Program-made: the position numbers and the translations under genes
The notes under the pieces: model-generated
Seen by the model: the letters and a program-made list of their open reading frames with translations, nothing else
What the model was told of the DNA's origin: nothing
The model's database searches: none
Assembly (NCBI GenBank): GCA_019058295.1
Contig: JAHPZI010000028.1
Coordinates: 64,001-128,000, forward strand
Length of the DNA stretch: 64,000 bases
Direction: 5' to 3'
Source: Promethearchaeota archaeon
GTDB taxonomy: Archaea > Asgardarchaeota > Lokiarchaeia > Sigyniarchaeales > SOKP01
In this document: piece by piece, positions 1-64,000 of the stretch
Position numbering within the stretch: the stretch's first letter is position 1
Layout: every line of letters starts with the position of its first letter

Positions 1-1
1 T

Positions 2-2437
2 AATAGATTTATAGTTCAATCAAATTCGAATAATATAACATTAGAGGCGACACTTGATTTTGATAATACAAATAATTGGTTATTCTGGTTTATTAAAGAA
101 GAACTTCCCAGCGTTTGGGATACGGAGTATAAACCAATATACGGATTGGAATGGGAAGAATTCTGGAATCTATTGCATCCTTATCTCCTATTTGGATTTG
201 ACTTTAATATAGCAACAAATATAAGCGATATTGGCAATATCCTTAATGCTGATATGTTTCTATTCAATTCAACTGATAATACTTGGATGAATATATCCCA
301 GTATATAAATGTGAAACAAGAAGATGAAACTTTAATTACTATTAGTGTTAGAGATCGTGAGGGTAAAGATGATATTTTATCATTAATGGGTGATGGGATG
401 CCAGTGGGGAATTATAACCTTACTGTCAAATTTAATTATACAAGTAATGATGGTGCTGTTTTTAACGTATCATTTAATGAATTCACTATAGATGTTTTAA
501 CATTAGATGAAATTTCTCCGCTTCAGATATTTGATCCCGGAATACAAGATTTATTTTATCCTATTAGTGCCACGGTGGATCCGAATACAGGAGAAACAAT
601 CGGGAATCCAGATTTAGATGCATTGGAATTAAATGATGGTAATTACTTTATAGCCAATTCTATAGATGATAATCTCACAATTGAATTTGAATTTAACTTA
701 GTTCCCTATTTGAACAATTCATTATGGACTATGGACGAATATGAATACCAATATGTCTATCCAAATCCCACGATTCCTGAAATGACTTTAAGGCTGAGTT
801 CTAAGGTTAGTATAAAGGGAAATTCTTCGGTGCAAAATAATTTAACTACTGCTGTTTTAGAAATTTATGTACCTGAAGAAATGGAATGGTATCCAGTGTG
901 GTTCGAAGATTTATTGGCTCATGAAAATGAGTTTCAAATACCTGCCAGTGTAAATGTTACAAGCTCTTTGTTTATTTTACAAATGACCAACTCTTCTTAT
1001 CAAAAAAATTCTCTTAAATTTCGGTTGAGATATGAATGGAATGAAGCTCAAACACCCCCTCCCGGAGGTTTTAATGTTACTATTGATGAATTTAGTTTCG
1101 ATATCACCGTTCAAAATGCAAAATCCTCTGATTTTTCTTCTTTGATAGGATTCGGCTTAAATAATGATGCGATAAAGCCCTCCGATATTTCCATGGAAGT
1201 TCAGGGTACCAGTGTGGCAGATGATGGTACATGGAGTGGTGATATTGCTAATGGTATTCCCAACTCAGATGGATATTTTGAATTTAACATAACATCGCGA
1301 TGGGAAGCAGTTAGTTTTAACGTGACAATAACGTATGACGTATTTAAATACCTAATTGAAATAGATTTCAAAGATGATTTTGAAGAGCAATATATGACTG
1401 GAACAGAATATTTTACTATAGAGGTAACTAATAGTATTGGTCAACCGATCTCAGGTCTAGAAATAATTTTTGAATTGATCGATGCAGATGATAAAGTAAT
1501 CGATGAAGACACAGATATTACTGATTTGGATGGAGAAGCAACGGGTTCTCTAGAAATGGATGAGATAGGGGATGGCTTTTATGTTAAAGTCAGTTATGAG
1601 CAAGTTGGAATATATGCAAGTGAAGATAAAGAATCCGATGAATTTAGGGTGGTTGATGAATTTACAATATTTATGGATAATTTTCTACTATTATTGCCAT
1701 ATATTCTTATTGGATTGGCAGCACTTTTTACATTTATAGCCCTCCGGCATCGAAAGTTAAGCAAATTGCGAGAATTCTGGGAGGAAGAATCTATAGTTTT
1801 AGAAGACTTGTTAAAAATTTCACACATCATGATCATACATAAAGATACGGGATTAACTCTTTATAGTAAGCAAACTTCTATGGAACTCGATTCGGATTTA
1901 ATAAGTGGATTTTTAACTGCCATTTCACAATTTAGAAGCGAAATTAAAAAACCTGTTGATGATTTTGACATAAGTACAGGATTTGAGATGGATTATCACG
2001 ACTTTAAAATTGATATAGTGGATGGCAAATATATACGAACTGCGTTAATTTTAGAAGGAATCCCATCCGAACAATTAAAAAAAAATCAGGAAATGTTTAC
2101 AAATAGTTTTGAAACAAAATTTAGCTCATTATTAGTGGATTTTACAGGAGATGTCAAGCCATTCAGAGAAACTGACAATTTAATTGAGAGATTTTTCAAT
2201 ATTTCTCTGATGTATCCATTTCAATTAGGTTCGAATTGGAAATCAGCAAAATTAAAAAAATTAGAAACAGCTTTATTAGAAGTAGCCGAACAGATGCAAA
2301 AAGAGAGAAAATACTTCTTTATTTCCAATTTATTGAATTACGGACTAGCTGGACGGAAAGAATCAAAAAATCAAATCGTAAGTACTATACTCTCACTTAA
2401 ACGGAAAGATTTAATTGTTCCAATTGATATTGATTAA
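2..2437 (+). CDS. Large single-pass membrane protein with cytoplasmic longin-like domain (5'-truncated by the window)
   Basis: Frame is open from position 2, upstream of the TTG at 146. Acidic beta-rich ectodomain, one TM (LLLLPYILIGLAALFTFIAL) then RHRK, then HIMIIHKDTGLTLY...DSDLISGFLTAISQF typical of Asgard longin-like domains, and a possible C-terminal wHTH. Confidence 0.75.
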   Translation, partial: NRFIVQSNSNNITLEATLDFDNTNNWLFWFIKEELPSVWDTEYKPIYGLEWEEFWNLLHPYLLFGFDFNIATNISDIGNILNADMFLFNSTDNTWMNISQYINVKQEDETLITISVRDREGKDDILSLMGDGMPVGNYNLTVKFNYTSNDGAVFNVSFNEFTIDVLTLDEISPLQIFDPGIQDLFYPISATVDPNTGETIGNPDLDALELNDGNYFIANSIDDNLTIEFEFNLVPYLNNSLWTMDEYEYQYVYPNPTIPEMTLRLSSKVSIKGNSSVQNNLTTAVLEIYVPEEMEWYPVWFEDLLAHENEFQIPASVNVTSSLFILQMTNSSYQKNSLKFRLRYEWNEAQTPPPGGFNVTIDEFSFDITVQNAKSSDFSSLIGFGLNNDAIKPSDISMEVQGTSVADDGTWSGDIANGIPNSDGYFEFNITSRWEAVSFNVTITYDVFKYLIEIDFKDDFEEQYMTGTEYFTIEVTNSIGQPISGLEIIFELIDADDKVIDEDTDITDLDGEATGSLEMDEIGDGFYVKVSYEQVGIYASEDKESDEFRVVDEFTIFMDNFLLLLPYILIGLAALFTFIALRHRKLSKLREFWEEESIVLEDLLKISHIMIIHKDTGLTLYSKQTSMELDSDLISGFLTAISQFRSEIKKPVDDFDISTGFEMDYHDFKIDIVDGKYIRTALILEGIPSEQLKKNQEMFTNSFETKFSSLLVDFTGDVKPFRETDNLIERFFNISLMYPFQLGSNWKSAKLKKLETALLEVAEQMQKERKYFFISNLLNYGLAGRKESKNQIVSTILSLKRKDLIVPIDID

Positions 2438-2474
2438 AAATTTATTTTTTTCATTCTTTATATTTATATTAATT

Positions 2475-3287
2475 ATGATTGATAAAAAAAGGAAATTTTG
2501 GACAGTTGGACAAATAGATGCTACTGGGGTAAGAGGCCCTCATGAAAAAGAACTTGAAGATATTAGCAATGCTAAGTGTCCTCTTTTCATCAACATTAAT
2601 ATGAATGTTCTACAAAAAATTGTAAAAGAGAGTCTTGGTGGTAAAATCGAAAATATTGGATTTGATGAAGACTGGACTATTACTATAGAGTTTTTTCCTG
2701 AAGTAAATATCCATATGGCATATTCTTATTTTGGAGATGAATTTGGGGATGGTATTGAAGCAGAATTTAAATTTTATTTTTCTGGAGAGCATGTTACATT
2801 GGTTCCGGGTGAAGATAGTGCAACTTACATCGACATAGTTATGGATTTTATAGAGAGATTACTAAAAAATAAAGAACCATTTGAGAAGGACTATGATAAA
2901 AAGACAGAACTTATGGAAAAAGTTCTTATCCAGAGGGAAAAACCATTTGAAGTCCTAAAAGAAGGGGAAGGAAACAAATTAGCAGAATTCTTGGGTGCTA
3001 AAGTATGGAAAACCTCTGAGGGCTGGAGAATTAAAAAAGAATTCTTTCCGAAAATGTTTGCTGAAATTACATGGAATAAAGAAAAAGGACTTAATATATC
3101 TTTTTCAGGGGATAATCTTAATAATATGAGTAGTTATCATGCAGAATTCTTAGGGATTTTCATAATAAACCATCTCCTAAGATTTATAACAATCCATAAT
3201 GAAAATGAAGATCTGCCTGATATCTGCTACATAATGTTTTCACGAATGTTTACAAAAGCTAAAGGTTGGGAGCATAGGAGAAGGTAG
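2475..3287 (+). CDS. Hypothetical protein with two DUF3786-like repeats
   Basis: ATG at 2475 preferred over TTG at 2415. Internal duplication WTITIEFFPEV...FYFSGE / WRIKKEFFPKM...ISFSGD; the FP..GDEF..F..ED pattern resembles DUF3786. Confidence 0.55.
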   Translation: MIDKKRKFWTVGQIDATGVRGPHEKELEDISNAKCPLFININMNVLQKIVKESLGGKIENIGFDEDWTITIEFFPEVNIHMAYSYFGDEFGDGIEAEFKFYFSGEHVTLVPGEDSATYIDIVMDFIERLLKNKEPFEKDYDKKTELMEKVLIQREKPFEVLKEGEGNKLAEFLGAKVWKTSEGWRIKKEFFPKMFAEITWNKEKGLNISFSGDNLNNMSSYHAEFLGIFIINHLLRFITIHNENEDLPDICYIMFSRMFTKAKGWEHRRR

Positions 3288-3326
3288 TTTTCCTACTAAA
3301 TAAAAAATAATTTTAAAAAAAAAGGT

Positions 3327-3887
3327 TTAAATAATAGCTGTCCAAAATACAGATCTTCCCTTTTTTTCTGTTCGCTTAATTCTTTGGGCATTTTCTAAAT
3401 TAGACATTAATTTCCAAATTTGTGAATTGCTTAATTTGAAATATCTCCGCAATTCTGGAGTTGACATCTCTGTGCCACTTAACAAATTTACGATTAATCT
3501 TTCAATTTCTTCTATTGTATCTTCATCAGAATCATCGGAGTCTGATTTCTCTTCATCAATAGTCTCCATCTCAGTTATAATTCTATTAGCAATTTTGCTT
3601 AGTTGTGTTATATTTCTTTCGATCCCTTGAGGTTTCATAAATAAACAGCAGAGTTCTAAATCCTTTGGAAAGGCAACAATGTAAAATTTGTCATATAATA
3701 TTGCTCTTGGCTTTTTTCCAACATTTCCTCCCCGGAAAGCTAGATAAAAGTTCATTGAGAAATCGTCTAAATTAACTAAATCTTTTGAAGTATTTTCGAA
3801 CTCCTTTTTCCATTTGAGAAATGGGCCGTCAATCATGTCAAAACCGATCAATGCGGCCCCAAATAATTCATTTTCGTTAAATTTCAC
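3327..3887 (-). CDS. uDENN/longin-like domain fused to a C-terminal winged HTH
   Basis: N-terminal ALIGFDMIDGP (uDENN-type F-D-x3-GP), acidic linker, C-terminal MSTPELRRYFKLSNSQIWKLMSNLE...KGRSVFW wHTH. GTG start with AGGAGTG upstream. Confidence 0.6.
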   Translation of the reverse strand: MKFNENELFGAALIGFDMIDGPFLKWKKEFENTSKDLVNLDDFSMNFYLAFRGGNVGKKPRAILYDKFYIVAFPKDLELCCLFMKPQGIERNITQLSKIANRIITEMETIDEEKSDSDDSDEDTIEEIERLIVNLLSGTEMSTPELRRYFKLSNSQIWKLMSNLENAQRIKRTEKKGRSVFWTAII

Positions 3888-3903
3888 TTTCTTTTACACT
3901 CCT

Positions 3904-4464
3904 TTATTCTATCATATAATTTAAATCTTCTTTAAGAATATTCATAGATTCTTTTAAACTTCTTCTTATAAACACTTGATTTAATTCTTTTTTAATAATA
4001 TCGATTAATTTTTTCCGTTCGGACGATTCAATCGCTGTTAAACCGTAAGTCTTTACTTTGAGTATATCCTCAACTCTTTTTGCTTCCATTCTGCCATATT
4101 CCTTACATAAATCTTGTTTGTTCGCAATAGCAATTATGGGACAATCTTTTTCTACAATATTACTTGTGAACTCAATAAATCTTCGTGAATTTAATACATT
4201 GCGAGGACTAGAATCAGTTACTACTAATACAAGATCAGAACCTGCAAGATAATCATCTAAATAAGTTAGATAAGATGTTTGGCCTCCAAAATCCCAAACT
4301 CTTAAAGAAAACTGATCGAATTTAACCGTTTTCAAATCAAACCCTTGTGTGGGGATATAAAGTCTGTCTTTTTTTTCTATATTCTCCAATAAAAGTTTCA
4401 GAATGGTGGTTTTGCCCGTAGCGGGATGTCCAATTATCGATATTTTAACTAAATCGTTTAACAT
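3904..4464 (-). CDS. Small GTPase, Arf/Ras superfamily
   Basis: G1 GHPATGKT, G2 PTQG, G3 WDFGGQ, G4 NKQD, G5-like TA. Confidence 0.93.
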   Translation of the reverse strand: MLNDLVKISIIGHPATGKTTILKLLLENIEKKDRLYIPTQGFDLKTVKFDQFSLRVWDFGGQTSYLTYLDDYLAGSDLVLVVTDSSPRNVLNSRRFIEFTSNIVEKDCPIIAIANKQDLCKEYGRMEAKRVEDILKVKTYGLTAIESSERKKLIDIIKKELNQVFIRRSLKESMNILKEDLNYMIE

Positions 4465-4639
4465 TTCTATTCTAAAATGATTATTTAATTAATGAACAAA
4501 GAGAATTTGTGAATATTAAACTCGATCTTATCTGTGTAATATTTCTTTAGATCTCGTTTAAAAGATTCCCATAATGATTAAGTAATTATAATAAGTTGTT
4601 TAAAAAATTATAAATAATTGAAAGAATTTTAAAAAACAT

Positions 4640-5719
4640 ATGGAGGATAATAAACGAAGAGATTTGGCAAATAAATCCTTTGGCAATATTATTTCAGATG
4701 GATTTAATCTTTTTAAGAAATGTTATTGGAAATTGCTGCTACCAATGGCTTCTTTTTATATCATATATCTAATTATCAAAGTATTTCTATTAGCAGACTT
4801 ATATTTTTTATCTTACCGATTAGAAATAGAATATATTCAAATAGATCCTGAAAATGTATCTGAAGCTGATTATGATAGAATACTATTAATCGCGTTTATC
4901 GAACTTCTAATATACTTTCTAGATTTTTTGATAAGAGCAATTTTTACTGTTATAGCAATGTGCTCCGTAAGTCTTTTTGTTTATAAAAAGTATATGAATG
5001 AAGAAGTTAATTTTCTTAATCAATTTAAAAAGGCATTTAACCCAAAGATGTTACTAGTAATAATTTTAATCGGAATATGCATACCTTTAAGCATTTGGAT
5101 CTTAATGATCCCAGGACTTATCATTTTTGGAAGATATATATTTACAGTTTATACTTATAACATGGAAAATACAGAAGAAGGTACAGAAGTAATACAGAAG
5201 AAAAATCTAATTTCGAAGGCACAATTAATTTCTAAAGGTTCATTTTTGAAAATTTTTGCTATTTTTCTTATTACTATATTAATTACATTTATTATTCAAT
5301 TGGGATACTCAATTTTTCTATTATTTATTTGGAATGTGGATAATGCTACTTTATTATCATGGTATGATCCTAATAATAGAAATTATGGAATGATAATTCT
5401 TTATGAATTGATCTATGTTAATTTAGTAAATATAATCTTTATACCCTTGTTTATTTGTTTAATAACCCCCTTATTCGCAAGTTGTAAGGCACGATACGAA
5501 TTAGGAGAACTATATTATCCTCCAAAAAAACAGCCAGATTACAAACCATATCCTGCACAAGAACCTTATCCTGCACAACAATCTTATCCCGCACAGATGA
5601 ATACCTGGCAATCCAGAATTCAAGAAGGCCCTGGTATTTATTGTCCCTATTGTGGGCATAAAATTGATAATCCTATAAAATTCTGCCCTAGTTGTGGAGA
5701 ATCTATCGAATTTAAATAA
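4640..5719 (+). CDS. Multi-pass membrane protein with Pro/Gln-rich linker and C-terminal zinc ribbon
   Basis: About 6 hydrophobic segments; C-terminal CPYC...CPSC. Confidence 0.75.
   Translation: MEDNKRRDLANKSFGNIISDGFNLFKKCYWKLLLPMASFYIIYLIIKVFLLADLYFLSYRLEIEYIQIDPENVSEADYDRILLIAFIELLIYFLDFLIRAIFTVIAMCSVSLFVYKKYMNEEVNFLNQFKKAFNPKMLLVIILIGICIPLSIWILMIPGLIIFGRYIFTVYTYNMENTEEGTEVIQKKNLISKAQLISKGSFLKIFAIFLITILITFIIQLGYSIFLLFIWNVDNATLLSWYDPNNRNYGMIILYELIYVNLVNIIFIPLFICLITPLFASCKARYELGELYYPPKKQPDYKPYPAQEPYPAQQSYPAQMNTWQSRIQEGPGIYCPYCGHKIDNPIKFCPSCGESIEFK
5549..5596 (+). repeat. 18-bp coding tandem repeat (YPAQxx, about 2.7 copies)
   Basis: tatcctgcacaagaacct / tatcctgcacaacaatct / tatcccgcacag. 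Confidence 0.8.
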
Positions 5720-5737
5720 TGAAAGGAAGAATTTCCC

Positions 5738-6520
5738 ATGTATTTCAACATCGAAAAAAAGATTGACTTAAACATTGATGATATTAATGATCCTGTCGTC
5801 TTGATAGGATGGCCTGGAATAGCTTTAGTCGCTAAATTAGCAATTTCTACAATTAAAGACGCGATTGACGCAGAATTATTTTTAAAAATAGAATATTTTG
5901 ATTTTCCCCCTAAAAGTACTGTTGAAGCTGGTTCATTAGATATTCCATCTGCTAAATTATATTATAAAAAAAGAAAAATTAACGATCTTTTTATATTAAC
6001 CGCAAATTTTCAACCTCAAACTCCAGAAGGCGTTTTTGAGTTCGCTAAAAGATTTTGCGAAGAAATGGACAAAATTTCAGGTGGAAAAATAAAAATGTAT
6101 CTATCTACTGGGGCCTTAATTTCGGATAATGTATCTGATAAACCTAAAGTTCATATATGTAGTACATCAAAGGATTTAATGCAATCTTTTTTAGAATTAG
6201 AAAATACTAAAATAATGGATGGTGGAATAATTGCAGGGGCAAATGGGATATTACCCGCTTATGCGGGTGCAAAAGGCTTCGCACCAGGAATTTGTCTGTT
6301 AGCTGAAACTATTCCTTTGCCAATGATGAGTTTAGACCCACGTGCCAGCAAAGCTTTAGTTAAGATATTAAAAAATTATTTTAAAATTGAAATGAATTTT
6401 GATGAATTAGATAAAAAAATTGATGAAATGAAAAATGTGTTCGAATCGTTTAAAAAACAAGCAGATTATTTTATGAAAGGTGCTCAGGAAGATCAAGGAC
6501 CAGATTCATATTTCCGATAA
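5738..6520 (+). CDS. PAC2-family proteasome assembly chaperone
   Basis: LIGWPGIALVAKLA, IAGANGIL, GICLLAET, DPRASKAL and C-terminal coiled helix. Confidence 0.85.
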   Translation: MYFNIEKKIDLNIDDINDPVVLIGWPGIALVAKLAISTIKDAIDAELFLKIEYFDFPPKSTVEAGSLDIPSAKLYYKKRKINDLFILTANFQPQTPEGVFEFAKRFCEEMDKISGGKIKMYLSTGALISDNVSDKPKVHICSTSKDLMQSFLELENTKIMDGGIIAGANGILPAYAGAKGFAPGICLLAETIPLPMMSLDPRASKALVKILKNYFKIEMNFDELDKKIDEMKNVFESFKKQADYFMKGAQEDQGPDSYFR

Positions 6521-6651
6521 CATCTTTTTCTTTTTCGATAAATATTAAATTGAAATTCTTATTTAAACAAATTTTTAATGAAAAAATCCTTAATTTAACT
6601 AAAAAATTAAATTAAATAATTAAAAAAAAAATCAAGGTTGAGATTTAAGAT

Positions 6652-8667
6652 TTGAAGTTTTTTAAGCTTTTTACTCCTTTAAAGATAAAAGATATGACCA
6701 TATCTAACAGGGTCGTAATGCCAGCGATGCACTTGAACCTTGCAAACGATGGCTTCATGACAAAGAAACTAATAGACTTCTACATTGAGCGGGCAAAAGG
6801 AGGGGCAGGACTCCTTATAATAGGAGGATGTTATGTGTCCATCTATGGAAAAGGGCTACCAAGTATGATTTCTATTGAAAGTGATGATTATATTCCAAAA
6901 ATGATAGAATTTACTGATGCTGTTCATAAGGCTCGAGAAGATGTTAAAATTTGTGCCCAGTTATACCATGGAGGGAGATATACTTTTTCCCAAATCATAG
7001 GTAGAACACCAATATCTTCTTCAGCAACTTATAGTATTTTCAGCAAGACAACACCCCGAGAAATGACTCTTGAGGATATCAAAAATGAGCAGCAAGCGTT
7101 TGCTGATGCTGCATTAAGAGCGCAGAAAGCAGGCTTTGATTGTACTGAGATTTGCGGGTCTGCTGGATATTTAATGGATCAATTTCTATCTCCATTTGTT
7201 AATAAAAGGACAGATGAATATGGTGGAGATTTTGAAAATCGATTGAGATTTCCGGTTGAAACTATTAAAAAGATAAGAGATGCGGTAGGGAATAATTTTC
7301 CTGTAGGAATGAGGATGGCGGGTGATGATTTTGTTCCTGGAAGTCTAACTTACAAAGATAAACCTCCTATTGCTAAGGCATACGAGAACGCTGGGATAGA
7401 TTTTTTAAATATTACAGGGGGATGGCATGAGACAAAGGTTCCACAGCTTACTATGGATGTACCTGAGGGATGTTATACTTATTTAGCAGAAAATATTAAA
7501 AAAAACGTTTCTATTCCGGTTTTTGCCACTAATAGAATAAATAATCCCGTATTGGCTGAACAAGTGCTAATGGCTGACAAAGCTGACGCAATTTGTATAG
7601 GTAGAGGCTTAATTGCTGACCCTTTCTTACCAATGAAAGCAAAAAAGGGAGAGATTCGCGATATAATGAACTGTGTTGCCTGCAACCAAGGATGTTTCGA
7701 TAATATTTTTAGAATGATGCCCATCTCTTGTTTGAGAAATGCTAGGGCTGGAAAAGAAGCTAGAACTGAATTAAAGCCAATTAAAGAGAAGAAAAAAGTA
7801 ATGGTGATAGGTTCTGGTCCTGCAGGGTTAGAAGTTGCAAGAATTGCTCGAATAAGGGGTCATGAAGTCCACATTTTTGAAAAAGATGATAAGATAGGAG
7901 GGTTATTAAATCTTATTTGGATTCCTCCAGGAAGAAATGAATTTAAAAGAATGATTGAAAATTATGCTTATTGGATTCAAAAACATAGAATTATGACCCA
8001 TTTAGAAACAGAAGTCACACCAGAAATCGTAAAAGAGTTTAATCCTGATGCTGTAATTCTCGCAACTGGTTCCATTCCAATAAAACCTCCTATTAAAGGT
8101 ATTGATAAATCCCATGTTTTCTGGGCTAACGATGTCTTTAGTGGGGACGCTCCCATTGGTCAAAATAATGTAATAATTGGAGGTGGGGCAACCGGTATTG
8201 AATTAGCACTTTATATAGCAAAATATGGTACATTAAGTCGTGAAGCATTTGAATTTCTTACATTTTATAAAGCTTTAGAACCTGAAGATGCGCTTCCTAT
8301 GTTACATAAAGGAAAAAAGAAAGTTACTATTTTAGAGAAATTACCCAAAGTGGGATCAATACTCGGGAAAACAACAAAATGGGTTCTACTCGATAAATGC
8401 GATGGTTTAGGGGTGCGTATCATTACTAGCGCAAGTGTTACAGAAATTGGAGAAAATTATGTAAATTATAAAGACGCTAAGGGAAATGATCAAGTTATTG
8501 ACGACGTGGATATTGTTTATTACGCAGCTGGAGTAAAAACTAATGATGAATTATTTAAAGAGATTAAATCATTGGGAATTGAAGTTCAAAAGATCGGAGA
8601 TGCGAGAAAACCTGCTACAGTTTTGGAGGCAATCGATAGGGGTTATAAATTAGCGAATGGAATTTAA
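6652..8667 (+). CDS. fadH: NADH:flavin oxidoreductase, 2,4-dienoyl-CoA reductase (FadH)-like
   Basis: OYE barrel (ERAKGGAGL, QLYHGGR, GYLMDQFLSP..NKRTDEYGG), CVACNQGC 4Fe-4S motif, GSGPAG FAD-binding motif. Confidence 0.82.
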   Translation: MKFFKLFTPLKIKDMTISNRVVMPAMHLNLANDGFMTKKLIDFYIERAKGGAGLLIIGGCYVSIYGKGLPSMISIESDDYIPKMIEFTDAVHKAREDVKICAQLYHGGRYTFSQIIGRTPISSSATYSIFSKTTPREMTLEDIKNEQQAFADAALRAQKAGFDCTEICGSAGYLMDQFLSPFVNKRTDEYGGDFENRLRFPVETIKKIRDAVGNNFPVGMRMAGDDFVPGSLTYKDKPPIAKAYENAGIDFLNITGGWHETKVPQLTMDVPEGCYTYLAENIKKNVSIPVFATNRINNPVLAEQVLMADKADAICIGRGLIADPFLPMKAKKGEIRDIMNCVACNQGCFDNIFRMMPISCLRNARAGKEARTELKPIKEKKKVMVIGSGPAGLEVARIARIRGHEVHIFEKDDKIGGLLNLIWIPPGRNEFKRMIENYAYWIQKHRIMTHLETEVTPEIVKEFNPDAVILATGSIPIKPPIKGIDKSHVFWANDVFSGDAPIGQNNVIIGGGATGIELALYIAKYGTLSREAFEFLTFYKALEPEDALPMLHKGKKKVTILEKLPKVGSILGKTTKWVLLDKCDGLGVRIITSASVTEIGENYVNYKDAKGNDQVIDDVDIVYYAAGVKTNDELFKEIKSLGIEVQKIGDARKPATVLEAIDRGYKLANGI

Positions 8668-8713
8668 GATTTAGACAAAAATTTTTTTTTTATTAATTTT
8701 ACATCTGCAAAAT

Positions 8714-9610
8714 ATGAACGTTTTTGATATCAAGATTCAGAACGAGATTAACACCAAATTAGAGGGTATTAACGAACAATCACGAAATTACATTAACGAG
8801 GCTATTCTGATCATTAATAAAGAAATAGGAATTGACAACATTACTTCAATTATCTTATTTGGGAGCCATATTGAAAGAAAAGATTTTTCTTCCATCTCGG
8901 ATTGCGATTTACTCATTATTTTTAATGATAATGTTTCCAATTTCTTGATTAAAAATATTGAAAAATATTTCATTGCATTAGAAAATAAACATAATTTACG
9001 AGAGGATGGTTTTAAATTTGTTAATAAATTTTTCGATAGAGCAACCGGAATGTTTGTGAGTCATTTTTTAACCAAGAAAAAGTACTGGGAAAATCTTATT
9101 TTTCATAAAATATTTCGGGTAAATAGGATATTCTCCAAATTAATCGCACCGAAAAAAATAGTATTCTGCAACATAATATCAAATAGTAGCATCCTTTATG
9201 GGAAAGATTTGAGAAAAAATGTTAAAAAGATTGAAATTTCGCCTTTTGAAATAGTAAGAAGTCTAATCATGAATTTAATTATAATTTTATTTTCAATTCC
9301 TACTTCAGTGTTGAAATCTTTTAATTCAATAAAATATCAATTAGAAGCAGTAAAATGGAGTTTAAGAGCTTCTAATTATTATGCCTTTGAAGATTCTAAA
9401 TCGCTCGAGGAAATTTCTGCTCGATTTATCCTTTTTGAAAAATCAGGACGTATTTTGAATTATATAAGACACGCTAAAGTTTTCTATCATAGATTTCTAA
9501 ACTTAAGAAAAAAACCTCATACAGATCTAGGTTTTATGCTTCGATGCCCTTTTAGAATTCTTAAAATTCACTTGAAAGGCTTACAATTTAAACAAATAGC
9601 AAAAAAGTAG
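8714..9610 (+). CDS. Nucleotidyltransferase (Pol-beta superfamily) with C-terminal helical domain
   Basis: ILFGS...SDCDLLII motif. Confidence 0.75.
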   Translation: MNVFDIKIQNEINTKLEGINEQSRNYINEAILIINKEIGIDNITSIILFGSHIERKDFSSISDCDLLIIFNDNVSNFLIKNIEKYFIALENKHNLREDGFKFVNKFFDRATGMFVSHFLTKKKYWENLIFHKIFRVNRIFSKLIAPKKIVFCNIISNSSILYGKDLRKNVKKIEISPFEIVRSLIMNLIIILFSIPTSVLKSFNSIKYQLEAVKWSLRASNYYAFEDSKSLEEISARFILFEKSGRILNYIRHAKVFYHRFLNLRKKPHTDLGFMLRCPFRILKIHLKGLQFKQIAKK

Positions 9611-9718
9611 ATTTAATCTTAGCAAAAATTGATTTCATTGAAGATTTACTTAAAATTTTTATATTTTTAAGGTTATAATTTTAATGTAGAAATAATTAAA
9701 AAAAGGTCTAAAAAAAAT

Positions 9719-10261
9719 ATGGATATCGATATTAAAGAATTGTTCTTAGATATACTTACAATCGTTAAATTTGAACTTAAGTTCTACAAGGATAAGGAAT
9801 CTCCGATGTTTGAAAGAATTGTAAAGACTCGCGTATTCCAACAGAGATTACAAAAGCTAAAAGATTTTATAATGTCTTATTTTGAAATTATGTATAAAGA
9901 TCAAGAAAGCCCTATAAACAAAGCGGCATTACGAACACAATTAGACAATATTGCTCGGATTACGAATTATTACGACGATCTCTCAGAGTTTTATAAAGAT
10001 CATACAAAAACTTTGCTTTCCAGGGAAAAGATTCTTGGATTAATTGAATATTCGCATATTGAGGTTTTATTTCTTATTTTTACCAATATTTTGGACTGGG
10101 AACATTATAAAAGTAGTTTATTGTTCCCTACTGATAAAGCCAAGGAAAAAATATTGAAAGAATTCCTAGGAAGGCTTGCTAGCAGCGATATAAAGGATGT
10201 CGAAGACCTCATAGATCTTGAACAAGAAATTGATACATTTGTTCAAGCTATTGAAGTTTAA
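9719..10261 (+). CDS. Hypothetical helical protein
   Basis: 180-aa ATG ORF with no recognisable motif. Confidence 0.65.
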   Translation: MDIDIKELFLDILTIVKFELKFYKDKESPMFERIVKTRVFQQRLQKLKDFIMSYFEIMYKDQESPINKAALRTQLDNIARITNYYDDLSEFYKDHTKTLLSREKILGLIEYSHIEVLFLIFTNILDWEHYKSSLLFPTDKAKEKILKEFLGRLASSDIKDVEDLIDLEQEIDTFVQAIEV

Positions 10262-10417
10262 TATCGTGTAATGAATCATTAGATTTTCAGTCGCAAGTGA
10301 TATTTTTTATTGAAGAATTCAAGAAATTTCAATAAAAATATAAATGGGTATTATGTTGTAACTTAATGGTATTGAATATCATTTCGAATTATAAAAGATA
10401 TATTAAAGTTTTCTAAA

Positions 10418-10723
10418 ATGGATTGCATCGATAAAATTCTTGAATTTTATACTACTAGGGAAGTTAATAAATATCGTGAAAAAAAGATCCGTCTAGGTAA
10501 AATATTAATCGAATTAATGAATCAGCTTGATGATCCAGGAAACTTGATTAGAGTCCAAAATTGTTTAATTTTATTAATAAATTTATTTTTTGATATTGAA
10601 TCCCCAGATTATTTGCATAATCAAGGAAAATCAATAAATGAGCTCTCTGAAGACGAGTTAGAAAAAGTATATGATTTACTTCGCTCAGAGCTAAATAATC
10701 TAAATAATGGTAATAATAATTAA
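10418..10723 (+). CDS. Hypothetical protein
   Basis: 101-aa ATG ORF, helical composition. Confidence 0.6.
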   Translation: MDCIDKILEFYTTREVNKYREKKIRLGKILIELMNQLDDPGNLIRVQNCLILLINLFFDIESPDYLHNQGKSINELSEDELEKVYDLLRSELNNLNNGNNN

Positions 10724-10730
10724 GACTTTT

Positions 10731-12992
10731 TTAAAAAACTTTCAAATCCTCTAGAAAACTCTTGAATGATTCATCATATTCGTTAAAATATTGCTCTATT
10801 TTCTGTAAAATTTCCGTAATCGCCTTTTTTAATTTTTTATCCAAAGCCAATGTGTCTACAATAACGCTAGATATCGCAATCTGATATTCCGACGTTAATT
10901 CTGTAATTTTTGCGAAATCTTCTTGATGAATACCTATTTTATCTAATTGTATAAATACAGATTCAATCTCATCTTTCAATTTAACTGTAGCTGTCAAAGA
11001 TTTAGTGCAATTGTCATACAATTCTTGTTCTTTCTCGGATATAATCGATTCTTCTTCAGAAAGCTTATCTTTATCATATCTCTCATCCATTCTTTCCCTT
11101 AGAAGATGTTTAGTTCTGTGGTAAATACTTATCGCTTCATTAATCTTTACCAAACATTTAATTAAATCATAATTACGTAGTAATCTTGCCTCAACTATCT
11201 TTAAATATGCAACTTCATAAAAAGTTTGAAGTTCTCCAAAAGTACTCTTCTCCGATTCAAGAATTTTTAATTTTACCTCTCTTAATTGTTCATGTAGGAG
11301 ATCTTTCTCTTTAACACTTAGATCTTTATTTTTAAGCGTATTATAGATTGTATTTGTCTTTTCTTTAATCAATATAGCATTACGCTTCAAAATTCCTGCC
11401 TTTTTTTCAATATTTGTAATGCTTCTTGATTCTCCTTCTCGTTCAACCCATACAAATATTCTTATTGCATCATCTAATAATTTATTGAATTTTTCTGTAT
11501 CTGATTCAAGATAATATTTTGAATCTTGAATTTTTTGGATTGCTCTATCCATTTGAATTTCTAATTCGAAAATGTAATCAATTAAAGTTACTTGTTTTCT
11601 TTCTGTTAATATTCTCGATTTCACAAACATATCATCCTCTACGTTTTTACTTACAATGTACCATAAAATAGCAGCAGGTATCCAAAATACTATTGCGAAT
11701 ACCATCATATTATATATGCTTCCAAGCCATATAATTAACATAAATGAGATCAATAAAGTAATTCCTTTACCTATTTGTTCTGAAAGATTAAAAAATGAAG
11801 CAGCAGTACCCTTGTGTTCGGGCATATTGACATCAATCAAAATTGCATTCCTATTTGCAACTGAACCAGCCGCTATTGTGGTTCCAATTAATCCGAATAT
11901 AAAATATAGAATATAACTTGGATAAACTCTGAATATTGCACCAACAGTTAAAATTATATAAGTCCACGTCTCTCCCGCTGGAATATCGTTAGGATAATTA
12001 ATATTTAATTTATCCACATTAATAGGCTGGATGAAAAACATAGTCAAAAGATATAAAGGGATTGTTATTATAATACAAAATGTTGCTAATCTAGCTCTAT
12101 TTTTTTTATTTCTTTTAAATAAAGCATCTCCTATACGAGTGAGTATAATATTTCCTAAAATATACCCAATACCAACCATTCCTGCAAAAATAGACGCTGT
12201 TTGAAGCCGAATTTCATCTGGCAATTCTGCAAAAAAGTGAAGTGAAAACATAGAAGTCAGGAAATATACTAAAATTGTTCCAGGTATGATTGCGAAAAAG
12301 CCTTGAATTGTTAAGTATCTGTTAGTTTTTTTCTTAATAATTTGAGCTAAATCTGAAGTTGAGATTCTATAACTATATTCTAAACTTAATTCTGCCAAAT
12401 CTAATAATTCGTCTTCACTCGCACCTCTTTGAGGTATTTTGATAAAAAAAAGGATAATAATAATAAAAATACTAATTATTGCTAATAGAAGAAAAGGAAA
12501 TCTCCAACTTGTAACGGGTCCTAAAAAAGAAGATAATGCCTGCCCAACTCCATTAGATATTGAACCTAAAATAGCAACCATTCCAAACCATCCTGATCGT
12601 TCTTCAGGAGGTATTGCATCCGAAATAATAGAATATCCTACTGGCAACACACAACCAAGTCCAGCTCCACTTATCATCCTTGAAAAAAGAAGAATTTGAA
12701 AAGAGGTGCTAAATGAAGTTAATAACATCCCTATAGTCCAAGAAAAAGCACCTCCCATTATAACTTTGCCTCTATCAATGCGATCCGTATAATAACCCCA
12801 GATTAATGCAAAAAAAGCGCTAAATAAAATAAAAAAGGCATCGGGAATCGCAATTAGTGCTTCCGGAATATTAAATTCCTTTTCAATAGCAGCATAGCTA
12901 GGAATTAACATATTAGCACATGCTATGGAGACAAAAAGAAGTAGGACTACCAATATTATTGGGACTAAATCTTTTTTCGCTATTTTAGTCAA
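10731..12992 (-). CDS. MFS transporter with about 300-aa soluble C-terminal extension
   Basis: Motif A WGYYTDRIDRGK, about 12 TMs, then a charged helical tail. Confidence 0.85.
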   Translation of the reverse strand: MTKIAKKDLVPIILVVLLLFVSIACANMLIPSYAAIEKEFNIPEALIAIPDAFFILFSAFFALIWGYYTDRIDRGKVIMGGAFSWTIGMLLTSFSTSFQILLFSRMISGAGLGCVLPVGYSIISDAIPPEERSGWFGMVAILGSISNGVGQALSSFLGPVTSWRFPFLLLAIISIFIIIILFFIKIPQRGASEDELLDLAELSLEYSYRISTSDLAQIIKKKTNRYLTIQGFFAIIPGTILVYFLTSMFSLHFFAELPDEIRLQTASIFAGMVGIGYILGNIILTRIGDALFKRNKKNRARLATFCIIITIPLYLLTMFFIQPINVDKLNINYPNDIPAGETWTYIILTVGAIFRVYPSYILYFIFGLIGTTIAAGSVANRNAILIDVNMPEHKGTAASFFNLSEQIGKGITLLISFMLIIWLGSIYNMMVFAIVFWIPAAILWYIVSKNVEDDMFVKSRILTERKQVTLIDYIFELEIQMDRAIQKIQDSKYYLESDTEKFNKLLDDAIRIFVWVEREGESRSITNIEKKAGILKRNAILIKEKTNTIYNTLKNKDLSVKEKDLLHEQLREVKLKILESEKSTFGELQTFYEVAYLKIVEARLLRNYDLIKCLVKINEAISIYHRTKHLLRERMDERYDKDKLSEEESIISEKEQELYDNCTKSLTATVKLKDEIESVFIQLDKIGIHQEDFAKITELTSEYQIAISSVIVDTLALDKKLKKAITEILQKIEQYFNEYDESFKSFLEDLKVF

Positions 12993-13309
12993 TGGGATTA
13001 AATTTCTTCTTTAATTTGAAAGATTATAATTAAATAAGATTCGTCAGTTAAAAAAATTTTCACACTATATACATTAAGGAAAAAATATAAAATATTATCT
13101 TGAAAAAAGTGGAGTACGAGTTCCATGCTGCTAATACACATATTACACCATTTTCAGTCGCATTTGAGAGAGTTTCAAGCTTAGATCTTGATTTAAACTC
13201 TTATTTTATTATAACAATTATTTATATGTTATTTGCATAGAAAAAACAAAATTTTTCTTTTACTAATAATTAATATGATACAATACTATCTCTACATATT
13301 TTTTAAAAA

Positions 13310-13411
13310 GGGGACGTGGATTAGTGGAAGATCGTTACCTTGGCATGGTAAAGGCCGCGGGTTCAATTCGCTGGTGAAATTCTCAACAGTATGATACTCC
13401 CGCCGTCTCCA
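13310..13411 (+). tRNA. tRNA-Ala(GGC) with 30-nt intron (13368-13397) at position 59/60
   Basis: Acceptor GGGGACG/CGTCTCC with G3:U70 and A73; D stem GATT/GATC; anticodon stem TTACC/GGTAA with GGC at 13342-13344; T stem GCGGG/CCCGC interrupted by a BHB-like insert. Confidence 0.93.
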
Positions 13412-13433
13412 CTATTTATTTTATTAATTAGGT

Positions 13434-14135
13434 TTAAAGAATTAAGACACTACCATCTTTTTGTCCAATATATGCTTTTGAAGTCAATCCTATGAATAAA
13501 CCAGTATCTACAACACCGGGAATTGTTAATAATTTCTCGTTTAGCAATACTGGATTTTCAATTATTCCGAAGTCTGTATCGATAATAAAATTACCATTAT
13601 CAGATACTAAAGGGCCCATTTTAGATTGAGCCATTCGAAGTTTTGGCTTTCCGCCTAATTTTTCTAATTTTTGCCTAACAGGGACATATGCCATCGGTAT
13701 AACTTCTATAGGTACTCCTTTTTTCCAATTTTGCCCTAATTTTTCTGAATTTTTTCTAAAATCAGCTATAATTATTATTTTTTTAGAATTTGAAGCAATG
13801 ATCTTTTCTTGGACATGACAACCGCCACCTCCTTTAATAAGATTAAGATCTTTATCAACTTCATCAGCTCCATCAATATCTAAATCTATTTCAGGGTGTT
13901 GATCTAAAGATGTTAAATTAAGTTCATTTTCTAATATCAATTGATATGCTTGAAACGATGAAGGAATGCATTTTAAGTTCAAATCATTTTTTTTATTTAA
14001 TTCAGCTATTTTTTTTACAGCATAAACTACAGTAGAACCGCTGCCAATACCTAAAATCATATTTTTTTTAACATTATCTTCTACTGCTTTTTCTGCTGCT
14101 TTTTTTTTCCCTAATTCAATTAAATCTTCTGTCAT
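13434..14135 (-). CDS. rpiA: Ribose-5-phosphate isomerase A
   Basis: GIGSGSTV, DGADEVD, LIKGGGG, SDNGN. Confidence 0.96.
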   Translation of the reverse strand: MTEDLIELGKKKAAEKAVEDNVKKNMILGIGSGSTVVYAVKKIAELNKKNDLNLKCIPSSFQAYQLILENELNLTSLDQHPEIDLDIDGADEVDKDLNLIKGGGGCHVQEKIIASNSKKIIIIADFRKNSEKLGQNWKKGVPIEVIPMAYVPVRQKLEKLGGKPKLRMAQSKMGPLVSDNGNFIIDTDFGIIENPVLLNEKLLTIPGVVDTGLFIGLTSKAYIGQKDGSVLIL

Positions 14136-14152
14136 AATTATCTAAAATTTCA

Positions 14153-14566
14153 TTATTTTTTTAATAAATTAAGAATCCTTATTGCGAGATATGCTGCATT
14201 GTCACCTCTATCAATCCCCACACATCCTACAGGTACTTTGGGGGGCATTTGAACAATTGATAATAAAGCGTCTAAACCACCTAATTTCGCATTTACGGGT
14301 ACTCCAATAACAGGTTTGTCTGTCTTAGAGGCAATTACACCTGGTAATGCTGCGGACAATCCAGCTACGGCAATATATATTAACGATTCGCTTTTTTCTA
14401 TGTAATCCTTTAATTTATCGGGATCCCGATGCGCTGAAATAATTTGTAAATCATATGAGATATTATTTTCTTTCAAAACTTTTTCTGCCTTTTCATAGAC
14501 TTCTTTATCTGAGACACTACCCGCAATTATTGAGATTAACGTCTTTTTACTATTACTACTTGGCAT
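14153..14566 (-). CDS. purE: N5-CAIR mutase / AIR carboxylase PurE
   Basis: [37 protein letters not shown]. Confidence 0.95.
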
Positions 14567-14763
14567 AATTAAACAAAAACTTAGATAAATAAAAATAATT
14601 CTAATCGTATTTTAATAAATTAAAAAAAAATTTCCAATATCAATTATAAAATTATTCATTTAAGTTATCACTTTATCAAAAACTTTAATTTTAATTTTAA
14701 ATATCCTAATTTAATTCTAAACATATAAAATTCATAAAAAAAATATAAAAAGTGATAGCAAAA

Positions 14764-16104
14764 ATGGTAGAATTAAATGAAGTGTGGCTTGTTGATTACG
14801 CTCGAACAGCATTTTCACGTTCTCGACCTAGGGCACCCGAAAGAGATGTTTTCGGTGAAATAAGAGGAGATACGCTTCTTTCGTTATTATTAAAAGATAT
14901 GATGAATAATAGATTAGCAGATAAAGGTATTGGATCTAAAGACATCGATACATTTACAGTTGGGGCTGCTTTTAGCGTAGGAGAACACTGGACTTATGGA
15001 GGGAAATTTCCTACTTGGTTTGCGGGAATTGACGTAAGAACCTCTTGTCAATCGATGGATAAACAATGCGGGTCAGCAGCAGCAGGTTTTAATTTAGCAT
15101 TTTTAGAAATTGCGACAGGTTATAGCAAAATCGCAATTTCTAGTGGAATGGAACACCTTACGCGAGTACCAATGGGAATTCAAAACAAATGGATAATGCC
15201 AAACCTTTCAGCTGCAAGTAAAACTTCACCATTATATGATGCTAAATATGCACGAAAAGGTGAATATGACTTACTTATCGCAACGGATATGTTGTCAACA
15301 GCACAAAAACTCTTCGAGGAAGAGATTCCGACGTTTACAAAAGAAGATATGGATAAGTTAGGTGTAAGAGCACACAATTTAACCGTAAAATCGCAGGAGG
15401 AAGGTTGGTTCACCTCTGGTGTCAATGGAGGCGAGATTATTCCAATTGAAGGGCACGTTGAAGGGAATCCTGATGAACCATTAATGGTTGATAAGGATAT
15501 GGCAGCTAGAAAATCAACACTTGAAAGTGTTGCAGGTTTAAGACCTGTTTCTAAACCTCATTTCATTAAAAAAACAGCTAAAGGACAAGATCTTGGTCGT
15601 CAAGGATATCAAGATTTTGTTGGTAGTAAAGATGGTGTAATAACTGCGGGTAATGCTTCACCTCTTAATGCTGGTGCTACAGCATGTGTTTTAATGGATG
15701 CTGAAGAAGCTAAAAAGAGAGGTATTAATCCATTGGCAAAAGTCGTTTCTATTGGATTTGCGGGAGTAGATCCTACTGTAATGGGTCGTGGTCCTGTTCC
15801 TGCTAGTAAAATGGCATTACAACATGCTGGATTAACTGCTGATGATATTGATTTCTGGGAAATTAATGAAGCGTTTTGTATAGTTGCTTTAAACTGTATG
15901 GATAAGCTTAACATTCCTGAAGAAAAGGTTAATGTGAAAGGGGGTTCCACCGCAATAGGGCATCCTTTAGGTGCTACAATGTGCCGTTTAATCGGAACTG
16001 TTGCACGAATTATTAAAGATAAGAAAGCTAAATATGGTTTAGCTAATGCATGCGTTGGTGGAGGGCAGGGCGTAGCTGTAATAGTAGAAAATATCGATGC
16101 GTAA
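14764..16104 (+). CDS. Acetyl-CoA C-acyltransferase (thiolase)
   Basis: KQCGS nucleophile, TAGNAS, EINEAF, GHPLGA, CVGGGQG. ATG at 14764 chosen as start. Confidence 0.93.
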   Translation: MVELNEVWLVDYARTAFSRSRPRAPERDVFGEIRGDTLLSLLLKDMMNNRLADKGIGSKDIDTFTVGAAFSVGEHWTYGGKFPTWFAGIDVRTSCQSMDKQCGSAAAGFNLAFLEIATGYSKIAISSGMEHLTRVPMGIQNKWIMPNLSAASKTSPLYDAKYARKGEYDLLIATDMLSTAQKLFEEEIPTFTKEDMDKLGVRAHNLTVKSQEEGWFTSGVNGGEIIPIEGHVEGNPDEPLMVDKDMAARKSTLESVAGLRPVSKPHFIKKTAKGQDLGRQGYQDFVGSKDGVITAGNASPLNAGATACVLMDAEEAKKRGINPLAKVVSIGFAGVDPTVMGRGPVPASKMALQHAGLTADDIDFWEINEAFCIVALNCMDKLNIPEEKVNVKGGSTAIGHPLGATMCRLIGTVARIIKDKKAKYGLANACVGGGQGVAVIVENIDA

Positions 16105-16308
16105 AATCATATTATTATTTTAGACTAACTTAATTGCTCTTCAAAATTTCTTTTTTTTTAAATTTCTTTTATTCAAATTTAAAATTTTTCTCATCATCAA
16201 TTCTATTAATATTTCCAAATTGCAAAATATTTATATATTAAAGCAATAAAATTATAGATATCAAAAAATCAAATAAAAAGTGAAATCAAAAAAAGGTGTA
16301 AAGATAAA

Positions 16309-16515
16309 ATGCCTGTATATAAAAGTATTCAATTAGTTGGAACTTCTGATGTTAATTGGGCTGAAGCGGTAAAAAACTGTTATGCAGAAGCTAAAAAGTC
16401 TCTACGTGGAATCCGAAACATTCAAATAATCGAAAGTGATGTAAAGGTTAAAGAGGACGTTGATAAATTAATCTATCGAGTCAGAGTTCAGGTCAATTTT
16501 GAAATTGAAAGATAA
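16309..16515 (+). CDS. Dodecin-family protein
   Basis: VYKSIQLVGTS...W.EAV..A..SLRGI...YRV...V.F, 68 aa. Confidence 0.85.
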   Translation: MPVYKSIQLVGTSDVNWAEAVKNCYAEAKKSLRGIRNIQIIESDVKVKEDVDKLIYRVRVQVNFEIER

Positions 16516-16630
16516 TTTTGTTCAAATTCCGATTTATAGTATGTGAGAACTGAATGCCTCGCCCATAAACTTATATCTTTTTTATTTTTTTTTGTTTTTA
16601 ATATATATAAATAAGTTAAGAATTTATAGA

Positions 16631-16738
16631 ATGAGCGAACTAGAGTTAACGTTTTGGAGATATATTATTGGCGGGATAATTGTATTGATAATTTTTATAA
16701 TTTGCTGTATAATTCACAATAGACTTATAAAGAAATAG
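16631..16738 (+). CDS. Small single-TM protein (35 aa), not in the ORF track
   Basis: MSELELTFWRYIIGGIIVLIIFIICCIIHNRLIKK; fills an intergenic gap, TATA-like sequence about 25 bp upstream. Confidence 0.5.
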   Translation: MSELELTFWRYIIGGIIVLIIFIICCIIHNRLIKK

Positions 16739-16753
16739 TACTTTGTTTAATTG

Positions 16754-17272
16754 CTAAGAATCTGGAATATCTCTTTTTTGAGCGTTTAGCTTCTCTTTTG
16801 CATATTTCTTTGCTTGAAGTGCATAAATAAATTTTGGATCAATTTCTAAAGCTTTTTTATAGAATTTTAAAGCTTCTTTTAAATTTTCCTTAACTTCATA
16901 AATTAATCCAATATTATAATAGCAATGCTTATAATCCGGTTTAATTTTAATTGCGTCATTGTAAGCTATCATAGCCTTATTCATATCACCCATATTAAAA
17001 TGAGCGATTCCTATGTTGTATATAGCTCTGTAATTATTAGGATCGATTTCGAGGATTTTGTTAAAATACTTAATAGCCTCTTCGAATTCCATTACAAATT
17101 CATCGCTAAGATAAACTCCACACGATAACAAAACATTAATGAGCTCCGTTCTTATCTCATCAGATTGAGGATTTTTTTTAAATATATCTTCTAATACTTC
17201 TATAGATTCTTCATATCTCTTGTCGTTCTTCAATTTTTTTGCCTTATTTAAAAGATCTTCCGTACTAGTCAA
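16754..17272 (-). CDS. TPR repeat protein
   Basis: AIYNIGIAHFNMG, CYYNIGLIY...EALKFYKKALEIDP. Confidence 0.9.
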   Translation of the reverse strand: MTSTEDLLNKAKKLKNDKRYEESIEVLEDIFKKNPQSDEIRTELINVLLSCGVYLSDEFVMEFEEAIKYFNKILEIDPNNYRAIYNIGIAHFNMGDMNKAMIAYNDAIKIKPDYKHCYYNIGLIYEVKENLKEALKFYKKALEIDPKFIYALQAKKYAKEKLNAQKRDIPDS

Positions 17273-17304
17273 ATAATTTCACTACGTCTGGGCAAAATTG
17301 CTAT

Positions 17305-17754
17305 TCAAGGATTTTCATACCAAATAAAATCGGATTTTTTTATTCCTAATTTTATTAATAAACTACGTAAACTCCCATCAGAATCGGGACATATCACAAA
17401 AAATTTAGTTATTCCATGAGTTGACTCTATATAACCCATTAGTTCTCGTATTATTAATTCTTCTATTCCTTTTTTGAAAGAGTCTTCCTTTCTGGTAAGT
17501 ATTTGATGAATTACAAATCTATCATTGCCAAGATAATCTCTGAATATTGTATACGTGCCCCATCCAACCATTTTTCCATCTTCTTCAGCCAAGATCATTG
17601 AATTTCGATATTCAAGATTCAAGGCTCTCTTATTTAATTCACTTTCGAATTTATTCCAATTAGAGTTAAAATAAGTTTTGTTTACCATAAAATCGTCAAA
17701 AAGTGCCTTTAAGGCATCCTTATCTTTTCTCGGATCATATCGCCTTAATTCCAA
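17305..17754 (-). CDS. GNAT-fold protein
   Basis: MELRRY start, ILAEEDGKMVGW strand, KKGIEELII motif-A-like segment. Confidence 0.6.
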   Translation of the reverse strand: MELRRYDPRKDKDALKALFDDFMVNKTYFNSNWNKFESELNKRALNLEYRNSMILAEEDGKMVGWGTYTIFRDYLGNDRFVIHQILTRKEDSFKKGIEELIIRELMGYIESTHGITKFFVICPDSDGSLRSLLIKLGIKKSDFIWYENP

Positions 17755-17856
17755 TTTTTAAACTCCTCTTTTCACCGTTTTTTGAAATTATTTAGTATAA
17801 TTATTCCTTAATAAAAATTCTTTTTTATTAGTGAATATAATTAAAAATCGCTGACT

Positions 17857-18387
17857 ATGAGTAAAAAAACATCAGAACTTAAAAAAAGTGAGAAGGAGAA
17901 AATCTCAATCCCGTTTAAATCGTTAAGAAAAGGAGTAGATGTGCCAAAACCATCAAATTTAGGTGATGCTGGGGCAGATGCTCGTATCATTGGCTTTAAA
18001 AAAATTATAAAAAAGGATGGAAAAAAAGAATTAGTTGAAATTGATTCAGAAACCTATACTCTGAAGCCTCTCGAGCGAATAGGATGCCCTTTAGGATTCG
18101 CTACTGCTATTCCTAAGGGATTTTATTTTAAAGTAGTTCCTAGAAGTGGTTTAGCGTTATGGGATGGATTATCCATCATTAATACTCCAGGCACAATTGA
18201 TGCGGGTTATAGAAATGAATGGATGGCTATAGTAGTTAATCTTTCAAATAAAGATGTTGTATTGAAGAGAGGTGAGCGAATTTGCCAAATTATTCTTGGG
18301 AAACTTTATGAGTATGATTTTATTGAAACTGATAAATTGCTAGATTCTGATCGAGGATTAGGTGGTTTTGGTTCTACTGGAAAATGA
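17857..18387 (+). CDS. dut: dUTP diphosphatase (trimeric)
   Basis: DAGAD, PRSGLA, NTPGTIDAGYR, ERICQ, RGLGGFGSTG. Confidence 0.96.
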   Translation: MSKKTSELKKSEKEKISIPFKSLRKGVDVPKPSNLGDAGADARIIGFKKIIKKDGKKELVEIDSETYTLKPLERIGCPLGFATAIPKGFYFKVVPRSGLALWDGLSIINTPGTIDAGYRNEWMAIVVNLSNKDVVLKRGERICQIILGKLYEYDFIETDKLLDSDRGLGGFGSTGK

Positions 18388-18506
18388 TAATATAAACTTA
18401 TTTCTTAAAGAAAATTAGTCCTATAAAAACAAAAGTTAAATTAATTATATTATCTCTAGACCATTTAATAGAAAATATCTTAAGAAAAAAATTATTTTAA
18501 AATAAC

Positions 18507-19127
18507 ATGCCTAAAAGAATACCATCTATAATAGGAGCAATAGTAATAATCATATCGGTTTTTTTACCCATAATTAGCCTAGATATAACTGACTATCATG
18601 ACTATGATATAATACTTCATTATTGGTTGTCGGGGTTAATGTACTTTTCAGCAAAAGATGGAGATGATAGGGTGAGGCGTTACAGATTTTATCCGAATGT
18701 AATTGGATTTGCATGTATGGTTGCTATAATCGCATTAGCAATAATGACAATCGTCAAATCCGCACGAAAAAAGGATCCAATTTTTATCGTTATTTTTGGA
18801 ATCATAGCGACGGGATTTTTAGTTGGAACAACATTTTTTATGATGGCACTATTAGAATTTGTTATGATAAATGAAGGATTAGGTACTATTTCATCTTCGT
18901 TAATTCCAAGTTATGGATTCTATTGTGGTATAATTGGAGGAATTCTTATTGTAATTGGTGGATTAATCTTGAAGGAACCAGCAAGCCAAATAAAGGAAAC
19001 AAAGCCGAAAACAGTTGTCCAACAAAAACAAGCAGACACAGGAATAAAATTCTGTGAAGATTGCGGCAAAATAATCAGAAGTGGTGATAGATTTTGTATT
19101 GAATGCGGGGCACCTATTAAACAGTAG
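18507..19127 (+). CDS. Membrane protein with C-terminal zinc ribbon
   Basis: 4 TM segments; FCEDCG...FCIECG. Confidence 0.75.
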   Translation: MPKRIPSIIGAIVIIISVFLPIISLDITDYHDYDIILHYWLSGLMYFSAKDGDDRVRRYRFYPNVIGFACMVAIIALAIMTIVKSARKKDPIFIVIFGIIATGFLVGTTFFMMALLEFVMINEGLGTISSSLIPSYGFYCGIIGGILIVIGGLILKEPASQIKETKPKTVVQQKQADTGIKFCEDCGKIIRSGDRFCIECGAPIKQ

Positions 19128-19229
19128 AGATCCAGTAATTTTATTTTATAAAAATAAACTTCAAATTATCTTCTTAATTCCTTGAATTATAAATCATTTA
19201 GAATTATAACATCACTTTAGGCATAAAAG

Positions 19230-20768
19230 TTGACTAAAATAAATAAATTATCAGACCCGGCTGATTTGAGCGAAGATCCCTCAAAAGAACATTTTCTTTA
19301 TAAAATCTTAAATCCACATAGCATATGCGTATTTGGGGCGAATAATAATCTATTAAACACGATGGGATCAATGCAACTGAGAAATATCATTTTTGGTAGA
19401 GGTTTAAATGGAAATATTTACCCTATTCATCCAAGATTAGATAAAGTTCAAGGACTCAAAGCTTACAAAACCGTATTCGAAGTACCAGTAATTCCTGATC
19501 TAGCATTTATCATATTACCTCCGAAAGCTGTTCCACAAGTAATAGAAGAATGTGGTCAAAAAGGAATAAAGAATTTAATAATTACCTCTGGAGGCTTCAG
19601 GGAGATCGGATCTGAAGAAGGGGTTAAATTATCTCAAAAAATAGGCGAGATTGCTCAAAAATATAATATGAGATTTGTAGGTCCTAATTGTTTAGGTGTT
19701 TATAACGGATGGTATGGTTACCCTGAAAAAAAAGAAGCTAACTTTAATACTTTTTGGATTTATCTTCCACATAAAAGAGGTAATATCTCAATTGTGAGTC
19801 AATCGGGAACTGTAGCTGCTCAAACTTCGTGGCATTCAAATGATTTGGGAGTTACAATCGGGAAATCAATTTCCATTGGTAATGAAAAAAATATTGATAT
19901 TGTTGATTTTTTAGAATTTTTTAGAGATGATCCTCAAACAGAGGTTATTGGGATATATTTAGAAGAAATTAAGAGAGGAAAAGAATTCATTCGTTTAGCT
20001 CGTGAAATAACTCCCAAGAAACCGATTGTTGCAATATTTGCTGGTGGAACTGAAGCAGCAGATCGATCAGTAATGAGCCATACTGGTTCTTTAGGAGGAA
20101 ATGATAAGATATATGATGCAGTATTTAAAAAGACGGGAATTATTTCTACAAACTCCATAACAGATTTTCTATATTACCTTAGAACTCTATCTTACGCTCA
20201 AATTAATAAGATATTTCCCAAAGGTCGAAGAGTAGGAATCATTACAGAATCTGGTGGCTCAGGCTCGATTATAGCAAAATCAATCGAATTACTTGGATTA
20301 AAAGTTCCAGAATTCTCTGAAGAATTACAAAGCAAAATAGCCGAATATTTACCTCCTACAGGAAGCAAATCCAATCCAGTAGATATCACTTTTTTTAGGA
20401 GTTATTATGATTTTTACGTAAAATTACCAAAATTAATAATTCAATCTGGAGAAGTAGATTGTGTAATTTTCGATGGAGTTTTCGATTTTGAAGAAGTATT
20501 TGAAGTTATGGAAATGAGTGGCTTTCCAATTGATGAAAAAATGAAAGGATCACTAAATGCATTTTTTAGCGGGATTATAAAACCCATAAAAAGATTAACT
20601 CGTAAAAAATCAATTCCATTTTTTTATTGCGGCCCTCAGCTTTACACACATCCTTTGTATCAAACTTTTCTTTCAAATAATCTACCTCTATTCGATTTCT
20701 GGGATCAACCATCTAAATGTATGAAAATTTTATGTGAATATTCAGAATATCGAAGGAAATTTTCTTGA
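19230..20768 (+). CDS. Acyl-CoA synthetase (NDP-forming), alpha subunit
   Basis: CoA-binding domain, GPNCLG, SQSG, SHTGSL phospho-His, SGG, NPVD. Confidence 0.88.
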   Translation: MTKINKLSDPADLSEDPSKEHFLYKILNPHSICVFGANNNLLNTMGSMQLRNIIFGRGLNGNIYPIHPRLDKVQGLKAYKTVFEVPVIPDLAFIILPPKAVPQVIEECGQKGIKNLIITSGGFREIGSEEGVKLSQKIGEIAQKYNMRFVGPNCLGVYNGWYGYPEKKEANFNTFWIYLPHKRGNISIVSQSGTVAAQTSWHSNDLGVTIGKSISIGNEKNIDIVDFLEFFRDDPQTEVIGIYLEEIKRGKEFIRLAREITPKKPIVAIFAGGTEAADRSVMSHTGSLGGNDKIYDAVFKKTGIISTNSITDFLYYLRTLSYAQINKIFPKGRRVGIITESGGSGSIIAKSIELLGLKVPEFSEELQSKIAEYLPPTGSKSNPVDITFFRSYYDFYVKLPKLIIQSGEVDCVIFDGVFDFEEVFEVMEMSGFPIDEKMKGSLNAFFSGIIKPIKRLTRKKSIPFFYCGPQLYTHPLYQTFLSNNLPLFDFWDQPSKCMKILCEYSEYRRKFS

Positions 20769-20985
20769 TTCTAATTTGAATATTACGAAATTGGTCATAT
20801 TAAAGTGAATTTTTTTTAATGATGTAGAAATAACATCATAAATTAAATATTATTCAAGAGAATAGAACGATCAATGAAGAATTAAATGAAAATATTCACT
20901 AATTATTTATATATAATTTACTGTATTATAATTAGAATCTATAGAAAAAGCGATAATAAAATTAAAAATTAAAAAGGATTTATTC

Positions 20986-21981
20986 TTGCCCGTAGAATTT
21001 TACAACCCGCCGCGCTCATTACTAGCCTCTGGAACTAAAAAAGGAGTGGAACTTGGAGGAGATAAAAGAATTTTAAGTATTGATGTGAGACATAATTTTT
21101 ATACAGAAGGAACAATTTTTACTGAGCTCAGCTGGGCAGAATTTTACCAGGAAGAGGGAATTGAGGATCAAATAGATACATTTACCACTACTGAATTTAA
21201 ATCTGTTAGAGATGATCCAGAAGCGTTAGTTAAAACTATAGTCAATAGCATAAATAATATTATCAATAATAAAAGATTATTTTATGGTATCGTAGATTTT
21301 GAAGTCGATGCTTTTATGAACCAAAACTGTGTCATTCCAGGTCTTAAGTTAGATCTTAATATAATAAATAAGCTGCTGGAAGCTCATAAAAAATCAAGGG
21401 ATGAGGATTTATTTCCAAAAATTATCAGTGATAAAGGAGGATTGAAAAAAATTAATATCGAATTTCAAGGAACTAAGAAAAGAAATCTACAAATTCCTGG
21501 TTCAAAATTAGAAGATATTTCTGATCTATTACGAAGGGCAAAAGGATTTGCTACAGGCATAGTGTGTACTAGTAGAGGGGCAGCAAATCTCTATATTATG
21601 AGCGATAATATCGTTTTTAAAGAGGAAGAACTATCTGAGCTATATATAGATCAGGAAAATATAATGATAATAGAAATGGGAATTCAAAGAAAATTACTAT
21701 TTCCCATCAGTTGGTTCAGAATAGATTTGGGTATCAAATCTTTAGAAACATTAGAAATATGGGATGAAATTAAGGAAAATTCCCTCCTTGCTAAGGCTTT
21801 AAATGATTATGATAATTATATCAGTACTTTGATATATAAAAAGTATAAATCAGTTGCTTCGAGAGAAATTGGTGTTGATCTTGAGAGTGATTTTTACTCT
21901 ATGACTCCCCAAGAAAGAGATAAAGCACTTAAAGATATGGCAGAAGCGATAAGATTTTTAACTAAAAAATACCGTGAGTAA
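20986..21981 (+). CDS. Hypothetical protein
   Basis: 331-aa ORF with globular composition; no motif recognised. Confidence 0.7.
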   Translation: MPVEFYNPPRSLLASGTKKGVELGGDKRILSIDVRHNFYTEGTIFTELSWAEFYQEEGIEDQIDTFTTTEFKSVRDDPEALVKTIVNSINNIINNKRLFYGIVDFEVDAFMNQNCVIPGLKLDLNIINKLLEAHKKSRDEDLFPKIISDKGGLKKINIEFQGTKKRNLQIPGSKLEDISDLLRRAKGFATGIVCTSRGAANLYIMSDNIVFKEEELSELYIDQENIMIIEMGIQRKLLFPISWFRIDLGIKSLETLEIWDEIKENSLLAKALNDYDNYISTLIYKKYKSVASREIGVDLESDFYSMTPQERDKALKDMAEAIRFLTKKYRE

Positions 21982-21983
21982 CC

Positions 21984-22289
21984 CTATTCTTTTAGAATTC
22001 TGGGGGCCTTAAAATATCCATCTTTCTTGTGTTGAGCATTTCTTAAGGCATCCTCTTTAGAAAGGCTTTTCCATGGAATATCTTCTCTGAAAACATTTTT
22101 TAACCCTTCAATTGCGTGTGTAGTAGGTTTGACCTCACTAGTGTCTAAATCATTCAATTTTTTAAAATAAGAAATTATATCCCTTAATTGCTTAGATAAT
22201 TTTTCTTTTTCTTCTTCGGATAAATCTAATAGTGCTAATTTTGATAAATAATCAATAGTTTCCTTCGAAAATTCTTCCTTATCTGTCAT
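21984..22289 (-). CDS. gatC: Asp-tRNA(Asn)/Glu-tRNA(Gln) amidotransferase subunit C
   Basis: LSKLALLDLSEEE, LDTSEVKPT, NVFRED, NA...DGYFKAPRI. Confidence 0.93.
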   Translation of the reverse strand: MTDKEEFSKETIDYLSKLALLDLSEEEKEKLSKQLRDIISYFKKLNDLDTSEVKPTTHAIEGLKNVFREDIPWKSLSKEDALRNAQHKKDGYFKAPRILKE

Positions 22290-22386
22290 TCAAATATCAT
22301 GGATTATTAATTATAATGTAAATAATTAATTTTCATATTTTACTTTATTTATTAGTATAAAAAAGTAACAAGGTTCATTTAATAAA

Positions 22387-22755
22387 ATGAGTGATAATGA
22401 AAATTTATGGTATGAAATCCCCAGTACAGCATGGATCTCTTTAGCAAGGAGAGGGATGGAAAGTATTAGTCTTGCACAATGTTTTTTGAAAAACTGCGAT
22501 AATGAAGATATTGATTTATTAGAACCCTTTAAGAAAGAAGAGTATGAGGATAATAAAAAACATATAAAAAAGATTCATATTAAATGCAAAAAGTGTGGCG
22601 GTATTTTTCAATTGAAATTTGAAACAATAAAAAGAGTAGCCAAACCTACTAAAAAGAATAAAGACGAAGTTGAGGATGATCAGGTATTATCAATAGGATT
22701 AGTTCATGCTTTAGACGAAAAAGGAAATAATTTAGGGCATGTGGGCTATTTTTAA
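22387..22755 (+). CDS. Hypothetical zinc-binding protein
   Basis: CFLKNC and CKKC cysteine pairs. Confidence 0.6.
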   Translation: MSDNENLWYEIPSTAWISLARRGMESISLAQCFLKNCDNEDIDLLEPFKKEEYEDNKKHIKKIHIKCKKCGGIFQLKFETIKRVAKPTKKNKDEVEDDQVLSIGLVHALDEKGNNLGHVGYF

Positions 22756-22813
22756 TAATTCAAATTAATTTCTTATTTTAATTCATATATAGAAAAAAAA
22801 AACTATACAAAGA

Positions 22814-23806
22814 ATGACTAAATTAATCATAGATGGACATCGTCATTTAATGTGCCTTAAGGCATATAAAAAAGCCATGAGGCTTAAACTAATTGATCAA
22901 AGTTTTTATGACAAATCTTCGCTCGAAGTTAATTTTGAAAAAGCAAAAGATTGGTTTCGCAAAATGACAGATGTAAATGAGCATATTGCAGATTTAACTT
23001 CTACTGGTATAGATATGGCTATTTTAGAACCATCTCCTATGGAATTTTATTATAATGCAGAACCAGCAATAGGGGCAGAATTATGTCGGATTATAAATGA
23101 AAATACATCTCGATTTATAAACTCTTATCCTGAGCATTTATTGGGACTAGCTACTGTTCCATTACAAGATATTGAATTGGCTATTGAAGAGCTTAATTTT
23201 GCTATTGAAAATCTTAATTTAAATGGTGTAGCTATGGTATCTAACATTAAAGGCCATGGTTTTAATGAAGAAAAATTTATACCTTTCTTTAAGGAGGTAG
23301 AAAGATTAAATCTTCCAATTTTTATCCATCCGACCAATCCTCTTGAATCTAAACATCTCCATGAATATTATCTTATAAATTTCCTTGGCTTTCCATTAGA
23401 AACTACAATATTTGCAGCTCAGTTGGTTTTTAGTGGCATTTTTGACAGATGTCCACATTTAAAAATATGTTTAGCTCATGCTGGTGGAGTATTACCTTTT
23501 TTATTGGGCCGACTTGAGCATGGACAATTAGTACGACCTGAAGCTCAAGAAACCATTAGAAATAATTTTAGCTACTATTTGAAAAATCTTTATGTAGATT
23601 CCATTACATTTCGTCCTGATATACTTCGCTTTGTTATATCTATAATGCCTGAAGGCCACGTTTTTATGGGTACTGATTACCCTTTTGATATGGCAGATAC
23701 GGATCCAGTGAACACAGTAAAGTCTGCGATATCAGATAAAGTTTTAATTAGCGATATTCTAGGTGGGAATATTTCACGACTAATAGGAATTTCTAATAAA
23801 AATTAA
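22814..23806 (+). CDS. Amidohydrolase_2 family (ACMSD-like decarboxylase/hydratase)
   Basis: IDGHRH, FIHP, AHAGG, GTDYPF. Confidence 0.88.
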   Translation: MTKLIIDGHRHLMCLKAYKKAMRLKLIDQSFYDKSSLEVNFEKAKDWFRKMTDVNEHIADLTSTGIDMAILEPSPMEFYYNAEPAIGAELCRIINENTSRFINSYPEHLLGLATVPLQDIELAIEELNFAIENLNLNGVAMVSNIKGHGFNEEKFIPFFKEVERLNLPIFIHPTNPLESKHLHEYYLINFLGFPLETTIFAAQLVFSGIFDRCPHLKICLAHAGGVLPFLLGRLEHGQLVRPEAQETIRNNFSYYLKNLYVDSITFRPDILRFVISIMPEGHVFMGTDYPFDMADTDPVNTVKSAISDKVLISDILGGNISRLIGISNKN

Positions 23807-23862
23807 TTTAATTCAAGAAAATCAATTTATCTTTCCTTCAAAAATCAGGAATTAGTTAAAAT

Positions 23863-25380
23863 TTACTTCGAAAATGTACATTCATCAATGATGAAGCCCG
23901 TTTCATCAATAGTTGTAAGTCTAAGGCTTGTTCCATCAATTGAAATGCGATTATAATGGTACTTTTCTACGGCAACTAAAGTTCGACCATAATAATTCAA
24001 ATCATTTACATTTTCAGATTGTGAATCGTATACACTTAATTCAATCCCATGTAGATGAGCACCTCCACCTCCCGCGCCACTTACAATATATGTAATATTA
24101 TGAGTTCCAATATCTGATATTGAGTAGCCCATAAGAGTACGCTCATAATGATGGTTATGCCCATTTAAGACAAAATCTACGCCACATTCCATAAAGATGG
24201 GATGCCAATAACGAACTTTATACTCAGGTTCTTCTATATGACCATTTTTAATTCTCATTGAAAACGGTGGTTTATGGAACATTACAAAAATCCAATCATA
24301 TAGCCCACTGGATTTAGCATCAATTAAAGTGCTACGAACCCATCTGACATATTCAGAATCATAATTTTCAGGTGCTGCTAATTCCTGTTGATCATATCCA
24401 ATTACCAAAACAAAAACATTTCCACAGTCAAAATAATAAGAAGTTTCGTCATGATCAGGGCCATCTGTAGGTAATTCATAGAAATTTAAAAAATCTTGAC
24501 CTGTAGCCGGAACTTTATCTTTTGTCCACCAATCGTGATTTCCAGCAACTGGCATATATGGAATACTTTTAGAAATATTCCTAATGATAAAAAAATTATA
24601 ATCCCATTGCTCTAAATGGTTATCATTATAATTATTGGCGATATCGCCTGCTTGAAGAACAAAACGTACATTTTTTTCTTCTTCCATCAATCCAATTATC
24701 TCTGCGTGCTCTCGATCTGGTGATGAGGGATCACCTTCTCTAGAATCACCATAAAATAAAAATGTAAATGGAGTGCGACTTCCTTGCTCAGGGGCAGTTT
24801 TAAATGAGGTGGGTTCATCTAAAAAATCAGGAATACGATAATAATATTTAGTATCTGGTAATAATCCTTTTAATGTTACAGTGTGATGATGATTAGTACC
24901 TCCAACGATTGCTGTTTCTGTTAACTTTGATGGATTTTTTCCCCATTCAAATTTAGGTATTGGGTCTGAAATATAAGTTTCCCATGTAATTGTCATTGTA
25001 GTTGATGGGTCATCAGTCCAAGATAAATATGGTCCATGATCTTTTTGTTGTAAATAATGATAATAATTATTATAATATAGTGCTGCTCCAAATAATGCAA
25101 ATAAGAAGAAGAATCCTAAAATCTTAGTTAATTTAAGGGAGGAATAACTTTTCTTAATCCGAAATGATTTTTTATATCGAATGCCTTCCACAGAACAAAA
25201 GATGCCAAAAATTAGTAATATCGTAAAAAATACCAAAAAAAACAAAAAACTAAATGTAAAATCAATATGTATACCCCAGTATAAACTAAACCATACTAAT
25301 GAAATTATAATGGATATTACTCCTATAAACAAAAATAACCAAGGGAAAATCTTTTTATTTATCACATTTAAAATTCTCAA
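23863..25380 (-). CDS. Membrane-anchored purple acid phosphatase-type metallophosphoesterase
   Basis: 3 N-terminal TMs, FN3-like PAP N-domain, YGD, AGD, GNHD, FH, GHNHHYER. Confidence 0.9.
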   Translation of the reverse strand: MRILNVINKKIFPWLFLFIGVISIIISLVWFSLYWGIHIDFTFSFLFFLVFFTILLIFGIFCSVEGIRYKKSFRIKKSYSSLKLTKILGFFFLFALFGAALYYNNYYHYLQQKDHGPYLSWTDDPSTTMTITWETYISDPIPKFEWGKNPSKLTETAIVGGTNHHHTVTLKGLLPDTKYYYRIPDFLDEPTSFKTAPEQGSRTPFTFLFYGDSREGDPSSPDREHAEIIGLMEEEKNVRFVLQAGDIANNYNDNHLEQWDYNFFIIRNISKSIPYMPVAGNHDWWTKDKVPATGQDFLNFYELPTDGPDHDETSYYFDCGNVFVLVIGYDQQELAAPENYDSEYVRWVRSTLIDAKSSGLYDWIFVMFHKPPFSMRIKNGHIEEPEYKVRYWHPIFMECGVDFVLNGHNHHYERTLMGYSISDIGTHNITYIVSGAGGGGAHLHGIELSVYDSQSENVNDLNYYGRTLVAVEKYHYNRISIDGTSLRLTTIDETGFIIDECTFSK

Positions 25381-25758
25381 TAATTAGTACGTACTATTTA
25401 AAAAAATTTTTTACTCTTTTAAAGTGATAAATAGAGATATTTACTCTTAAATTGTTCCTCTAGAAAATATAAAGATTAATTAATTACAAATTCAAATTTA
25501 TGACAAGTTTTGCAACAAATTAATCTATATCTAATTTATGTCAAAAGTAGAAGATAAATACACCTTCTTTAGATTTTTGAAATGAAATAAGATATTTATA
25601 TCAATAAATAATTCATATCAAATCTTATTTTTCAATAAGAGAATCATTTCTTTATAATTTAAATAAAAAATTATAATGTTTTAGCACTAAGGATAAAAAT
25701 ATATAATTTATTTTCCTATATTTGATTATCAGATTCTATTTTATAAAGATTATATAGC

Positions 25759-27486
25759 ATGTCGACAAAAATTGGAGAGGAAGATGAATTACGGAGAAAA
25801 GTGTGGAGGATTATTAATTTAACTCAGGCAAATCAATTATTTGTTCATTCTAAAAACCTAGAGATTAAATATTTGGATGAAAAAAGTAAAAAAATTAAGA
25901 CTAAAGTATTGCCTGAAATATTATCGTTGTGTGTTTTAAATGCTCTAGTACCAAACTCAGCAATGCTTTTAATTGGGGGTCACGGAGGTGGGAAGACAAC
26001 GATTTCTAAATATCTTGGTCGAATGTTTACAGCCAGTACATTAAATGAGATAGAAAATTCTATAATTAGAGGACATCCCCAATTGACTGAAGAAAAATTA
26101 GTTGGCACGCTTAAATTAGGTAAATTGATGCATGAAGGAGAAGAAGAGGTAGTATGGAGAAAATTTGTCACAGAATTTTGGAAAATAATTGATGAAGTAA
26201 ATAGATTAACGCCTTATGCTCAAGACATATTATTATCTTTACTTGCCGAAGGTTCAGTAAAATATTATGATTCAATATCTAATATCAATAAATATTGCTT
26301 ATATGCAACAATTAATCCTCAAGATGTCGGAACATTTGAACTTTCTGAACCTTTTTTGGACAGATTCGGAATTTCTGTGCCAATTTCTATGCCAGCAAGC
26401 CATGATTTACAATTAATCTTAACAGGGAAAGATGAAAAATATAGTGGTGTGGATGAGCTCATTCAAGTACCAAAAATTTTAACCATTGATGAATTGATGG
26501 AAATTTGGTATTATGTTAATAAAATCTCGTCCGATATTGAAGTAAACAACTATATTCACGCTATTATTCGAGAATTTACCTTATGTGATAGAATAGATAA
26601 AGGAAATACTGAAGATCTTAAGCCAAGCACTGGTCTATGTTCCGGTTGTCATTTTAATACGGCCCAGAATGTATGTAATAAAATTGACTCAATTCTAAGC
26701 GTTAGAGTAGTGAAAGACCTTTTAAGATATTCTAAAGCGTTAGCTTGGTTATTAGGAATAAATCAAATTGATATTAATGTTGTTAATACAATTGCACCAT
26801 ATGTAATCTCACATAGAACCGCATTTGTAAAAAGAGAATTAGAAAAATCTCCCTATTATGGAAATAAATATGAATTCTCAAAAAATTTGTTGAATACCAT
26901 TCAAAAGCGTTTTAAAACTCGTGAAATCTCCTATCAGATTGCTGAAAAATATAGAGAAGGCACTGGTGAAAAAACTGATATAACCGAAATTAAAAAATAT
27001 CAAAAGAACGATTTGATTGTAAAGTACGATCTAATTCCATTTATAAATGAAGTAAATAATAAGGAATACAAAAACCTCGCTCAGCAAATAAAGAATTCTG
27101 CGAAAGGCGGTAAAATAGAGGAAATTGCAGATATTAGAAATACTCTTATGGAAAATATAGACATTCAAAATAGATCCGATTTAATTAATTGGTGCAATAT
27201 TGAACTTTATAAGCAAACCGTAACTGATTATATCTTTCAATATAAATATTGGAAAGATGTTTGGGCTGATATTGTAGCTGAATTTTCAAACTTAGACCAA
27301 CCTTTAAAAGAAGCATTTAAACAAAGGCAGACCAAGCAAATACGCACAGAGGATCTCCTTATAGAGATCAATGTGACTGGAACAGATGACGAATCTTTGG
27401 TAAATATACAAATTTCCGGAGGATCAGAAGCTTTAAAATTGAGAGCGATCTTGGATAAGTTGGAATACCTTCAGAAGGAAGAATAA
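25759..27486 (+). CDS. MoxR-like AAA+ ATPase
   Basis: Walker A GGHGGGKT, Walker B IIDEVNR, ATINP, FLDRF; Cys-rich insert C..CSGC..C. Confidence 0.85.
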   Translation: MSTKIGEEDELRRKVWRIINLTQANQLFVHSKNLEIKYLDEKSKKIKTKVLPEILSLCVLNALVPNSAMLLIGGHGGGKTTISKYLGRMFTASTLNEIENSIIRGHPQLTEEKLVGTLKLGKLMHEGEEEVVWRKFVTEFWKIIDEVNRLTPYAQDILLSLLAEGSVKYYDSISNINKYCLYATINPQDVGTFELSEPFLDRFGISVPISMPASHDLQLILTGKDEKYSGVDELIQVPKILTIDELMEIWYYVNKISSDIEVNNYIHAIIREFTLCDRIDKGNTEDLKPSTGLCSGCHFNTAQNVCNKIDSILSVRVVKDLLRYSKALAWLLGINQIDINVVNTIAPYVISHRTAFVKRELEKSPYYGNKYEFSKNLLNTIQKRFKTREISYQIAEKYREGTGEKTDITEIKKYQKNDLIVKYDLIPFINEVNNKEYKNLAQQIKNSAKGGKIEEIADIRNTLMENIDIQNRSDLINWCNIELYKQTVTDYIFQYKYWKDVWADIVAEFSNLDQPLKEAFKQRQTKQIRTEDLLIEINVTGTDDESLVNIQISGGSEALKLRAILDKLEYLQKEE

Positions 27487-27800
27487 TAAGAATTTCAGAG
27501 GATATTAGTTGAAACTAAGATAAGAAAATATAATAAAAAAAATAAGAAAATTGAATTAGCAACAATTATCTTATATATTTTGTTAATCATTCTCAATATT
27601 CTAATCTTTGGTCCTAAGAGAAGTCTTGTTGTTTATGTTTTAAAAATTTTAAAAATAGAAAGAAAAATATTTTACTTTTTAGTAAATTATTTTAAATCTT
27701 AATTATTATATTTATGTTGTTGAATTATTAGTTCAACGATTCTAAAAAATTAAATCAAAAACATATCTAAATAAAAATTTTAAGCAAAATATCCAAAAAG

Positions 27801-30800
27801 ATGAATTTTATGAACAAGAAAATTATGATTTTGGGGGCAATAGTTATATTTTTAGCTCTTTTAAGCATTTTTAGCAACATTGACTTATTTTATTCTGATA
27901 CTATAAATAATAATAATAAAAATGTCAACTATGATTTCGAAAATGGTTCAGAAACAAAAGAATTTGAAGAGATTATTGATCCAAAGAGTTCTTCTTTATC
28001 TCAGTATACTACATTAACAACATATAGTGTTAATCCTGTTGATTCTGTGGCAATTTCATCAGATGGTAACTATATCGCTGTTGGATCTAATCCAAGCGGT
28101 AAAGTGTATCTCTTTAATAAAACTAGCACAAAAAGTATCTGGGAATATACTATAAGTGGTGATGGAGTAAGATCTATTGCGATTTCTGATAATGGATCTT
28201 ACATTGTTGCAGGGACTGAATTTGGAGATATTTATTTGTTTAATAAAACAAGCAATATAACAACGTGGAAATATTCCGGACCTGGTTGCATATATCGCGT
28301 ATCTATGTCTTCTGATGGTTTCTATTTTGCAACGAGTAATCTCAATAATCGTGTCTACATGTTTAATAGAACGAGTAAAGTACCAATGTGGACGTATGAT
28401 ACTGGCAGTGATGTCTATTCTGTAGCAATTTCGGCTGATGGAAAATATTTAGCTGCGGGGACTCAATCTACTGGAACTTATTTATTTAATACAACTAATA
28501 TAGATAATCCTTTTATTCGTAATTTTAATTCAGGGCCAACGATAATGTCTGTTGCTATATCTTCAGATGGTAGTTATATTATTACAGCAGTAATGAGTGG
28601 TTCAGTAAGATTATTTCATAAATCCAGTTCTTCTTATTTATGGGCACATGGGGGTTCAGATTGCTGGTCTGTGGATATATCTGCAGATGGAAATTATATG
28701 GTAGCAGCAAGAATGGGAGGTCAGACCTGTTTATATGATAGATCAGGTCTTATTTGGAGTAATGACATTATTGGAAATGGATGGAGAGCTACAATATCTG
28801 AAGATGGGAATTATATTGCTATCGGAACTATCACCCTAAATAAGGTTTATTACTATCATAGAGCGATTTCAGAGCCATATTGGAATTGTTCAATGTCGGG
28901 TGAAGTAAGGGGGGTAGATTTATCTGCTGATGGAAAATATTTAGCGGCGGGAAGTCAAGGCGGTATGTATAGATTGTTTTCTAGTGTGAATCCTAAAAAT
29001 TTTACATTATCAACAGATGCTGATGCTTTAGATATAGATGGATCTTTTAACCTGAATTGGACAGAATCTAATGGAGCAGATAATTATACAATTTATGAGT
29101 CAGATGCTTATATAACTGATCTTGGAGCTGGCGTTACAAAATTAGCTACTGATATTGTAGACTTAGGTTACAAGGTATCTAATAAATTAACAGGGGATTA
29201 TTATTACCTTATAAGATCTTACAATGAGACTGGAACTTGCTTTACTAACTGCATTCATATTAAAGTATTATTACCCCCAGGGTCCTTTAATTTAAATACT
29301 GATGCTGATCCGATTGATACTGATGGGTCTTTCGATTTGACATGGTCAACTTCCACCGACGCGGATAATTATTCTGTATATGTTTCGAATACTACTATTA
29401 GCCAAATCGACGAAGATTGTATTGAAATAGTTAGTGGTCTCGTTGCTCAATATAGTTATTCAATCTCAGGATTAGGGAGCGGAGATTATTATTACGCTGT
29501 GGTTGCATTTAATCTTGTAGGGAACGAGACTTCGAATTGCGTTCTAGTGAAAGTTAAGATTCCGCCTCAACCATTTTCAATTGATACAGATGCGGATGAT
29601 CCTGATATTGATGGTTCGTTTAATATAACATGGTCTGAATCTATTGGAGCAGATAATTATTCTGTATACATTTCAAGTAGTTTTATTACTGAAATTGATA
29701 ATGATTGCACTGAGCTACAAAACGGCATAGAAATTTTAAATTATACTGTTAAGGGATTAACTAGCGGATATCACTATTTTGTTGTTGTTGCTTTTAATGA
29801 AACAGGAAATGCAACTTCAGATAATTGTATCACAGTTCACGTGCAAATACCACCGGGACCATTTAATCTCGGTAGTGATGCGGGAAATCCAGATTATACA
29901 GGTAAATTTAATTTAACATGGTCAAAATCGAATGGAGCAGCAAATTATTCTGTATATACATGTAATAGCACAATTTATTCAACAGTGCAACCATATATTA
30001 TTCTATTACAAGAGGGGATTACAATACTTAATTATTCAATATCAACATGGACAGGAATTCATTATTATATCGTTGTTGCATATAATGACACAGGATTTAC
30101 TCTTTCAAATTGTATTTCTGTTGACGTGCGAATTCCACCCAATCCGCTTCAATTAACTTCTACTGCTGATCCAATTGATAAAGATGGGTCATTCTTATTG
30201 AGCTGGAATAATTCCTTAGGGGCTGATAATTACTCGGTATTCATTTCAAACAGTTTTATTACGCAAATTGATGGATCTTGTACAGAAGAAGCAAGTGATC
30301 TTGAGGTCTTAACTTTTCCTATTAATGACAAAGAAAGCGGTAATTATTATTATGTTATAGTAGCATACAATCTTTATGGGAACGAAATTTCAAATTGTAT
30401 TAATATTATTGTTGAAAGAATCCCTTTACCGTTTACAATGAGTTCTGAAGCGGACGATCCCGATTATTCGGGAGCCTTTTACTTGAATTGGACAGAATCT
30501 CTTTACGCGCGAAACTATTCAATTTATCATTACAATTCAACTATAACAGAAATTAATGATACTATAACGATGATAGCTGAAGGGTTAACAAATTTATCAT
30601 ATTGGATTTCAGGATTAGAAAGTGGAAATCATTATTTCATTGCCGTTGCATATAGTATGTATGATAATGTGACTTCAAATTGCATAGAAATAACTGTCAT
30701 CATAAAAAAAGACGTGTACAGTCTTCCTCCTGCCAGTGGCGGTGGAGATGATGGAGGTGGAGGTGGAGAGGATGAAGCTATCCCATTTGGTCATTTCTAC

Positions 30801-30875
30801 TTGTTATTTGCACTCTTTAGTGTGATTATGTTATTAATTATTATGAGAAGAAGGTTATTTCTTAAAAAAAAATAA
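27801..30875 (+). CDS. Cell-surface protein: WD40 beta-propeller + six FN3-like repeats + C-terminal IPxG-TM anchor
   Basis: N-terminal signal/TM; SVAISxDGxYIAxG repeats; six P..F.L..DAD..D.DG.F.L.W...YYY.V.A.N...SNC units; Gly-rich linker then IPFG, TM and RRR. Confidence 0.88.
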   Translation: MNFMNKKIMILGAIVIFLALLSIFSNIDLFYSDTINNNNKNVNYDFENGSETKEFEEIIDPKSSSLSQYTTLTTYSVNPVDSVAISSDGNYIAVGSNPSGKVYLFNKTSTKSIWEYTISGDGVRSIAISDNGSYIVAGTEFGDIYLFNKTSNITTWKYSGPGCIYRVSMSSDGFYFATSNLNNRVYMFNRTSKVPMWTYDTGSDVYSVAISADGKYLAAGTQSTGTYLFNTTNIDNPFIRNFNSGPTIMSVAISSDGSYIITAVMSGSVRLFHKSSSSYLWAHGGSDCWSVDISADGNYMVAARMGGQTCLYDRSGLIWSNDIIGNGWRATISEDGNYIAIGTITLNKVYYYHRAISEPYWNCSMSGEVRGVDLSADGKYLAAGSQGGMYRLFSSVNPKNFTLSTDADALDIDGSFNLNWTESNGADNYTIYESDAYITDLGAGVTKLATDIVDLGYKVSNKLTGDYYYLIRSYNETGTCFTNCIHIKVLLPPGSFNLNTDADPIDTDGSFDLTWSTSTDADNYSVYVSNTTISQIDEDCIEIVSGLVAQYSYSISGLGSGDYYYAVVAFNLVGNETSNCVLVKVKIPPQPFSIDTDADDPDIDGSFNITWSESIGADNYSVYISSSFITEIDNDCTELQNGIEILNYTVKGLTSGYHYFVVVAFNETGNATSDNCITVHVQIPPGPFNLGSDAGNPDYTGKFNLTWSKSNGAANYSVYTCNSTIYSTVQPYIILLQEGITILNYSISTWTGIHYYIVVAYNDTGFTLSNCISVDVRIPPNPLQLTSTADPIDKDGSFLLSWNNSLGADNYSVFISNSFITQIDGSCTEEASDLEVLTFPINDKESGNYYYVIVAYNLYGNEISNCINIIVERIPLPFTMSSEADDPDYSGAFYLNWTESLYARNYSIYHYNSTITEINDTITMIAEGLTNLSYWISGLESGNHYFIAVAYSMYDNVTSNCIEITVIIKKDVYSLPPASGGGDDGGGGGEDEAIPFGHFYLLFALFSVIMLLIIMRRRLFLKKK

Positions 30876-31018
30876 TAAAATTTTTTTTTTTTTAAAGTAG
30901 ATAAAAGAAATAGGTACAGAAGTTATCCTAATAAAAATCATTTTTATTTGAATATTAGTAATAGAATAGAAGAATTATTAAAAAACTCTTGAATTAATTC
31001 ATTTCAAAAATTTCTCTA

Positions 31019-32623
31019 TTATGAAATACATTCGTTTATTAAATCTTGAATAGATGTCTCTGGATCATTCATCAATGTAAATAGTTGATTTGAATCTTTT
31101 TTAAAAGCCAATTCATATCGTTTTTGAACCCATTTCTTTCTAATTTCTATATCAATTCCTGCTCCCCCTGTTAGAATTGGGATCTCGCAGAGTGCTGATT
31201 TTCCATTCTTTAGAGTTATTTTCGATCTTGCTGATTGAAGCATCGGATATTCAGGTAAATTTACTTCATTTAAATTGAGTGGGTTTTTATCCTTTTTAAT
31301 GTATTTCTTAATCATAGTCCTTCCAGCAGCACTCCTTAAGAACTTTATTCCTGTTTTTAAACTATTTTTAAACGTTCTTTTTGACGCTCTCACTGCCTTA
31401 AGGTGAGTTCTCAAACGTTTCATCTCATAAGATTTCATTCTTTTAAAAATAGTTACGACTTGTGGAAATGTTAGAAATGTTTTAGCAGTCATATCGATAT
31501 CATGACGAACTTCAATTTTTTCAACTAAATCTCTAATTGCATTCTCATTTTTATCGATTTCATCTTGCTTATAATAATTTGGGAGGAGATCTCCTTTAAT
31601 CAACGCGTAAGCAACAGAATACCGCACCGAGAAATTAATCTTTATGGGATCTAAATTATTATAGTCTTGTTTCATCGCAATTTGTTCAACAGAGTTAGAT
31701 AGGGTGGTTGTATCTATAATAACACTTTTGATATTAGCCACATCTTCTATGGATTTTAACCCTAGCTTTTTCATTGCTCCTAGCGCAGAATCTACGGGGC
31801 CTCCTATATAGGAGGTTCCAGGATATCTCTTATAACTTAAAGTATCAGATAACCAAGCTTCCCCGAGATTTCCCATAAACTCTTTAATTGGATGAAAGGC
31901 AAAAAAATGTAGGAAGCCCATATCACCCTCTATAATATTTAATGGTCCTTCCAGCCCATTCTCAGCGTATAATGCTGCTTGTATCCCTGTCCTTAGTGGA
32001 ATCGATGCTGTAAGAAGTTTACATCCTTCTTTCCAAAATCCTGGCACTAAACAAAAGTTTGGTTGGTAGATAGAAAGCGCCATAGCATTTGCCATTTTCT
32101 CAGCATCAAAATTTTTAACTTTAGCAACCGCAGTTGCAGCTCCTAAATTATGTATATAACTCCACATTTGACCATTTAAAGGCCCAAAAAAGCATGAAAG
32201 TGAGAGTCTTCCCATTACTTCATTTGTTACTGTAGCTGTGACAATAAGGTCTCTCAGTTTTCCATTGATTGGCTCTAAAAATGCTAATGGTGTGATAACT
32301 GAACTATAACCCATATGTCCCATAAGCATATAATCATCAAAATCAAGACTCATTGCATAGGCCGCATTAACAACTGCAGCCTCCTCAGGACCTAATTTCT
32401 TTTTTAAAGCAATGACAGTTGAAGTTTGTGAGTTATTACCTTTTATTTTTTCAGCATTATATATTTTTAAAGCCTCTGGATGCCAATCTGAGAATTTAAT
32501 TGCTGTAATAGAATTAATTATCTGTAGCTTAATTTTTTCAACAACTCGAGAAGGTATATCTTCAAATTTAGTCTTTGAAGCGAATTGAGCAAATCTTTCT
32601 ATAATAGTTTGTTTTTTTGTCAT
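31019..32623 (-). CDS. MmgE/PrpD family protein
   Basis: AAVVNA...LDFDD...GH, G..GP..IIEG..GF, KRYP, FSVRY.VA.AL. Confidence 0.85.
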   Translation of the reverse strand: MTKKQTIIERFAQFASKTKFEDIPSRVVEKIKLQIINSITAIKFSDWHPEALKIYNAEKIKGNNSQTSTVIALKKKLGPEEAAVVNAAYAMSLDFDDYMLMGHMGYSSVITPLAFLEPINGKLRDLIVTATVTNEVMGRLSLSCFFGPLNGQMWSYIHNLGAATAVAKVKNFDAEKMANAMALSIYQPNFCLVPGFWKEGCKLLTASIPLRTGIQAALYAENGLEGPLNIIEGDMGFLHFFAFHPIKEFMGNLGEAWLSDTLSYKRYPGTSYIGGPVDSALGAMKKLGLKSIEDVANIKSVIIDTTTLSNSVEQIAMKQDYNNLDPIKINFSVRYSVAYALIKGDLLPNYYKQDEIDKNENAIRDLVEKIEVRHDIDMTAKTFLTFPQVVTIFKRMKSYEMKRLRTHLKAVRASKRTFKNSLKTGIKFLRSAAGRTMIKKYIKKDKNPLNLNEVNLPEYPMLQSARSKITLKNGKSALCEIPILTGGAGIDIEIRKKWVQKRYELAFKKDSNQLFTLMNDPETSIQDLINECIS

Positions 32624-32831
32624 ATAACCATACTTTTTATTAATTTTGAATAAATTATAATACTCTTATGATAATATAAGATAGTACAAATAGTATATAT
32701 ATTTTAGACCAATTAAAAAATAATCTAAATTAAGAGAAACTAGATCCATAATATCTTAAGGAATTGGAAAAAGAATTAGCTCTATTGTTAATTTAAATGA
32801 AAATTTTTTCATTTATTACAATAATTATTCT

Positions 32832-33122
32832 TTATATTTTCAATAATCTGCTTCCATGAATAATCATTTTTATATGAATTTTTTGTTCTTCTTCATTATA
32901 ATGATAAATTATTCGATATTTCTGAATTAATATTTCTCTATCTCTTGGATTTTTAGATTCTGGCACTTTCCTCCCGATTTTAGGAAATTGCTTTAAATAT
33001 TCAATAGATTCAATAATATTCTCAAAAAGAGTTTTTGCATATTGTAGAGAGCTTTTTAAAATATAAGCGATAATGTCATCAAGGTCATTCTCAGCCTCTT
33101 CAGTCCACTCTATTTGAACCAT
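32832..33122 (-). CDS. RelE/ParE family toxin
   Basis: IEWTEEAENDLDDI..YI, L.QFPKIGR.VPE, YRIIY, IIHGSR. Confidence 0.9.
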   Translation of the reverse strand: MVQIEWTEEAENDLDDIIAYILKSSLQYAKTLFENIIESIEYLKQFPKIGRKVPESKNPRDREILIQKYRIIYHYNEEEQKIHIKMIIHGSRLLKI

Positions 33123-33313
33123 TTTTTCTTTACCCGTTCAATGACTTGGTCATGAGGATGAGTTTTCCCTTCATTAATTTGACTTTCCGCTCTAAAAAGT
33201 TTTTGTTTTACAAAAAGATGATATTGAATGTCTTCTAAAGTTGTATCTTCAGGTAAATCTTTTATTAGCTTTATTACTTCCTTTTTTACATTCAAATTAT
33301 TGCTCGTATTCAT
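33110..33313 (-). CDS. Putative antitoxin
   Basis: 67 aa, overlaps the toxin start by 13 bp; LPEDTTLEDIQY...EGKTHPHDQV pattern. Confidence 0.8.
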   Translation of the reverse strand: MNTSNNLNVKKEVIKLIKDLPEDTTLEDIQYHLFVKQKLFRAESQINEGKTHPHDQVIERVKKKWFK

Positions 33314-33520
33314 AATATATCATTATATAAATAGTAATTAAAATATAAATTCTTTTAGCTTTTTGTTTTGAGAAGACTATGAGCAATAATAAATTATGAA
33401 TTTTAGGTTTTAAAGGAAATTAAGCTCTTTAATCTATTTTAACTATAAATCTTCAATAATACAATATTTTATATGAATATATTTTTTAATATCATACAAG
33501 AATAAGTTTAGTTATTAATA

Positions 33521-35248
33521 ATGGTTGTATCTCAGAAAAAAGGAAGTAAAAAAAAAAAGGAACTAGCACAAAGCGAAGAAAAAATTACAGAATTAGCGAA
33601 AATTGCATGGGCTAAAACTTTAAAAGAATTTTATTATCCACCATTAAATGAACCTAATTTTGTCTTTGATTACACTCATAAAGAGGGTTTTTATATAGAT
33701 CCCGATCATAAATGGCAAATTACTATGAATTTAGCAAATACTCCTTTATTTAGAGATGATAATGAGTATATTGATTATTTTCATATTATATCGCTTCACG
33801 AGGTCTCGCATTATCAAATAATACCTTATGATGGAACTATTAACGCCAAATTATTAAAAGCTGCGATGAAACGTGTGAATCAGAATTTTGCACCAATTGT
33901 GGTAAATGTGTTTGGAGATTTAGTAATAGATTTTAAATTATTTAAAAAATATCCGGATTTAATGTTATGGGAGGCTAAGAAGACCTACGAATTTATTATA
34001 AGTAGTAATAAAAATCAACTTAGTAGATTTACGAAATTCCTTTTCAGAGCCTACGAAAAAATGTGGGATGTAGAAATCTCACCTGATAACTCTCTTGACG
34101 AGATGGATTCTTTAGTAAAAAAGGTTATCAATGTAATTTTAAAAAATTTCGAGGACGAAACTAAATGGGAAGAAAAAGTATCAAAGATAGCCTATCATTT
34201 AAGAGGCCTAATTAACGATACTTTCACTTTAATAGGTCGAGGTGTACGATGTGATAAAGGAAAAGTTAAACGGAAAGCCCCTGGAAAAGGTGGAGGTATA
34301 GAATTCCCGGAAGATATTTTAGAACTTATGGATAATCCCTTAGAAAATAAAAACTCAGACAAATTGAAGAGAGATAATGAAGATGACTTAAGACAAAAAG
34401 CAGAGGATTTTGCTAAAGAAACACCTTATTCTGAGTTTGGAGCCCCTGCTGGGCAAGCTGGTATTTTAATTGATGGAAATCCATTAGCTACATGGTATCG
34501 CGGATTAGCAAAAAATCTCATAGAAATTCGAATATTCGAAGAGAAACTAGGGGGCGGACAAGTCCCTATTTGTCCAGAAGTATGGAAAATTGGAGATCCA
34601 ATTGAAGAATTAGATGTTGTTCAATCTCTATTGAATTCTCCAGTAATAATTCCCAATATCACAACACGGAAATGGATTTTTAAAGAAGGACCCGGACACT
34701 TAGAAGAAAAACAAATCCCGGATCTATTGATTGTCTTGGATTCGTCAGGATCAATGGGGTGGAACTATACAGCTAACACAAATAAAGGAAGAGGTGAATA
34801 TCATACTGCGTTAGTAGCCTCCTTCGCAGCACTTCACTTCGCAGCAACTAAAGGTGTTAAATTTAGTATAATAAACTTTTCAAATCGAGCAGATATCTGC
34901 CAATGGACTAACGATTATCAAAAAGCAGAAAGAACTTTGTTAAGATATCAAGGAGGTGGAACTGTTCTTCCGACTAAAGCCATTACAGCTCAATGTGACA
35001 AAGCTGAAAGAAAAGTTCTAATATTTATTATAACCGATTTTGGCATTTACAATTGGAGTGGTGCTAAAAAAAATATGATTAATTTGGCGAATAAAGGTCA
35101 TAAAACAGTTGGGTTCTTCATTGGAGCTTCGAATATACCAAAAAATAGATTTAAAGATATGCTTGACAAAGTTACATTTTATCCAATAAAAAATATTAAA
35201 GATTTAATTAATTTGGTAATAAAAGAAGTTAAAAAATATTATATATGA
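33521..35248 (+). CDS. vWA domain protein with N-terminal HExxH motif
   Basis: LHEVSHY; MIDAS DSSGS...GGT...ITD. Confidence 0.85.
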   Translation: MVVSQKKGSKKKKELAQSEEKITELAKIAWAKTLKEFYYPPLNEPNFVFDYTHKEGFYIDPDHKWQITMNLANTPLFRDDNEYIDYFHIISLHEVSHYQIIPYDGTINAKLLKAAMKRVNQNFAPIVVNVFGDLVIDFKLFKKYPDLMLWEAKKTYEFIISSNKNQLSRFTKFLFRAYEKMWDVEISPDNSLDEMDSLVKKVINVILKNFEDETKWEEKVSKIAYHLRGLINDTFTLIGRGVRCDKGKVKRKAPGKGGGIEFPEDILELMDNPLENKNSDKLKRDNEDDLRQKAEDFAKETPYSEFGAPAGQAGILIDGNPLATWYRGLAKNLIEIRIFEEKLGGGQVPICPEVWKIGDPIEELDVVQSLLNSPVIIPNITTRKWIFKEGPGHLEEKQIPDLLIVLDSSGSMGWNYTANTNKGRGEYHTALVASFAALHFAATKGVKFSIINFSNRADICQWTNDYQKAERTLLRYQGGGTVLPTKAITAQCDKAERKVLIFIITDFGIYNWSGAKKNMINLANKGHKTVGFFIGASNIPKNRFKDMLDKVTFYPIKNIKDLINLVIKEVKKYYI

Positions 35249-35256
35249 TATACCTA

Positions 35257-35826
35257 TTACATTAATTTTTTTAAGAGATTTTTAACAATATCATTATTTT
35301 CTTCTTTAATTTGAAAATAATCATAGAAATACTTAGTTAAAAATATTGTTTCTTCATTTTCAAAAATTAATTTTAATTTTTTAAGCCTTTCAATATTGTT
35401 ATAAACAGTTTTTGACCTTCCTCTTTTAGAATATAATTTTTTTAGCGTAGCAGATGGTTGCAAATAAGCAATAACAGCTAATGTTTTAATTTCGCTTTTT
35501 CTAAATAAATCGCCTCGAGTAAATTTTTCTATAGAATTGAGTATTGGATCCTTCACCTTCAATTGAAATCTTAAATTCGAAAATTCTACAATTTCAAGAG
35601 AAGTTTTAAATTTTTTATAATCGTCAGCGAGTTCTCGAATTAATTTTAATACAACTCTTTTTTTATTTTTAGGAAATATTTTATATATTTCTTCTGAAGA
35701 CAGAATTCTACGAGCCTTAAAAAGTGCTGCTTCAATTCTTCTTTTAATTTTATCTTGAGCTACCCTTTGAAGGCGAATCTTTTCTTCAGTTTCTAATGAA
35801 TAATGATATTCCTTAGGACTGAGCAA
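35257..35826 (-). CDS. scpB: SMC-Scp complex subunit ScpB
   Basis: IEAALF, IKTLAVIAYLQP, tandem wHTH, T..FYDYF; overlaps the smc stop. Confidence 0.88.
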   Translation of the reverse strand: MLSPKEYHYSLETEEKIRLQRVAQDKIKRRIEAALFKARRILSSEEIYKIFPKNKKRVVLKLIRELADDYKKFKTSLEIVEFSNLRFQLKVKDPILNSIEKFTRGDLFRKSEIKTLAVIAYLQPSATLKKLYSKRGRSKTVYNNIERLKKLKLIFENEETIFLTKYFYDYFQIKEENNDIVKNLLKKLM

Positions 35827-38800
35827 TTTGTTCTAACGCCTCTTTGATGTTTAAATTAAGTACTTCTGTTAATCCATGGACATTTGAGACACCTAATAAG
35901 TGGTCTGTTTTTGTCATTGTCACATCACGATGAGTTATTAAGATAAATTGAGATTTTTCTGACAATTCTTTTATCATTGAAGCAACATGGTTAGCATTAT
36001 TTTCGTCAAAAGCAGCATCAATTTCGTCCAAAATATAATAGGGAGAAGGTATGGCCATTTGGATTCCCAAGATTAATGCAACCACAGTTAGCGTCTTTTC
36101 TCCACCGGACATTGATTGAGTCAAACACCATTTCTTTCCTCCGGGTCTTGCAATTATTTTAACACCTCCTGCGAAGGGATCCTCTTGATTCTCTAATTTT
36201 AATTTAGCTTCCCCACCAGGAGATAATTTGGCAAATATCTCTTTAAAACGATCGTTTATCCCATTGAATGTATTAAGAAAGGTATTTTTCTTTTCAAGTT
36301 CAATTCTTTCTATAAATTCTAAAATCGATATTCTTTCATCTACTACAATCTCATGTTTCTCAATAAGCTCATCGTATCTCTCTTTAATTTTATCGTATTT
36401 TGTTATTGCTCTCATATTAATAGGTTCTAATTGTTGCTTAATTTCGACACATTCATTTATAATATTAGATAATTTATCTTTAGAAAAAGATAAGAGATTT
36501 TGAATTTTTTCTAACTCTTCGTTGCTTATGTGATAATTTTCTTCCAGCTCATCTTTCTGAGATTTTATATTCTGTAAATTGATTTCTAAAGTGTTTATCT
36601 TAATATTTTTTGGAACAATCTTTGATTTTAAATCTTCTATTTCAGTATTGAGTTTCGTTTGAGATAATAACAACTCTTCCCTTTTTGAATAAAATTGTCC
36701 AACAACTTCATTTTTCTTTAATAATTCAGATTCCAATCCTTTAATAGTTGTTTCAATATCAACTAATTCTTTTTCAAGAGATTCGAGCTTAAAAGTATTA
36801 TCTTTGATCTCTTCTTGGGAATTATTTATGGTAGATTCTATTTCAGATTCCCGATTATTTATTACATCTTCTAATTGAGTTCTTAGTTTAGTTACCTCTA
36901 AATTAATTTGCATATAATCTTTTTCTAATTCGGCAATGTTCTTTCTTAAATTGTTGATTTTTTTGGTGAAATCATTATCTTCAAGCAAGGAAATCTTAGA
37001 TTTAAGTTCATTTTCATCATTCATTAATTCAGATAAAATTTGCTCTATATCATTTAATTTCAATTGTTCAGTTTGTAATTTTTCTTCAATATTTTTAATT
37101 TCGGTCTTTATTTCTTCAATTTTAACAATATAATCTTTTAATTCCTCTTCCTTTCTTAAAAAATTGTCTTTTAATACTGCTAATTTTTTTCTTACTTCAC
37201 TTAATTCATTATTAGCTGAAATCTTACTTTTATAACTTAAAGCAATTTGCTTATCAATATTCTTTAATTTTTTCAAATAGGATTCTTCTTCTCTTTTTAA
37301 TTGATTTAACTCTGTTTCCAATTTTGGTATTTTCGATTCCTCCTGTGATATAAAACCTCCTCTCATTGATTGTTTAAACGTGCCACCCGTCATCAAATTC
37401 GACATTTCTACAACGTCCCCGTTTAAAGTTACTTTTCTAGCTTTTATATCTAATTTTGAAGCAGTTTCAATATCAGAAACCACAATAGTTCTTCCAAAAA
37501 CGAATTCAAAAGCTTTTTTAAACAAATCATCGAATTGAATTAAATCTACAGCTCTTCCAATTACATTTTCGTTGTTATTTAAATCATAATTGATGCTATT
37601 AGTTTTTATCTTATCTAAAGGTATAAAAGAAGCACGACCAATTTTCTTCTTCTTAAGAAAATTTATACATTGTTTTGCTGTTGCTTGATTTTCAACTACA
37701 ATATAATTAAATTTATTCCCGCCTGCTATTTGAAGTGCAGTATTATACTCTTCTCTTGTTTTTCCTAACTGAGCAATAGTGCCATAAATGGTTCCTGAAA
37801 TTTTGAGTTTAGAAGATAATTCTCTCTCATTTTTCAATCTTAAAATCGCTTCTAATGCCTTGTTTGATGATAATTTTTGGATTACTTTTATTTTACTCTT
37901 AAGAGATATTAGTTTCTCATGCTTTTCATTTATTATAGATTGAATTTCTTTTAATTTTTTTTCTAAATTTTGCTTTTTACTTTCTAAATCATTAAAACTA
38001 AGGTTATTTTCAGGATTTTCCTTATAATTCTTTTCTTCCAAATCCAATCTCTTTATTTCTTGTTTTATCTTTTCAATCTCTTCATTAAGAACATCTACTC
38101 TATTTACTTTATTACTTAAATTATCTTTAGAACTTTCTAATTTATTTGTTAAAACCTTAATTTCAGATTTTATCTCACTTTTTATTTCATTTTTTTCTGC
38201 AATATTATTTTTTAGAGATTCAAGATTTTCTTGAAAACCTTTATATTTAGAATCAAATTCTTTAGTTTGCTCTTCGCTATGGTATAATTCTTCTTTTAAC
38301 GATTGGAGATTTTCCTTAATTTCCTTTTTCTCTTTCTTCTTAGCCATCAAATTATTTTGAATAATTTTTTTGGTTTCTTCAAGTTCCTCTTTTTTCTTAA
38401 AAGAATCTATTAAATTTTTTTTTAGTTTTAATATTTCTTTTTGAAAATTTTCCTTCTGCGTTTCTTTTTTAGCAATATCAGTTTTCAACTTATTTAGTTT
38501 TAGAGTTAGTTCTTTCAATTCATTTGTTTGAAGTTTTTTAATCTCTTCATTGATTTTATCCAACTCAACAGCAATTTTACTCAAATCTTCTCTTTTTTCT
38601 AGAAGATTATAATTAATTTCTTGAATTTCTTTTATCAAAGTTTCCTTTTTAGCGATAAATCTATCAATCTGTTTTTCAAAATCTCTCAATTTTAAAATAA
38701 TAAGAGCATTTTCAGCGTTTTTTTGCTTTGAATCGTGTTCTTGATATTTTAAGGCGTCATCTTTTTCTTTTTCTAAGGAATCTAATTGAATTGATAGTTC

Positions 38801-39400
38801 ATTTAGTAAAAGAGTAATTTTAGAGATATTTTCTTCTACTTTGGCTAAATCTTTTTCTGCTTTTTCTTTCTTTTCATTATACGAAGCGATTCCGGAAATA
38901 TCTTCAATTAATCCCCTGCGTTCGTTGTTATTCATTGTTATAAGTCTAAAGAGTTCTCCTTGCAAAATAAGATTAGACGAGTTTGGTAATAACCCTGCTA
39001 AATCCAAAATATCTTGTAGTTCTCTCCTCGTAATAACTTTATCATTTAAAAAATATTTTCCTTTACCATCAATATATATCTTTCTCGAAACCTTTACTGT
39101 ATTGCTTTCAACTGGGATGGAAAAAATTCTGTCAGAATTATCGAAAACCACATCTACCCTTGCATATTTAGAAGGAGTCCCTCCATTACTGCCTCCGTTA
39201 CATATTAAGTCTTTTATATTATTTACTCTCATTTTGTTTCCGGATAATTCTCCTATTGCAAATACAAACGCATCTAAGATGTTGGATTTCCCACTTCCAT
39301 TTGAGCCAACTATTGAAGTAAACCCTTTGCTAAAATTGATTTTTGTTTTTTCTTTAAAGCTTTTAAAGCCTTCACAAATTAAAGATTTTATATACACCAT
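35813..39400 (-). CDS. smc: Chromosome segregation protein SMC
   Basis: GFKSF, GSNGSGKSN, Q-loop LQG, hinge (GRASFIPL, TLNGD..GG), MSGGEK, LDEIDAAFD, QFILITH. Confidence 0.97.
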   Translation of the reverse strand: MVYIKSLICEGFKSFKEKTKINFSKGFTSIVGSNGSGKSNILDAFVFAIGELSGNKMRVNNIKDLICNGGSNGGTPSKYARVDVVFDNSDRIFSIPVESNTVKVSRKIYIDGKGKYFLNDKVITRRELQDILDLAGLLPNSSNLILQGELFRLITMNNNERRGLIEDISGIASYNEKKEKAEKDLAKVEENISKITLLLNELSIQLDSLEKEKDDALKYQEHDSKQKNAENALIILKLRDFEKQIDRFIAKKETLIKEIQEINYNLLEKREDLSKIAVELDKINEEIKKLQTNELKELTLKLNKLKTDIAKKETQKENFQKEILKLKKNLIDSFKKKEELEETKKIIQNNLMAKKKEKKEIKENLQSLKEELYHSEEQTKEFDSKYKGFQENLESLKNNIAEKNEIKSEIKSEIKVLTNKLESSKDNLSNKVNRVDVLNEEIEKIKQEIKRLDLEEKNYKENPENNLSFNDLESKKQNLEKKLKEIQSIINEKHEKLISLKSKIKVIQKLSSNKALEAILRLKNERELSSKLKISGTIYGTIAQLGKTREEYNTALQIAGGNKFNYIVVENQATAKQCINFLKKKKIGRASFIPLDKIKTNSINYDLNNNENVIGRAVDLIQFDDLFKKAFEFVFGRTIVVSDIETASKLDIKARKVTLNGDVVEMSNLMTGGTFKQSMRGGFISQEESKIPKLETELNQLKREEESYLKKLKNIDKQIALSYKSKISANNELSEVRKKLAVLKDNFLRKEEELKDYIVKIEEIKTEIKNIEEKLQTEQLKLNDIEQILSELMNDENELKSKISLLEDNDFTKKINNLRKNIAELEKDYMQINLEVTKLRTQLEDVINNRESEIESTINNSQEEIKDNTFKLESLEKELVDIETTIKGLESELLKKNEVVGQFYSKREELLLSQTKLNTEIEDLKSKIVPKNIKINTLEINLQNIKSQKDELEENYHISNEELEKIQNLLSFSKDKLSNIINECVEIKQQLEPINMRAITKYDKIKERYDELIEKHEIVVDERISILEFIERIELEKKNTFLNTFNGINDRFKEIFAKLSPGGEAKLKLENQEDPFAGGVKIIARPGGKKWCLTQSMSGGEKTLTVVALILGIQMAIPSPYYILDEIDAAFDENNANHVASMIKELSEKSQFILITHRDVTMTKTDHLLGVSNVHGLTEVLNLNIKEALEQIAQS

Positions 39401-39700
39401 TGTTAAAATAAAAAATTATTTTTTTGAGAGGTTTTATATATTTCTCCAATTATAGCTGAGAAATATCTACATATATATATCAATAATATAACTATTTCAT
39501 TTCAATTGGAGTAATATTTAGATATTATCTCTTGGATTTATTTGTTAGATAAAAATTTAAGCATTTAAGAATCACAATTAACCTTAGATAGTATAATTGT
39601 CAATTTTTTTAAAAAAATTAAAATATTAAGATGATTAAATTATATTTGTATCGATTTTCATATATATATTCTTATAAAATAGAATTTAGTACAAATACTA

Positions 39701-40090
39701 ATGTCAAATAATAGCGATCTTGGTTCAAATGAAGATAACGGATTAGAAATTAATTTACTTAAGTGGTTGGAACAACTCAAAGAATATAGAAAAGCAGAAT
39801 CAGAAAAAATAACAACCCAACCAGAAGAAACATCAAATGTTGACTTAAAAGAAATGATTAATGTTGCTGCTTATTTTTTATCACAAAACCAGTTGAGTTA
39901 TAATGACTTATGTTGGCTGCTCGCTGAAAAGCAACTTATAATTCAAAAGGGCGATGAAAATGTTTCTGTAGAAGAAATTCGGAAGAAAGCTGAAGAGATA
40001 TTTCGCTCATCTTGTACTTACGATGAACTATGTTGGTTGATATCAGAACTTAAAATTTTAATAGAAAAAAAATTATTGGAAATAGGTTAA
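39701..40090 (+). CDS. Hypothetical protein with two DUF2934-like repeats
   Basis: INVAAYFLSQNQLSYNDLCWLLAEKQL / IRKKAEEIFRSSCTYDELCWLISELKI. Confidence 0.55.
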   Translation: MSNNSDLGSNEDNGLEINLLKWLEQLKEYRKAESEKITTQPEETSNVDLKEMINVAAYFLSQNQLSYNDLCWLLAEKQLIIQKGDENVSVEEIRKKAEEIFRSSCTYDELCWLISELKILIEKKLLEIG

Positions 40091-40142
40091 ATTTGATTAG
40101 ATTTCACTAGCAAAGTGAAAAATATAATACATGCAATTTCAG

Positions 40143-40799
40143 TTATTGCATTAATTCCTCTATTTCTTTATCTGAGAGAAATCCTTTGATTTCTATCAAT
40201 TCTTGGATTTTTTTTAGAACTTTGGGGGCCTTACTCATCTCTGATTTTTCTGCCTCAAGAGCCTCAAGTTTTTTGTTCAGTGCATCCATTTCATCCCCTT
40301 TTTTTAAAAGATCATTATTGATATTTTCAACTTCTTTATCTTTTTGCTTTAAAATATTTTTAATGTCTTCAATTTCTTTATCTTTTTGTTTTAGAGGGCT
40401 TTCTAAATTCGCTATCTTACTCTTAAGATTTTCTATTTCTTTATCTTTATTTTCTACTGTTTGTTTAAGATCCGCTTCCTTGTCATTAGAGTTTTTTAAG
40501 CTGCTTTCGAAATCGGCACTTTTTGATTCTAAATCGGCTCTTTTTTTTTCTAAATCTTTTATTTTATTTTCTAAATCTGCTATTTTTTTTTCTAAATTAG
40601 ATATTTCATTAGAATTTTCTGATTTAATTTTATCAATTTCTTTATTAGAATCAAGTTTCTGTTTTTCAATATCCTTTTTTGAACTTGATAATTGTTTTTC
40701 TAAATCAGTAATTTTTGCCCTAAGATCTAGTAAGGCTCTTCCATCAACCTTTTGTTTGGCGTCAGGCTTTTCTTCAATGCGTGACCAATCAATAGTCAT
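40143..40799 (-). CDS. Coiled-coil protein
   Basis: Continuous heptads with KDKEI/VE repeats. Confidence 0.75.
   Translation of the reverse strand: MTIDWSRIEEKPDAKQKVDGRALLDLRAKITDLEKQLSSSKKDIEKQKLDSNKEIDKIKSENSNEISNLEKKIADLENKIKDLEKKRADLESKSADFESSLKNSNDKEADLKQTVENKDKEIENLKSKIANLESPLKQKDKEIEDIKNILKQKDKEVENINNDLLKKGDEMDALNKKLEALEAEKSEMSKAPKVLKKIQELIEIKGFLSDKEIEELMQ
40510..40593 (-). repeat. Four degenerate 21-bp (heptad-coding) tandem repeats
   Basis: aaatc...ttct units at 40510, 40531, 40552 and 40573. Confidence 0.75.
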
Positions 40800-40894
40800 T
40801 TTTTTTTCAACCTTTTATTAGATTAAATATTTTAATTAATATATGTCATTTTATTTAATATTAAATTAAAATTATATATACAAATTTAAAAAAA

Positions 40895-41725
40895 CTATCT
40901 TTTTTTTTTATAAATTTGAATAGCTTTTTCATTTAGGAATTTTCCCTTTTTATTAATTAATTTAATACAGTCAATAATTATTGGTTTTCCATAATTTCTT
41001 TTGAATTCCTTAATAATAACGTTTTTAATTAATTTTTTAGTTTTTCTGTATTTTTTATAATCATAAGGATTTTCTTTTAAATAAATTTGGATATAACTTA
41101 AAATTTGATTCTTCAATGAGTTTTTAACATTTTTATCATAAAATCTAGCAATTCTAAAATTGTTAAAATTAGTACATAATAAATTCCAATTAGGAATAAA
41201 AGTGAAATTAGAGTTTCTGAAATAATAATATTCGAAACCGCTCTGTATTATTTTATCTGTTTTTTTATCTGAAAGGGAATAGTGTAAAGCATATGGTGCA
41301 GAGATTTTACTTTTTGAGTGGGTTACATTTACGTAATAAACTCTCCCGCCATATATTTTATGAAGAAATTTCTCTACTGGATTTATTCTTACATTTTTTT
41401 TGTGTTCGGGAAATTTAGGGCTTGCGACACATTTTCCTTTACCGTGTAAAATCCAGAGTACATATATTTTTTGTTGATTATATTCCTTTGTTCTTTTGAC
41501 AATCTCTTTAATTGAAATTCTGGATTGCTGGATTTCAACAACTATTTCTTGGCCATTTTTCAGTTTAAAATAAACGTCTGCTCTACGATTTTTAACATAT
41601 TTTTCAGTAGAGCTTTCAGCTATATTAAAATTTCTTTCTGATACATATTTAAAGATTAATTGCTTAATCGATTTGTGATAAAACGACTCAGATTTTTTAT
41701 CTAGCAGGATACTTAGATCATCCAT
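40895..41725 (-). CDS. CoiA-like PD-(D/E)XK nuclease
   Basis: ESFYHKSIK, EK...RRADV, VVEIQQSRIS...RT..Y..YVLWI. Confidence 0.75.
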   Translation of the reverse strand: MDDLSILLDKKSESFYHKSIKQLIFKYVSERNFNIAESSTEKYVKNRRADVYFKLKNGQEIVVEIQQSRISIKEIVKRTKEYNQQKIYVLWILHGKGKCVASPKFPEHKKNVRINPVEKFLHKIYGGRVYYVNVTHSKSKISAPYALHYSLSDKKTDKIIQSGFEYYYFRNSNFTFIPNWNLLCTNFNNFRIARFYDKNVKNSLKNQILSYIQIYLKENPYDYKKYRKTKKLIKNVIIKEFKRNYGKPIIIDCIKLINKKGKFLNEKAIQIYKKKR

Positions 41726-41968
41726 AGAATATCATTTATTCTGTCAAGTGCATTAATGAAAATTGATACAAATATTATTTAATTCTCATGAGTTCAGAGA
41801 TTTAATAAAAAATTATTGAGTTTGAAATGTGTTTCTTCTATATATAATCAAAAGAAACAGAAAAATGTCATTTTTAAAAAAATTTTTCTTTATATATTGT
41901 GGATTTATTAGGAAATTAACTCACTGTCCTTTTTTAAAAAATATATTGTATTAATAAAATTGATAAAT

Positions 41969-42661
41969 ATGACAAATAATCATAGTCAAAGTTTTTTTGG
42001 CCAAGCAACAGGATTAACAATAAATAGTACTTTAAAAGATGATCCTTTCATTTTTTTAAAGTGTATTAAAAAGAAACCTGATGGAACATGGGAAAAACCT
42101 TCACAAGGAGAAGGAAAAACCATTAAACTTTCTCTAGATGAGATGGTTATGATTTTAAAAGTCTTAAAACGCAAGATTGAATCGTGGTCAAGTTTTCACT
42201 CCTATAAAGAAAATAAAACTCAGATTTCTTTCAGTTGGGAGGGGAATGATGGACATAAGCTTTGGATTAATATTGGAAATTATTCAAAATTACTAGGCGA
42301 AGCTCAAATTGAAATATTTAAATTACTATTGAAACATCTAATTAAAGAAAAAATTGAATTTGCTACCATTTCTAACATATCTAAACAAAGAACTATAAAT
42401 GATCCAGAAAATGAAGATTTTAAACCTACAATTATGAATAATTCTGTTATAAAAGAACAGATGTCTGAAAGTAAAAAAGCTGAAATTATTGGGTCAATTA
42501 AGGCTGAAACAGGTAAAGCAATATTACTTGTTTTTAATAATGGGCAAGAGGCATGGATTCCAAAATCAACAATTTATTCGAATTATAAGCCTGAAATAGG
42601 ATTAAATCAAACTTTTCTGACAGAAAACTGGATTTTAAAAAGAAATAATATCTCAACATAA
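41969..42661 (+). CDS. Hypothetical protein, possible Whirly/PC4-like ssDNA-binding fold plus small C-terminal beta domain
   Basis: IKLSLDEMVMILKVL..ES...FH pattern; C-terminal ETGKAILL...WIPKS. Confidence 0.45.
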   Translation: MTNNHSQSFFGQATGLTINSTLKDDPFIFLKCIKKKPDGTWEKPSQGEGKTIKLSLDEMVMILKVLKRKIESWSSFHSYKENKTQISFSWEGNDGHKLWINIGNYSKLLGEAQIEIFKLLLKHLIKEKIEFATISNISKQRTINDPENEDFKPTIMNNSVIKEQMSESKKAEIIGSIKAETGKAILLVFNNGQEAWIPKSTIYSNYKPEIGLNQTFLTENWILKRNNIST

Positions 42662-42830
42662 TAAATTTAAAAAAAATCCATAATGTTATGCTCCTAATTT
42701 TCAATTTGATAATGATTCTGTTATTTTATAGATATATTTATTTAAATTTATCATTAATATTCAAAATTAACAAAATTTTATTAATACAGACAGATATAAT
42801 AAACCAAATATTAGCCTTTCTCTATATTTT

Positions 42831-43991
42831 ATGATGATCCCTAAAAGAAACTATATCGTTTATTTCTACGCTTATTTTGTATCAAATTTAATCTTAATTT
42901 TTATTAACGTGATGTTACCTATATTTTTCTTTAACATTTTAAATATAAATAGAATTGAATTAGCTTTTATACAATTTGCCGCTTATTCGATCTTGTTTAC
43001 GAAACCAATAATTTCTATTTATTTTGATAAAGTTAGATCAACGAGAAAGATTTTCCTTATTATTAGCTCTATAGGAACATTATCCAGTTTTATATTTTTT
43101 ACACTATATTTAAATATCTTGGCTGTTTTTGGTATTTTCCTTTCAATTAATTTTCTCTGCGTCTCAGTTATGGATGTTATCATAGATAAGATGATCGTTG
43201 ATTATTCCCCAGAGGAAAAGACTAAGGATCGAAACGCTAGATATATATTTTTAGGAGGTATGAGTGGTGCGATATTCCCCACTATAATATCTTTTCTAAT
43301 TTTTACTGACATGTACTCAATACCCACTTGGAATTTATTTTTTTTAATATTATCTATCGCAATTATCCCTATGGTATTTATGAGTTACTTTTTAAAAGTC
43401 TCCTTAGACTCCAATAAAAAGGAAGTAGATACAATAGACAACGATATTAATAAAAAACCAATTGTGCTATTATGTATATGTGCTTTCTTTGCGTATGGAG
43501 ATAGAATCTACGATTATCCATTAGAACCTTGGCTAGTTGAAAAATGGGGAGAGCAATATTTTTCTTTACTTTTACTCATTCTTATGATTATGATTATATT
43601 AAATGCCTTAGGAATAGTTATAGCAAGTACAGTTTCAAGTAGATACAACAGAAAAAACATTTTATCGCTCTCGTTATTTATATTAGGTTTACTGATGATA
43701 ATTGCTCCCTTTACAGATAAAATTACTTTTTTTATTATTTTTGGCATAATGCAGATTTTTGCGGGATTTTGTGTTGTAAATTTATTTTCTCTTATGGTTA
43801 AACACTCTCACAAAAAAGTATGGATTTTTCAGTTATTAACCTCGTTTTCTCTTTTAGCAAGATTTTTGTTAGTCCCATTAGGTACATATTTATCGGCGTT
43901 TGTGCCCACAGAAATAATAATAGTAATTGCTGGTATATTAGTTTTGCTTTCAGTAATCCCTGTTATTTTTATTAAATATGAAAAGGAATAA
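42831..43991 (+). CDS. MFS transporter
   Basis: About 12 TMs; KP..S.YFD, DV.ID, SSRYNRK. Confidence 0.8.
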   Translation: MMIPKRNYIVYFYAYFVSNLILIFINVMLPIFFFNILNINRIELAFIQFAAYSILFTKPIISIYFDKVRSTRKIFLIISSIGTLSSFIFFTLYLNILAVFGIFLSINFLCVSVMDVIIDKMIVDYSPEEKTKDRNARYIFLGGMSGAIFPTIISFLIFTDMYSIPTWNLFFLILSIAIIPMVFMSYFLKVSLDSNKKEVDTIDNDINKKPIVLLCICAFFAYGDRIYDYPLEPWLVEKWGEQYFSLLLLILMIMIILNALGIVIASTVSSRYNRKNILSLSLFILGLLMIIAPFTDKITFFIIFGIMQIFAGFCVVNLFSLMVKHSHKKVWIFQLLTSFSLLARFLLVPLGTYLSAFVPTEIIIVIAGILVLLSVIPVIFIKYEKE

Positions 43992-44226
43992 TAAATTATG
44001 AACTCAGACGTATAAATCGCAAAATATACTACAAAAAAAAATAAATCTTATTCAATACAGTAAGATATTCTAATCTTAAGTAATTATTTGACTGCTATTT
44101 TTGAAATTGAAGCTATTATCCTAAATCCAAAAAAAAATAAGAAAATTAATTTAAATATTAATAATTTAAACATTTTAGGACTTATACTAAACATTATATT
44201 TTTAAAATATTAATTAGGGTTAAAAA

Positions 44227-47200
44227 TTGAATATTTTAAATCTTAATATTATAGATTATCGAGATATTGATGAACTTAATCAAAATTTTAAAAAAATATT
44301 AAATAAAATTCAGAATATTCTTAATATTGATATAATTTATTCTGAGGTTTTTTTAAAGTTAAATGAACTTAAGACTCCTATAAGTATTGAAAAAACGGAT
44401 ATATTTGATTTAGGTGTTGAAAGGGACATAAAAAACAATTCTTTATATATTAGGATTAATAAGGATTATAAAAAATTTTTACCCATCATATTATTAAGAG
44501 AAGCCTTTTATTGTTTTATACCTAAAGCAATTGCTCAAAATCAAACAATTAGAATTATCATTAATCTCATCTTGGAATTTGAACTTGAAAAATTTGAACA
44601 TATTAATGAATGGAAGCAGATTTTTCAAGAACAATTTATCGATTTGAATATAAAATATCCCATATTCCATATAATTGATAAATTTCTTTGCCCAGACGGT
44701 TCAAATTTATCAGAATCTTCCATTCGATTCTTTTTTAATCATATAAGAAATAATGTCCAGTTGATAACAGAGGCTAAAGAAGCATTTCATAACAGATTGA
44801 TAAAGGAATATGTACTAAAGACATCTAGATTTCTTTTCGATGATGATATGATTGAATCTATTCGAATTTTAATTGAAATTTTTTATAAAATAAAAAGTTA
44901 TAAAGCGCTTTTAGAATATAAGAATTATTTTAAAGAATTTAAACAAAATGATAAAATATCGACTGACTTAAGCCTTAGACGTTTTATCAAAAGTGTCAAG
45001 TGGATTAATAAGGTTAGTTTTATAGCTCCTACATACGAAATTAATTACCAATTACTAGATTTTGATTGGAATTATTGTTCATTGACTTTCCATCCAGCGA
45101 TTAATAAAAAGAAAATAGACAGAATTATGAATAAGTTTCCTTTTATAATAAGCCCACGTTCATCACCAGGGAAATTTTCATATGAAATTTCTTTTTGGTT
45201 AATTTCCCCAAAATCATATGATAAGGACATAATCCGTTTTATCGAAAAACTTGAAGAATTTGGATACATTATCGATAAAACCTTAATTTTACAAAGAGAA
45301 TTCAAAAATAATAGTATAAACCTTAACTATTTTAGAAAATTTTATAAAAGAGGGAGATTAATAAATCCGAAGCATCCCAATTATGATGAGAAATACGAGA
45401 TATCATTTGAAAACAATTATGGAACTCAAAAATTACATCAAGAAATTTCTATACTAGATACGATGATCCTTGAGAATATTGTCCAATGGAATGTTGATGG
45501 TATCGGTTTTGAAAAAAGGACTAATGTTTTCCGTTTATTAAAATCAAGAATAATATATGAAATTTTAAGCCAAAAAAATCTAATCAAAAATATTAAGAAA
45601 AAAATACAAATAATTCAAGATAATAATGAAATTAAACAATTTTTTATTACATTATTAGAGAATAATAAAAAATTTGGTTTTTTTTACATCAAGGAGTATT
45701 TAGAAGGGATTAAAAAATATTTAATGTTAGTCGACAAGATCTTAAAGCAAAATCCAGATATAAAAAATGTATTTCAATTTCAAGAATTTATCAAGAAGAA
45801 TGGTATTTTTAATAAATTGGATGAGGCTATTCTTTTTGATAGAACTGATTTAAAAAATAATGTTTTTAATAAGTTCATTCCATTATATTTTAGTGATATC
45901 GAGGCCTTCAAGAAGCATCTAAACCACATTGGAATTCTTTCTGATTTTTTCAACTATTGCCATAAGTTGAAAATATTCAACATCAATGCTCTTATGAGAA
46001 TAATTGAAGATAAATTTGTATCAGAGAAAATATATATAAAAAAACAAGAAAAACTTGATAATATACGCCAAGGTATTAAAAACAAAAAAATTACAGGAAT
46101 AGTAGTAGACGAAATAATTGATGAGTTTTGTAATACAAACCCTCCATTATTGAAGCCCTTTTTGATTAGTACTTTAAATACAAGTAATTTTGCGAAATAT
46201 TATCTTGAATTCATCCTTAAATATAGAAATGAGACAATTGAAATCTTATCCAAAATAAAACACTATTTTCCCCGTTTTGTGTTTGTTTATGGACTGAATC
46301 CGTTCATTAAAAAAAAAATTATTCTAATTTATATTTGGATTGTCAATTTAAATAATATTGAAAAAAAATTATTGATAACTATTTTCAATAAATTTTTTAA
46401 AGATGAGATCATTAGCGTTAAAAGATATTTTTCTGATGGTTTTAATGAAATGCCTGATATTAGATCTTATTACGACTTAGAATCTCAAGGTTTTTTCTAC
46501 ACTAAAGATTTAATCGAGCAATATTCTCATTTTGTCAAAACTATAATTGGAAATCAATTTAAAAAATTTATAGAAGTGCCATTCAAGAATCAAGATTTAC
46601 TATGGTCGTCAAAAGAGTCTTTTACTGAATTAATTAGTCGTGTTGAGGATAGAATCTCACGACAACAAATTGATTTTAATGCTAAAAAACTCCAAGATCT
46701 AAAAGCATTTCATTCAAATCTCGAAAATTTAATTTTAAACGTACAAAATTTTAAGCAGGTTAAACAATCAAATTTTTTTAAACAGTATATAAAATCTATA
46801 AAATTTTTCCCAAATTTTCATAATTATGGTATTTCAAATTATTTTTTATATATTCGTCCACTTGATTTAAATCAAATTGATCTTAGACTCTTGTTTAATA
46901 ATACTTTTCAAAAAATTAAATTTCAAGCTTCCATAGGCAAAAGTCAATCATTTTTCATTTCATATCTCTTCCCGTTTAGAAATCCTAACATATCCTACGT
47001 AAATTGGTTAACAAAATCTAAACGCATCATTCTTGAATATTGTATTTTCTACATAAAGACTATACACCTCATCTTCAATTTTCATAGCAATCTCGAATCA
47101 AGTGGTTGGGATTTGGATCATAAAAAATTTGAGACTCACATTCAAGAAATTTTATTCAATCCAAAATTCAAAAAAATACCTCTTGAAATAAAAACATTAA

Positions 47201-47853
47201 AATTAAGTGAGCCCTCTAAATTCCAATTTCTTGGACCAGATACTCCAAATTTTACTAAATTGACTAATATTTACAGAATTGAATCTATTGATATAAAATC
47301 TATAGTGGGAACTAAAAAATATTCCCAGGAAAAAGCTATCATAGATTCATTAAAAGATAAACATATATTTCCATATTTAAAACTTAAAAATTTAGATTTT
47401 CAGGATAAAATTTACCTTATCTTGATTAATCTCAATAAGGAGACGATAGATAAAATAATTAGAATATTCAGTTTCTTCAATTATGGATTTATTTATGAAA
47501 TTGAGGGAGAATATTTCATACAAGAGCTCTTAGATGATGGTAAATTTGAGAATGGCCTTATGATTAAGCTGTATTTCCCTCTGTGCGAAATTAGTGCGTT
47601 TCTAAAAATCTTTAGAAAGTTATTTCATTTCTTACATATCAAGAATTTTTTGATCTTAAATGACTTAATAAGTGGAAAAAATCTAATTAAATCGATTTAT
47701 AGTGATTTTGATTTATCCAAAAATTATAATCCTTTAATAAATCTGAGATGGAATAATAAAGATAAAATGTGGATGAATAATAAACTATATAATGAAAAAT
47801 TCGAGCCTCTTTATCCAGATTTAGTACCTAAAGAACAAAATAATGGAACCTAA
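44227..47853 (+). CDS. Large soluble hypothetical protein (1208 aa), possibly with several Lrp/AsnC-like modules
   Basis: Long uninterrupted ORF without TM; recurring segments like PTYEINYQLLD, FPNFHNYGI and FPYLKLKNLDF preceding beta-alpha-beta units. Confidence 0.6.
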   Translation: MNILNLNIIDYRDIDELNQNFKKILNKIQNILNIDIIYSEVFLKLNELKTPISIEKTDIFDLGVERDIKNNSLYIRINKDYKKFLPIILLREAFYCFIPKAIAQNQTIRIIINLILEFELEKFEHINEWKQIFQEQFIDLNIKYPIFHIIDKFLCPDGSNLSESSIRFFFNHIRNNVQLITEAKEAFHNRLIKEYVLKTSRFLFDDDMIESIRILIEIFYKIKSYKALLEYKNYFKEFKQNDKISTDLSLRRFIKSVKWINKVSFIAPTYEINYQLLDFDWNYCSLTFHPAINKKKIDRIMNKFPFIISPRSSPGKFSYEISFWLISPKSYDKDIIRFIEKLEEFGYIIDKTLILQREFKNNSINLNYFRKFYKRGRLINPKHPNYDEKYEISFENNYGTQKLHQEISILDTMILENIVQWNVDGIGFEKRTNVFRLLKSRIIYEILSQKNLIKNIKKKIQIIQDNNEIKQFFITLLENNKKFGFFYIKEYLEGIKKYLMLVDKILKQNPDIKNVFQFQEFIKKNGIFNKLDEAILFDRTDLKNNVFNKFIPLYFSDIEAFKKHLNHIGILSDFFNYCHKLKIFNINALMRIIEDKFVSEKIYIKKQEKLDNIRQGIKNKKITGIVVDEIIDEFCNTNPPLLKPFLISTLNTSNFAKYYLEFILKYRNETIEILSKIKHYFPRFVFVYGLNPFIKKKIILIYIWIVNLNNIEKKLLITIFNKFFKDEIISVKRYFSDGFNEMPDIRSYYDLESQGFFYTKDLIEQYSHFVKTIIGNQFKKFIEVPFKNQDLLWSSKESFTELISRVEDRISRQQIDFNAKKLQDLKAFHSNLENLILNVQNFKQVKQSNFFKQYIKSIKFFPNFHNYGISNYFLYIRPLDLNQIDLRLLFNNTFQKIKFQASIGKSQSFFISYLFPFRNPNISYVNWLTKSKRIILEYCIFYIKTIHLIFNFHSNLESSGWDLDHKKFETHIQEILFNPKFKKIPLEIKTLKLSEPSKFQFLGPDTPNFTKLTNIYRIESIDIKSIVGTKKYSQEKAIIDSLKDKHIFPYLKLKNLDFQDKIYLILINLNKETIDKIIRIFSFFNYGFIYEIEGEYFIQELLDDGKFENGLMIKLYFPLCEISAFLKIFRKLFHFLHIKNFLILNDLISGKNLIKSIYSDFDLSKNYNPLINLRWNNKDKMWMNNKLYNEKFEPLYPDLVPKEQNNGT

Positions 47854-47997
47854 AAAAGATTAAAAATTTTAAAGCACATAAAAAAACCTCCATTCATTAC
47901 ATTATTAGGATATGTATATTGAATAAGTGGAGTTTAAATATTCCATCAACTAAACATAAGTGCACCAAAATTATATCTTAATTGAAGTGATTATTGT

Positions 47998-48114
47998 ATG
48001 GAATTAAGTAAAAAAGTATTGGTTGCTTTAGCTATTTTATTAACAGTTTCCTATGGTTTAAGCATGGCTGCAGCAGGAGTCTCTATTCCTGGTTGCGGAG
48101 AAGCAGCTCCATAG
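47998..48114 (+). CDS. Small signal-peptide-containing protein (38 aa), not in the ORF track
   Basis: MELSKKVLVALAILLTVSYGLSMAAAGVSIPGCGEAAP; GAAGTGA SD-like motif upstream; GC above the surrounding intergenic DNA. Confidence 0.6.
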   Translation: MELSKKVLVALAILLTVSYGLSMAAAGVSIPGCGEAAP

Positions 48115-48197
48115 AAAATTCAATCCAGTTTCGGGACATAAAAATAGCTAGCAATATTTTCTCTTTTTTTATAGGAAAAAAATAAATTAAAAAAGAA

Positions 48198-49118
48198 TTA
48201 CTTAAAAAATTTAAGAAATTTGTCTGCTATTTCGAAACTTGAAACTTTAGCAGTATGTTTTACAAATTCCCAGACATCCATTTTTATTTTATAACGCTTG
48301 TAAGGTTCTAAATCTTCTAATTTATTGTATTTTTTAAATCCGTAATAATCGTAAATGTATACTCTCTTTTTCTTTAGATAGCTACATATTGTAATATCTT
48401 CCTTCAGACTTCGATATCCGTCTTTTATATCTCCTAAAAAGATATTATCTCCCTCTTTTTTGGCCGTTTGATAAAACCAAAAATCTTTATATTGTTTTTC
48501 TCTACCCTCTGGAACTCTATACACCATTGTTATGGTTATATCTTCGTCAATCTCATCGAAAGGCACGTTCCGAGTTATCTTTTCAATTTCATAAGCGGAT
48601 GATATTGATCTAATAATTCCAAATCTTTTGTTATCACTGTGTACAGAATTTATAAGACAATTATAACCCCTAATTGCTTTTATCATTTCATTTTTATTAG
48701 GATTCTTATTAAATATATAAGTTAATTTTTTATTCAATGGAAGGGTCTTAATATTTTTTCGATATTTTTTCGATATCTCGGCGTCAATATAGATTTCCTT
48801 AACATAATTGAATATCTTATTGTTTCTTAGCATTTTATAGATTTCTTTAAACTTATGCGAGTTATCTAAATGTGCGAAATCTTTATCCAAAATACACACA
48901 TTAATCCCTATATTATTATCTATTAGGGATTGAATCCTATTATAACACTTTGCCTTCATTGTATGCTTTCCAAGCGCAATAACAAATTCTATCCCTCTTT
49001 TACTAAAATTATTTAAAATATCGTCGTCTTTGGGAAGTCTGAAAGGATCTGACCAAAAAAAATATTTTAATTTGGTTTTTGGTCTGATTTCAATATATTT
49101 CTTGCTTTTTATATCCAT
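48198..49118 (-). CDS. Hypothetical protein, possible TIM-barrel
   Basis: Alternating beta/alpha pattern with IYIDAE and TMVYR strand ends. Confidence 0.55.
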   Translation of the reverse strand: MDIKSKKYIEIRPKTKLKYFFWSDPFRLPKDDDILNNFSKRGIEFVIALGKHTMKAKCYNRIQSLIDNNIGINVCILDKDFAHLDNSHKFKEIYKMLRNNKIFNYVKEIYIDAEISKKYRKNIKTLPLNKKLTYIFNKNPNKNEMIKAIRGYNCLINSVHSDNKRFGIIRSISSAYEIEKITRNVPFDEIDEDITITMVYRVPEGREKQYKDFWFYQTAKKEGDNIFLGDIKDGYRSLKEDITICSYLKKKRVYIYDYYGFKKYNKLEDLEPYKRYKIKMDVWEFVKHTAKVSSFEIADKFLKFFK

Positions 49119-49191
49119 TATAATAAAAGAGAAGTTTAAGAAATTTATTCTATTGCTTATATGAGAATTAGGTTAAAAAAAAAAAAAAGAT

Positions 49192-50019
49192 TTATTCTTG
49201 AGAATAATTAGCTTTTAAACAAAATCCTAAAAAGATAATTAAGAATACAAAGAAATCGATCATTTCAGCAGTGAATATATAGGTTGGCGTTTCACCAAAG
49301 ACAATTTGCAACACTACTCTCGCAATGTTAGATATAAACCATGCTATAAATCCGATTGCGATGATTAAAGGATGAACTTGAGAAAGTCTTTTGTTTTTAT
49401 AAGCAAATAAAAACATCCATATGATTACAAGTATTGAAGGTATAACGATACAAGGCAATAATATACCCATTATCAAGAAGTTAGGCGCTAGAATTACAGC
49501 AGTGGTTTCAATAGCCACAATCACTAACATAATTCTGAACGTAGCTTTATTCCTCTGTTTCTCATCACCAGTAGATTTCCCGCGTAAAGATCGTAAATAT
49601 AAGATCATATTAATACTTAAAAATATTAAAGGGGCCATTTCTAAAATAATTATAAAAAAGCGGATTTTTAATAATAACATCACAAAATCATCATTGAAAG
49701 TAAAAAACGTAAGGTCCCAGAACAAATCTAAGATTTTACCAAATGCCAACAGAAGGAGAAAAATTCCAAATAGAAAGGGGATATCTGAAAGGTACTGTTC
49801 TTCTTGCTTAAACCATCTGTGGAACATATAATAAGACATGACTGATATAAACCCAATTCTAATTAAAATGATTATAACTACCGGCCACGCTCCTTCTGTA
49901 TGAGTAATCGCCTGTTGTATTTCTCGAAGATATAGGAGATATAGTAGTAATAACGGTACTAATCCCGATACAACAATTAATAATAATAAAATTTTATAAG
50001 TCCGTGCTTTTGTCAACAT
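49192..50019 (-). CDS. Multi-pass (7-8 TM) membrane protein
   Basis: Hydrophobicity pattern. Confidence 0.7.
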   Translation of the reverse strand: MLTKARTYKILLLLIVVSGLVPLLLLYLLYLREIQQAITHTEGAWPVVIIILIRIGFISVMSYYMFHRWFKQEEQYLSDIPFLFGIFLLLLAFGKILDLFWDLTFFTFNDDFVMLLLKIRFFIIILEMAPLIFLSINMILYLRSLRGKSTGDEKQRNKATFRIMLVIVAIETTAVILAPNFLIMGILLPCIVIPSILVIIWMFLFAYKNKRLSQVHPLIIAIGFIAWFISNIARVVLQIVFGETPTYIFTAEMIDFFVFLIIFLGFCLKANYSQE

Positions 50020-50143
50020 AAATTACCTTTTTCATAATAAATTTTATTTATATATAGAATATATTAATACATTCACTTAAAATCATAAAAACCTAACGTA
50101 TTTTTTTTAATAAAATTCTAATATTTTGGGTTTTAAAATAGAT

Positions 50144-50833
50144 TTAATAAATTTTTTCTAATTTAAGTAAATAAAATCCTTGAATCAAGAAACAAATTAT
50201 AAAACTATACATTGTAAGCTTTTGTAAAGTGACTTGAAATACTAATGATTCGAGGCTATTTGCACTATATTTCAGAAAAGTTATGATGAGTAAATTGATA
50301 AATGCAAAAGAAAAAACAAACAATAAGATCAATGCCATTCTATTAGAATATTGCTCTTTGAAGATAATTGCAATTGCATATAATAATATTGTAATCACTC
50401 CTGTAGTAGTAAAAATTAATCCACATAACACATGAAAAGAGCCATATACGTCCCATGGAGTAAGATAACCCACTAACATGAAAATTCCTGAAATTATTCC
50501 GAGAATCATAATAAAATTAGATATTCTTTTTATTTTTGGATCATCTTTGAAGAGATCTCTTAATGTTATGACAAATAAAATAAGTGAAATAGAGAAGAAC
50601 ACCCCCGCAATAGTATAAAGGATTAAAGATATAATGTTTGACTTCCCTGAGATAGATTTAATTCGGCCTAAATCACTAATAAAATTAATAAAAAATGAAT
50701 ATGTTTGAGCGTTTGGATTTATGAGATTACCTCCAGTATAAAAGAACATAGCTATTGTAGTCAGTATTAGATATTGGAAAATACCTATTATAACTAAACA
50801 AAATGAGAATTCGTGATAATTATGAATTTTCAT
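50144..50833 (-). CDS. DUF998-like membrane protein
   Basis: YSFFINFISDLG, TPWD...H, Q/K in the last TM. Confidence 0.65.
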   Translation of the reverse strand: MKIHNYHEFSFCLVIIGIFQYLILTTIAMFFYTGGNLINPNAQTYSFFINFISDLGRIKSISGKSNIISLILYTIAGVFFSISLILFVITLRDLFKDDPKIKRISNFIMILGIISGIFMLVGYLTPWDVYGSFHVLCGLIFTTTGVITILLYAIAIIFKEQYSNRMALILLFVFSFAFINLLIITFLKYSANSLESLVFQVTLQKLTMYSFIICFLIQGFYLLKLEKIY

Positions 50834-51035
50834 TATAATTCAATTTTAATCAATTTTAAAAATGATTTTGTGCCTAAATATAAAAACACCACGAGAGAAA
50901 ATTTTTAACTTTCTACAGAAAATATTAAAAAGAATTTTTTATAACAATATATAAATCAAAAATTAGAAAAATATTAAGAGTTAACAATTTAAAAAACTAT
51001 TAGGAGAATCAGATAGTAATTTTTTTTAAGAAACC

Positions 51036-51932
51036 ATGATGTTCTTTGAAATTCTGGATAAATTAAAAAGGAAAAGCGCCTCGTTAATAATATATTGCTT
51101 GTTGGATAGAATTCCAATAATTGTGTTTGGAGACAATTCTGATGAAATAGACGATTTTTTAATGGAATTATCAAACCTTATTCATTTTCGAAGAGAATAT
51201 GTCTTTAATACGGATTTTATCTCGATTGAGGACTATAATAATTTAATTCAAACCGAAGATATGGATTATAATTCTGAGAGGGTACATATAAGATGCTCTA
51301 GCAATGTCGCCATGAAAGCTTTAAATCAATTTGATGAAATTAATTCTTGGATTATAGGCGTAGTAGCTCCTAAACACAAGGAGAATTTAGAAGAGATAAA
51401 AAATCTAATTAAAGAGAAGTCAAAAGTATTTCTGAGCATTTTCCTCTCAGATGACACGATTTCTGTAGAATTAGAGGGGACCGATTTAAAATTAATTGAT
51501 CTTTCATTAGAAGAAAATATACTACGGAAGATTTCTGAAGATACAGAGAAATCTATAGTAAAAATGAAAAGAGTTTTATCTGAGAGAACTAAATCAGACA
51601 AACTTAGTAAAGAAATGATTAAAACTCTATTAGATTTTGAAACAGAAAAGAATGAATTAATAAAGAATATCTTTAAAAAAGAAATTCAAAATTTCTATTC
51701 AGGGTCAAAAAGAGCTTTTTTCATTTTATCTAGATTAAGATTATTGACCACTATGGAAATTGAAACTATAATTGGAACCAAAACACTTTTTGATACAATA
51801 GATTACGATGAAGCTACGATAAATCGAATTCTTTCTTTTATTAATCGAGAATGGAAAGAAGATTTTTCCGATTTAATCGAATCTGGCAAAAAGGTAGACA
51901 TAGGGGATAAAATTCAAAGCCTCTGGGGTTAA
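51036..51932 (+). CDS. Possible cDENN-like domain protein
   Basis: LIIYCLLDRIPIIVFGDNSDEIDDFLMELSNLI and WIIGV resemble the DENN core. Confidence 0.5.
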   Translation: MMFFEILDKLKRKSASLIIYCLLDRIPIIVFGDNSDEIDDFLMELSNLIHFRREYVFNTDFISIEDYNNLIQTEDMDYNSERVHIRCSSNVAMKALNQFDEINSWIIGVVAPKHKENLEEIKNLIKEKSKVFLSIFLSDDTISVELEGTDLKLIDLSLEENILRKISEDTEKSIVKMKRVLSERTKSDKLSKEMIKTLLDFETEKNELIKNIFKKEIQNFYSGSKRAFFILSRLRLLTTMEIETIIGTKTLFDTIDYDEATINRILSFINREWKEDFSDLIESGKKVDIGDKIQSLWG

Positions 51933-52066
51933 AATTATTAATTATTGCCGTTTATTTTATAAATACAAATAATTATGATTTATTTATAAAAAAAAACATC
52001 TAATTTATTATCGCTTATAATTTCTTCAAAAAAACTTTAATTTTTACTAATTCAAGTGGATATATA

Positions 52067-54466
52067 ATGAAATCTGAGGCTATATTAAAAAGAACTTTAA
52101 GATTGAAAAACAATCTATTGTCAAGTCCTTACGAGATATGCATAGAACGAATCAAATCTGTTACCAAAATCTATAATGAAAATAAAGAAGACCCTGAAAT
52201 CATAAAAAAGGCCAAGGCTATTGCTCATTTATTAAGAAATATGACGATTTTTATTCGAGACGATGATTTACTAGTTGGGAACGAAACCAGCAAAAATTTG
52301 GCAGAAAAAATCAATTGTGATTTATTTTCTTATGAAGGGGCTTTTGGTAAAAGAGATAACGTCAAAAAATTTGTAGAAAGAAAACTCCAACCTTTTAAAA
52401 TTGAAGATCATGAAATCGATGAATTATTAGAAATAATTCCAATTTGGAAAGATAAGGCTTTATATAGCAATATAATATATCAACGACTATTAAAAGAGAA
52501 TTTACTTTCAGGAAATGGTTTAAATGCATCAATGGCACCTAGTATCGCCGTTTTATCGGGAACCAATGAAGGTCATATATCAATGGGATACGAAAAACTT
52601 TTAAAATTAGGCTATAATGGAGTTATTAAAGAGGCAGAATCGTATCAAGAACTTCTAGATAAGAACGATCCTGAATATAAAAAAAAAAATGACTTTTACG
52701 AAGCTGTGAAGATATATTATACAGCTGCGATGAATTACGCTAGGAGATATTCAATTTTAGCTAATTTAATGTCTCGAGAAGAAAAAAATCAACAGCGTAA
52801 GAACGAGCTTAATTTAATCGCCAAAACTATGAAATCTATCGCAATTGAACCTCCAAGTTCTTTTTATGAAGCAATTCAATATATTTGGTTTACTCAAAAT
52901 ATTGCTAATATCATATTTTCTAGAAGTGTATTAGCCTTAGGGAGATTAGATCAACTACTGTGGCCATATTATCAAAAAGATTTGAGAGATAATAGAATAT
53001 CACAAGATTTTGCCCTCGAATTGATTGAAGAATTGAATTTAAAATTAACTTGGAATTGTACATTATTACCTACGGATTACACTACCATATCGAACGCTCT
53101 CGGTTTGAACACGCAAACTATTACAATATCAGGTATGGATAAGGAAGGAAAAGATGCTACAAATGAGATTTCGTATCTTTTTCTAGAGGCCTATAAGAAC
53201 ATAAAATCTCTTACGTCGGATTTATCCATTAGAGTTCATGAAAATACTCCTAAAAAATTTTACATTGAGTGTATAAAGGTGTTCAAAACAACTTCTGGAA
53301 TCGCTTTTTATAACGATGATGTAATAGTTCCAGCTCTAGTTAAATCAGGGTATTCCTTAGAAGATGCTCGTGATTACGTCCTTATTGGATGTGTGGAACC
53401 AACCGGTCAAGGGAATTCTTTTGCAGCGACAGGAAGGATGTTTTTGAATCTACCTGGTGTGTTAGAATTTACTTTAAATAATGGATTTAGTAATGTATCT
53501 AGACAAATAGACGGTTTAGAAACAGGAGATCCCGGAGATTTTGCGACATTTGAGAGTTTCTATGATGCTTTTGCTCGACAGCTCCATTTTAATGTCGAAA
53601 AAACTGTGAAAATTGCGAGAATAGGGGATGAAGAAGTGATAAAATATTTCCAACAACCCTTTGTTTCTGCAAGTCTCGAGGGTTGTATGGAAAGTGGGAA
53701 AGATTACACTTCTGGTGGGGCTAAATATAATTTTTCTTCTATAACCGCTTATGGTTTTGGGACTTTAGTTGACTCTTTTTACATTATAAAAAAGATAGTT
53801 TATGATGAGAAAATAATGTCTTTGCCAGAATTAATTGAAATATTAAACTTAAATTTTAGAAGAAAAGAAAATATTCGGCAAAGTTTTATAAATAAATATG
53901 AAAAATGGGGCAATGATAATGACGATATCGACAAATTAGCAGTAAGATTGTGGGATACTTTTTGTACTGAAGTTGTTAAACATAAAACCATAAGGGGTGG
54001 TCATTATAATCCTGGAGCTTATTCAATGGGAATACATGTTATGATCGGCTTTATAACAAGAGCGTCAGCTGATGGTAGAAAAGCAATGCGCCCCCTTTCA
54101 AATAGTTTATCACCTGTAAATAATGTTGAAAAAAGTGGGATCACAGCGACACTTAACTCTATAGCTAAATTAAATTATGAATTGGCCGCCAATGGTGTAG
54201 CTGTTAACGTACGATTTCATCCCCTAAACTTTGAAAACGATGAAAATGTAGAAAAATTTTATCATCTCTTAAATGGATATTTCGGTTCAGGGGGAATGCA
54301 AATTCAACCTACAGTTGTTTCGACTGAAACCCTTAAAGATGCTCAAAAACATCCTGAAAATTATCCCGATTTAATTGTAAAAGTCGGAGGATATAATGCA
54401 ACCTTTGTTGATCTAGGAATCCCAATTCAAATGGATATAATCGATCGTTTAGAAAACAATTTGTAA
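52067..54466 (+). CDS. Glycyl radical enzyme (PFL superfamily, single-Cys GCVEP class)
   Basis: GRLDQ, IGCVEP, ADGR, DAQKHPENYPDLIVKVGGY. Confidence 0.92.
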   Translation: MKSEAILKRTLRLKNNLLSSPYEICIERIKSVTKIYNENKEDPEIIKKAKAIAHLLRNMTIFIRDDDLLVGNETSKNLAEKINCDLFSYEGAFGKRDNVKKFVERKLQPFKIEDHEIDELLEIIPIWKDKALYSNIIYQRLLKENLLSGNGLNASMAPSIAVLSGTNEGHISMGYEKLLKLGYNGVIKEAESYQELLDKNDPEYKKKNDFYEAVKIYYTAAMNYARRYSILANLMSREEKNQQRKNELNLIAKTMKSIAIEPPSSFYEAIQYIWFTQNIANIIFSRSVLALGRLDQLLWPYYQKDLRDNRISQDFALELIEELNLKLTWNCTLLPTDYTTISNALGLNTQTITISGMDKEGKDATNEISYLFLEAYKNIKSLTSDLSIRVHENTPKKFYIECIKVFKTTSGIAFYNDDVIVPALVKSGYSLEDARDYVLIGCVEPTGQGNSFAATGRMFLNLPGVLEFTLNNGFSNVSRQIDGLETGDPGDFATFESFYDAFARQLHFNVEKTVKIARIGDEEVIKYFQQPFVSASLEGCMESGKDYTSGGAKYNFSSITAYGFGTLVDSFYIIKKIVYDEKIMSLPELIEILNLNFRRKENIRQSFINKYEKWGNDNDDIDKLAVRLWDTFCTEVVKHKTIRGGHYNPGAYSMGIHVMIGFITRASADGRKAMRPLSNSLSPVNNVEKSGITATLNSIAKLNYELAANGVAVNVRFHPLNFENDENVEKFYHLLNGYFGSGGMQIQPTVVSTETLKDAQKHPENYPDLIVKVGGYNATFVDLGIPIQMDIIDRLENNL

Positions 54467-54590
54467 TAAAAGAACGTAAAAATTTATTTTACATAGGGTT
54501 TAAATATAGTTTTTTTTATTATAGAACTATTATTTTCTATTCTATTAATTTGAATAACAGTAAAACCATTAAATAAAAAAAGGGTTAATT

Positions 54591-55322
54591 ATGGAAGATA
54601 TTGAGATTCTTATAGGTATTTTTAGTTTAATTTTTTGTTTCATTGCAACTTTAATAGGGCTTCTTATCGCATCAAAATATCGTAAATATAAACAAAATAC
54701 TTTGCTCTATGTGGGAATTTCAATGCCCGGATTATCATTACCATGGTATCCTAGTTGCATTTCATTTTTAATGGCACTGATCACCGGTGAAGGGCTACCG
54801 CCTCAAATTTATTTCTTAATCGGAAATGCTTTTATTCCAGTTACATTATTACTTTGGATATTAGCATTTACAGAAATTATTTTAAAAAAAAACAAAAAAA
54901 TAAAAAAAATAATAATTCTAATAGTATACACTGTTATAGGAATAATATTTGAGATCTTTTTGTTTTATACCGTCTTTACAGACTATAATTCAATCGGAGA
55001 ATTAAAAGGATCTGTTGATGTTGAATATTACGGAATTACAAGATATTACTTAATGTTCACCTTATTAACATTATTTATTTCAAGTTTATTTGGTATTATT
55101 GAAAGTATTAAATCCGATAACGCTGATATTAAGTTAAAAGGAAAATTTCTTCTGGCTGGAATTATTTTATATACCATTGGTGCAATATTTGATGGATTTA
55201 TACCTCAAACATTCGTTACATTACCAATAGTAAGAATAATTTTAATTACAAGTATTCTCATGTATTATAACGGCTGGATTTTGCCTAAGGCAGTGAGGAA
55301 CCTGTTTTTAAAGGAAAAATAA
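54591..55322 (+). CDS. 7TM membrane protein (paralog 1)
   Basis: 7 hydrophobic segments; highly similar to the next gene. Confidence 0.75.
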   Translation: MEDIEILIGIFSLIFCFIATLIGLLIASKYRKYKQNTLLYVGISMPGLSLPWYPSCISFLMALITGEGLPPQIYFLIGNAFIPVTLLLWILAFTEIILKKNKKIKKIIILIVYTVIGIIFEIFLFYTVFTDYNSIGELKGSVDVEYYGITRYYLMFTLLTLFISSLFGIIESIKSDNADIKLKGKFLLAGIILYTIGAIFDGFIPQTFVTLPIVRIILITSILMYYNGWILPKAVRNLFLKEK

Positions 55323-55458
55323 GATAATTATAATTAATTATAACCTTTTGTTAATTTCTTTGTATTGATTTAAATAAAAGTTCTAATATTTATTAATTAA
55401 AAAAATCTTTTTCTTATTGAATAAGATTATTGAACATTATTAAAAAAAAGGGTTAAGT

Positions 55459-56178
55459 ATGGAAGATATTGAGATTCTCATTGGTAGTTTTAGCTTAATT
55501 TTTTGTATTATTTCAACTGTTATAGGTCTTATTGTCGCATCAAAATATCGTAAATATAAACAAAATACTTTGCTTTATGTGGGACTTTCATTGCCTGGAT
55601 TAGCATTACCATGGTATCCAAGTGCCATTTCATTTTTATTGGCACTGGGTACCGGTGATGGGCTAACCGCTCCAGTTTATTTCTTGATCGGAAATGCTTT
55701 TGTTCCAATTTCATTATTTCTTTGGATGTTAGCATTAACAGAACTTATTTTTAAAAAACACCAAAAAACAATTCTAATAATATATATTGTTATAGGTATA
55801 ATTTTTGAAATATATTTTCTTTATACCCTCTTTACAGACTATACTGAAATCGGAGAATTAAAAGGAGCTGTTGAATGTACATATCACGGAATTACAGAGA
55901 TTTACTTAATATTCACGTTATTCTCAATATTTATTACAAGTGTATGGTTTAATATTCATTGTTTTAAATCTGATGATGCTGAAGTTAGGTTAAAAGGGTT
56001 ATTTCTTATGATTGGTCTGATTTTATATGTCATTGGTGCTATCGCTGATGGATTTATACCTCTAGACTTCATTACATTACCAATAATAAGAGTGATTTTA
56101 ATTATTTCGATGATTATGTACTATCACGCTTGGATCCTTCCGAATTATGTGAAGAAACTATTTTTAAAGCAAGAATAA
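55459..56178 (+). CDS. 7TM membrane protein (paralog 2)
   Basis: Shares MEDIEILIG, ASKYRKYKQNTLLYVG, LPWYPS, YFLIGNAF and WILP with paralog 1. Confidence 0.75.
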   Translation: MEDIEILIGSFSLIFCIISTVIGLIVASKYRKYKQNTLLYVGLSLPGLALPWYPSAISFLLALGTGDGLTAPVYFLIGNAFVPISLFLWMLALTELIFKKHQKTILIIYIVIGIIFEIYFLYTLFTDYTEIGELKGAVECTYHGITEIYLIFTLFSIFITSVWFNIHCFKSDDAEVRLKGLFLMIGLILYVIGAIADGFIPLDFITLPIIRVILIISMIMYYHAWILPNYVKKLFLKQE

Positions 56179-56321
56179 GACAATTTTAATTATTTATACC
56201 ATTTTCTTAATTTTTTTTTATTTTTTTTAAAATAAAAGCTTCATACGCTTTCTTATTATAATTTGAATAATAATTTGTCACACACTATATCAATAAATCT
56301 TATTTCTACTAATTTTTTAAT

Positions 56322-57578
56322 ATGACAGTTCTAACTAATGATGATATTAGTTATATTACGAGGATACTGTTATTATTGAATGATAATATTAAAGATTCCT
56401 CTGTCTCTCGTCAAGGTCTCTCTAAACGCATGGATATGAACCGTAATTATCTTGAGGATTTACAAAAAAGAACAGGCAAGTACGATCAATACATTAAATT
56501 TTTTGATTTAGCCATAAACATTCTCTTAATTGATAAAGATAATTTCAAGTTCAAATCTAAAACACATTACGAGAGATTTAGGGAAGGTTCTTTAGAGCTA
56601 ATATTTCAAGAGATGGTTAGAAAAGGTGTTTATTCGGATGAACTAGTTATCAATTTACAAAAAGCTCAATTTAAAGCTATAAATTATACTCTTTATGCGT
56701 TAACAAAAGCTATGTATAATAAGTTTTCTGAAGATGAGCTCAATCAATTGAAAGAAGGACGGTCCAATAAATTTTTATATTCAATGACTCGGCTTAGTAA
56801 TGATATTGGGGGAGTGGAAACTCTCTCCCAGACTTTGCGTTATGAAATGTTTATAACCCCTGAGAAGATTGCTCTAATTAAATCAATAATAAATCAGTAT
56901 GAGGCATTTGCGTTTGATGAATGTAGATATGCTAAAGAATTAATGGAGGAGATCCCAAGATTAAGAACTAGTAAACGTTCTGCATATATCGGAAGAACAT
57001 CTCATCCAATTTTAGAAAATTTTTTCAGAAAAGTGTGGATCTTAAAGATGAAGATACGATCCAATCACGAATTTGAATTTAATAAACCTAGAAGTAACCA
57101 TAGAATAGATACTTTCTTAGATGTTAGAAATCAGAAGCAATTAAAAGACTTATTAAAAATCTCTTCTGACAAATCTTTAAAGAATTATAAGACATTGTTT
57201 ATTGATTATATTATCCCCTCTTTAAAAGCTCTAAAAAAATGTGTTTTTAGTAAGTTAAGTCCTGATAAACATTATCTTGCTAAAGATCGTGCTTTAATTA
57301 TTGTTTTCTATAGTTCCTATAGCGATAAAATCTTTGAAGAAATAGAGAAACTACTCAATAAGTCGAGTATTCCATATAAAAATAATGTTAGATTCATAGA
57401 TATAATGGATTTTGCTGATTTGTTTAATCTTGATGAATTAAATATTCAGAGATTAAAAGATATAAATAGGATAATCAAGGATGCTATGCTGGGGAATGAT
57501 AAATCTTTAGAGACTCTAGAAGCTATGTCTAATTCTGCTTTATATGAACTTAGTAGAGCTGATAAAAGAAAGAGCTAA
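56322..57578 (+). CDS. Hypothetical protein, possible HTH + PD-(D/E)XK-like domain
   Basis: SRQGLSKRMDMNRNYL HTH-like; IGRTSHPILE, HE..RID, FIDY, K..Y. Confidence 0.5.
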   Translation: MTVLTNDDISYITRILLLLNDNIKDSSVSRQGLSKRMDMNRNYLEDLQKRTGKYDQYIKFFDLAINILLIDKDNFKFKSKTHYERFREGSLELIFQEMVRKGVYSDELVINLQKAQFKAINYTLYALTKAMYNKFSEDELNQLKEGRSNKFLYSMTRLSNDIGGVETLSQTLRYEMFITPEKIALIKSIINQYEAFAFDECRYAKELMEEIPRLRTSKRSAYIGRTSHPILENFFRKVWILKMKIRSNHEFEFNKPRSNHRIDTFLDVRNQKQLKDLLKISSDKSLKNYKTLFIDYIIPSLKALKKCVFSKLSPDKHYLAKDRALIIVFYSSYSDKIFEEIEKLLNKSSIPYKNNVRFIDIMDFADLFNLDELNIQRLKDINRIIKDAMLGNDKSLETLEAMSNSALYELSRADKRKS

Positions 57579-57771
57579 CCAAGAAAATTTTTCTTAATAA
57601 TTAGTGTTTTCTAAATTAGGATAAAATCACTAATCTTTATATTTCTTTATTATATATTAAATTAGTTCCATAATATTCTAAACATTTATTAGAACTAAAT
57701 ATATAAGTGATAAAGGATTTTTGATATGATAAAGAAGAATACAATATTAACGAAATATAAATATTGCCAGC

Positions 57772-57883
57772 GCCAGCGTATAAAACTTATAGTTAATATA
57801 AGTTTACGCAACCGAGTAGTAAGGAGGCGGCCTGCAGAGCCGTTGCGCAAGCAGCGTGGGTGCAAATCCCACCGCTGGCTCCA
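57772..57883 (+). tRNA. tRNA-Cys(GCA) with 30-nt intron (57782-57811) at 10/11, 12-nt variable arm and encoded CCA
   Basis: Acceptor GCCAGCG/CGCTGGC, U73, CCA; anticodon arm GCGGC-CTGCAGA-GCCGT; T arm GTGGG-TGCAAAT-CCCAC; the D stem TCCG/AGGA forms only after intron removal. Confidence 0.88.
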
Positions 57884-57938
57884 TTTTATTAATAAATAAG
57901 TAGTTTAAACTTGATTTTTTGGTGATCTCAATATTTTG

Positions 57939-59369
57939 ATGGTTTATAATAGCTTGACATTCCAGAAAGAGGAATTCAAAACAATCAAACCAAATGAAGT
58001 TCTAATGTATGTCTGTGGTCCCACGGTGTATGATAGCCCTCATTTGGGGCATGCTAAATCTGCTGTTGCTTTTGATCTTGTCCATCGTTATTTAAAGTTC
58101 AAAGGCTATAATGTGAAATTAGTAAAGAATTATACTGATATTGATGATAAAATAATACAAAGAGCAAATGAAAGGAACATAGATTTTAATTCATTAAGCG
58201 AGCAATATATAAAAGAATACGAGGATATCATGAATGCTTTAAACGTCGAAAAGGATTATATGAATCCACGAGCTACGGAAACCATCGATTTTATGATTGA
58301 AGTAATTCAAGGATTAATCAAAAATGAGCATGCGTATGAAAGAAATGGTTCTGTATATTATTCTGTTAAAACTTTTCCAAAATATGATTCGATATTTCAG
58401 AATGTAAAAAAAGGAGAGATACACGATGAAAATGAGGATATTGAAGATCAGGATATTGCCTATGGAGATGATAAAGAAGATCTCCGAGACTTTGCATTGT
58501 GGAAAAAACACAAAGAAGGAGAACCTTATTGGGAAAGTCCCTGGGGTAAAGGTCGCCCTGGATGGCATATTGAATGCTCGTCCATGTCAGTTAATATATT
58601 AGGTGAAACTCTTGATATCCATGGAGGAGGTCAAGATTTAAAATTTCCACATCATCGAAACGAAATAGCTCAATCAGAAGGGTATACAGGAAAGAAATTT
58701 GCAAATTATTTTATGCACAATGGCTTTGTTAATGTAGATGATGAAAAAATGTCAAAAAGCCTCGGAAATTTCTTTTTAGTTTCGGAGGTTATAAAAAATT
58801 ACGACCCAATGGTAGTAAGACTATTTCTATTTTCAAGCCATTATCGAAGTTCTATCAATTATTCTTTAGACAATATGAATCAAGCTAAAAAAAACTACAA
58901 TAGGCTTTTAAGTACTATTAGAAATATCCACGAGCTAAATATAAAAGATATTTCTTCTAAAAATATTAAAGAGTTGATTTTAGAAATCGAAAAGGCAGAA
59001 AAATCAATTATCGAAGCTATGGATGATGATTTTAATACTCCCATTGCTCTTGCTGAGTTCTTAGGATTATTTAGAGTAATAAACAGAGAAGTATTAGAAA
59101 ATAAAGTACCTATTAATAAAGATTTCAAGGATAAATTCTTTAATTTTGTAGATAATATGAATAAGATATTTGGTTTATTTCCAAATCTAAAAAGCCAATT
59201 AACACTAGGGGATGAGGTATCTCTTGATGAAAAGGGAACTACTATTCAGAATTTATTGAAAATTATTTATGATGTTAGAGCAGAGCTGAGAACCCGAAAA
59301 ATATATGACTTAAGTGATAAAATCCGTGATAAATTAAAAGAATTAGGCATTAATATTGAGGATAAATGA
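57939..59369 (+). CDS. cysS: Cysteine--tRNA ligase
   Basis: YVCGPTVY..PHLGH, DFALWK, GRPGWHIECS, FPHH.NE, KMSKSLGN. Confidence 0.97.
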   Translation: MVYNSLTFQKEEFKTIKPNEVLMYVCGPTVYDSPHLGHAKSAVAFDLVHRYLKFKGYNVKLVKNYTDIDDKIIQRANERNIDFNSLSEQYIKEYEDIMNALNVEKDYMNPRATETIDFMIEVIQGLIKNEHAYERNGSVYYSVKTFPKYDSIFQNVKKGEIHDENEDIEDQDIAYGDDKEDLRDFALWKKHKEGEPYWESPWGKGRPGWHIECSSMSVNILGETLDIHGGGQDLKFPHHRNEIAQSEGYTGKKFANYFMHNGFVNVDDEKMSKSLGNFFLVSEVIKNYDPMVVRLFLFSSHYRSSINYSLDNMNQAKKNYNRLLSTIRNIHELNIKDISSKNIKELILEIEKAEKSIIEAMDDDFNTPIALAEFLGLFRVINREVLENKVPINKDFKDKFFNFVDNMNKIFGLFPNLKSQLTLGDEVSLDEKGTTIQNLLKIIYDVRAELRTRKIYDLSDKIRDKLKELGINIEDK

Positions 59370-60038
59370 TTAAAATTTGGCCAATTTTATTTTTCCATTA
59401 TAATACAGCATTTTTCCATCAAAACTAACTTGTACACAGATAATATTGATTTTTTTTTTTCTTGCCTCACTTAATTTTTTAGAGAATTTAGGATCTGTTT
59501 CCCAATTAGGAGCGAAGCTGTCCGCTTTTCGGAATATCAAGAATAATATTATTCCTTTATGTTTAATTATTTCTTCTACATGACGTGTTCCCCGTTCTGT
59601 TGGAGCATCTGGAAATAATGCAAGACCATTTCTCACTAATGTACATCCTTTGACTTCTAAAGGTGTTCCATCTAGTACAAAATCAATTCTGCTCTTTCCT
59701 ATAGTAATTTCCTTATTTATCTCTCTTATTTTTGAGAATTCAGGTAGATAAGAAAAAATTTTCATGGCTATTTTTGAATGTTGTGCACTATCAATTAAAA
59801 CCCATTCGTTGTTATGTTTAACGGCTTTTATGTAGTATTTCAATTTACCACTTGAATTAGTAAAAAGCACTTCAGCCCCCTTAATTAGTAATTCCTTCAA
59901 GCGTCCAGGATCATGGACATGCGCACTTTCCACCCTTCCCTCATATTTAATTTCAGCAATAAAACGGTTCGGTCGGGATAAAAATATGCCTTTCTTTAAA
60001 TTATGTATCTCAAAAACAGGATTTTTTATTTCTTCCAT
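59370..60038 (-). CDS. sfsA: DNA/RNA nuclease SfsA
   Basis: RPNRF, HVHDPGRLKEL, SRIDF, EVKGCTL, FPDAPTERG.RH. Confidence 0.93.
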   Translation of the reverse strand: MEEIKNPVFEIHNLKKGIFLSRPNRFIAEIKYEGRVESAHVHDPGRLKELLIKGAEVLFTNSSGKLKYYIKAVKHNNEWVLIDSAQHSKIAMKIFSYLPEFSKIREINKEITIGKSRIDFVLDGTPLEVKGCTLVRNGLALFPDAPTERGTRHVEEIIKHKGIILFLIFRKADSFAPNWETDPKFSKKLSEARKKKINIICVQVSFDGKMLYYNGKIKLAKF

Positions 60039-60154
60039 AAATACTTCTCTTCTTTAAAATTAGGTCTATCTGATAAATTATTCGTCAATATTAAAAAATT
60101 GCTTTATGAAATATAATATAAAGAGATAAAAGGATTTCTTATTTAAGATTACAT

Positions 60155-60394
60155 GTGAATAAAGCAAATAATACGGAGACAGTAGAGAGTTATCGATTTC
60201 ACCATATCGACACTAATAAATGTCGACAATGTACGAGTTATGATTGCGAAGAAGCTTGCTTTAGAGGGATTTATCACGTTATCAATAAAGGTTCAGAACC
60301 TAAATGCATTGTTATAGAAGATCGTGAAGATAGATGCATAAAATGCCATATTTGTACGACACAGTGTAAATATGGCGCCATAAAAATAGATTAA
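60155..60394 (+). CDS. 4Fe-4S dicluster ferredoxin
   Basis: CRQC....CEEAC and CIKCHICTTQC. Confidence 0.85.
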   Translation: MNKANNTETVESYRFHHIDTNKCRQCTSYDCEEACFRGIYHVINKGSEPKCIVIEDREDRCIKCHICTTQCKYGAIKID

Positions 60395-60512
60395 AGTCAT
60401 TTTTTCTTAACGATTAAAAATTTTATTTGACAATCTAATTTTTAATTTATAAATTATAAATTGTAAAAATCAATTTCTTATATAATAGATATAAATTAAA
60501 ATTTGAAATAAA

Positions 60513-61052
60513 ATGATTTCAGAAAAATTAAAATTGGACGATATTGACCGTAAAATAATATCATTAGTTCAAGAGCAACCTCATTTAACTCACACTGAGA
60601 TTGCCGATCAAATAGAAAGAAGCCAACCTACAGTTGGGATGCGTATAAAAAAGCTAGAAAAATCAGGCGTATTACAATTTCAACCTGGTATTAATTTCAA
60701 AAAGGTAGAGATTTTCATGGCAACTGTTGAAGTAAATACTAAAGATCCAGAGCATTTAATGGATATGGCAAAATGCTGCCCGTTCATGCTCAATGCGTTC
60801 CGTGTAAGTGGTGAATATAATGTCTGTATACTTTTAGCGAGTTCAGAACTCAGAAAATTAGAGAATGTTGTGAATTACCATTTCCGTGGGAAACCAGATG
60901 TGAGTAAGGTTTCAATGAATGTTGTAACAGAGATTGCAAAAGATTTTATTCTTCCTATCGATTTTGATTCTGAAGATCACGAACCAACAATAGAAGAAGG
61001 ATGCGGAGAGAAATGTAAATATCTCATCGCTAAAAAAGAAGGTAAGATTTGA
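60513..61052 (+). CDS. Lrp/AsnC family regulator with Cys-containing tail
   Basis: LDDIDRKII, HTH SQPTVGMRIKKLE, SGEYN; tail CGEKC. Confidence 0.92.
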   Translation: MISEKLKLDDIDRKIISLVQEQPHLTHTEIADQIERSQPTVGMRIKKLEKSGVLQFQPGINFKKVEIFMATVEVNTKDPEHLMDMAKCCPFMLNAFRVSGEYNVCILLASSELRKLENVVNYHFRGKPDVSKVSMNVVTEIAKDFILPIDFDSEDHEPTIEEGCGEKCKYLIAKKEGKI

Positions 61053-61068
61053 AGTAATAAAAATTTGC

Positions 61069-61638
61069 TTATTCTTCTTTCTCTATCTCTTGAAACTTAA
61101 ATTTGGGTATTTCTTCTTTTAAATGACATCCAGGTCCACAGTAACGTCCGTCGAAATTTTCGATTTGAAAGTCAATAGGTACTACAAAGTCGTGAATACT
61201 TTCAATCAAGATATTTGTCTTGACATTTAGTACATCTACATCTTTCCTAAAACAGAGATCAATTAATTTCTCAATAGTTTGCAAATCTGATGCAGATATA
61301 ATACATAATAGGTTGTATTCTCCGCTAATTTTAAAAGCATGATTAATAAAAGGACAATCTTTAATTTTATCTACGATTTTTTCGACATCCTTCGTTGAGA
61401 TGAATACTATTGTCGATACAATATCGACTTTTTTAATATTAAAGCCAACTTGTTTAGTTATTAAGTTTTTACGCTCTAATTTTATAATTCGGGCGCCCAC
61501 AGCTGGTTGGCTTTTTTCAATTTCCTTTGCGATGTCCGAATGTGTAATATCAGGATTTTTTTCAATCATCTCGATGATCTTTTTATCATCGTCATCAATA
61601 TTTAATAACTCGTTAAATGTTTTTTTTTTCATTTCCAT
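61069..61638 (-). CDS. Lrp/AsnC family regulator with Cys-containing tail
   Basis: DDKKII, SQPAVGARIIKLE, SGEYN; tail CGPGCH. Confidence 0.92.
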   Translation of the reverse strand: MEMKKKTFNELLNIDDDDKKIIEMIEKNPDITHSDIAKEIEKSQPAVGARIIKLERKNLITKQVGFNIKKVDIVSTIVFISTKDVEKIVDKIKDCPFINHAFKISGEYNLLCIISASDLQTIEKLIDLCFRKDVDVLNVKTNILIESIHDFVVPIDFQIENFDGRYCGPGCHLKEEIPKFKFQEIEKEE

Positions 61639-61796
61639 AATGACAATATCTCTAAATAATAAAAATTTAGTGTTAATGAATATAAATCTTTTTAACTGTA
61701 TCGTTGTTAGTTAATAAACCGATTTGAATTTATTGTTTTATTTTATAAATTTTCTTAAAAAAAAATAAATTAGTAATTTATTTTAGTATTTGATTT

Positions 61797-62339
61797 TTAT
61801 AAGACTTCAAGTATAGCTTCAATATTGAGCCATCCTTGTTTTGCGTGGATTATTTTACCATCTGAATCAACAACAAACTGTCCTGGTCCTTGTTGTTCCC
61901 AACCTTCGTAGTCACCGTGTTCAATCCCCGCTTTCATGGACTCTTTTAATTTAGATCTCACTTCTTTTATAGCTTCTGTAGTCATCCTTCCCAATCCATA
62001 ATCTTTATAGAGTTCTTTTTTTGAACTGGGGATAACCGGAAAATTGATATTTTTCTTTTCTATGAATTCTTTTGCTGTTTTTTCTCCGGATTGAGTTATA
62101 TATAGCAATTTAGCACCTTTATTTTCAATTTCAGTTAACCTAGCCAATAAATCGTTTAAATCTAGTTGACAAATAGGACAACCAAAATATCTTGAAAAAA
62201 TTAAGACAATTTTTTGTTTTTCTATTTCCTCTGCCAACTCAATAGTTCCTGCATTGTATGAGTCTAATCTGAATAATGGAGCTTTATCTCCAACCTTTAC
62301 TTCATTTACTACCACTTTTCTTCCCTCTTTTAGTGTCAA
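61797..62339 (-). CDS. Peroxiredoxin-like (AhpC/TSA-type) redoxin
   Basis: VGDKAP.F.L, FSRYFGCPIC, QGPGQFVVD..G.I. Confidence 0.85.
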   Translation of the reverse strand: MTLKEGRKVVVNEVKVGDKAPLFRLDSYNAGTIELAEEIEKQKIVLIFSRYFGCPICQLDLNDLLARLTEIENKGAKLLYITQSGEKTAKEFIEKKNINFPVIPSSKKELYKDYGLGRMTTEAIKEVRSKLKESMKAGIEHGDYEGWEQQGPGQFVVDSDGKIIHAKQGWLNIEAILEVL

Positions 62340-62517
62340 GATTTTAAAATTCTATTTGGATCTATAAATTATACATTCAATTTTTAAATTCAATTAGATA
62401 TAATTATTGTGTTAAGAAAATAAATATTTATTATAAAACCATTGAAAGTTTTTAAGATTTAATATATTAAATCTTAATAAATAGTTTAAAATATATACAA
62501 TAGAAGTGATTTATAAA

Positions 62518-63309
62518 ATGGTAAAAAAAGAATATATTTGCGACGCTGGTAAAAAAAGTAAAATAGTTATTGAAGATTTATCGTTTCAGATTAATGAAGG
62601 TGCAACTCTAATATTAGGATTTGCAGGTATTGGATTAATAGGGCCTATCGTGGCAAATCAGCTCATAGAACAAATTCCGGATATTAAAGAAATCGGTTTT
62701 CTAGTAAGTGATTTCCTCCCACCAATAAGTGTATTTTATCAAGGAGTTTTGAAGCATCCATTTAGGCTACTCTATACTCCTCAGCATAACATAATTGTTG
62801 GTGTTTGTGAAGTTCCCTTTCAAACTCCTTCTGCTTACAACGACCTTTCAAAAACTATATGTAATTGGGCACTTTCTGACGATGTAAAGGCAAAAGAAAT
62901 AGTTATTTTTCAAGGAATACCCCAAAGGGGAATAATAGACGATTATCCTGTTTATTATGCTGCTGAAGCCGAAATGATAGACGATCTTGAAAAGCATGGT
63001 ATTCAAAAAGTGGAAAAAGGAATTATTGTGGGTCCTGAAGCCACCGTCCTAAATGAAGCTTTGACAAATAGATTAACCTCTTACGCGCTATTCACGCCCG
63101 TATTAGAAATTCCTACACCTGAGGGTGCCGCAGCAATTATTGAGGTTTTAAATGATATTTACAATTTAAATATAGAGACCAGTAAATTAATTGAGGAGGG
63201 TAAAGAGATTAAAGCTAAAATGCTTGAATTGGCACAAAAAGCACAACAATATCAGAAACAACAACAATTACCTGGAACAGGAAAAGAATATACGCAATAT
63301 TTCCAATAA
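62518..63309 (+). CDS. PAC2-family proteasome assembly chaperone
   Basis: LILGFAGIGLIG.IVA, P.P.GAA.IIE, IET.KLIEEG.EI. ATG at 62518 chosen as start. Confidence 0.87.
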   Translation: MVKKEYICDAGKKSKIVIEDLSFQINEGATLILGFAGIGLIGPIVANQLIEQIPDIKEIGFLVSDFLPPISVFYQGVLKHPFRLLYTPQHNIIVGVCEVPFQTPSAYNDLSKTICNWALSDDVKAKEIVIFQGIPQRGIIDDYPVYYAAEAEMIDDLEKHGIQKVEKGIIVGPEATVLNEALTNRLTSYALFTPVLEIPTPEGAAAIIEVLNDIYNLNIETSKLIEEGKEIKAKMLELAQKAQQYQKQQQLPGTGKEYTQYFQ

Positions 63310-63891
63310 TATCTTCAAAAAATGAACTTAATTTTTTAAAAAAATGAACTTTATTAGCTCTTTTTTTCTTAATTTGAATAAGCATGAAAGAAAAATTTAT
63401 ACCCATTCAGATTGATCAAAATCAGTGCTTAAGATGCGAAAGATGTCTAAGAGCTTGTAAAGCAAAAGCAATATATTTTGAACATGGAATTAGACTGGTT
63501 GATTATTCTAAGTGTAAGGCATGTCTTAATTGCGTGCAAGTATGTCCAAGAAATGCTATTGAAGTAACTTCAATAGTTGGCCAACAACAAGTACTTACAG
63601 TTAAAATTGAACACGAACGCTGTAATTTATGCGGGAAATGTGTAGACAATGAAGCTAAATTATGTCCAAATAATCTATTTTACATAGGCAAAATACGAGT
63701 TAATGGTAAGGAAATTGATGGAGTTAAATTTAAATTTAAGGAAATTGCTAAATGTCAAGGTTGCTTAAAGTGTGAATTATCCTGCCCTGAGAACGCAATC
63801 AAACCAATAAAATTTGAAGGTTAGATTTAATAATAAATAAATTATCTTCTTTTTAGAACAGGTAGAGAATATACGCAATATTTTCAATAAT
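63275..63891 (+). repeat. 36-bp direct repeat (33/36 identical) at 63275-63310 and 63856-63891 flanking the polyferredoxin gene
   Basis: gaacaggaaaagaatatacgcaatatttccaataat vs gaacaggtagagaatatacgcaatattttcaataat. Confidence 0.85.
63384..63824 (+). CDS. Polyferredoxin (four 4Fe-4S motifs)
   Basis: CLRCERC...C, CKACLNC...CP, CNLCGKC....CP, CQGCLKC...CP. Confidence 0.9.
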   Translation: MKEKFIPIQIDQNQCLRCERCLRACKAKAIYFEHGIRLVDYSKCKACLNCVQVCPRNAIEVTSIVGQQQVLTVKIEHERCNLCGKCVDNEAKLCPNNLFYIGKIRVNGKEIDGVKFKFKEIAKCQGCLKCELSCPENAIKPIKFEG

Positions 63892-64000
63892 CAATCGGGA
63901 AATTAATTTTTTCAATAATTTGATTTTTTCCATGATCTGGCGCCTTCTATTATTGCTAATATACCACTCATTAAAATGATATAAAAGCTAATAAAGGGAG

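Follow-up and report, generated by a model that had tools for sequence, protein, structure and literature searches.

An Arf-related GTPase gene paired with a predicted longin–winged-helix gene in Asgard archaea: a candidate route from a small GTPase to DNA

Asgard archaeal genomes encode small GTPases and Roadblock/longin proteins by the dozen, and which of these partner one another is largely an open question. In cultured MK-D1, GTPase and Roadblock/longin genes generally lie outside operons, making the matching hard (PMC10933270), and it has been asked whether ArfR or Rag GTPases partner the Asgard longins that carry a GP motif (PMC12290439). Here, we analyse a Lokiarchaeial locus at which two such genes lie side by side, in a stretch of 64,000 nucleotides that we refer to as the window, and ask whether they form a switch and whether the output of this switch is DNA binding.

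A conserved two-gene operon

The locus comprises a GTPase gene followed on the minus strand, after a short spacer, by a gene whose product we call X, and two genes on the opposite strand:

3904-4464, minus strand: gene for an Arf-related small GTPase (P0002), 186 aa, ATG start, TAA stop at 3904-3906
3888-3903, minus strand: intergenic spacer of 16 nt, reading AGGAGTGTAAAAGAAA, with a Shine-Dalgarno-like AGGAG(TG) for X
3327-3887, minus strand: X gene, 186 aa, GTG start, N-terminus VKFNENELFGAALIGFDMIDGP
2475-3287, plus strand: conserved convergent neighbour of about 270 aa, N-terminus ...WTVGQIDATGVRGPHEKEL
2-2437, plus strand: membrane protein with a single pass, whose cytoplasmic tail (about 230 aa) is highly conserved

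The original prediction, made from the sequence of the window, had described an intact GTPase gene, a 16-bp gap containing AGGAGTG and a two-gene operon, and all three descriptions hold: every G-motif of the GTPase is present, the spacer is as described, and the pairing is conserved across Asgard loci. In relatives, GGAGG lies 8-12 nt ahead of the X start, and in 69 of 79 the GTPase stop codon overlaps with the X start codon (-4 nt in 41 loci, -11 nt in 28). In each of the 79 species loci in which the upstream side is present, the gene immediately ahead of X is the GTPase gene. Because the genome contains at least 56 Arf-type GTPase matches and a single-copy X gene, this adjacency is not a chance pairing; because the entire neighbourhood is syntenic in X's own family, the 79 loci are kin and not independent trials. 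X was found in Asgard archaea only, and homologues at 29-40% identity, in other lineages and other gene neighbourhoods, are also preceded by an Arf-type GTPase gene. For the GTPases of four divergent loci, the best match in the genome of the window is P0002, among at least 56 candidates, and with moderate margins of the best over the next match (108 vs 102, 132 vs 104, 126 vs 102 and 127 vs 108 bits) they are, as judged by sequence, orthologues of P0002. The GTPase and X genes are a conserved two-gene operon, and both proteins would be produced jointly through translational coupling on a single transcript.

The syntenic neighbourhood could be read as mere operon inertia, in which case the GTPase and X would be functionally separate proteins and X an ordinary small regulator with a ligand-sensing α/β domain. 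The synteny throughout the family fits this explanation, as do the IclR-type effector domains among the structural matches of the X N-terminal domain (Z 7.5-6.9). We nevertheless consider it very unlikely: the pair persists at two loci with different neighbours (L088 and L089) and at a locus where the C-terminal domain of X differs (P0149), the GTPases at those loci are orthologous to P0002, the stop and start codons of the two genes overlap, and the controls in the complex prediction described below scored 0.00-0.01 vs 0.55 for the pair. The differing C-terminal domain of P0146 and P0149 was considered as a helix-hairpin-helix on the basis of a GLGPKR-like stretch, and this assignment was dropped as Pfam returned nothing.

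Of the two plus-strand genes, that at 2475-3287 lies a short distance downstream of X at most of 80 loci and its product has a weak likeness to DUF3786 (Pfam E 0.061; Atlas features 0.88), while the membrane protein is present in about half of the loci (tblastn). The tail of the latter has a mean column identity of 74% (alignment A3) and no Pfam or PDB sequence match; by Atlas features it falls among uncharacterised Asgard clusters only. The possibility that this tail is a paralogue of the X longin was rejected at the level of sequence profiles (hhalign probability 0.1).

The GTPase and its predicted longin-fold partner

Arf (PF00025) is the best Pfam family of the GTPase, at 72.2 bits against a cut-off of 22.3, and the best solved relative by PDB sequence is Arl3 (E 1.8e-16), with Arf1 and Arl1/2 also matching. 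The G1 motif G12-x4-G17-K18-T19 as well as P38-T39-x-G41, W57-D58-x2-G61-Q62, N115-K116-Q117-D118 and T143-A144-I145 are invariant in 24 orthologues. Among them are PTxGF and WDxGGQ, signatures of the Arf type, and the switch I Thr is separated from the G3 Asp by 19 residues, which is the spacing of T48 and D67 in Arf1. Only six residues precede strand 1 (about ten in relatives), leaving the protein without an N-terminal amphipathic helix, and because this helix is missing we describe the GTPase as Arf-related and not as a canonical membrane-switch Arf. It resembles Asgard ArfR in the PTxGF and WDxGGQ signatures, with Arf as its top Pfam family, and differs from ArfR, in which an N-terminal amphipathic helix drives membrane binding, in having a C-terminal helical extension instead (bioRxiv 10.1101/2024.02.28.582541, PMC11914678). 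The ArfR preprint (10.1101/2024.02.28.582541) is silent about gene neighbours.

The N-terminal part of X contains two features:

3564-3887, minus strand: predicted longin-fold domain, X residues 1-108, order β1-β2-α-β3-β4-β5-α
3822-3842, minus strand: F16-D17-x3-G21-P22 motif in the β1-β2 hairpin (F16-D17-M-I-D-G21-P22)

A full-length fold of X on the shallow alignment A1 gave an N-domain pLDDT of about 50, which was unusable, and was repeated on the diverse alignment A2, yielding an AlphaFold2 model of the N-domain with a pLDDT of 79.9 and a pTM of 0.73. In this model, β1 spans residues 8-17, β2 21-29, the first helix 40-50, β3-β5 61-84 and the second helix 90-113; there is no N-terminal helix, and the usual third helix of longins is absent. 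The best structural match is a solved Lokiarchaeial longin domain (8yqg_B, Z 10.3, rmsd 3.1 Å over 108 residues; VIA-align), followed by the VAMP7 longin (Z 9.9) and MglB (9.4), with TRAPP and LAMTOR within Z 8-10. Because Roadblock proteins score nearly as high as longins (Z 8.7-9.4), the longin call rests on the order of strands and helices. FLCN (Z 7.4) and the SEA complex (7.2) lie below the SNARE and TRAPP longins and the Roadblock proteins, the FLCN and Npr2/3 entries together covering Z 7.1-7.4. Foldseek, which had been suggested as a check, returned entries of LAMTOR, NPRL2/3 and C9orf72-SMCR8. The N-domain of X is therefore longin-like by predicted fold, in line with what had been anticipated for it.

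At the sequence level, this domain has no Pfam or NCBIfam family match, and X together with the 24 N-domains has no Pfam Folliculin, NPR2, C9orf72-like or uDENN match at E up to 10. When PDB sequences were searched with the A1 profile, the hits were at chance level only (LmuA, E 0.034; Lrs14-like, E 0.038). Searching the genome of the window with the NPR2 and Folliculin models gave no match, a result that tells little because the controls were equally silent.

F16, D17, G21 and P22 are invariant throughout A2 (24 of 24 sequences), including members with as little as 29% identity. In the model, β2 begins at residue 21, so that the GP lies at the start of strand 2, which is where a GP motif has been described in GAP longins and some Asgard longins (PMC12290439). 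The same study reports that the motif marks the longins of C9orf72, SMCR8, FLCN and NPRL2, is absent from DENND proteins, and may be linked to GAP activity. The spacing of F16-D17 to G21-P22 equals that of W33-D34 to G38-P39 in C9orf72 (numbering of PMC12290439). The "uDENN-like F-D-x3-GP start" of the original prediction is accordingly half right: the motif is there, while X has no Pfam uDENN match and no DENN module, and the label is imprecise because DENND proteins lack the GP motif (PMC12290439).

No arginine is invariant in the 24 sequences of A2, and a conserved arginine finger beside the GP motif was not found; R52 is invariant and R61 nearly so only inside the close family. In the β4-β5 loop, beside the GP hairpin, X has K75 and its relatives have K, R, Q, N, S, H, D or E. 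This loop presumably corresponds to the position of the NPRL2 arginine finger.

The complex prediction that had been proposed for the pair gave a score of 0.55, above the three controls (0.00-0.01) and within a weak band: 58 of 80 solved complexes passed the mark, as did 2 of 110 mismatched pairs, and the passes at 0.60 or below comprise seven of the 80 solved complexes and both passing mismatches. At least 80% of contacts agreed between runs, and the pLDDT of the partner was at least 83. Because similar complexes have already been solved, the pass may only reflect likeness to these.

The winged helix and the promoter palindrome

The remainder of X and the promoter of the operon contribute four further features:

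3525-3563, minus strand: acidic linker, X residues 109-121, probably disordered (pLDDT below 50 at 109-120)
3330-3524, minus strand: basic winged helix-turn-helix (wHTH), X residues 122-186 (pLDDT 80-90)
4524-4542, minus strand: candidate operator, ATATTACACAGATAAGATC, a degenerate copy of the consensus ATAATAT-N4-ATATTATC
4512-4523, minus strand: TATA/BRE-like box, GAGTTTAATATT; family consensus nAGATTCATATT

An acidic linker and a wHTH had both been predicted in X, and both are borne out. The acidic stretch (approximately residues 106-129, EMETIDEEKSDSDDSDEDTIEEIE) differs in length and sequence among orthologues and is acidic in every one, and the N part together with the linker has a net charge of about -7.4. 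The wHTH is modelled as a winged-helix fold whose top structural matches are transcription regulators (Z 10.7-8.6), led by PH1932 (Z 10.7) and NolR-DNA (10.5) and followed by MarR, ArsR and IclR types (VIA-align). It has a pI of 10.05 and a net charge of +5.9 (34 orthologues). The wing has invariant R172, G177 and R178 and almost invariant K175 and K176; in helix 3, W158 and K159 never vary and S153, N154 and Q156 hardly do. By sequence, the domain of X itself stays below every Pfam cut-off (18 bits on HTH_27, the cut-off of which is 22.2), while its relatives P0133, P0135 and P0136 pass the Pfam cut-offs of HTH_DeoR, HTH_11 and HTH_5.

In 60 of 72 loci, the palindrome sits approximately at -82 to -100 relative to the start of the GTPase gene, and the TATA-like box follows immediately downstream. 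In 784 kb of loci, searched on both strands, all 63 sites of at least 17 bits fall in the 200 nt ahead of the GTPase gene, the model having been trained on the same sites that it recovers. The copy in the window is degenerate, with 5 of 7 arm positions; the composite of palindrome and TATA motif has its best match in the genome at this site, at 27.4 bits vs 19.0 for the next. Because 12-mers of the TATA-box type recur at many places in the genome, this box is a generic promoter element. The palindrome alone has further good matches in the same genome, of which only one is suggestive, and they define no regulon; the suggestive site precedes the closest paralogous GTPase gene by 79 nt, and that gene itself has no X-like partner. 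The palindrome is also found upstream of the divergent pairs L083 and L084 and is not seen at L088, a single case, where another domain replaces the wHTH. Because the helix-3 residues are SNSQ in the core family and SYWT in P0133, lineages that share the palindrome, another factor could read this site.

Some of the structural matches point away from an operator. Zα on Z-DNA (Z 10.5 and 10.3) and the SelB winged helix on SECIS RNA (10.3) equal the scores of the transcription regulators, and the X domain is basic, such that it might bind RNA or an unusual DNA structure and place the pair in RNA or chromatin biology and not in transcription of its own operon. We regard this as unlikely, given that the sequence matches of family members are to the ArsR, DeoR and HTH_11 regulator families and that a palindrome at a fixed position beside a TATA-like box is operator-like.

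A more serious competitor, possible in our view if somewhat doubtful, is that X is a regulator of the GTPase only, acting as a GAP, a GEF or a platform stabilising one nucleotide state, with a winged helix that makes contacts to protein and not to DNA, be it for dimerisation, for docking another partner or for a part in nucleotide exchange or hydrolysis. Small GTPases classically have Roadblock/longin platforms as their GAPs and GEFs, as in MglB, TRAPP, Mon1-Ccz1 and FLCN-FNIP (PMC10933270); in conservons, the Roadblock protein is reported to be the GAP of the neighbouring GTPase (PMC11343762, PMC9769811) and the HTH-bearing DUF742 protein to be a GEF and not a transcription factor (PMC11343762). 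The proposed link of the GP motif to GAPs (PMC12290439) points in the same direction, as do the protein-binding winged helices of ESCRT-II, cullin WHB and APC2 among the structural matches (Z 8.9). A role in regulation alone is harder to reconcile with the family's lack of an invariant arginine and the variability of K75 in relatives, with a strongly basic wHTH whose basic wing is invariant, with the homology of this domain, seen in relatives that pass the Pfam cut-offs, to the HTH families of transcription factors and no DUF742 match at E up to 1, and with the conserved palindrome in the promoter.

A model for the pair and its relation to known systems

Altogether, we favour, at slightly short of an even chance, a reading in which the GTPase and X form a dedicated switch, the wHTH of X is its output, and the palindrome in their own promoter is its likeliest target. 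The Arf-related GTPase would dock on the longin platform of X, which is probably dimeric, with the invariant F-D-x3-G-P hairpin facing the nucleotide pocket, an arrangement known from MglA-MglB, Rab-TRAPP and Arf-C9orf72/SMCR8. The output would be the basic winged helix held on the acidic linker, the nucleotide state of the GTPase determining whether this helix is free for DNA, and with the palindrome beside the TATA-like box as the most likely target the operon would be autoregulated. X may also alter the nucleotide state of the GTPase, in which case it would do so without an FLCN-type arginine finger. The analysis establishes the anatomy of the genes, the predicted folds, the motif, the joint inheritance of the two genes and the promoter element; we infer that X binds the GTPase, that binding depends on the nucleotide state, and that X binds DNA; a GTPase-to-DNA output is plausible in view of the basic wHTH, relatives in Pfam HTH families and the conserved promoter palindrome. 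It is tempting to go further and speculate that X is a small-GTPase-gated transcription factor, in which a C9orf72-like homodimer reads the Arf-related GTPase and frees the wHTH from a DNA-mimicking linker onto a palindromic operator; we hold this more specific version to be tentative and on balance improbable.

As a conserved, coupled pair of an Arf-related GTPase and a GP-motif longin, the locus makes the partner question directly testable, because both proteins, at 186 aa each, are small, soluble and fit for binding, GAP, GEF and structural work. In those parts of the literature available to us, we came across no account of an Arf-type GTPase whose partner is a longin-wHTH fusion; Liu et al. 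describe NPRL2-like longins fused to two-component signalling domains. If the wHTH of X binds the promoter palindrome, the prokaryotes most closely related to eukaryotes would have a module of the trafficking type connected to the control of genes, and if this reading of DNA is gated by the GTPase, a "eukaryotic" Arf-longin module of Lokiarchaeia would signal to DNA and not to membranes.

The arrangement has parallels in bacterial modules. As in MglA-MglB and the conservon (CvnA-D/MfpB-E), a gene for a Ras-superfamily GTPase lies beside one for a Roadblock/longin-superfamily protein (PMC11343762, PMC9769811); the conservon also encodes an HTH-bearing protein, and X unites the Roadblock/longin-type and HTH-bearing parts in one chain. 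However, the GTPase here is Arf-related and not MglA- or CvnD-like, and the platform of X has the longin order, with no N-terminal helix, in contrast to the Roadblock order of MglB and the conservon. Unlike the conservon, the locus has no histidine-kinase gene and X no detected DUF742 homology. On this comparison of sequences, X would resemble the conservon/MglAB module in its working without being a member of it. With the ArsR/MarR/DeoR-type regulators, X shares the fold (Z approximately 10), the basic wing and a palindromic site in its own promoter; its family shares Pfam-level membership through its divergent members, X itself being below the cut-offs. The sensor of these regulators is a small-molecule or metal site, in place of which X has a longin platform and a paired GTPase.

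The platform also has eukaryotic and Asgard parallels. C9orf72-SMCR8-WDR41, FLCN-FNIP, GATOR1 NPRL2-NPRL3 and the Asgard GP-motif longins share with X the longin fold and a GP motif at the start of strand 2, and C9orf72 also shares an aromatic-Asp dyad three residues ahead of the GP. The eukaryotic longin GAPs differ from X in that they are heterodimers, X being probably a homodimer, and in that X carries a wHTH after the longin in place of a DENN module and has neither a conserved arginine finger nor a Pfam Folliculin, NPR2 or uDENN match. Their clients are Arf- or Rag-type GTPases, and the neighbour of X is likewise Arf-related. If gating by the GTPase holds true, X would represent, in simple prokaryotic form, the pocket found in the CSW, FLCN and GATOR1 complexes.

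The GTPase-X gene pair

The pair comprises two head-to-tail genes on the same strand of the window, the first encoding an Arf-related small GTPase and the second X, a protein predicted to combine a longin-fold N-domain, an acidic linker and a C-terminal winged helix:

3904-4464, minus strand: GTPase gene, 186 aa
3327-3887, minus strand: X gene, GTG start, 186 aa

As originally predicted, the GTPase gene is intact and is separated from X by 16 nt (AGGAGTGTAAAAGAAA). Its product scores 72.2 bits against the Pfam Arf model (cut-off 22.3), is closest by sequence to Arl3, Arf1 and Arl1/2 among solved structures, and has P-loop, PTxGF, WDxGGQ, NKQD and TAI motifs that are unchanged in 24 orthologues. 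Membrane-switch Arfs have an amphipathic helix at the N-terminus, for which this protein has no space, with just six residues ahead of strand 1. In the source genome (3.2 Mb, 79% complete) the Arf model finds at least 56 matches, and there is a single X gene.

When each species is represented by a single GTDB genome, X genes occur on 117 contigs; 80 loci were retrieved. A GTPase orthologue lies immediately upstream of X in 79 of them, the remaining locus ending at the contig end. The GTPase stop overlaps the X start in 69 of the 79 (41 loci share 4 nt and 28 share 11 nt), with GGAGG 8-12 nt before the X start. The window's 16-nt gap is an exception: its GTPase stop falls nine codons earlier than in the closest relatives (3904-3906 compared with L003:2077-2103 and locus L004; 186 and 195 aa, respectively), leaving a gap where nearly all other species have an overlap. 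Since the 80 loci are related by descent and syntenic in their wider neighbourhood, distant relatives in other gene contexts weigh more. The distant homologues P0128 (40% identity), P0133 (37%), P0135 (35%) and P0149 (29%) are each preceded by an Arf-type GTPase gene, at spacings that range between a gap of 21 nt and an overlap of 41 nt, and the best source-genome match of each of these four GTPases is the window GTPase, over at least 55 paralogues and with moderate margins; P0149 retains this neighbour with another C-terminal domain. The starts of P0136 and P0146 are overlapped by truncated open frames directly before them, of which the former reads as a GTPase C-terminus that again best matches the window GTPase, and the latter a short fragment matching other Arf-type paralogues and not the window GTPase. 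Conservation of the pair in Asgard genomes, which the original prediction set as a check, is borne out by these near and distant loci. Mere neighbourhood with no joint function seems very improbable.

The N-domain of X was detected in 162 of 400 Asgard genomes and in 120 of 134 genomes of the source archaeon's own family, there almost always in one copy; across other classes it is patchy. In Baldrarchaeia (L092-L094) it is a stand-alone protein of 107 aa beside a divergently transcribed PF0610-like wHTH-zinc-ribbon gene, as if separate genes carried the longin part and the HTH part; in L093 a 288-aa Arf/Rag-like GTPase is found about 2.5 kb off. At L087 and at L088:2995-4061, in one divergent lineage, the longin-like N-domain of P0146 and P0149 is followed by another kind of C-terminal domain, about 80 aa long and with no Pfam match. 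In the Arf-type GTPase preceding P0149 in L088, the catalytic Gln is replaced by His (WDLAGH), and the fragment before P0146 is too short for assignment.

Several neighbouring genes recur. The reading frame at 2-2437 (plus strand) exceeds 811 aa and is open at the window edge. Its product crosses the membrane once; the ectodomain is large and rich in Asn/Asp, and the cytoplasmic tail, about 230 aa, is very conserved (DSDLISGFLxAISxF...FEMDY...; column identity averages 74% in 21 species). It occurs near the pair in about half of the loci; the tail has no Pfam or PDB sequence match and the protein no profile likeness to X. The gene at 2475-3287 (plus strand; about 270 aa, N-terminus nearly invariant, WTVGQIDATGVRGPHEKEL) is convergent with X and near downstream of it in most loci, gives a weak DUF3786 hint (Pfam E 0.061; Atlas features 0.88), and is started 20 codons too early, at 2415, in the ORF list. 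In most relatives (loci L005-L082, some 2.5-3 kb upstream of the GTPase gene), 2-3 kb of extra genes separate the GTPase operon from homologues of window genes 4640-5719 and 5738-6520. The two window genes sit directly against the operon, an arrangement suggesting that this lineage has undergone a deletion or rearrangement.

The longin domain and its GP motif

X has no family name: all 482 near relatives (72-95% identity) are annotated 'hypothetical', and an exhaustive profile search among 1.84 billion cluster representatives returned 29 clusters only. Folding on a shallow alignment gave an unusable N-domain and a confident winged helix at residues 122-186 (pLDDT 80-90), in line with the wHTH read from the sequence. 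Refolded on a second, diverse alignment (down to 29% identity), the N-domain reached pLDDT 79.9 and pTM 0.73, with b1 (8-17), b2 (21-29), a helix (40-50), b3-b5 (61-84) and a helix (90-113) in what is, in the model, longin order. Its best match, at Z 10.3, is 8yqg_B, a longin domain solved from a Lokiarchaeon (rmsd 3.1 A over 108 residues). The VAMP7 longin and MglB follow at Z 9.9 and 9.4, then TRAPP longins (Z 8.9-9.3) and LAMTOR and Asgard Roadblock proteins (Z 8.5-9.3), and Foldseek had NPRL2/3 and C9orf72-SMCR8 entries among its matches. Because these matches agree with the longin order, the longin/Roadblock superfamily is a secure placement as far as a predicted model goes, in line with the longin-like domain proposed originally; the choice of 'longin' rather than 'Roadblock' rests on the strand and helix order.

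The original prediction described the start of X as uDENN-like, with an F-D-x3-GP motif. In the diverse alignment F16, D17, G21, P22, Y48, F51, G54, P60 and F68 are invariant, and the model places G21-P22 exactly where strand 2 begins. According to PMC12290439, a 'GP motif' at this position characterises the catalytic longins of FLCN, NPRL2, SMCR8 and C9orf72, is carried by some Asgard longins, and is missing from adaptins, TRAPP subunits and DENND proteins. C9orf72 has an essential W33-D34 followed by G38-P39 (numbering of PMC12290439), the identical aromatic-Asp-x3-Gly-Pro spacing to that of X. The motif is therefore real and meaningful, but uDENN, in the DENND sense, is a wrong name for it.

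Membership of the FLCN/NPRL2/SMCR8/C9orf72 family is nevertheless argued against by three results. No arginine is invariant in the diverse alignment; the b4-b5 hairpin adjoining the GP loop, presumably the site of NPRL2's arginine finger, has K75 in the window protein and varied residues in relatives; and sequence profiles of those families do not match X, with FLCN and Npr2/3 entries reaching Z 7.1-7.4 against the model, below the best matches. X would work in the manner of a longin GTPase platform, with FLCN-type GAP activity at most a candidate role.

One complex prediction, with two X N-domains, the GTPase, GTP and Mg, scored 0.55 (best of three controls, 0.01). Of 80 solved complexes 58 attained the mark, as did 2 of 110 mismatched pairs; just 7 of the 80, and both of those mismatches, did so with a score of 0.60 or less. 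The runs share at least 80% of contacts, with partner pLDDT of at least 83. Solved complexes of like type exist (MglA-MglB, Rab-TRAPP, Rag-Ragulator, Arf-CSW), and the pass may therefore mirror likeness to these and not the pair itself. The modelling lends weak support to a GTPase-X complex.

The winged helix and the promoter palindrome

The predicted fold of the winged helix does not by itself decide between a DNA and a protein role, with Z 10.7-9 to ArsR, MarR and IclR regulators, a NolR-DNA complex, Z-alpha domains and the SelB winged helix, and Z 8.9 to the protein-binding winged helices of ESCRT-II and cullin. We lean towards DNA because the domain is basic (pI 10.05, net charge +5.9 in 34 orthologues, against a net -7.4 for the acidic remainder of X), because its wing (R172, G177 and R178 invariant, K175/K176 nearly so) and helix 3 (W158 and K159 invariant, S153, N154 and Q156 nearly so) are conserved, because divergent family members exceed the Pfam curated cut-offs for HTH_DeoR, HTH_11 and HTH_5 (window X: 18 bits, cut-off 22.2), and because the operon has a conserved promoter element. 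Set beside that element, binding of the basic domain to some other nucleic acid seems improbable.

In 60 of 72 loci the promoter composite, ATAATAT-N4-ATATTATC followed by nAGATTCATATT, begins 82-100 nt ahead of the GTPase start. Its second half recurs throughout the source genome and is therefore a generic TATA/BRE-like box. Among the loci, the palindrome is specific: with a motif model trained on the same sites that it recovers, 63 sites score 17 bits or more on the two strands of 784 kb of loci, and every one is upstream of the GTPase gene by no more than 200 nt. In the source genome, the composite's top match is the window promoter (27.4 bits; next, 19.0), which carries:

4524-4542: window copy of the palindrome, degenerate

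In the divergent locus L083 a TAATAT-N4-ATATTA palindrome begins at -81, and L084 has a degenerate copy; L088, in which another domain stands in for the wHTH, showed none. Because helix-3 residues vary between lineages sharing the palindrome, another factor may read it.

A GTPase paralogue in the source genome (C6:116600-117150; L095:3089-3650; 160 aa, 36% identity) is among the closest to the window GTPase, a C10 paralogue (39% identity) scoring slightly higher. A palindrome, GTAATACCGCCATATTAT, precedes the start of the C6 gene by 79 nt, which equals the spacing in the window promoter; no X-like gene lies downstream. The two genes may have a common regulator.

In our model, which is tentative and which we would place a little short of probable, the GTPase would dock on a dimeric longin platform of X via the F-D-x3-G-P hairpins, and its nucleotide state would control the winged helix, perhaps by freeing it from the acidic linker; the freed winged helix would bind the promoter palindrome, making the operon autoregulated.

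Comparison with known GTPase modules

GTPase-Roadblock/longin modules are already known, and Asgard archaea are also known to have NPRL2-like longins, some of them fused to signalling domains of prokaryotic type. What may be new here is a translationally coupled pair of an Arf-related GTPase and a GP-motif longin-basic-winged-helix protein with a promoter palindrome, of which we did not find a description in the literature searched. The main rival to our model, which we think rather unlikely, is that X serves only as GAP, GEF or platform and that its winged helix is a protein module. The conservons provide a precedent: for the GTPase encoded next to them, a Roadblock protein is reported as GAP and an HTH-bearing DUF742 protein as GEF (PMC9769811; PMC11343762). 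Against this, no DUF742 homology was detected in X. In its predicted architecture, X is like the Roadblock and DUF742 proteins of a conservon fused in one chain.

Follow-up and report, generated by a model that had tools for sequence, protein, structure and literature searches.

The tRNA-Cys gene and its intron

The window (the whole 64,000-nucleotide [nt] stretch of DNA that was analyzed, from an Asgard [Promethearchaeota] archaeon) contains a tRNA-Cys(GCA) gene followed by cysS, the gene for cysteinyl-tRNA synthetase (CysRS). The features are collected in Table 1. The initial annotation, made from sequence alone, had listed a tRNA-Cys with unusual loops and a long variable arm, and the gene and every listed feature are present. 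The 5' end of the tRNA, however, had been placed at 57812, where exon 2 begins; the gene starts at 57772. When the exons are joined in silico, they give an 82-nt cloverleaf that ARAGORN calls as tRNA-Cys(GCA), with a 7-bp acceptor stem, D, anticodon, and T arms, a 7/5 acceptor/T architecture, U73, and an encoded CCA. The Cys identity set of G34, C35, A36, and U73 (PMC2330236; PMC9976931) is complete.

Neither ARAGORN nor Rfam at gathering threshold found a tRNA in the raw window because an intron splits the tRNA at position 10/11. The unspliced locus scores 27.1 bits against the 29-bit threshold of the Rfam tRNA model (RF00005), and does so via a wrong acceptor stem. An intron-less orthologue with a nearly identical arm (L177, from genome G108) scores 56.7 bits as an Rfam tRNA. 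All 72 bases of exon 2 are 100% identical in two other genomes (G005 and G007), and the 5' end of the intron-less orthologues reads GCCAGCGUAUCCGAG.

The intron forms a bulge-helix-bulge (BHB) motif: the 4-bp central helix, GCGU (57776 to 57779) with ACGC (57806 to 57809), is flanked on opposite strands by the 3-nt bulges AUA and AAC, and the inner hairpin has 9 bp. Excision restores the tRNA. The outer helix has 0 bp, and so the motif is of the relaxed HBh' form rather than the strict hBHBh' form. Three orthologues (L004, L006, and L177) lack exactly the 57782-to-57811 stretch, and two others (L010 in G004 and L023 in G014) carry an intron at the identical position. In the precursor the intron would be removed by the archaeal splicing endonuclease and a ligase. 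In the minimum free energy (MFE) fold, a leader copy of GCCAGC is paired with the 3' acceptor strand, and comparable leader duplications are found in relatives that carry an intron in the D arm (L010, L023, L021, L005, and L019).

TABLE 1 Features of the tRNA-Cys and cysS locus. Positions are those of the window.
Feature	Position	Strand	Basis or remark
5' leader repeat GCCAGC, copy of the acceptor 5' strand	57766..57771	+	Sequence, MFE fold
tRNA-Cys exon 1: GCCAGCG acceptor 5' strand, U8, A9, U10	57772..57781	+	Exon joining, ARAGORN
BHB intron, 30 nt, at tRNA position 10/11	57782..57811	+	Top match of BHB scan
tRNA-Cys exon 2: D arm from C11, anticodon, variable, and T arms, acceptor 3' strand, U73, CCA	57812..57883	+
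D loop AGUAGUA (A14 G15 U16 A18 G19 U20 A21)	57815..57821	+	Infernal alignment of an orthologue
Anticodon GCA, loop CUGCAGA (G37)	57834..57836	+
Variable arm UGCGCAAGCAGC, 12 nt	57844..57855	+	Sequence, covariation, metagenome variants
T loop UGCAAAU, with G55; C56 and A58 kept	57861..57867	+
U73	57880	+
CCA	57881..57883	+
cysS, class I CysRS, 476 amino acids (aa)	57939..59369	+	HLGH, KMSKS, DALR anticodon-binding domain
Acidic segment EIHDENEDIEDQDIAYGDD of CysRS, residues 160 to 178	58416..58472	+	Exceeds its counterpart in solved CysRS structures by ∼7 aa

The distance of 55 bp given in the initial annotation between the tRNA and the ATG of cysS holds. The order tRNA-Cys then cysS is kept at ∼48 loci of the host family, and thus the two genes are stably linked. 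The product is a class I CysRS with HIGH-type and KMSKS motifs; it matches the Pfam families tRNA-synt_1e (PF01406; 9.5e-125, 416 bits) and DALR_2 (PF09190), and it aligns over its full length with the PDB entries 8qhp (8.6e-125) and 1li5/1u0b (2.6e-109). The gene is single copy in the host genome. A CysRS search of genome contigs gave only bacterial and archaeal CysRSs of ∼45% identity.

The variable arm is a conserved helix inserted into a class I tRNA

In the variable region, a UGC/GCA stem of U-A, G-C, and C-G pairs is capped by a GCAA tetraloop and followed by the 2-nt tail GC. It had been read as a GNRA-type hairpin, and covariation supports the helix. Among 22 distinct relatives the four arm pairs are 100% paired, and two of the pairs have changed on both sides (CG/GC/UA and UA/CG); the observed values were reached by 0 of 500 shuffles. 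The arm was found in ∼50 species of the host family and in 76 metagenomic genes, with at least 16 variants in which the stem covaries. The metagenomic genes account for 14 variants, and the helix is kept in all of them. Taken together, the covariation among the 22 sequences, the shuffles, and the retention of the helix in metagenomes indicate that the arm helix is under selection. A viral collection gave no match to this kind of arm-bearing tRNA-Cys or to the second tRNA-Cys of the genome (discussed below). Two motif classes from a scan of the host order, CTGCAGATATGATCGCAACAAGAGCAGGTTC and CTGCAGATGTGGTCGCGGATATTTATAGTGC, were considered as long-arm tRNA-Cys genes and rejected as coding sequence.

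With 12 nt and a stem-loop, the variable region exceeds the 10 nt that marks class II tRNAs, and descent from a class II tRNA had been suggested. The comparison with relatives speaks against such a descent. Exon 2 is 74 to 86% identical to their genes, with a length difference of 6 to 8 nt; the arm itself adds 7 to 9 nt, and apart from it orthologues with a 5-nt loop are ∼80 to 86% identical. Outside the insert, the gene is orthologous to tRNA-Cys genes with 5-nt variable loops that lie in the same synteny, and we found neither shared ancestry with tRNAs for Ser, Leu, or Sec nor such an identity. It follows that the arm was inserted into a tRNA-Cys of class I.

Within the host order, only families f1 and f4 combine a long arm with G55. 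The variant UGCGCAAGCAKC recurs in g1, g11, and f4, and UGCCAUUAGGCRUC recurs in g1, g6, and g11. Identical variants across genera fit poorly with purely neutral vertical insertions and hint at lateral exchange or at selection favoring certain hairpins.

It is very unlikely that maturation excises the hairpin, whether as a mini-intervening sequence or as what is left of a variable-region intron, to give a normal variable loop of 4 to 5 nt. The host and its relatives are rich in noncanonical tRNA introns; a 2026 preprint reports variable-region insertions in Asgard tRNAs, 21% of them BHB compatible (bioRxiv 10.64898/2026.10.13.758758); and without the hairpin the variable loop would read UAGC or UAUC, similar to UAUUC in short-loop orthologues. 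However, that census covers only inserts of ≥10 nt and does not mention tRNA-Cys, and the insert here, 7 to 9 nt, is below the ∼14 nt that a BHB requires. A BHB scan around the arm found no strong motif and no usable relaxed one; the only strong BHB, and the top-scoring one, is the true intron at 57782 to 57811. In addition, the stem covaries, and the flanks that would have to form a central helix are unpaired. The arm would thus probably be retained in the mature tRNA.

The A18:G55 elbow is a signature of one type of tRNA-Cys

The initial annotation described a D loop without G18 and a T loop with G55. G55 is present in the T loop, and position 18 is A; G19, however, is kept, as seen when AGUAGUA is aligned by Infernal to AaUGGUA. 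The conserved elbow pair G18:Psi55 is therefore absent, with A18 and G55 in its place, and G19 and C56 remain. Relatives with A18 have G55, whereas those with G or C at position 18 have U55 (L020, L019, and L024). Because A18 and G55 are lineage-wide and covary, they are no argument against function. Within the host genome, G55 occurs among the ARAGORN-called tRNAs only in the two tRNA-Cys genes; G55 tRNA-Cys genes are seen across many Asgard families. The unusual D and T loops are consequently not special to this tRNA and its CysRS, as had been supposed, but occur in tRNA-Cys across the Asgard phylum. A18:G55 is a phylum-wide signature of what we call type A tRNA-Cys. A literature search of partial coverage returned nothing relevant on A18/G55 or on long-arm Asgard tRNA-Cys and no published description of the arm, which is no proof of novelty.

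The acidic segment of CysRS does not follow the arm

The acidic segment of CysRS pointed out in the initial annotation is present. It was taken there as one half of a coevolved tRNA-Cys/CysRS pair, in which the arm and elbow would be identity elements read by this segment, possibly with SerRS cross-reactivity. Three observations are in its favor: the conserved order of tRNA-Cys and cysS; the restriction of the acidic connective-peptide (CP)-region segment to the family, with less acidic counterparts in family f3 (L024), E. coli, and 8qhp; and the second tRNA-Cys of the host genome, which has the same elbow while 0 of the 26 other tRNAs in its array have G55, suggesting that the cell favors this elbow for Cys. 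The distribution of the segment nevertheless led us to reject it as a reader of the arm. It is present in 21 of 21 aligned family relatives, with a 5-nt loop or a 12- to 14-nt arm alike, and it also accompanies a U55/G18 variant (G016, L020). Conversely, G55 tRNA-Cys genes occur in families whose CysRS was not shown to carry the segment.

The arm state also flips among close CysRS relatives. On a CysRS tree, arm-bearing and arm-less genomes adjoin (for example, G008 by G001 and G117 by G110), and at least four state changes are needed; this tree is of one protein, made by a quick method, and covers genera other than g11, where tRNA-Cys does not adjoin cysS. The CysRS itself keeps its DALR domain and all class I motifs. 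With regard to SerRS, U73 and an arm of 3 to 4 bp would disfavor serylation under the established SerRS identity rules. We therefore consider a coevolved pair quite unlikely. Since the acidic segment is in all 21 relatives and arm states are mixed on the CysRS tree, the arm appears to be a matter of indifference to CysRS.

Two types of tRNA-Cys and the distribution of SepRS

Judged by gene sequence, the host order has two types of tRNA-Cys: type A, usually linked to cysS and with A18:G55, and type B, which is canonical and occurs with SepRS. Type B was found together with SepRS in 27 of 27 pattern matches and in 37 of 40 BLAST matches, the three exceptions being 61 to 85% complete. The types also differ in the 10:25 pair, which is G10:C25 in type B and U10:A25 in type A, and at position 47, where type A has U and most of the type B copies read have A.

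The possibility raised in the initial annotation of a second, canonical tRNA-Cys gene in this genome was borne out in part. A second gene exists (C22:33015-33090), within an intron-less array of 27 tRNAs, but it keeps A18-G19 and G55. No type B gene was found in the 79%-complete host genome (G000) by BLAST, by fuzzy patterns, or by an anticodon-arm/T-arm scan; one candidate, at C2:88088, proved to be coding sequence. SepRS and SepCysS, which had also been considered, were likewise not found in the 79%-complete assembly: sepS (TIGR00470) had no match, and the best score for SepCysS (TIGR02539) was 28 bits against a cutoff of 365 bits. At this completeness, unassembled DNA could harbor SepRS or a tRNA-Cys of type B. 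In a 99%-complete sister genome (G007), SepRS, SepCysS, and type B tRNA-Cys are all absent. The host thus appears to have lost the SepRS/type B route and to rely on type A.

In family f1, long arms occur 43 times without SepRS and 3 times with it, and short loops occur 28 times with SepRS and 6 times without it. Long arms are thus enriched in SepRS-less genomes, which suggests that the arm is not fully neutral. From these data one could propose that the arm discriminates between the two routes to Cys-tRNA, either by blocking SepRS from the CysRS-type tRNA or by becoming fixed only once SepRS is lost, with types A and B partly orthogonal. The arm would lie on the face of the tRNA to which SepRS, a class II enzyme, and SepCysS come. 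The cooccurrence of type B with SepRS and the base pair that separates the types fit this proposal; in Methanococcus maripaludis, G10:C25 serves as a minor identity element for SepRS only, and SepRS binds from the major-groove side (PMC2330236). However, few independent events underlie the skew: the CysRS tree yields four independent contrasts, with P ≥ 0.25 by the sign test. Furthermore, a long arm and SepRS coexist in five genomes (G008, G048, G027, G029, and G033), and type A is short looped in most SepRS-positive genomes, so that the routes can be kept separate without an arm. A role for the arm as a discriminator is, in our view, unlikely, and it is equally doubtful that the order has two partly orthogonal Cys pairs with the arm as a switch on the SepRS-facing side. 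If this were true, the two pairs would be a case of natural tRNA identity repartitioned via an added arm.

A hairpin insertion probably tolerated by CysRS

We consider it probable that the locus encodes a CysRS-type tRNA-Cys with a lineage-recurrent hairpin insertion that CysRS tolerates but does not need, and in which A18:G55 is the type A signature. The gene, directly upstream of the only cysS of the host, would be functional. Its mature product would be an 82-nt, 7/5 tRNA with an extra hairpin of 3 to 4 bp, charged by CysRS, and with an elbow in which A18 faces G55 and G19:C56 is kept. The arm would have been inserted, recurrently in the lineage, between U44 and the last two or three bases of an ordinary variable loop, and selection would keep it paired. 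A class I CysRS contacts its tRNA from the minor-groove (D-arm) side, so that the variable region stays solvent exposed. CysRS may thus accept the arm without requiring it.

tRNA-Cys is a textbook example of a class I tRNA, and few contacts in biology are as conserved as the elbow pair G18:Psi55. An archaeal family near the eukaryotic stem that has both a covarying arm and A18:G55 in one tRNA offers a natural set of variants, with which it could be asked how far a tRNA core can change without losing function with CysRS, EF-1alpha, and the ribosome. The gene also marks an annotation gap, as standard tools miss it entirely because of the D-arm intron. Finally, types A and B and the arm could serve as a model of how the direct and the indirect route to Cys-tRNA stay separate or disappear, with a bearing on the engineering of orthogonal pairs.

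Comparison with known systems

The tRNA shares with canonical archaeal tRNA-Cys the GCA anticodon, U73, G37, G15:C48, the 7/5 architecture, the G13-A22 mismatch, and the orthologous gene. It differs in having a variable region of 12 nt with a 3- to 4-bp hairpin instead of 4 to 5 nt, A18:G55 instead of G18:U55, and a BHB intron at 10/11. With class II tRNAs (Ser, Leu, and Sec, and bacterial Tyr) it shares a variable region of >10 nt with a stem-loop, but its arm is at the short extreme, it has no sequence kinship with them, and it has U73.

Noncanonical BHB introns of archaeal tRNAs have been described in Thermoproteales and Asgard archaea (PMC4090602; bioRxiv 10.64898/2026.10.13.758758). The intron here resembles them in its 4-bp central helix and two 3-nt bulges, in the cuts after the second bulge base, and in a D-arm site that annotators usually miss. 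Unlike them, it has no outer helix, its central helix is made from acceptor bases 5 to 7 together with U8, and its leader holds a copy of the acceptor strand.

The selC* tRNA-Cys/CysRS* systems of anaerobic bacteria likewise link a long-arm tRNA-Cys to a cysS gene. However, selC* tRNAs are tRNA-Sec-like, with an 8/4 architecture; their anticodon stem is long, their anticodon is sometimes UCA, and CysRS* has no anticodon-binding domain (Mukai et al. 2017, PMC5389517; reviewed in PMC7609411); the present pair has a 7/5 tRNA with GCA and a CysRS with the DALR domain and is not of that kind. In Methanosarcina mazei, as cited in PMC9976931, one of two tRNA-Cys isoacceptors is preferred by SepRS and the other by CysRS. 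This resembles types A and B of the relatives, two tRNA-Cys species that differ in the core in cells with both CysRS and SepRS. The host differs from M. mazei in having type A only, with SepRS not found, and the Asgard types differ from one another by A18:G55, by the 10:25 pair, and in some cases by the arm.

Structure of the tRNA-Cys gene and its intron

Every sequence element of the tRNA-Cys/cysS locus listed in the initial annotation was present when positions 57600-59500 were read. However, that annotation set the 5′ end of the tRNA at 57812, where nothing pairs with the 3′ acceptor strand, so the gene cannot begin at that point. The complementary 5′ strand lies farther upstream, followed by U8, A9, and U10, and the 30 nt between 57781 and 57812 form a 9-bp hairpin. 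In a motif scan of 57740-57900, the bulge-helix-bulge (BHB) of this intron ranked at the top (9 bp in the inner helix, none in the outer), with 3-nt bulges AUA and AAC. In the raw window, the tRNA was detected neither by ARAGORN nor by Rfam at the gathering threshold (27.1 bits versus a threshold of 29, using a false acceptor stem). Only when the exons were joined did ARAGORN call it, as an 82-nt tRNA-Cys(GCA); L177, an intron-less orthologue in the related genome G108 with a nearly identical variable region, scored 56.7 bits with the Rfam tRNA model. The tRNA-Cys is real and unusual, and the original observation is confirmed with a corrected gene structure.

Coordinates of the features (window positions unless a genome is named; G000 is the source genome, C22 one of its contigs, and G033 and G072 are related genomes)
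Feature	Position	Description
Glycyl radical enzyme	52067-54466	799 aa, pyruvate formate-lyase-like, PFL-like and Gly_radical domains; a few kb upstream of the tRNA-Cys
Conserved block	~57694-57745	~30-80 nt 5′ of the tRNA-Cys
Leader repeat	57766-57778	GCCAGC-GCCAGCG
tRNA-Cys(GCA) gene	57772-57883	
5′ acceptor strand	57772-57778	GCCAGCG
BHB central helix	57776-57779/57806-57809	GCGU/ACGC
tRNA-Cys intron	57782-57811	30 nt; BHB, cut after the second bulge base
Arm	57844-57855	Extra variable-region hairpin
3′ acceptor strand	57873-57879	CGCUGGC
cysS	57939-59369	3′ of the tRNA gene
tRNA array	G000 C22:30303-33335	L234:10303-13335, outside the window; 27 closely packed intron-less tRNA genes
Array tRNA-Cys(GCA)	G000 C22:33015-33090	G55
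Split or stop-bearing SepRS matches	G033:C1:2045293-2045841, 3332223-3333287; G072:C13:4-870	2 TGA (G033); 1 TAG (G072)

The leader of the gene repeats the 5′ acceptor strand, as do those of loci L010, L023, L021, L005, and L019 from relatives; the duplication was seen wherever the BHB central helix of the D-arm intron draws on acceptor bases 5-8. The leader copy pairs with the 3′ acceptor strand in the MFE fold of the locus and may serve as a substitute partner during splicing. Introns of the orthologous genes differ by genome, lying at 10/11, in the D loop, at 37/38, or in the T loop, sometimes two together (loci L021, L018, L015, L027, L022, L012, L016, L178, L179, L184, and L188), a variety that illustrates rapid intron turnover at a single locus. 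The conserved block, AACTAAATAT.TAA.TGATAAAGG.TTTTTG.TATGATAA.G, occupies the same position in L010, L023, and L003 and recurs in a number of genomes within the genus and family. Its sole RNA-family match was weak and snoRNA-like (13 bits, E 5.9). The block may combine a promoter (BRE/TATA) with a leader element.

Distribution and conservation of the variable arm

When 40 relatives were searched by BLAST with exon 2 and the loci read, the orthologous tRNA-Cys genes lay mostly immediately 5′ of cysS and had two forms: with a 5-nt variable loop (UAUUC, UUAUC, and similar) or with a 12- to 14-nt arm. The suggested class II ancestry is unsupported, as the gene is orthologous to the 5-nt-loop tRNA-Cys. 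When the order (154 genomes, all scanned by pattern) was surveyed, the arm appeared in ~50 species, chiefly of genera g2 and g11, with further cases in the home genus g1 (G000, its sister G007, G005, and G008), genus g6 (G048), and family f4 (G027, G029, and G033). No long-arm tRNA-Cys with G55 was found in 246 other Asgard genomes, outside the order; two matches in family f14 were rejected, having instead a 15-nt intron after position 38. Metagenomes from marine and estuarine sediments contained 76 further arm-bearing genes (14 variants). Identical variants turn up in more than one genus, a pattern suggestive of lateral exchange or parallel selection. In g11 (L190-L204), the arm-bearing tRNA-Cys has no cysS after it and several fetched copies encode CCA; g1 and g2 retain the linkage and mostly leave CCA unencoded, except that G000 has both.

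The arm consensus is U-G-N-N-(loop of 3-4)-N′-N′-C-R-N-C. In an alignment of 22 distinct sequences, its four pairs were 100% paired; two change on both sides (C-G, G-C, U-A; U-A, C-G) and two vary by wobble only. None of 500 shuffles reached the observed values, and slid controls fell to ~40% paired. Judged from the aligned genes, selection maintains the arm, which is real and recurrent. Because no loop sequence is conserved (GCAA, GUAA, GAAA, UUC, UUU, AUUA, AUCA, and UUUC all occur), selection acts on a stable hairpin and not on a sequence-specific site.

Could the arm be spliced out? A BHB needs at least ~14 nt (one bulge base, an inner helix, a loop, four helix bases, and two bulge bases), but relative to the short-loop form the insert is only 7-9 nt. 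A motif scan around 57844-57855 gave no usable BHB, the candidates having 0-2 inner pairs and cuts into the T stem. We therefore rejected splicing and infer that the arm stays in the mature tRNA-Cys. Hidden Asgard tRNA introns are the subject of a 2026 preprint that restricts its count to inserts of ≥10 nt and mentions neither tRNA-Cys nor the arm (10.64898/2026.10.13.758758).

CysRS does not track the arm

The cysS gene, single copy in G000, encodes a complete class I CysRS of 476 aa (HLGH, KMSKS, and a DALR domain), and the nearest relatives of this enzyme are labelled Asgard (Promethearchaeota, Hod-, Thor-, Hermod-, and Lokiarchaeota). An acidic stretch (residues 160-178) precedes DFALWK and is ~7 residues longer than in E. 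coli CysRS (1li5/1u0b) and 8qhp. Among 22 CysRSs from fetched loci, an acidic segment occurred at this place in 21/21 family members, whether the adjoining tRNA-Cys had a 5-nt loop, a 12- to 14-nt arm, or U55/G18; L024, the outlier from family f3, has a shorter and less acidic one. A tree of 46 CysRSs requires at least four changes of arm state, which flips between neighbours (G008 beside G001, G117 beside G110). Thus, neither the segment nor the whole CysRS tracks the arm, and the initial proposal that arm and segment co-evolved is unsupported. Given known CysRS-tRNA geometry, the variable region should face away from the enzyme.

Altered D and T loops

Infernal aligned the D loop, AGUAGUA, to the consensus AaUGGUA, which puts A at position 18 and preserves G19. 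In the fetched type A genes (the usually cysS-linked tRNA-Cys with A18:G55), A18-G19 occurs together with U54-G55-C56, and three U55 lineages have G18 (L020, G016) or C18 (L019, G023; L024, G026). This co-change of positions 18 and 55 is a tertiary covariation. The loops are not particular to this tRNA-Cys/CysRS pair, as had been supposed: in a phylum-level scan, numerous Asgard families had a short-loop tRNA-Cys with G55 (28 of 58 genomes in f31 and 3 of 4 in f27, also f26, f14, f5, and f2), and the f14 genes likewise have AGCAGCUA with UGCAAAU. We found no published description of an A18/G55 tRNA-Cys in the literature searched, where the arm plus elbow swap also appear undescribed.

G000 (3.2 Mb, 30 contigs, 30.7% GC, 79% complete) has 44 tRNAs called by ARAGORN, many with introns. 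Among the sequences that ARAGORN printed, G55 occurs in just two, both tRNA-Cys(GCA), the window gene and a copy in the C22 array, and is absent from all others. That copy, found on checking for a second tRNA-Cys, retains the A18/G55 signature (AAAAGUUG with UGCAAGU); its string matched no other genome in pattern scans of the order (154 genomes) and phylum, and nothing in viral contigs. The array, all intron-less, covers most amino acids; the other tRNA genes of G000 mostly have introns. It lies among ordinary chromosomal genes (DHQS-II, Snf7, GH57, WD40) and adjoins a DNA methylase (PF01555).

Two types of tRNA-Cys and SepRS

The order-wide scan also found a second, canonical tRNA-Cys, type B (GCCAGAG-UC-GCUU-AGNNNGGUNGA..., T loop UUCAAAU, 4- to 5-nt variable loop), called by ARAGORN where intron-free. 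SepRS (TIGR00470) was present in ~55 of the 154 genomes, including all 27 with type B pattern matches and 37 of the 40 with type B by BLAST (the other three are 61-85% complete). Neither SepRS, for which a check had been advised, nor type B was found in G000 (79% complete), G005, or G007 (99% complete). G000 thus seems to depend on type A, the array copy, and CysRS, i.e., the direct route alone. The broken SepRS matches in G033 and G072 may be decaying genes or reflect introns or recoding; type A is long-armed in both genomes.

Combining the tRNA-Cys pattern and SepRS scans for the home family f1 only, SepRS was absent from 43 genomes with a long-armed type A and present in 3 (G008, G048, and a fragment in G072); with the short loop, it was absent from 6 (3 of them ≤71% complete) and present in 28. 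These raw counts include kin, and the CysRS tree gives only four independent contrasts (sign test, P ≥ 0.25). In f4, the arm, SepRS, and a type B-like gene occur together. The skew in f1 is striking, but with nonindependent kin it is a lead, not a result.

The locus would thus encode an Asgard A18:G55 tRNA-Cys with a lineage-typical extra arm that CysRS presumably tolerates. A BHB intron in the D arm splits the gene, and the genome seemingly has only the direct CysRS route. The most interesting lead is the pair of tRNA-Cys types linked to SepRS. Type A has U10:A25 and U47. Type B has G10:C25, which in M. maripaludis serves as a minor identity element specific to SepRS (PMC2330236), and most of its copies read have A47.
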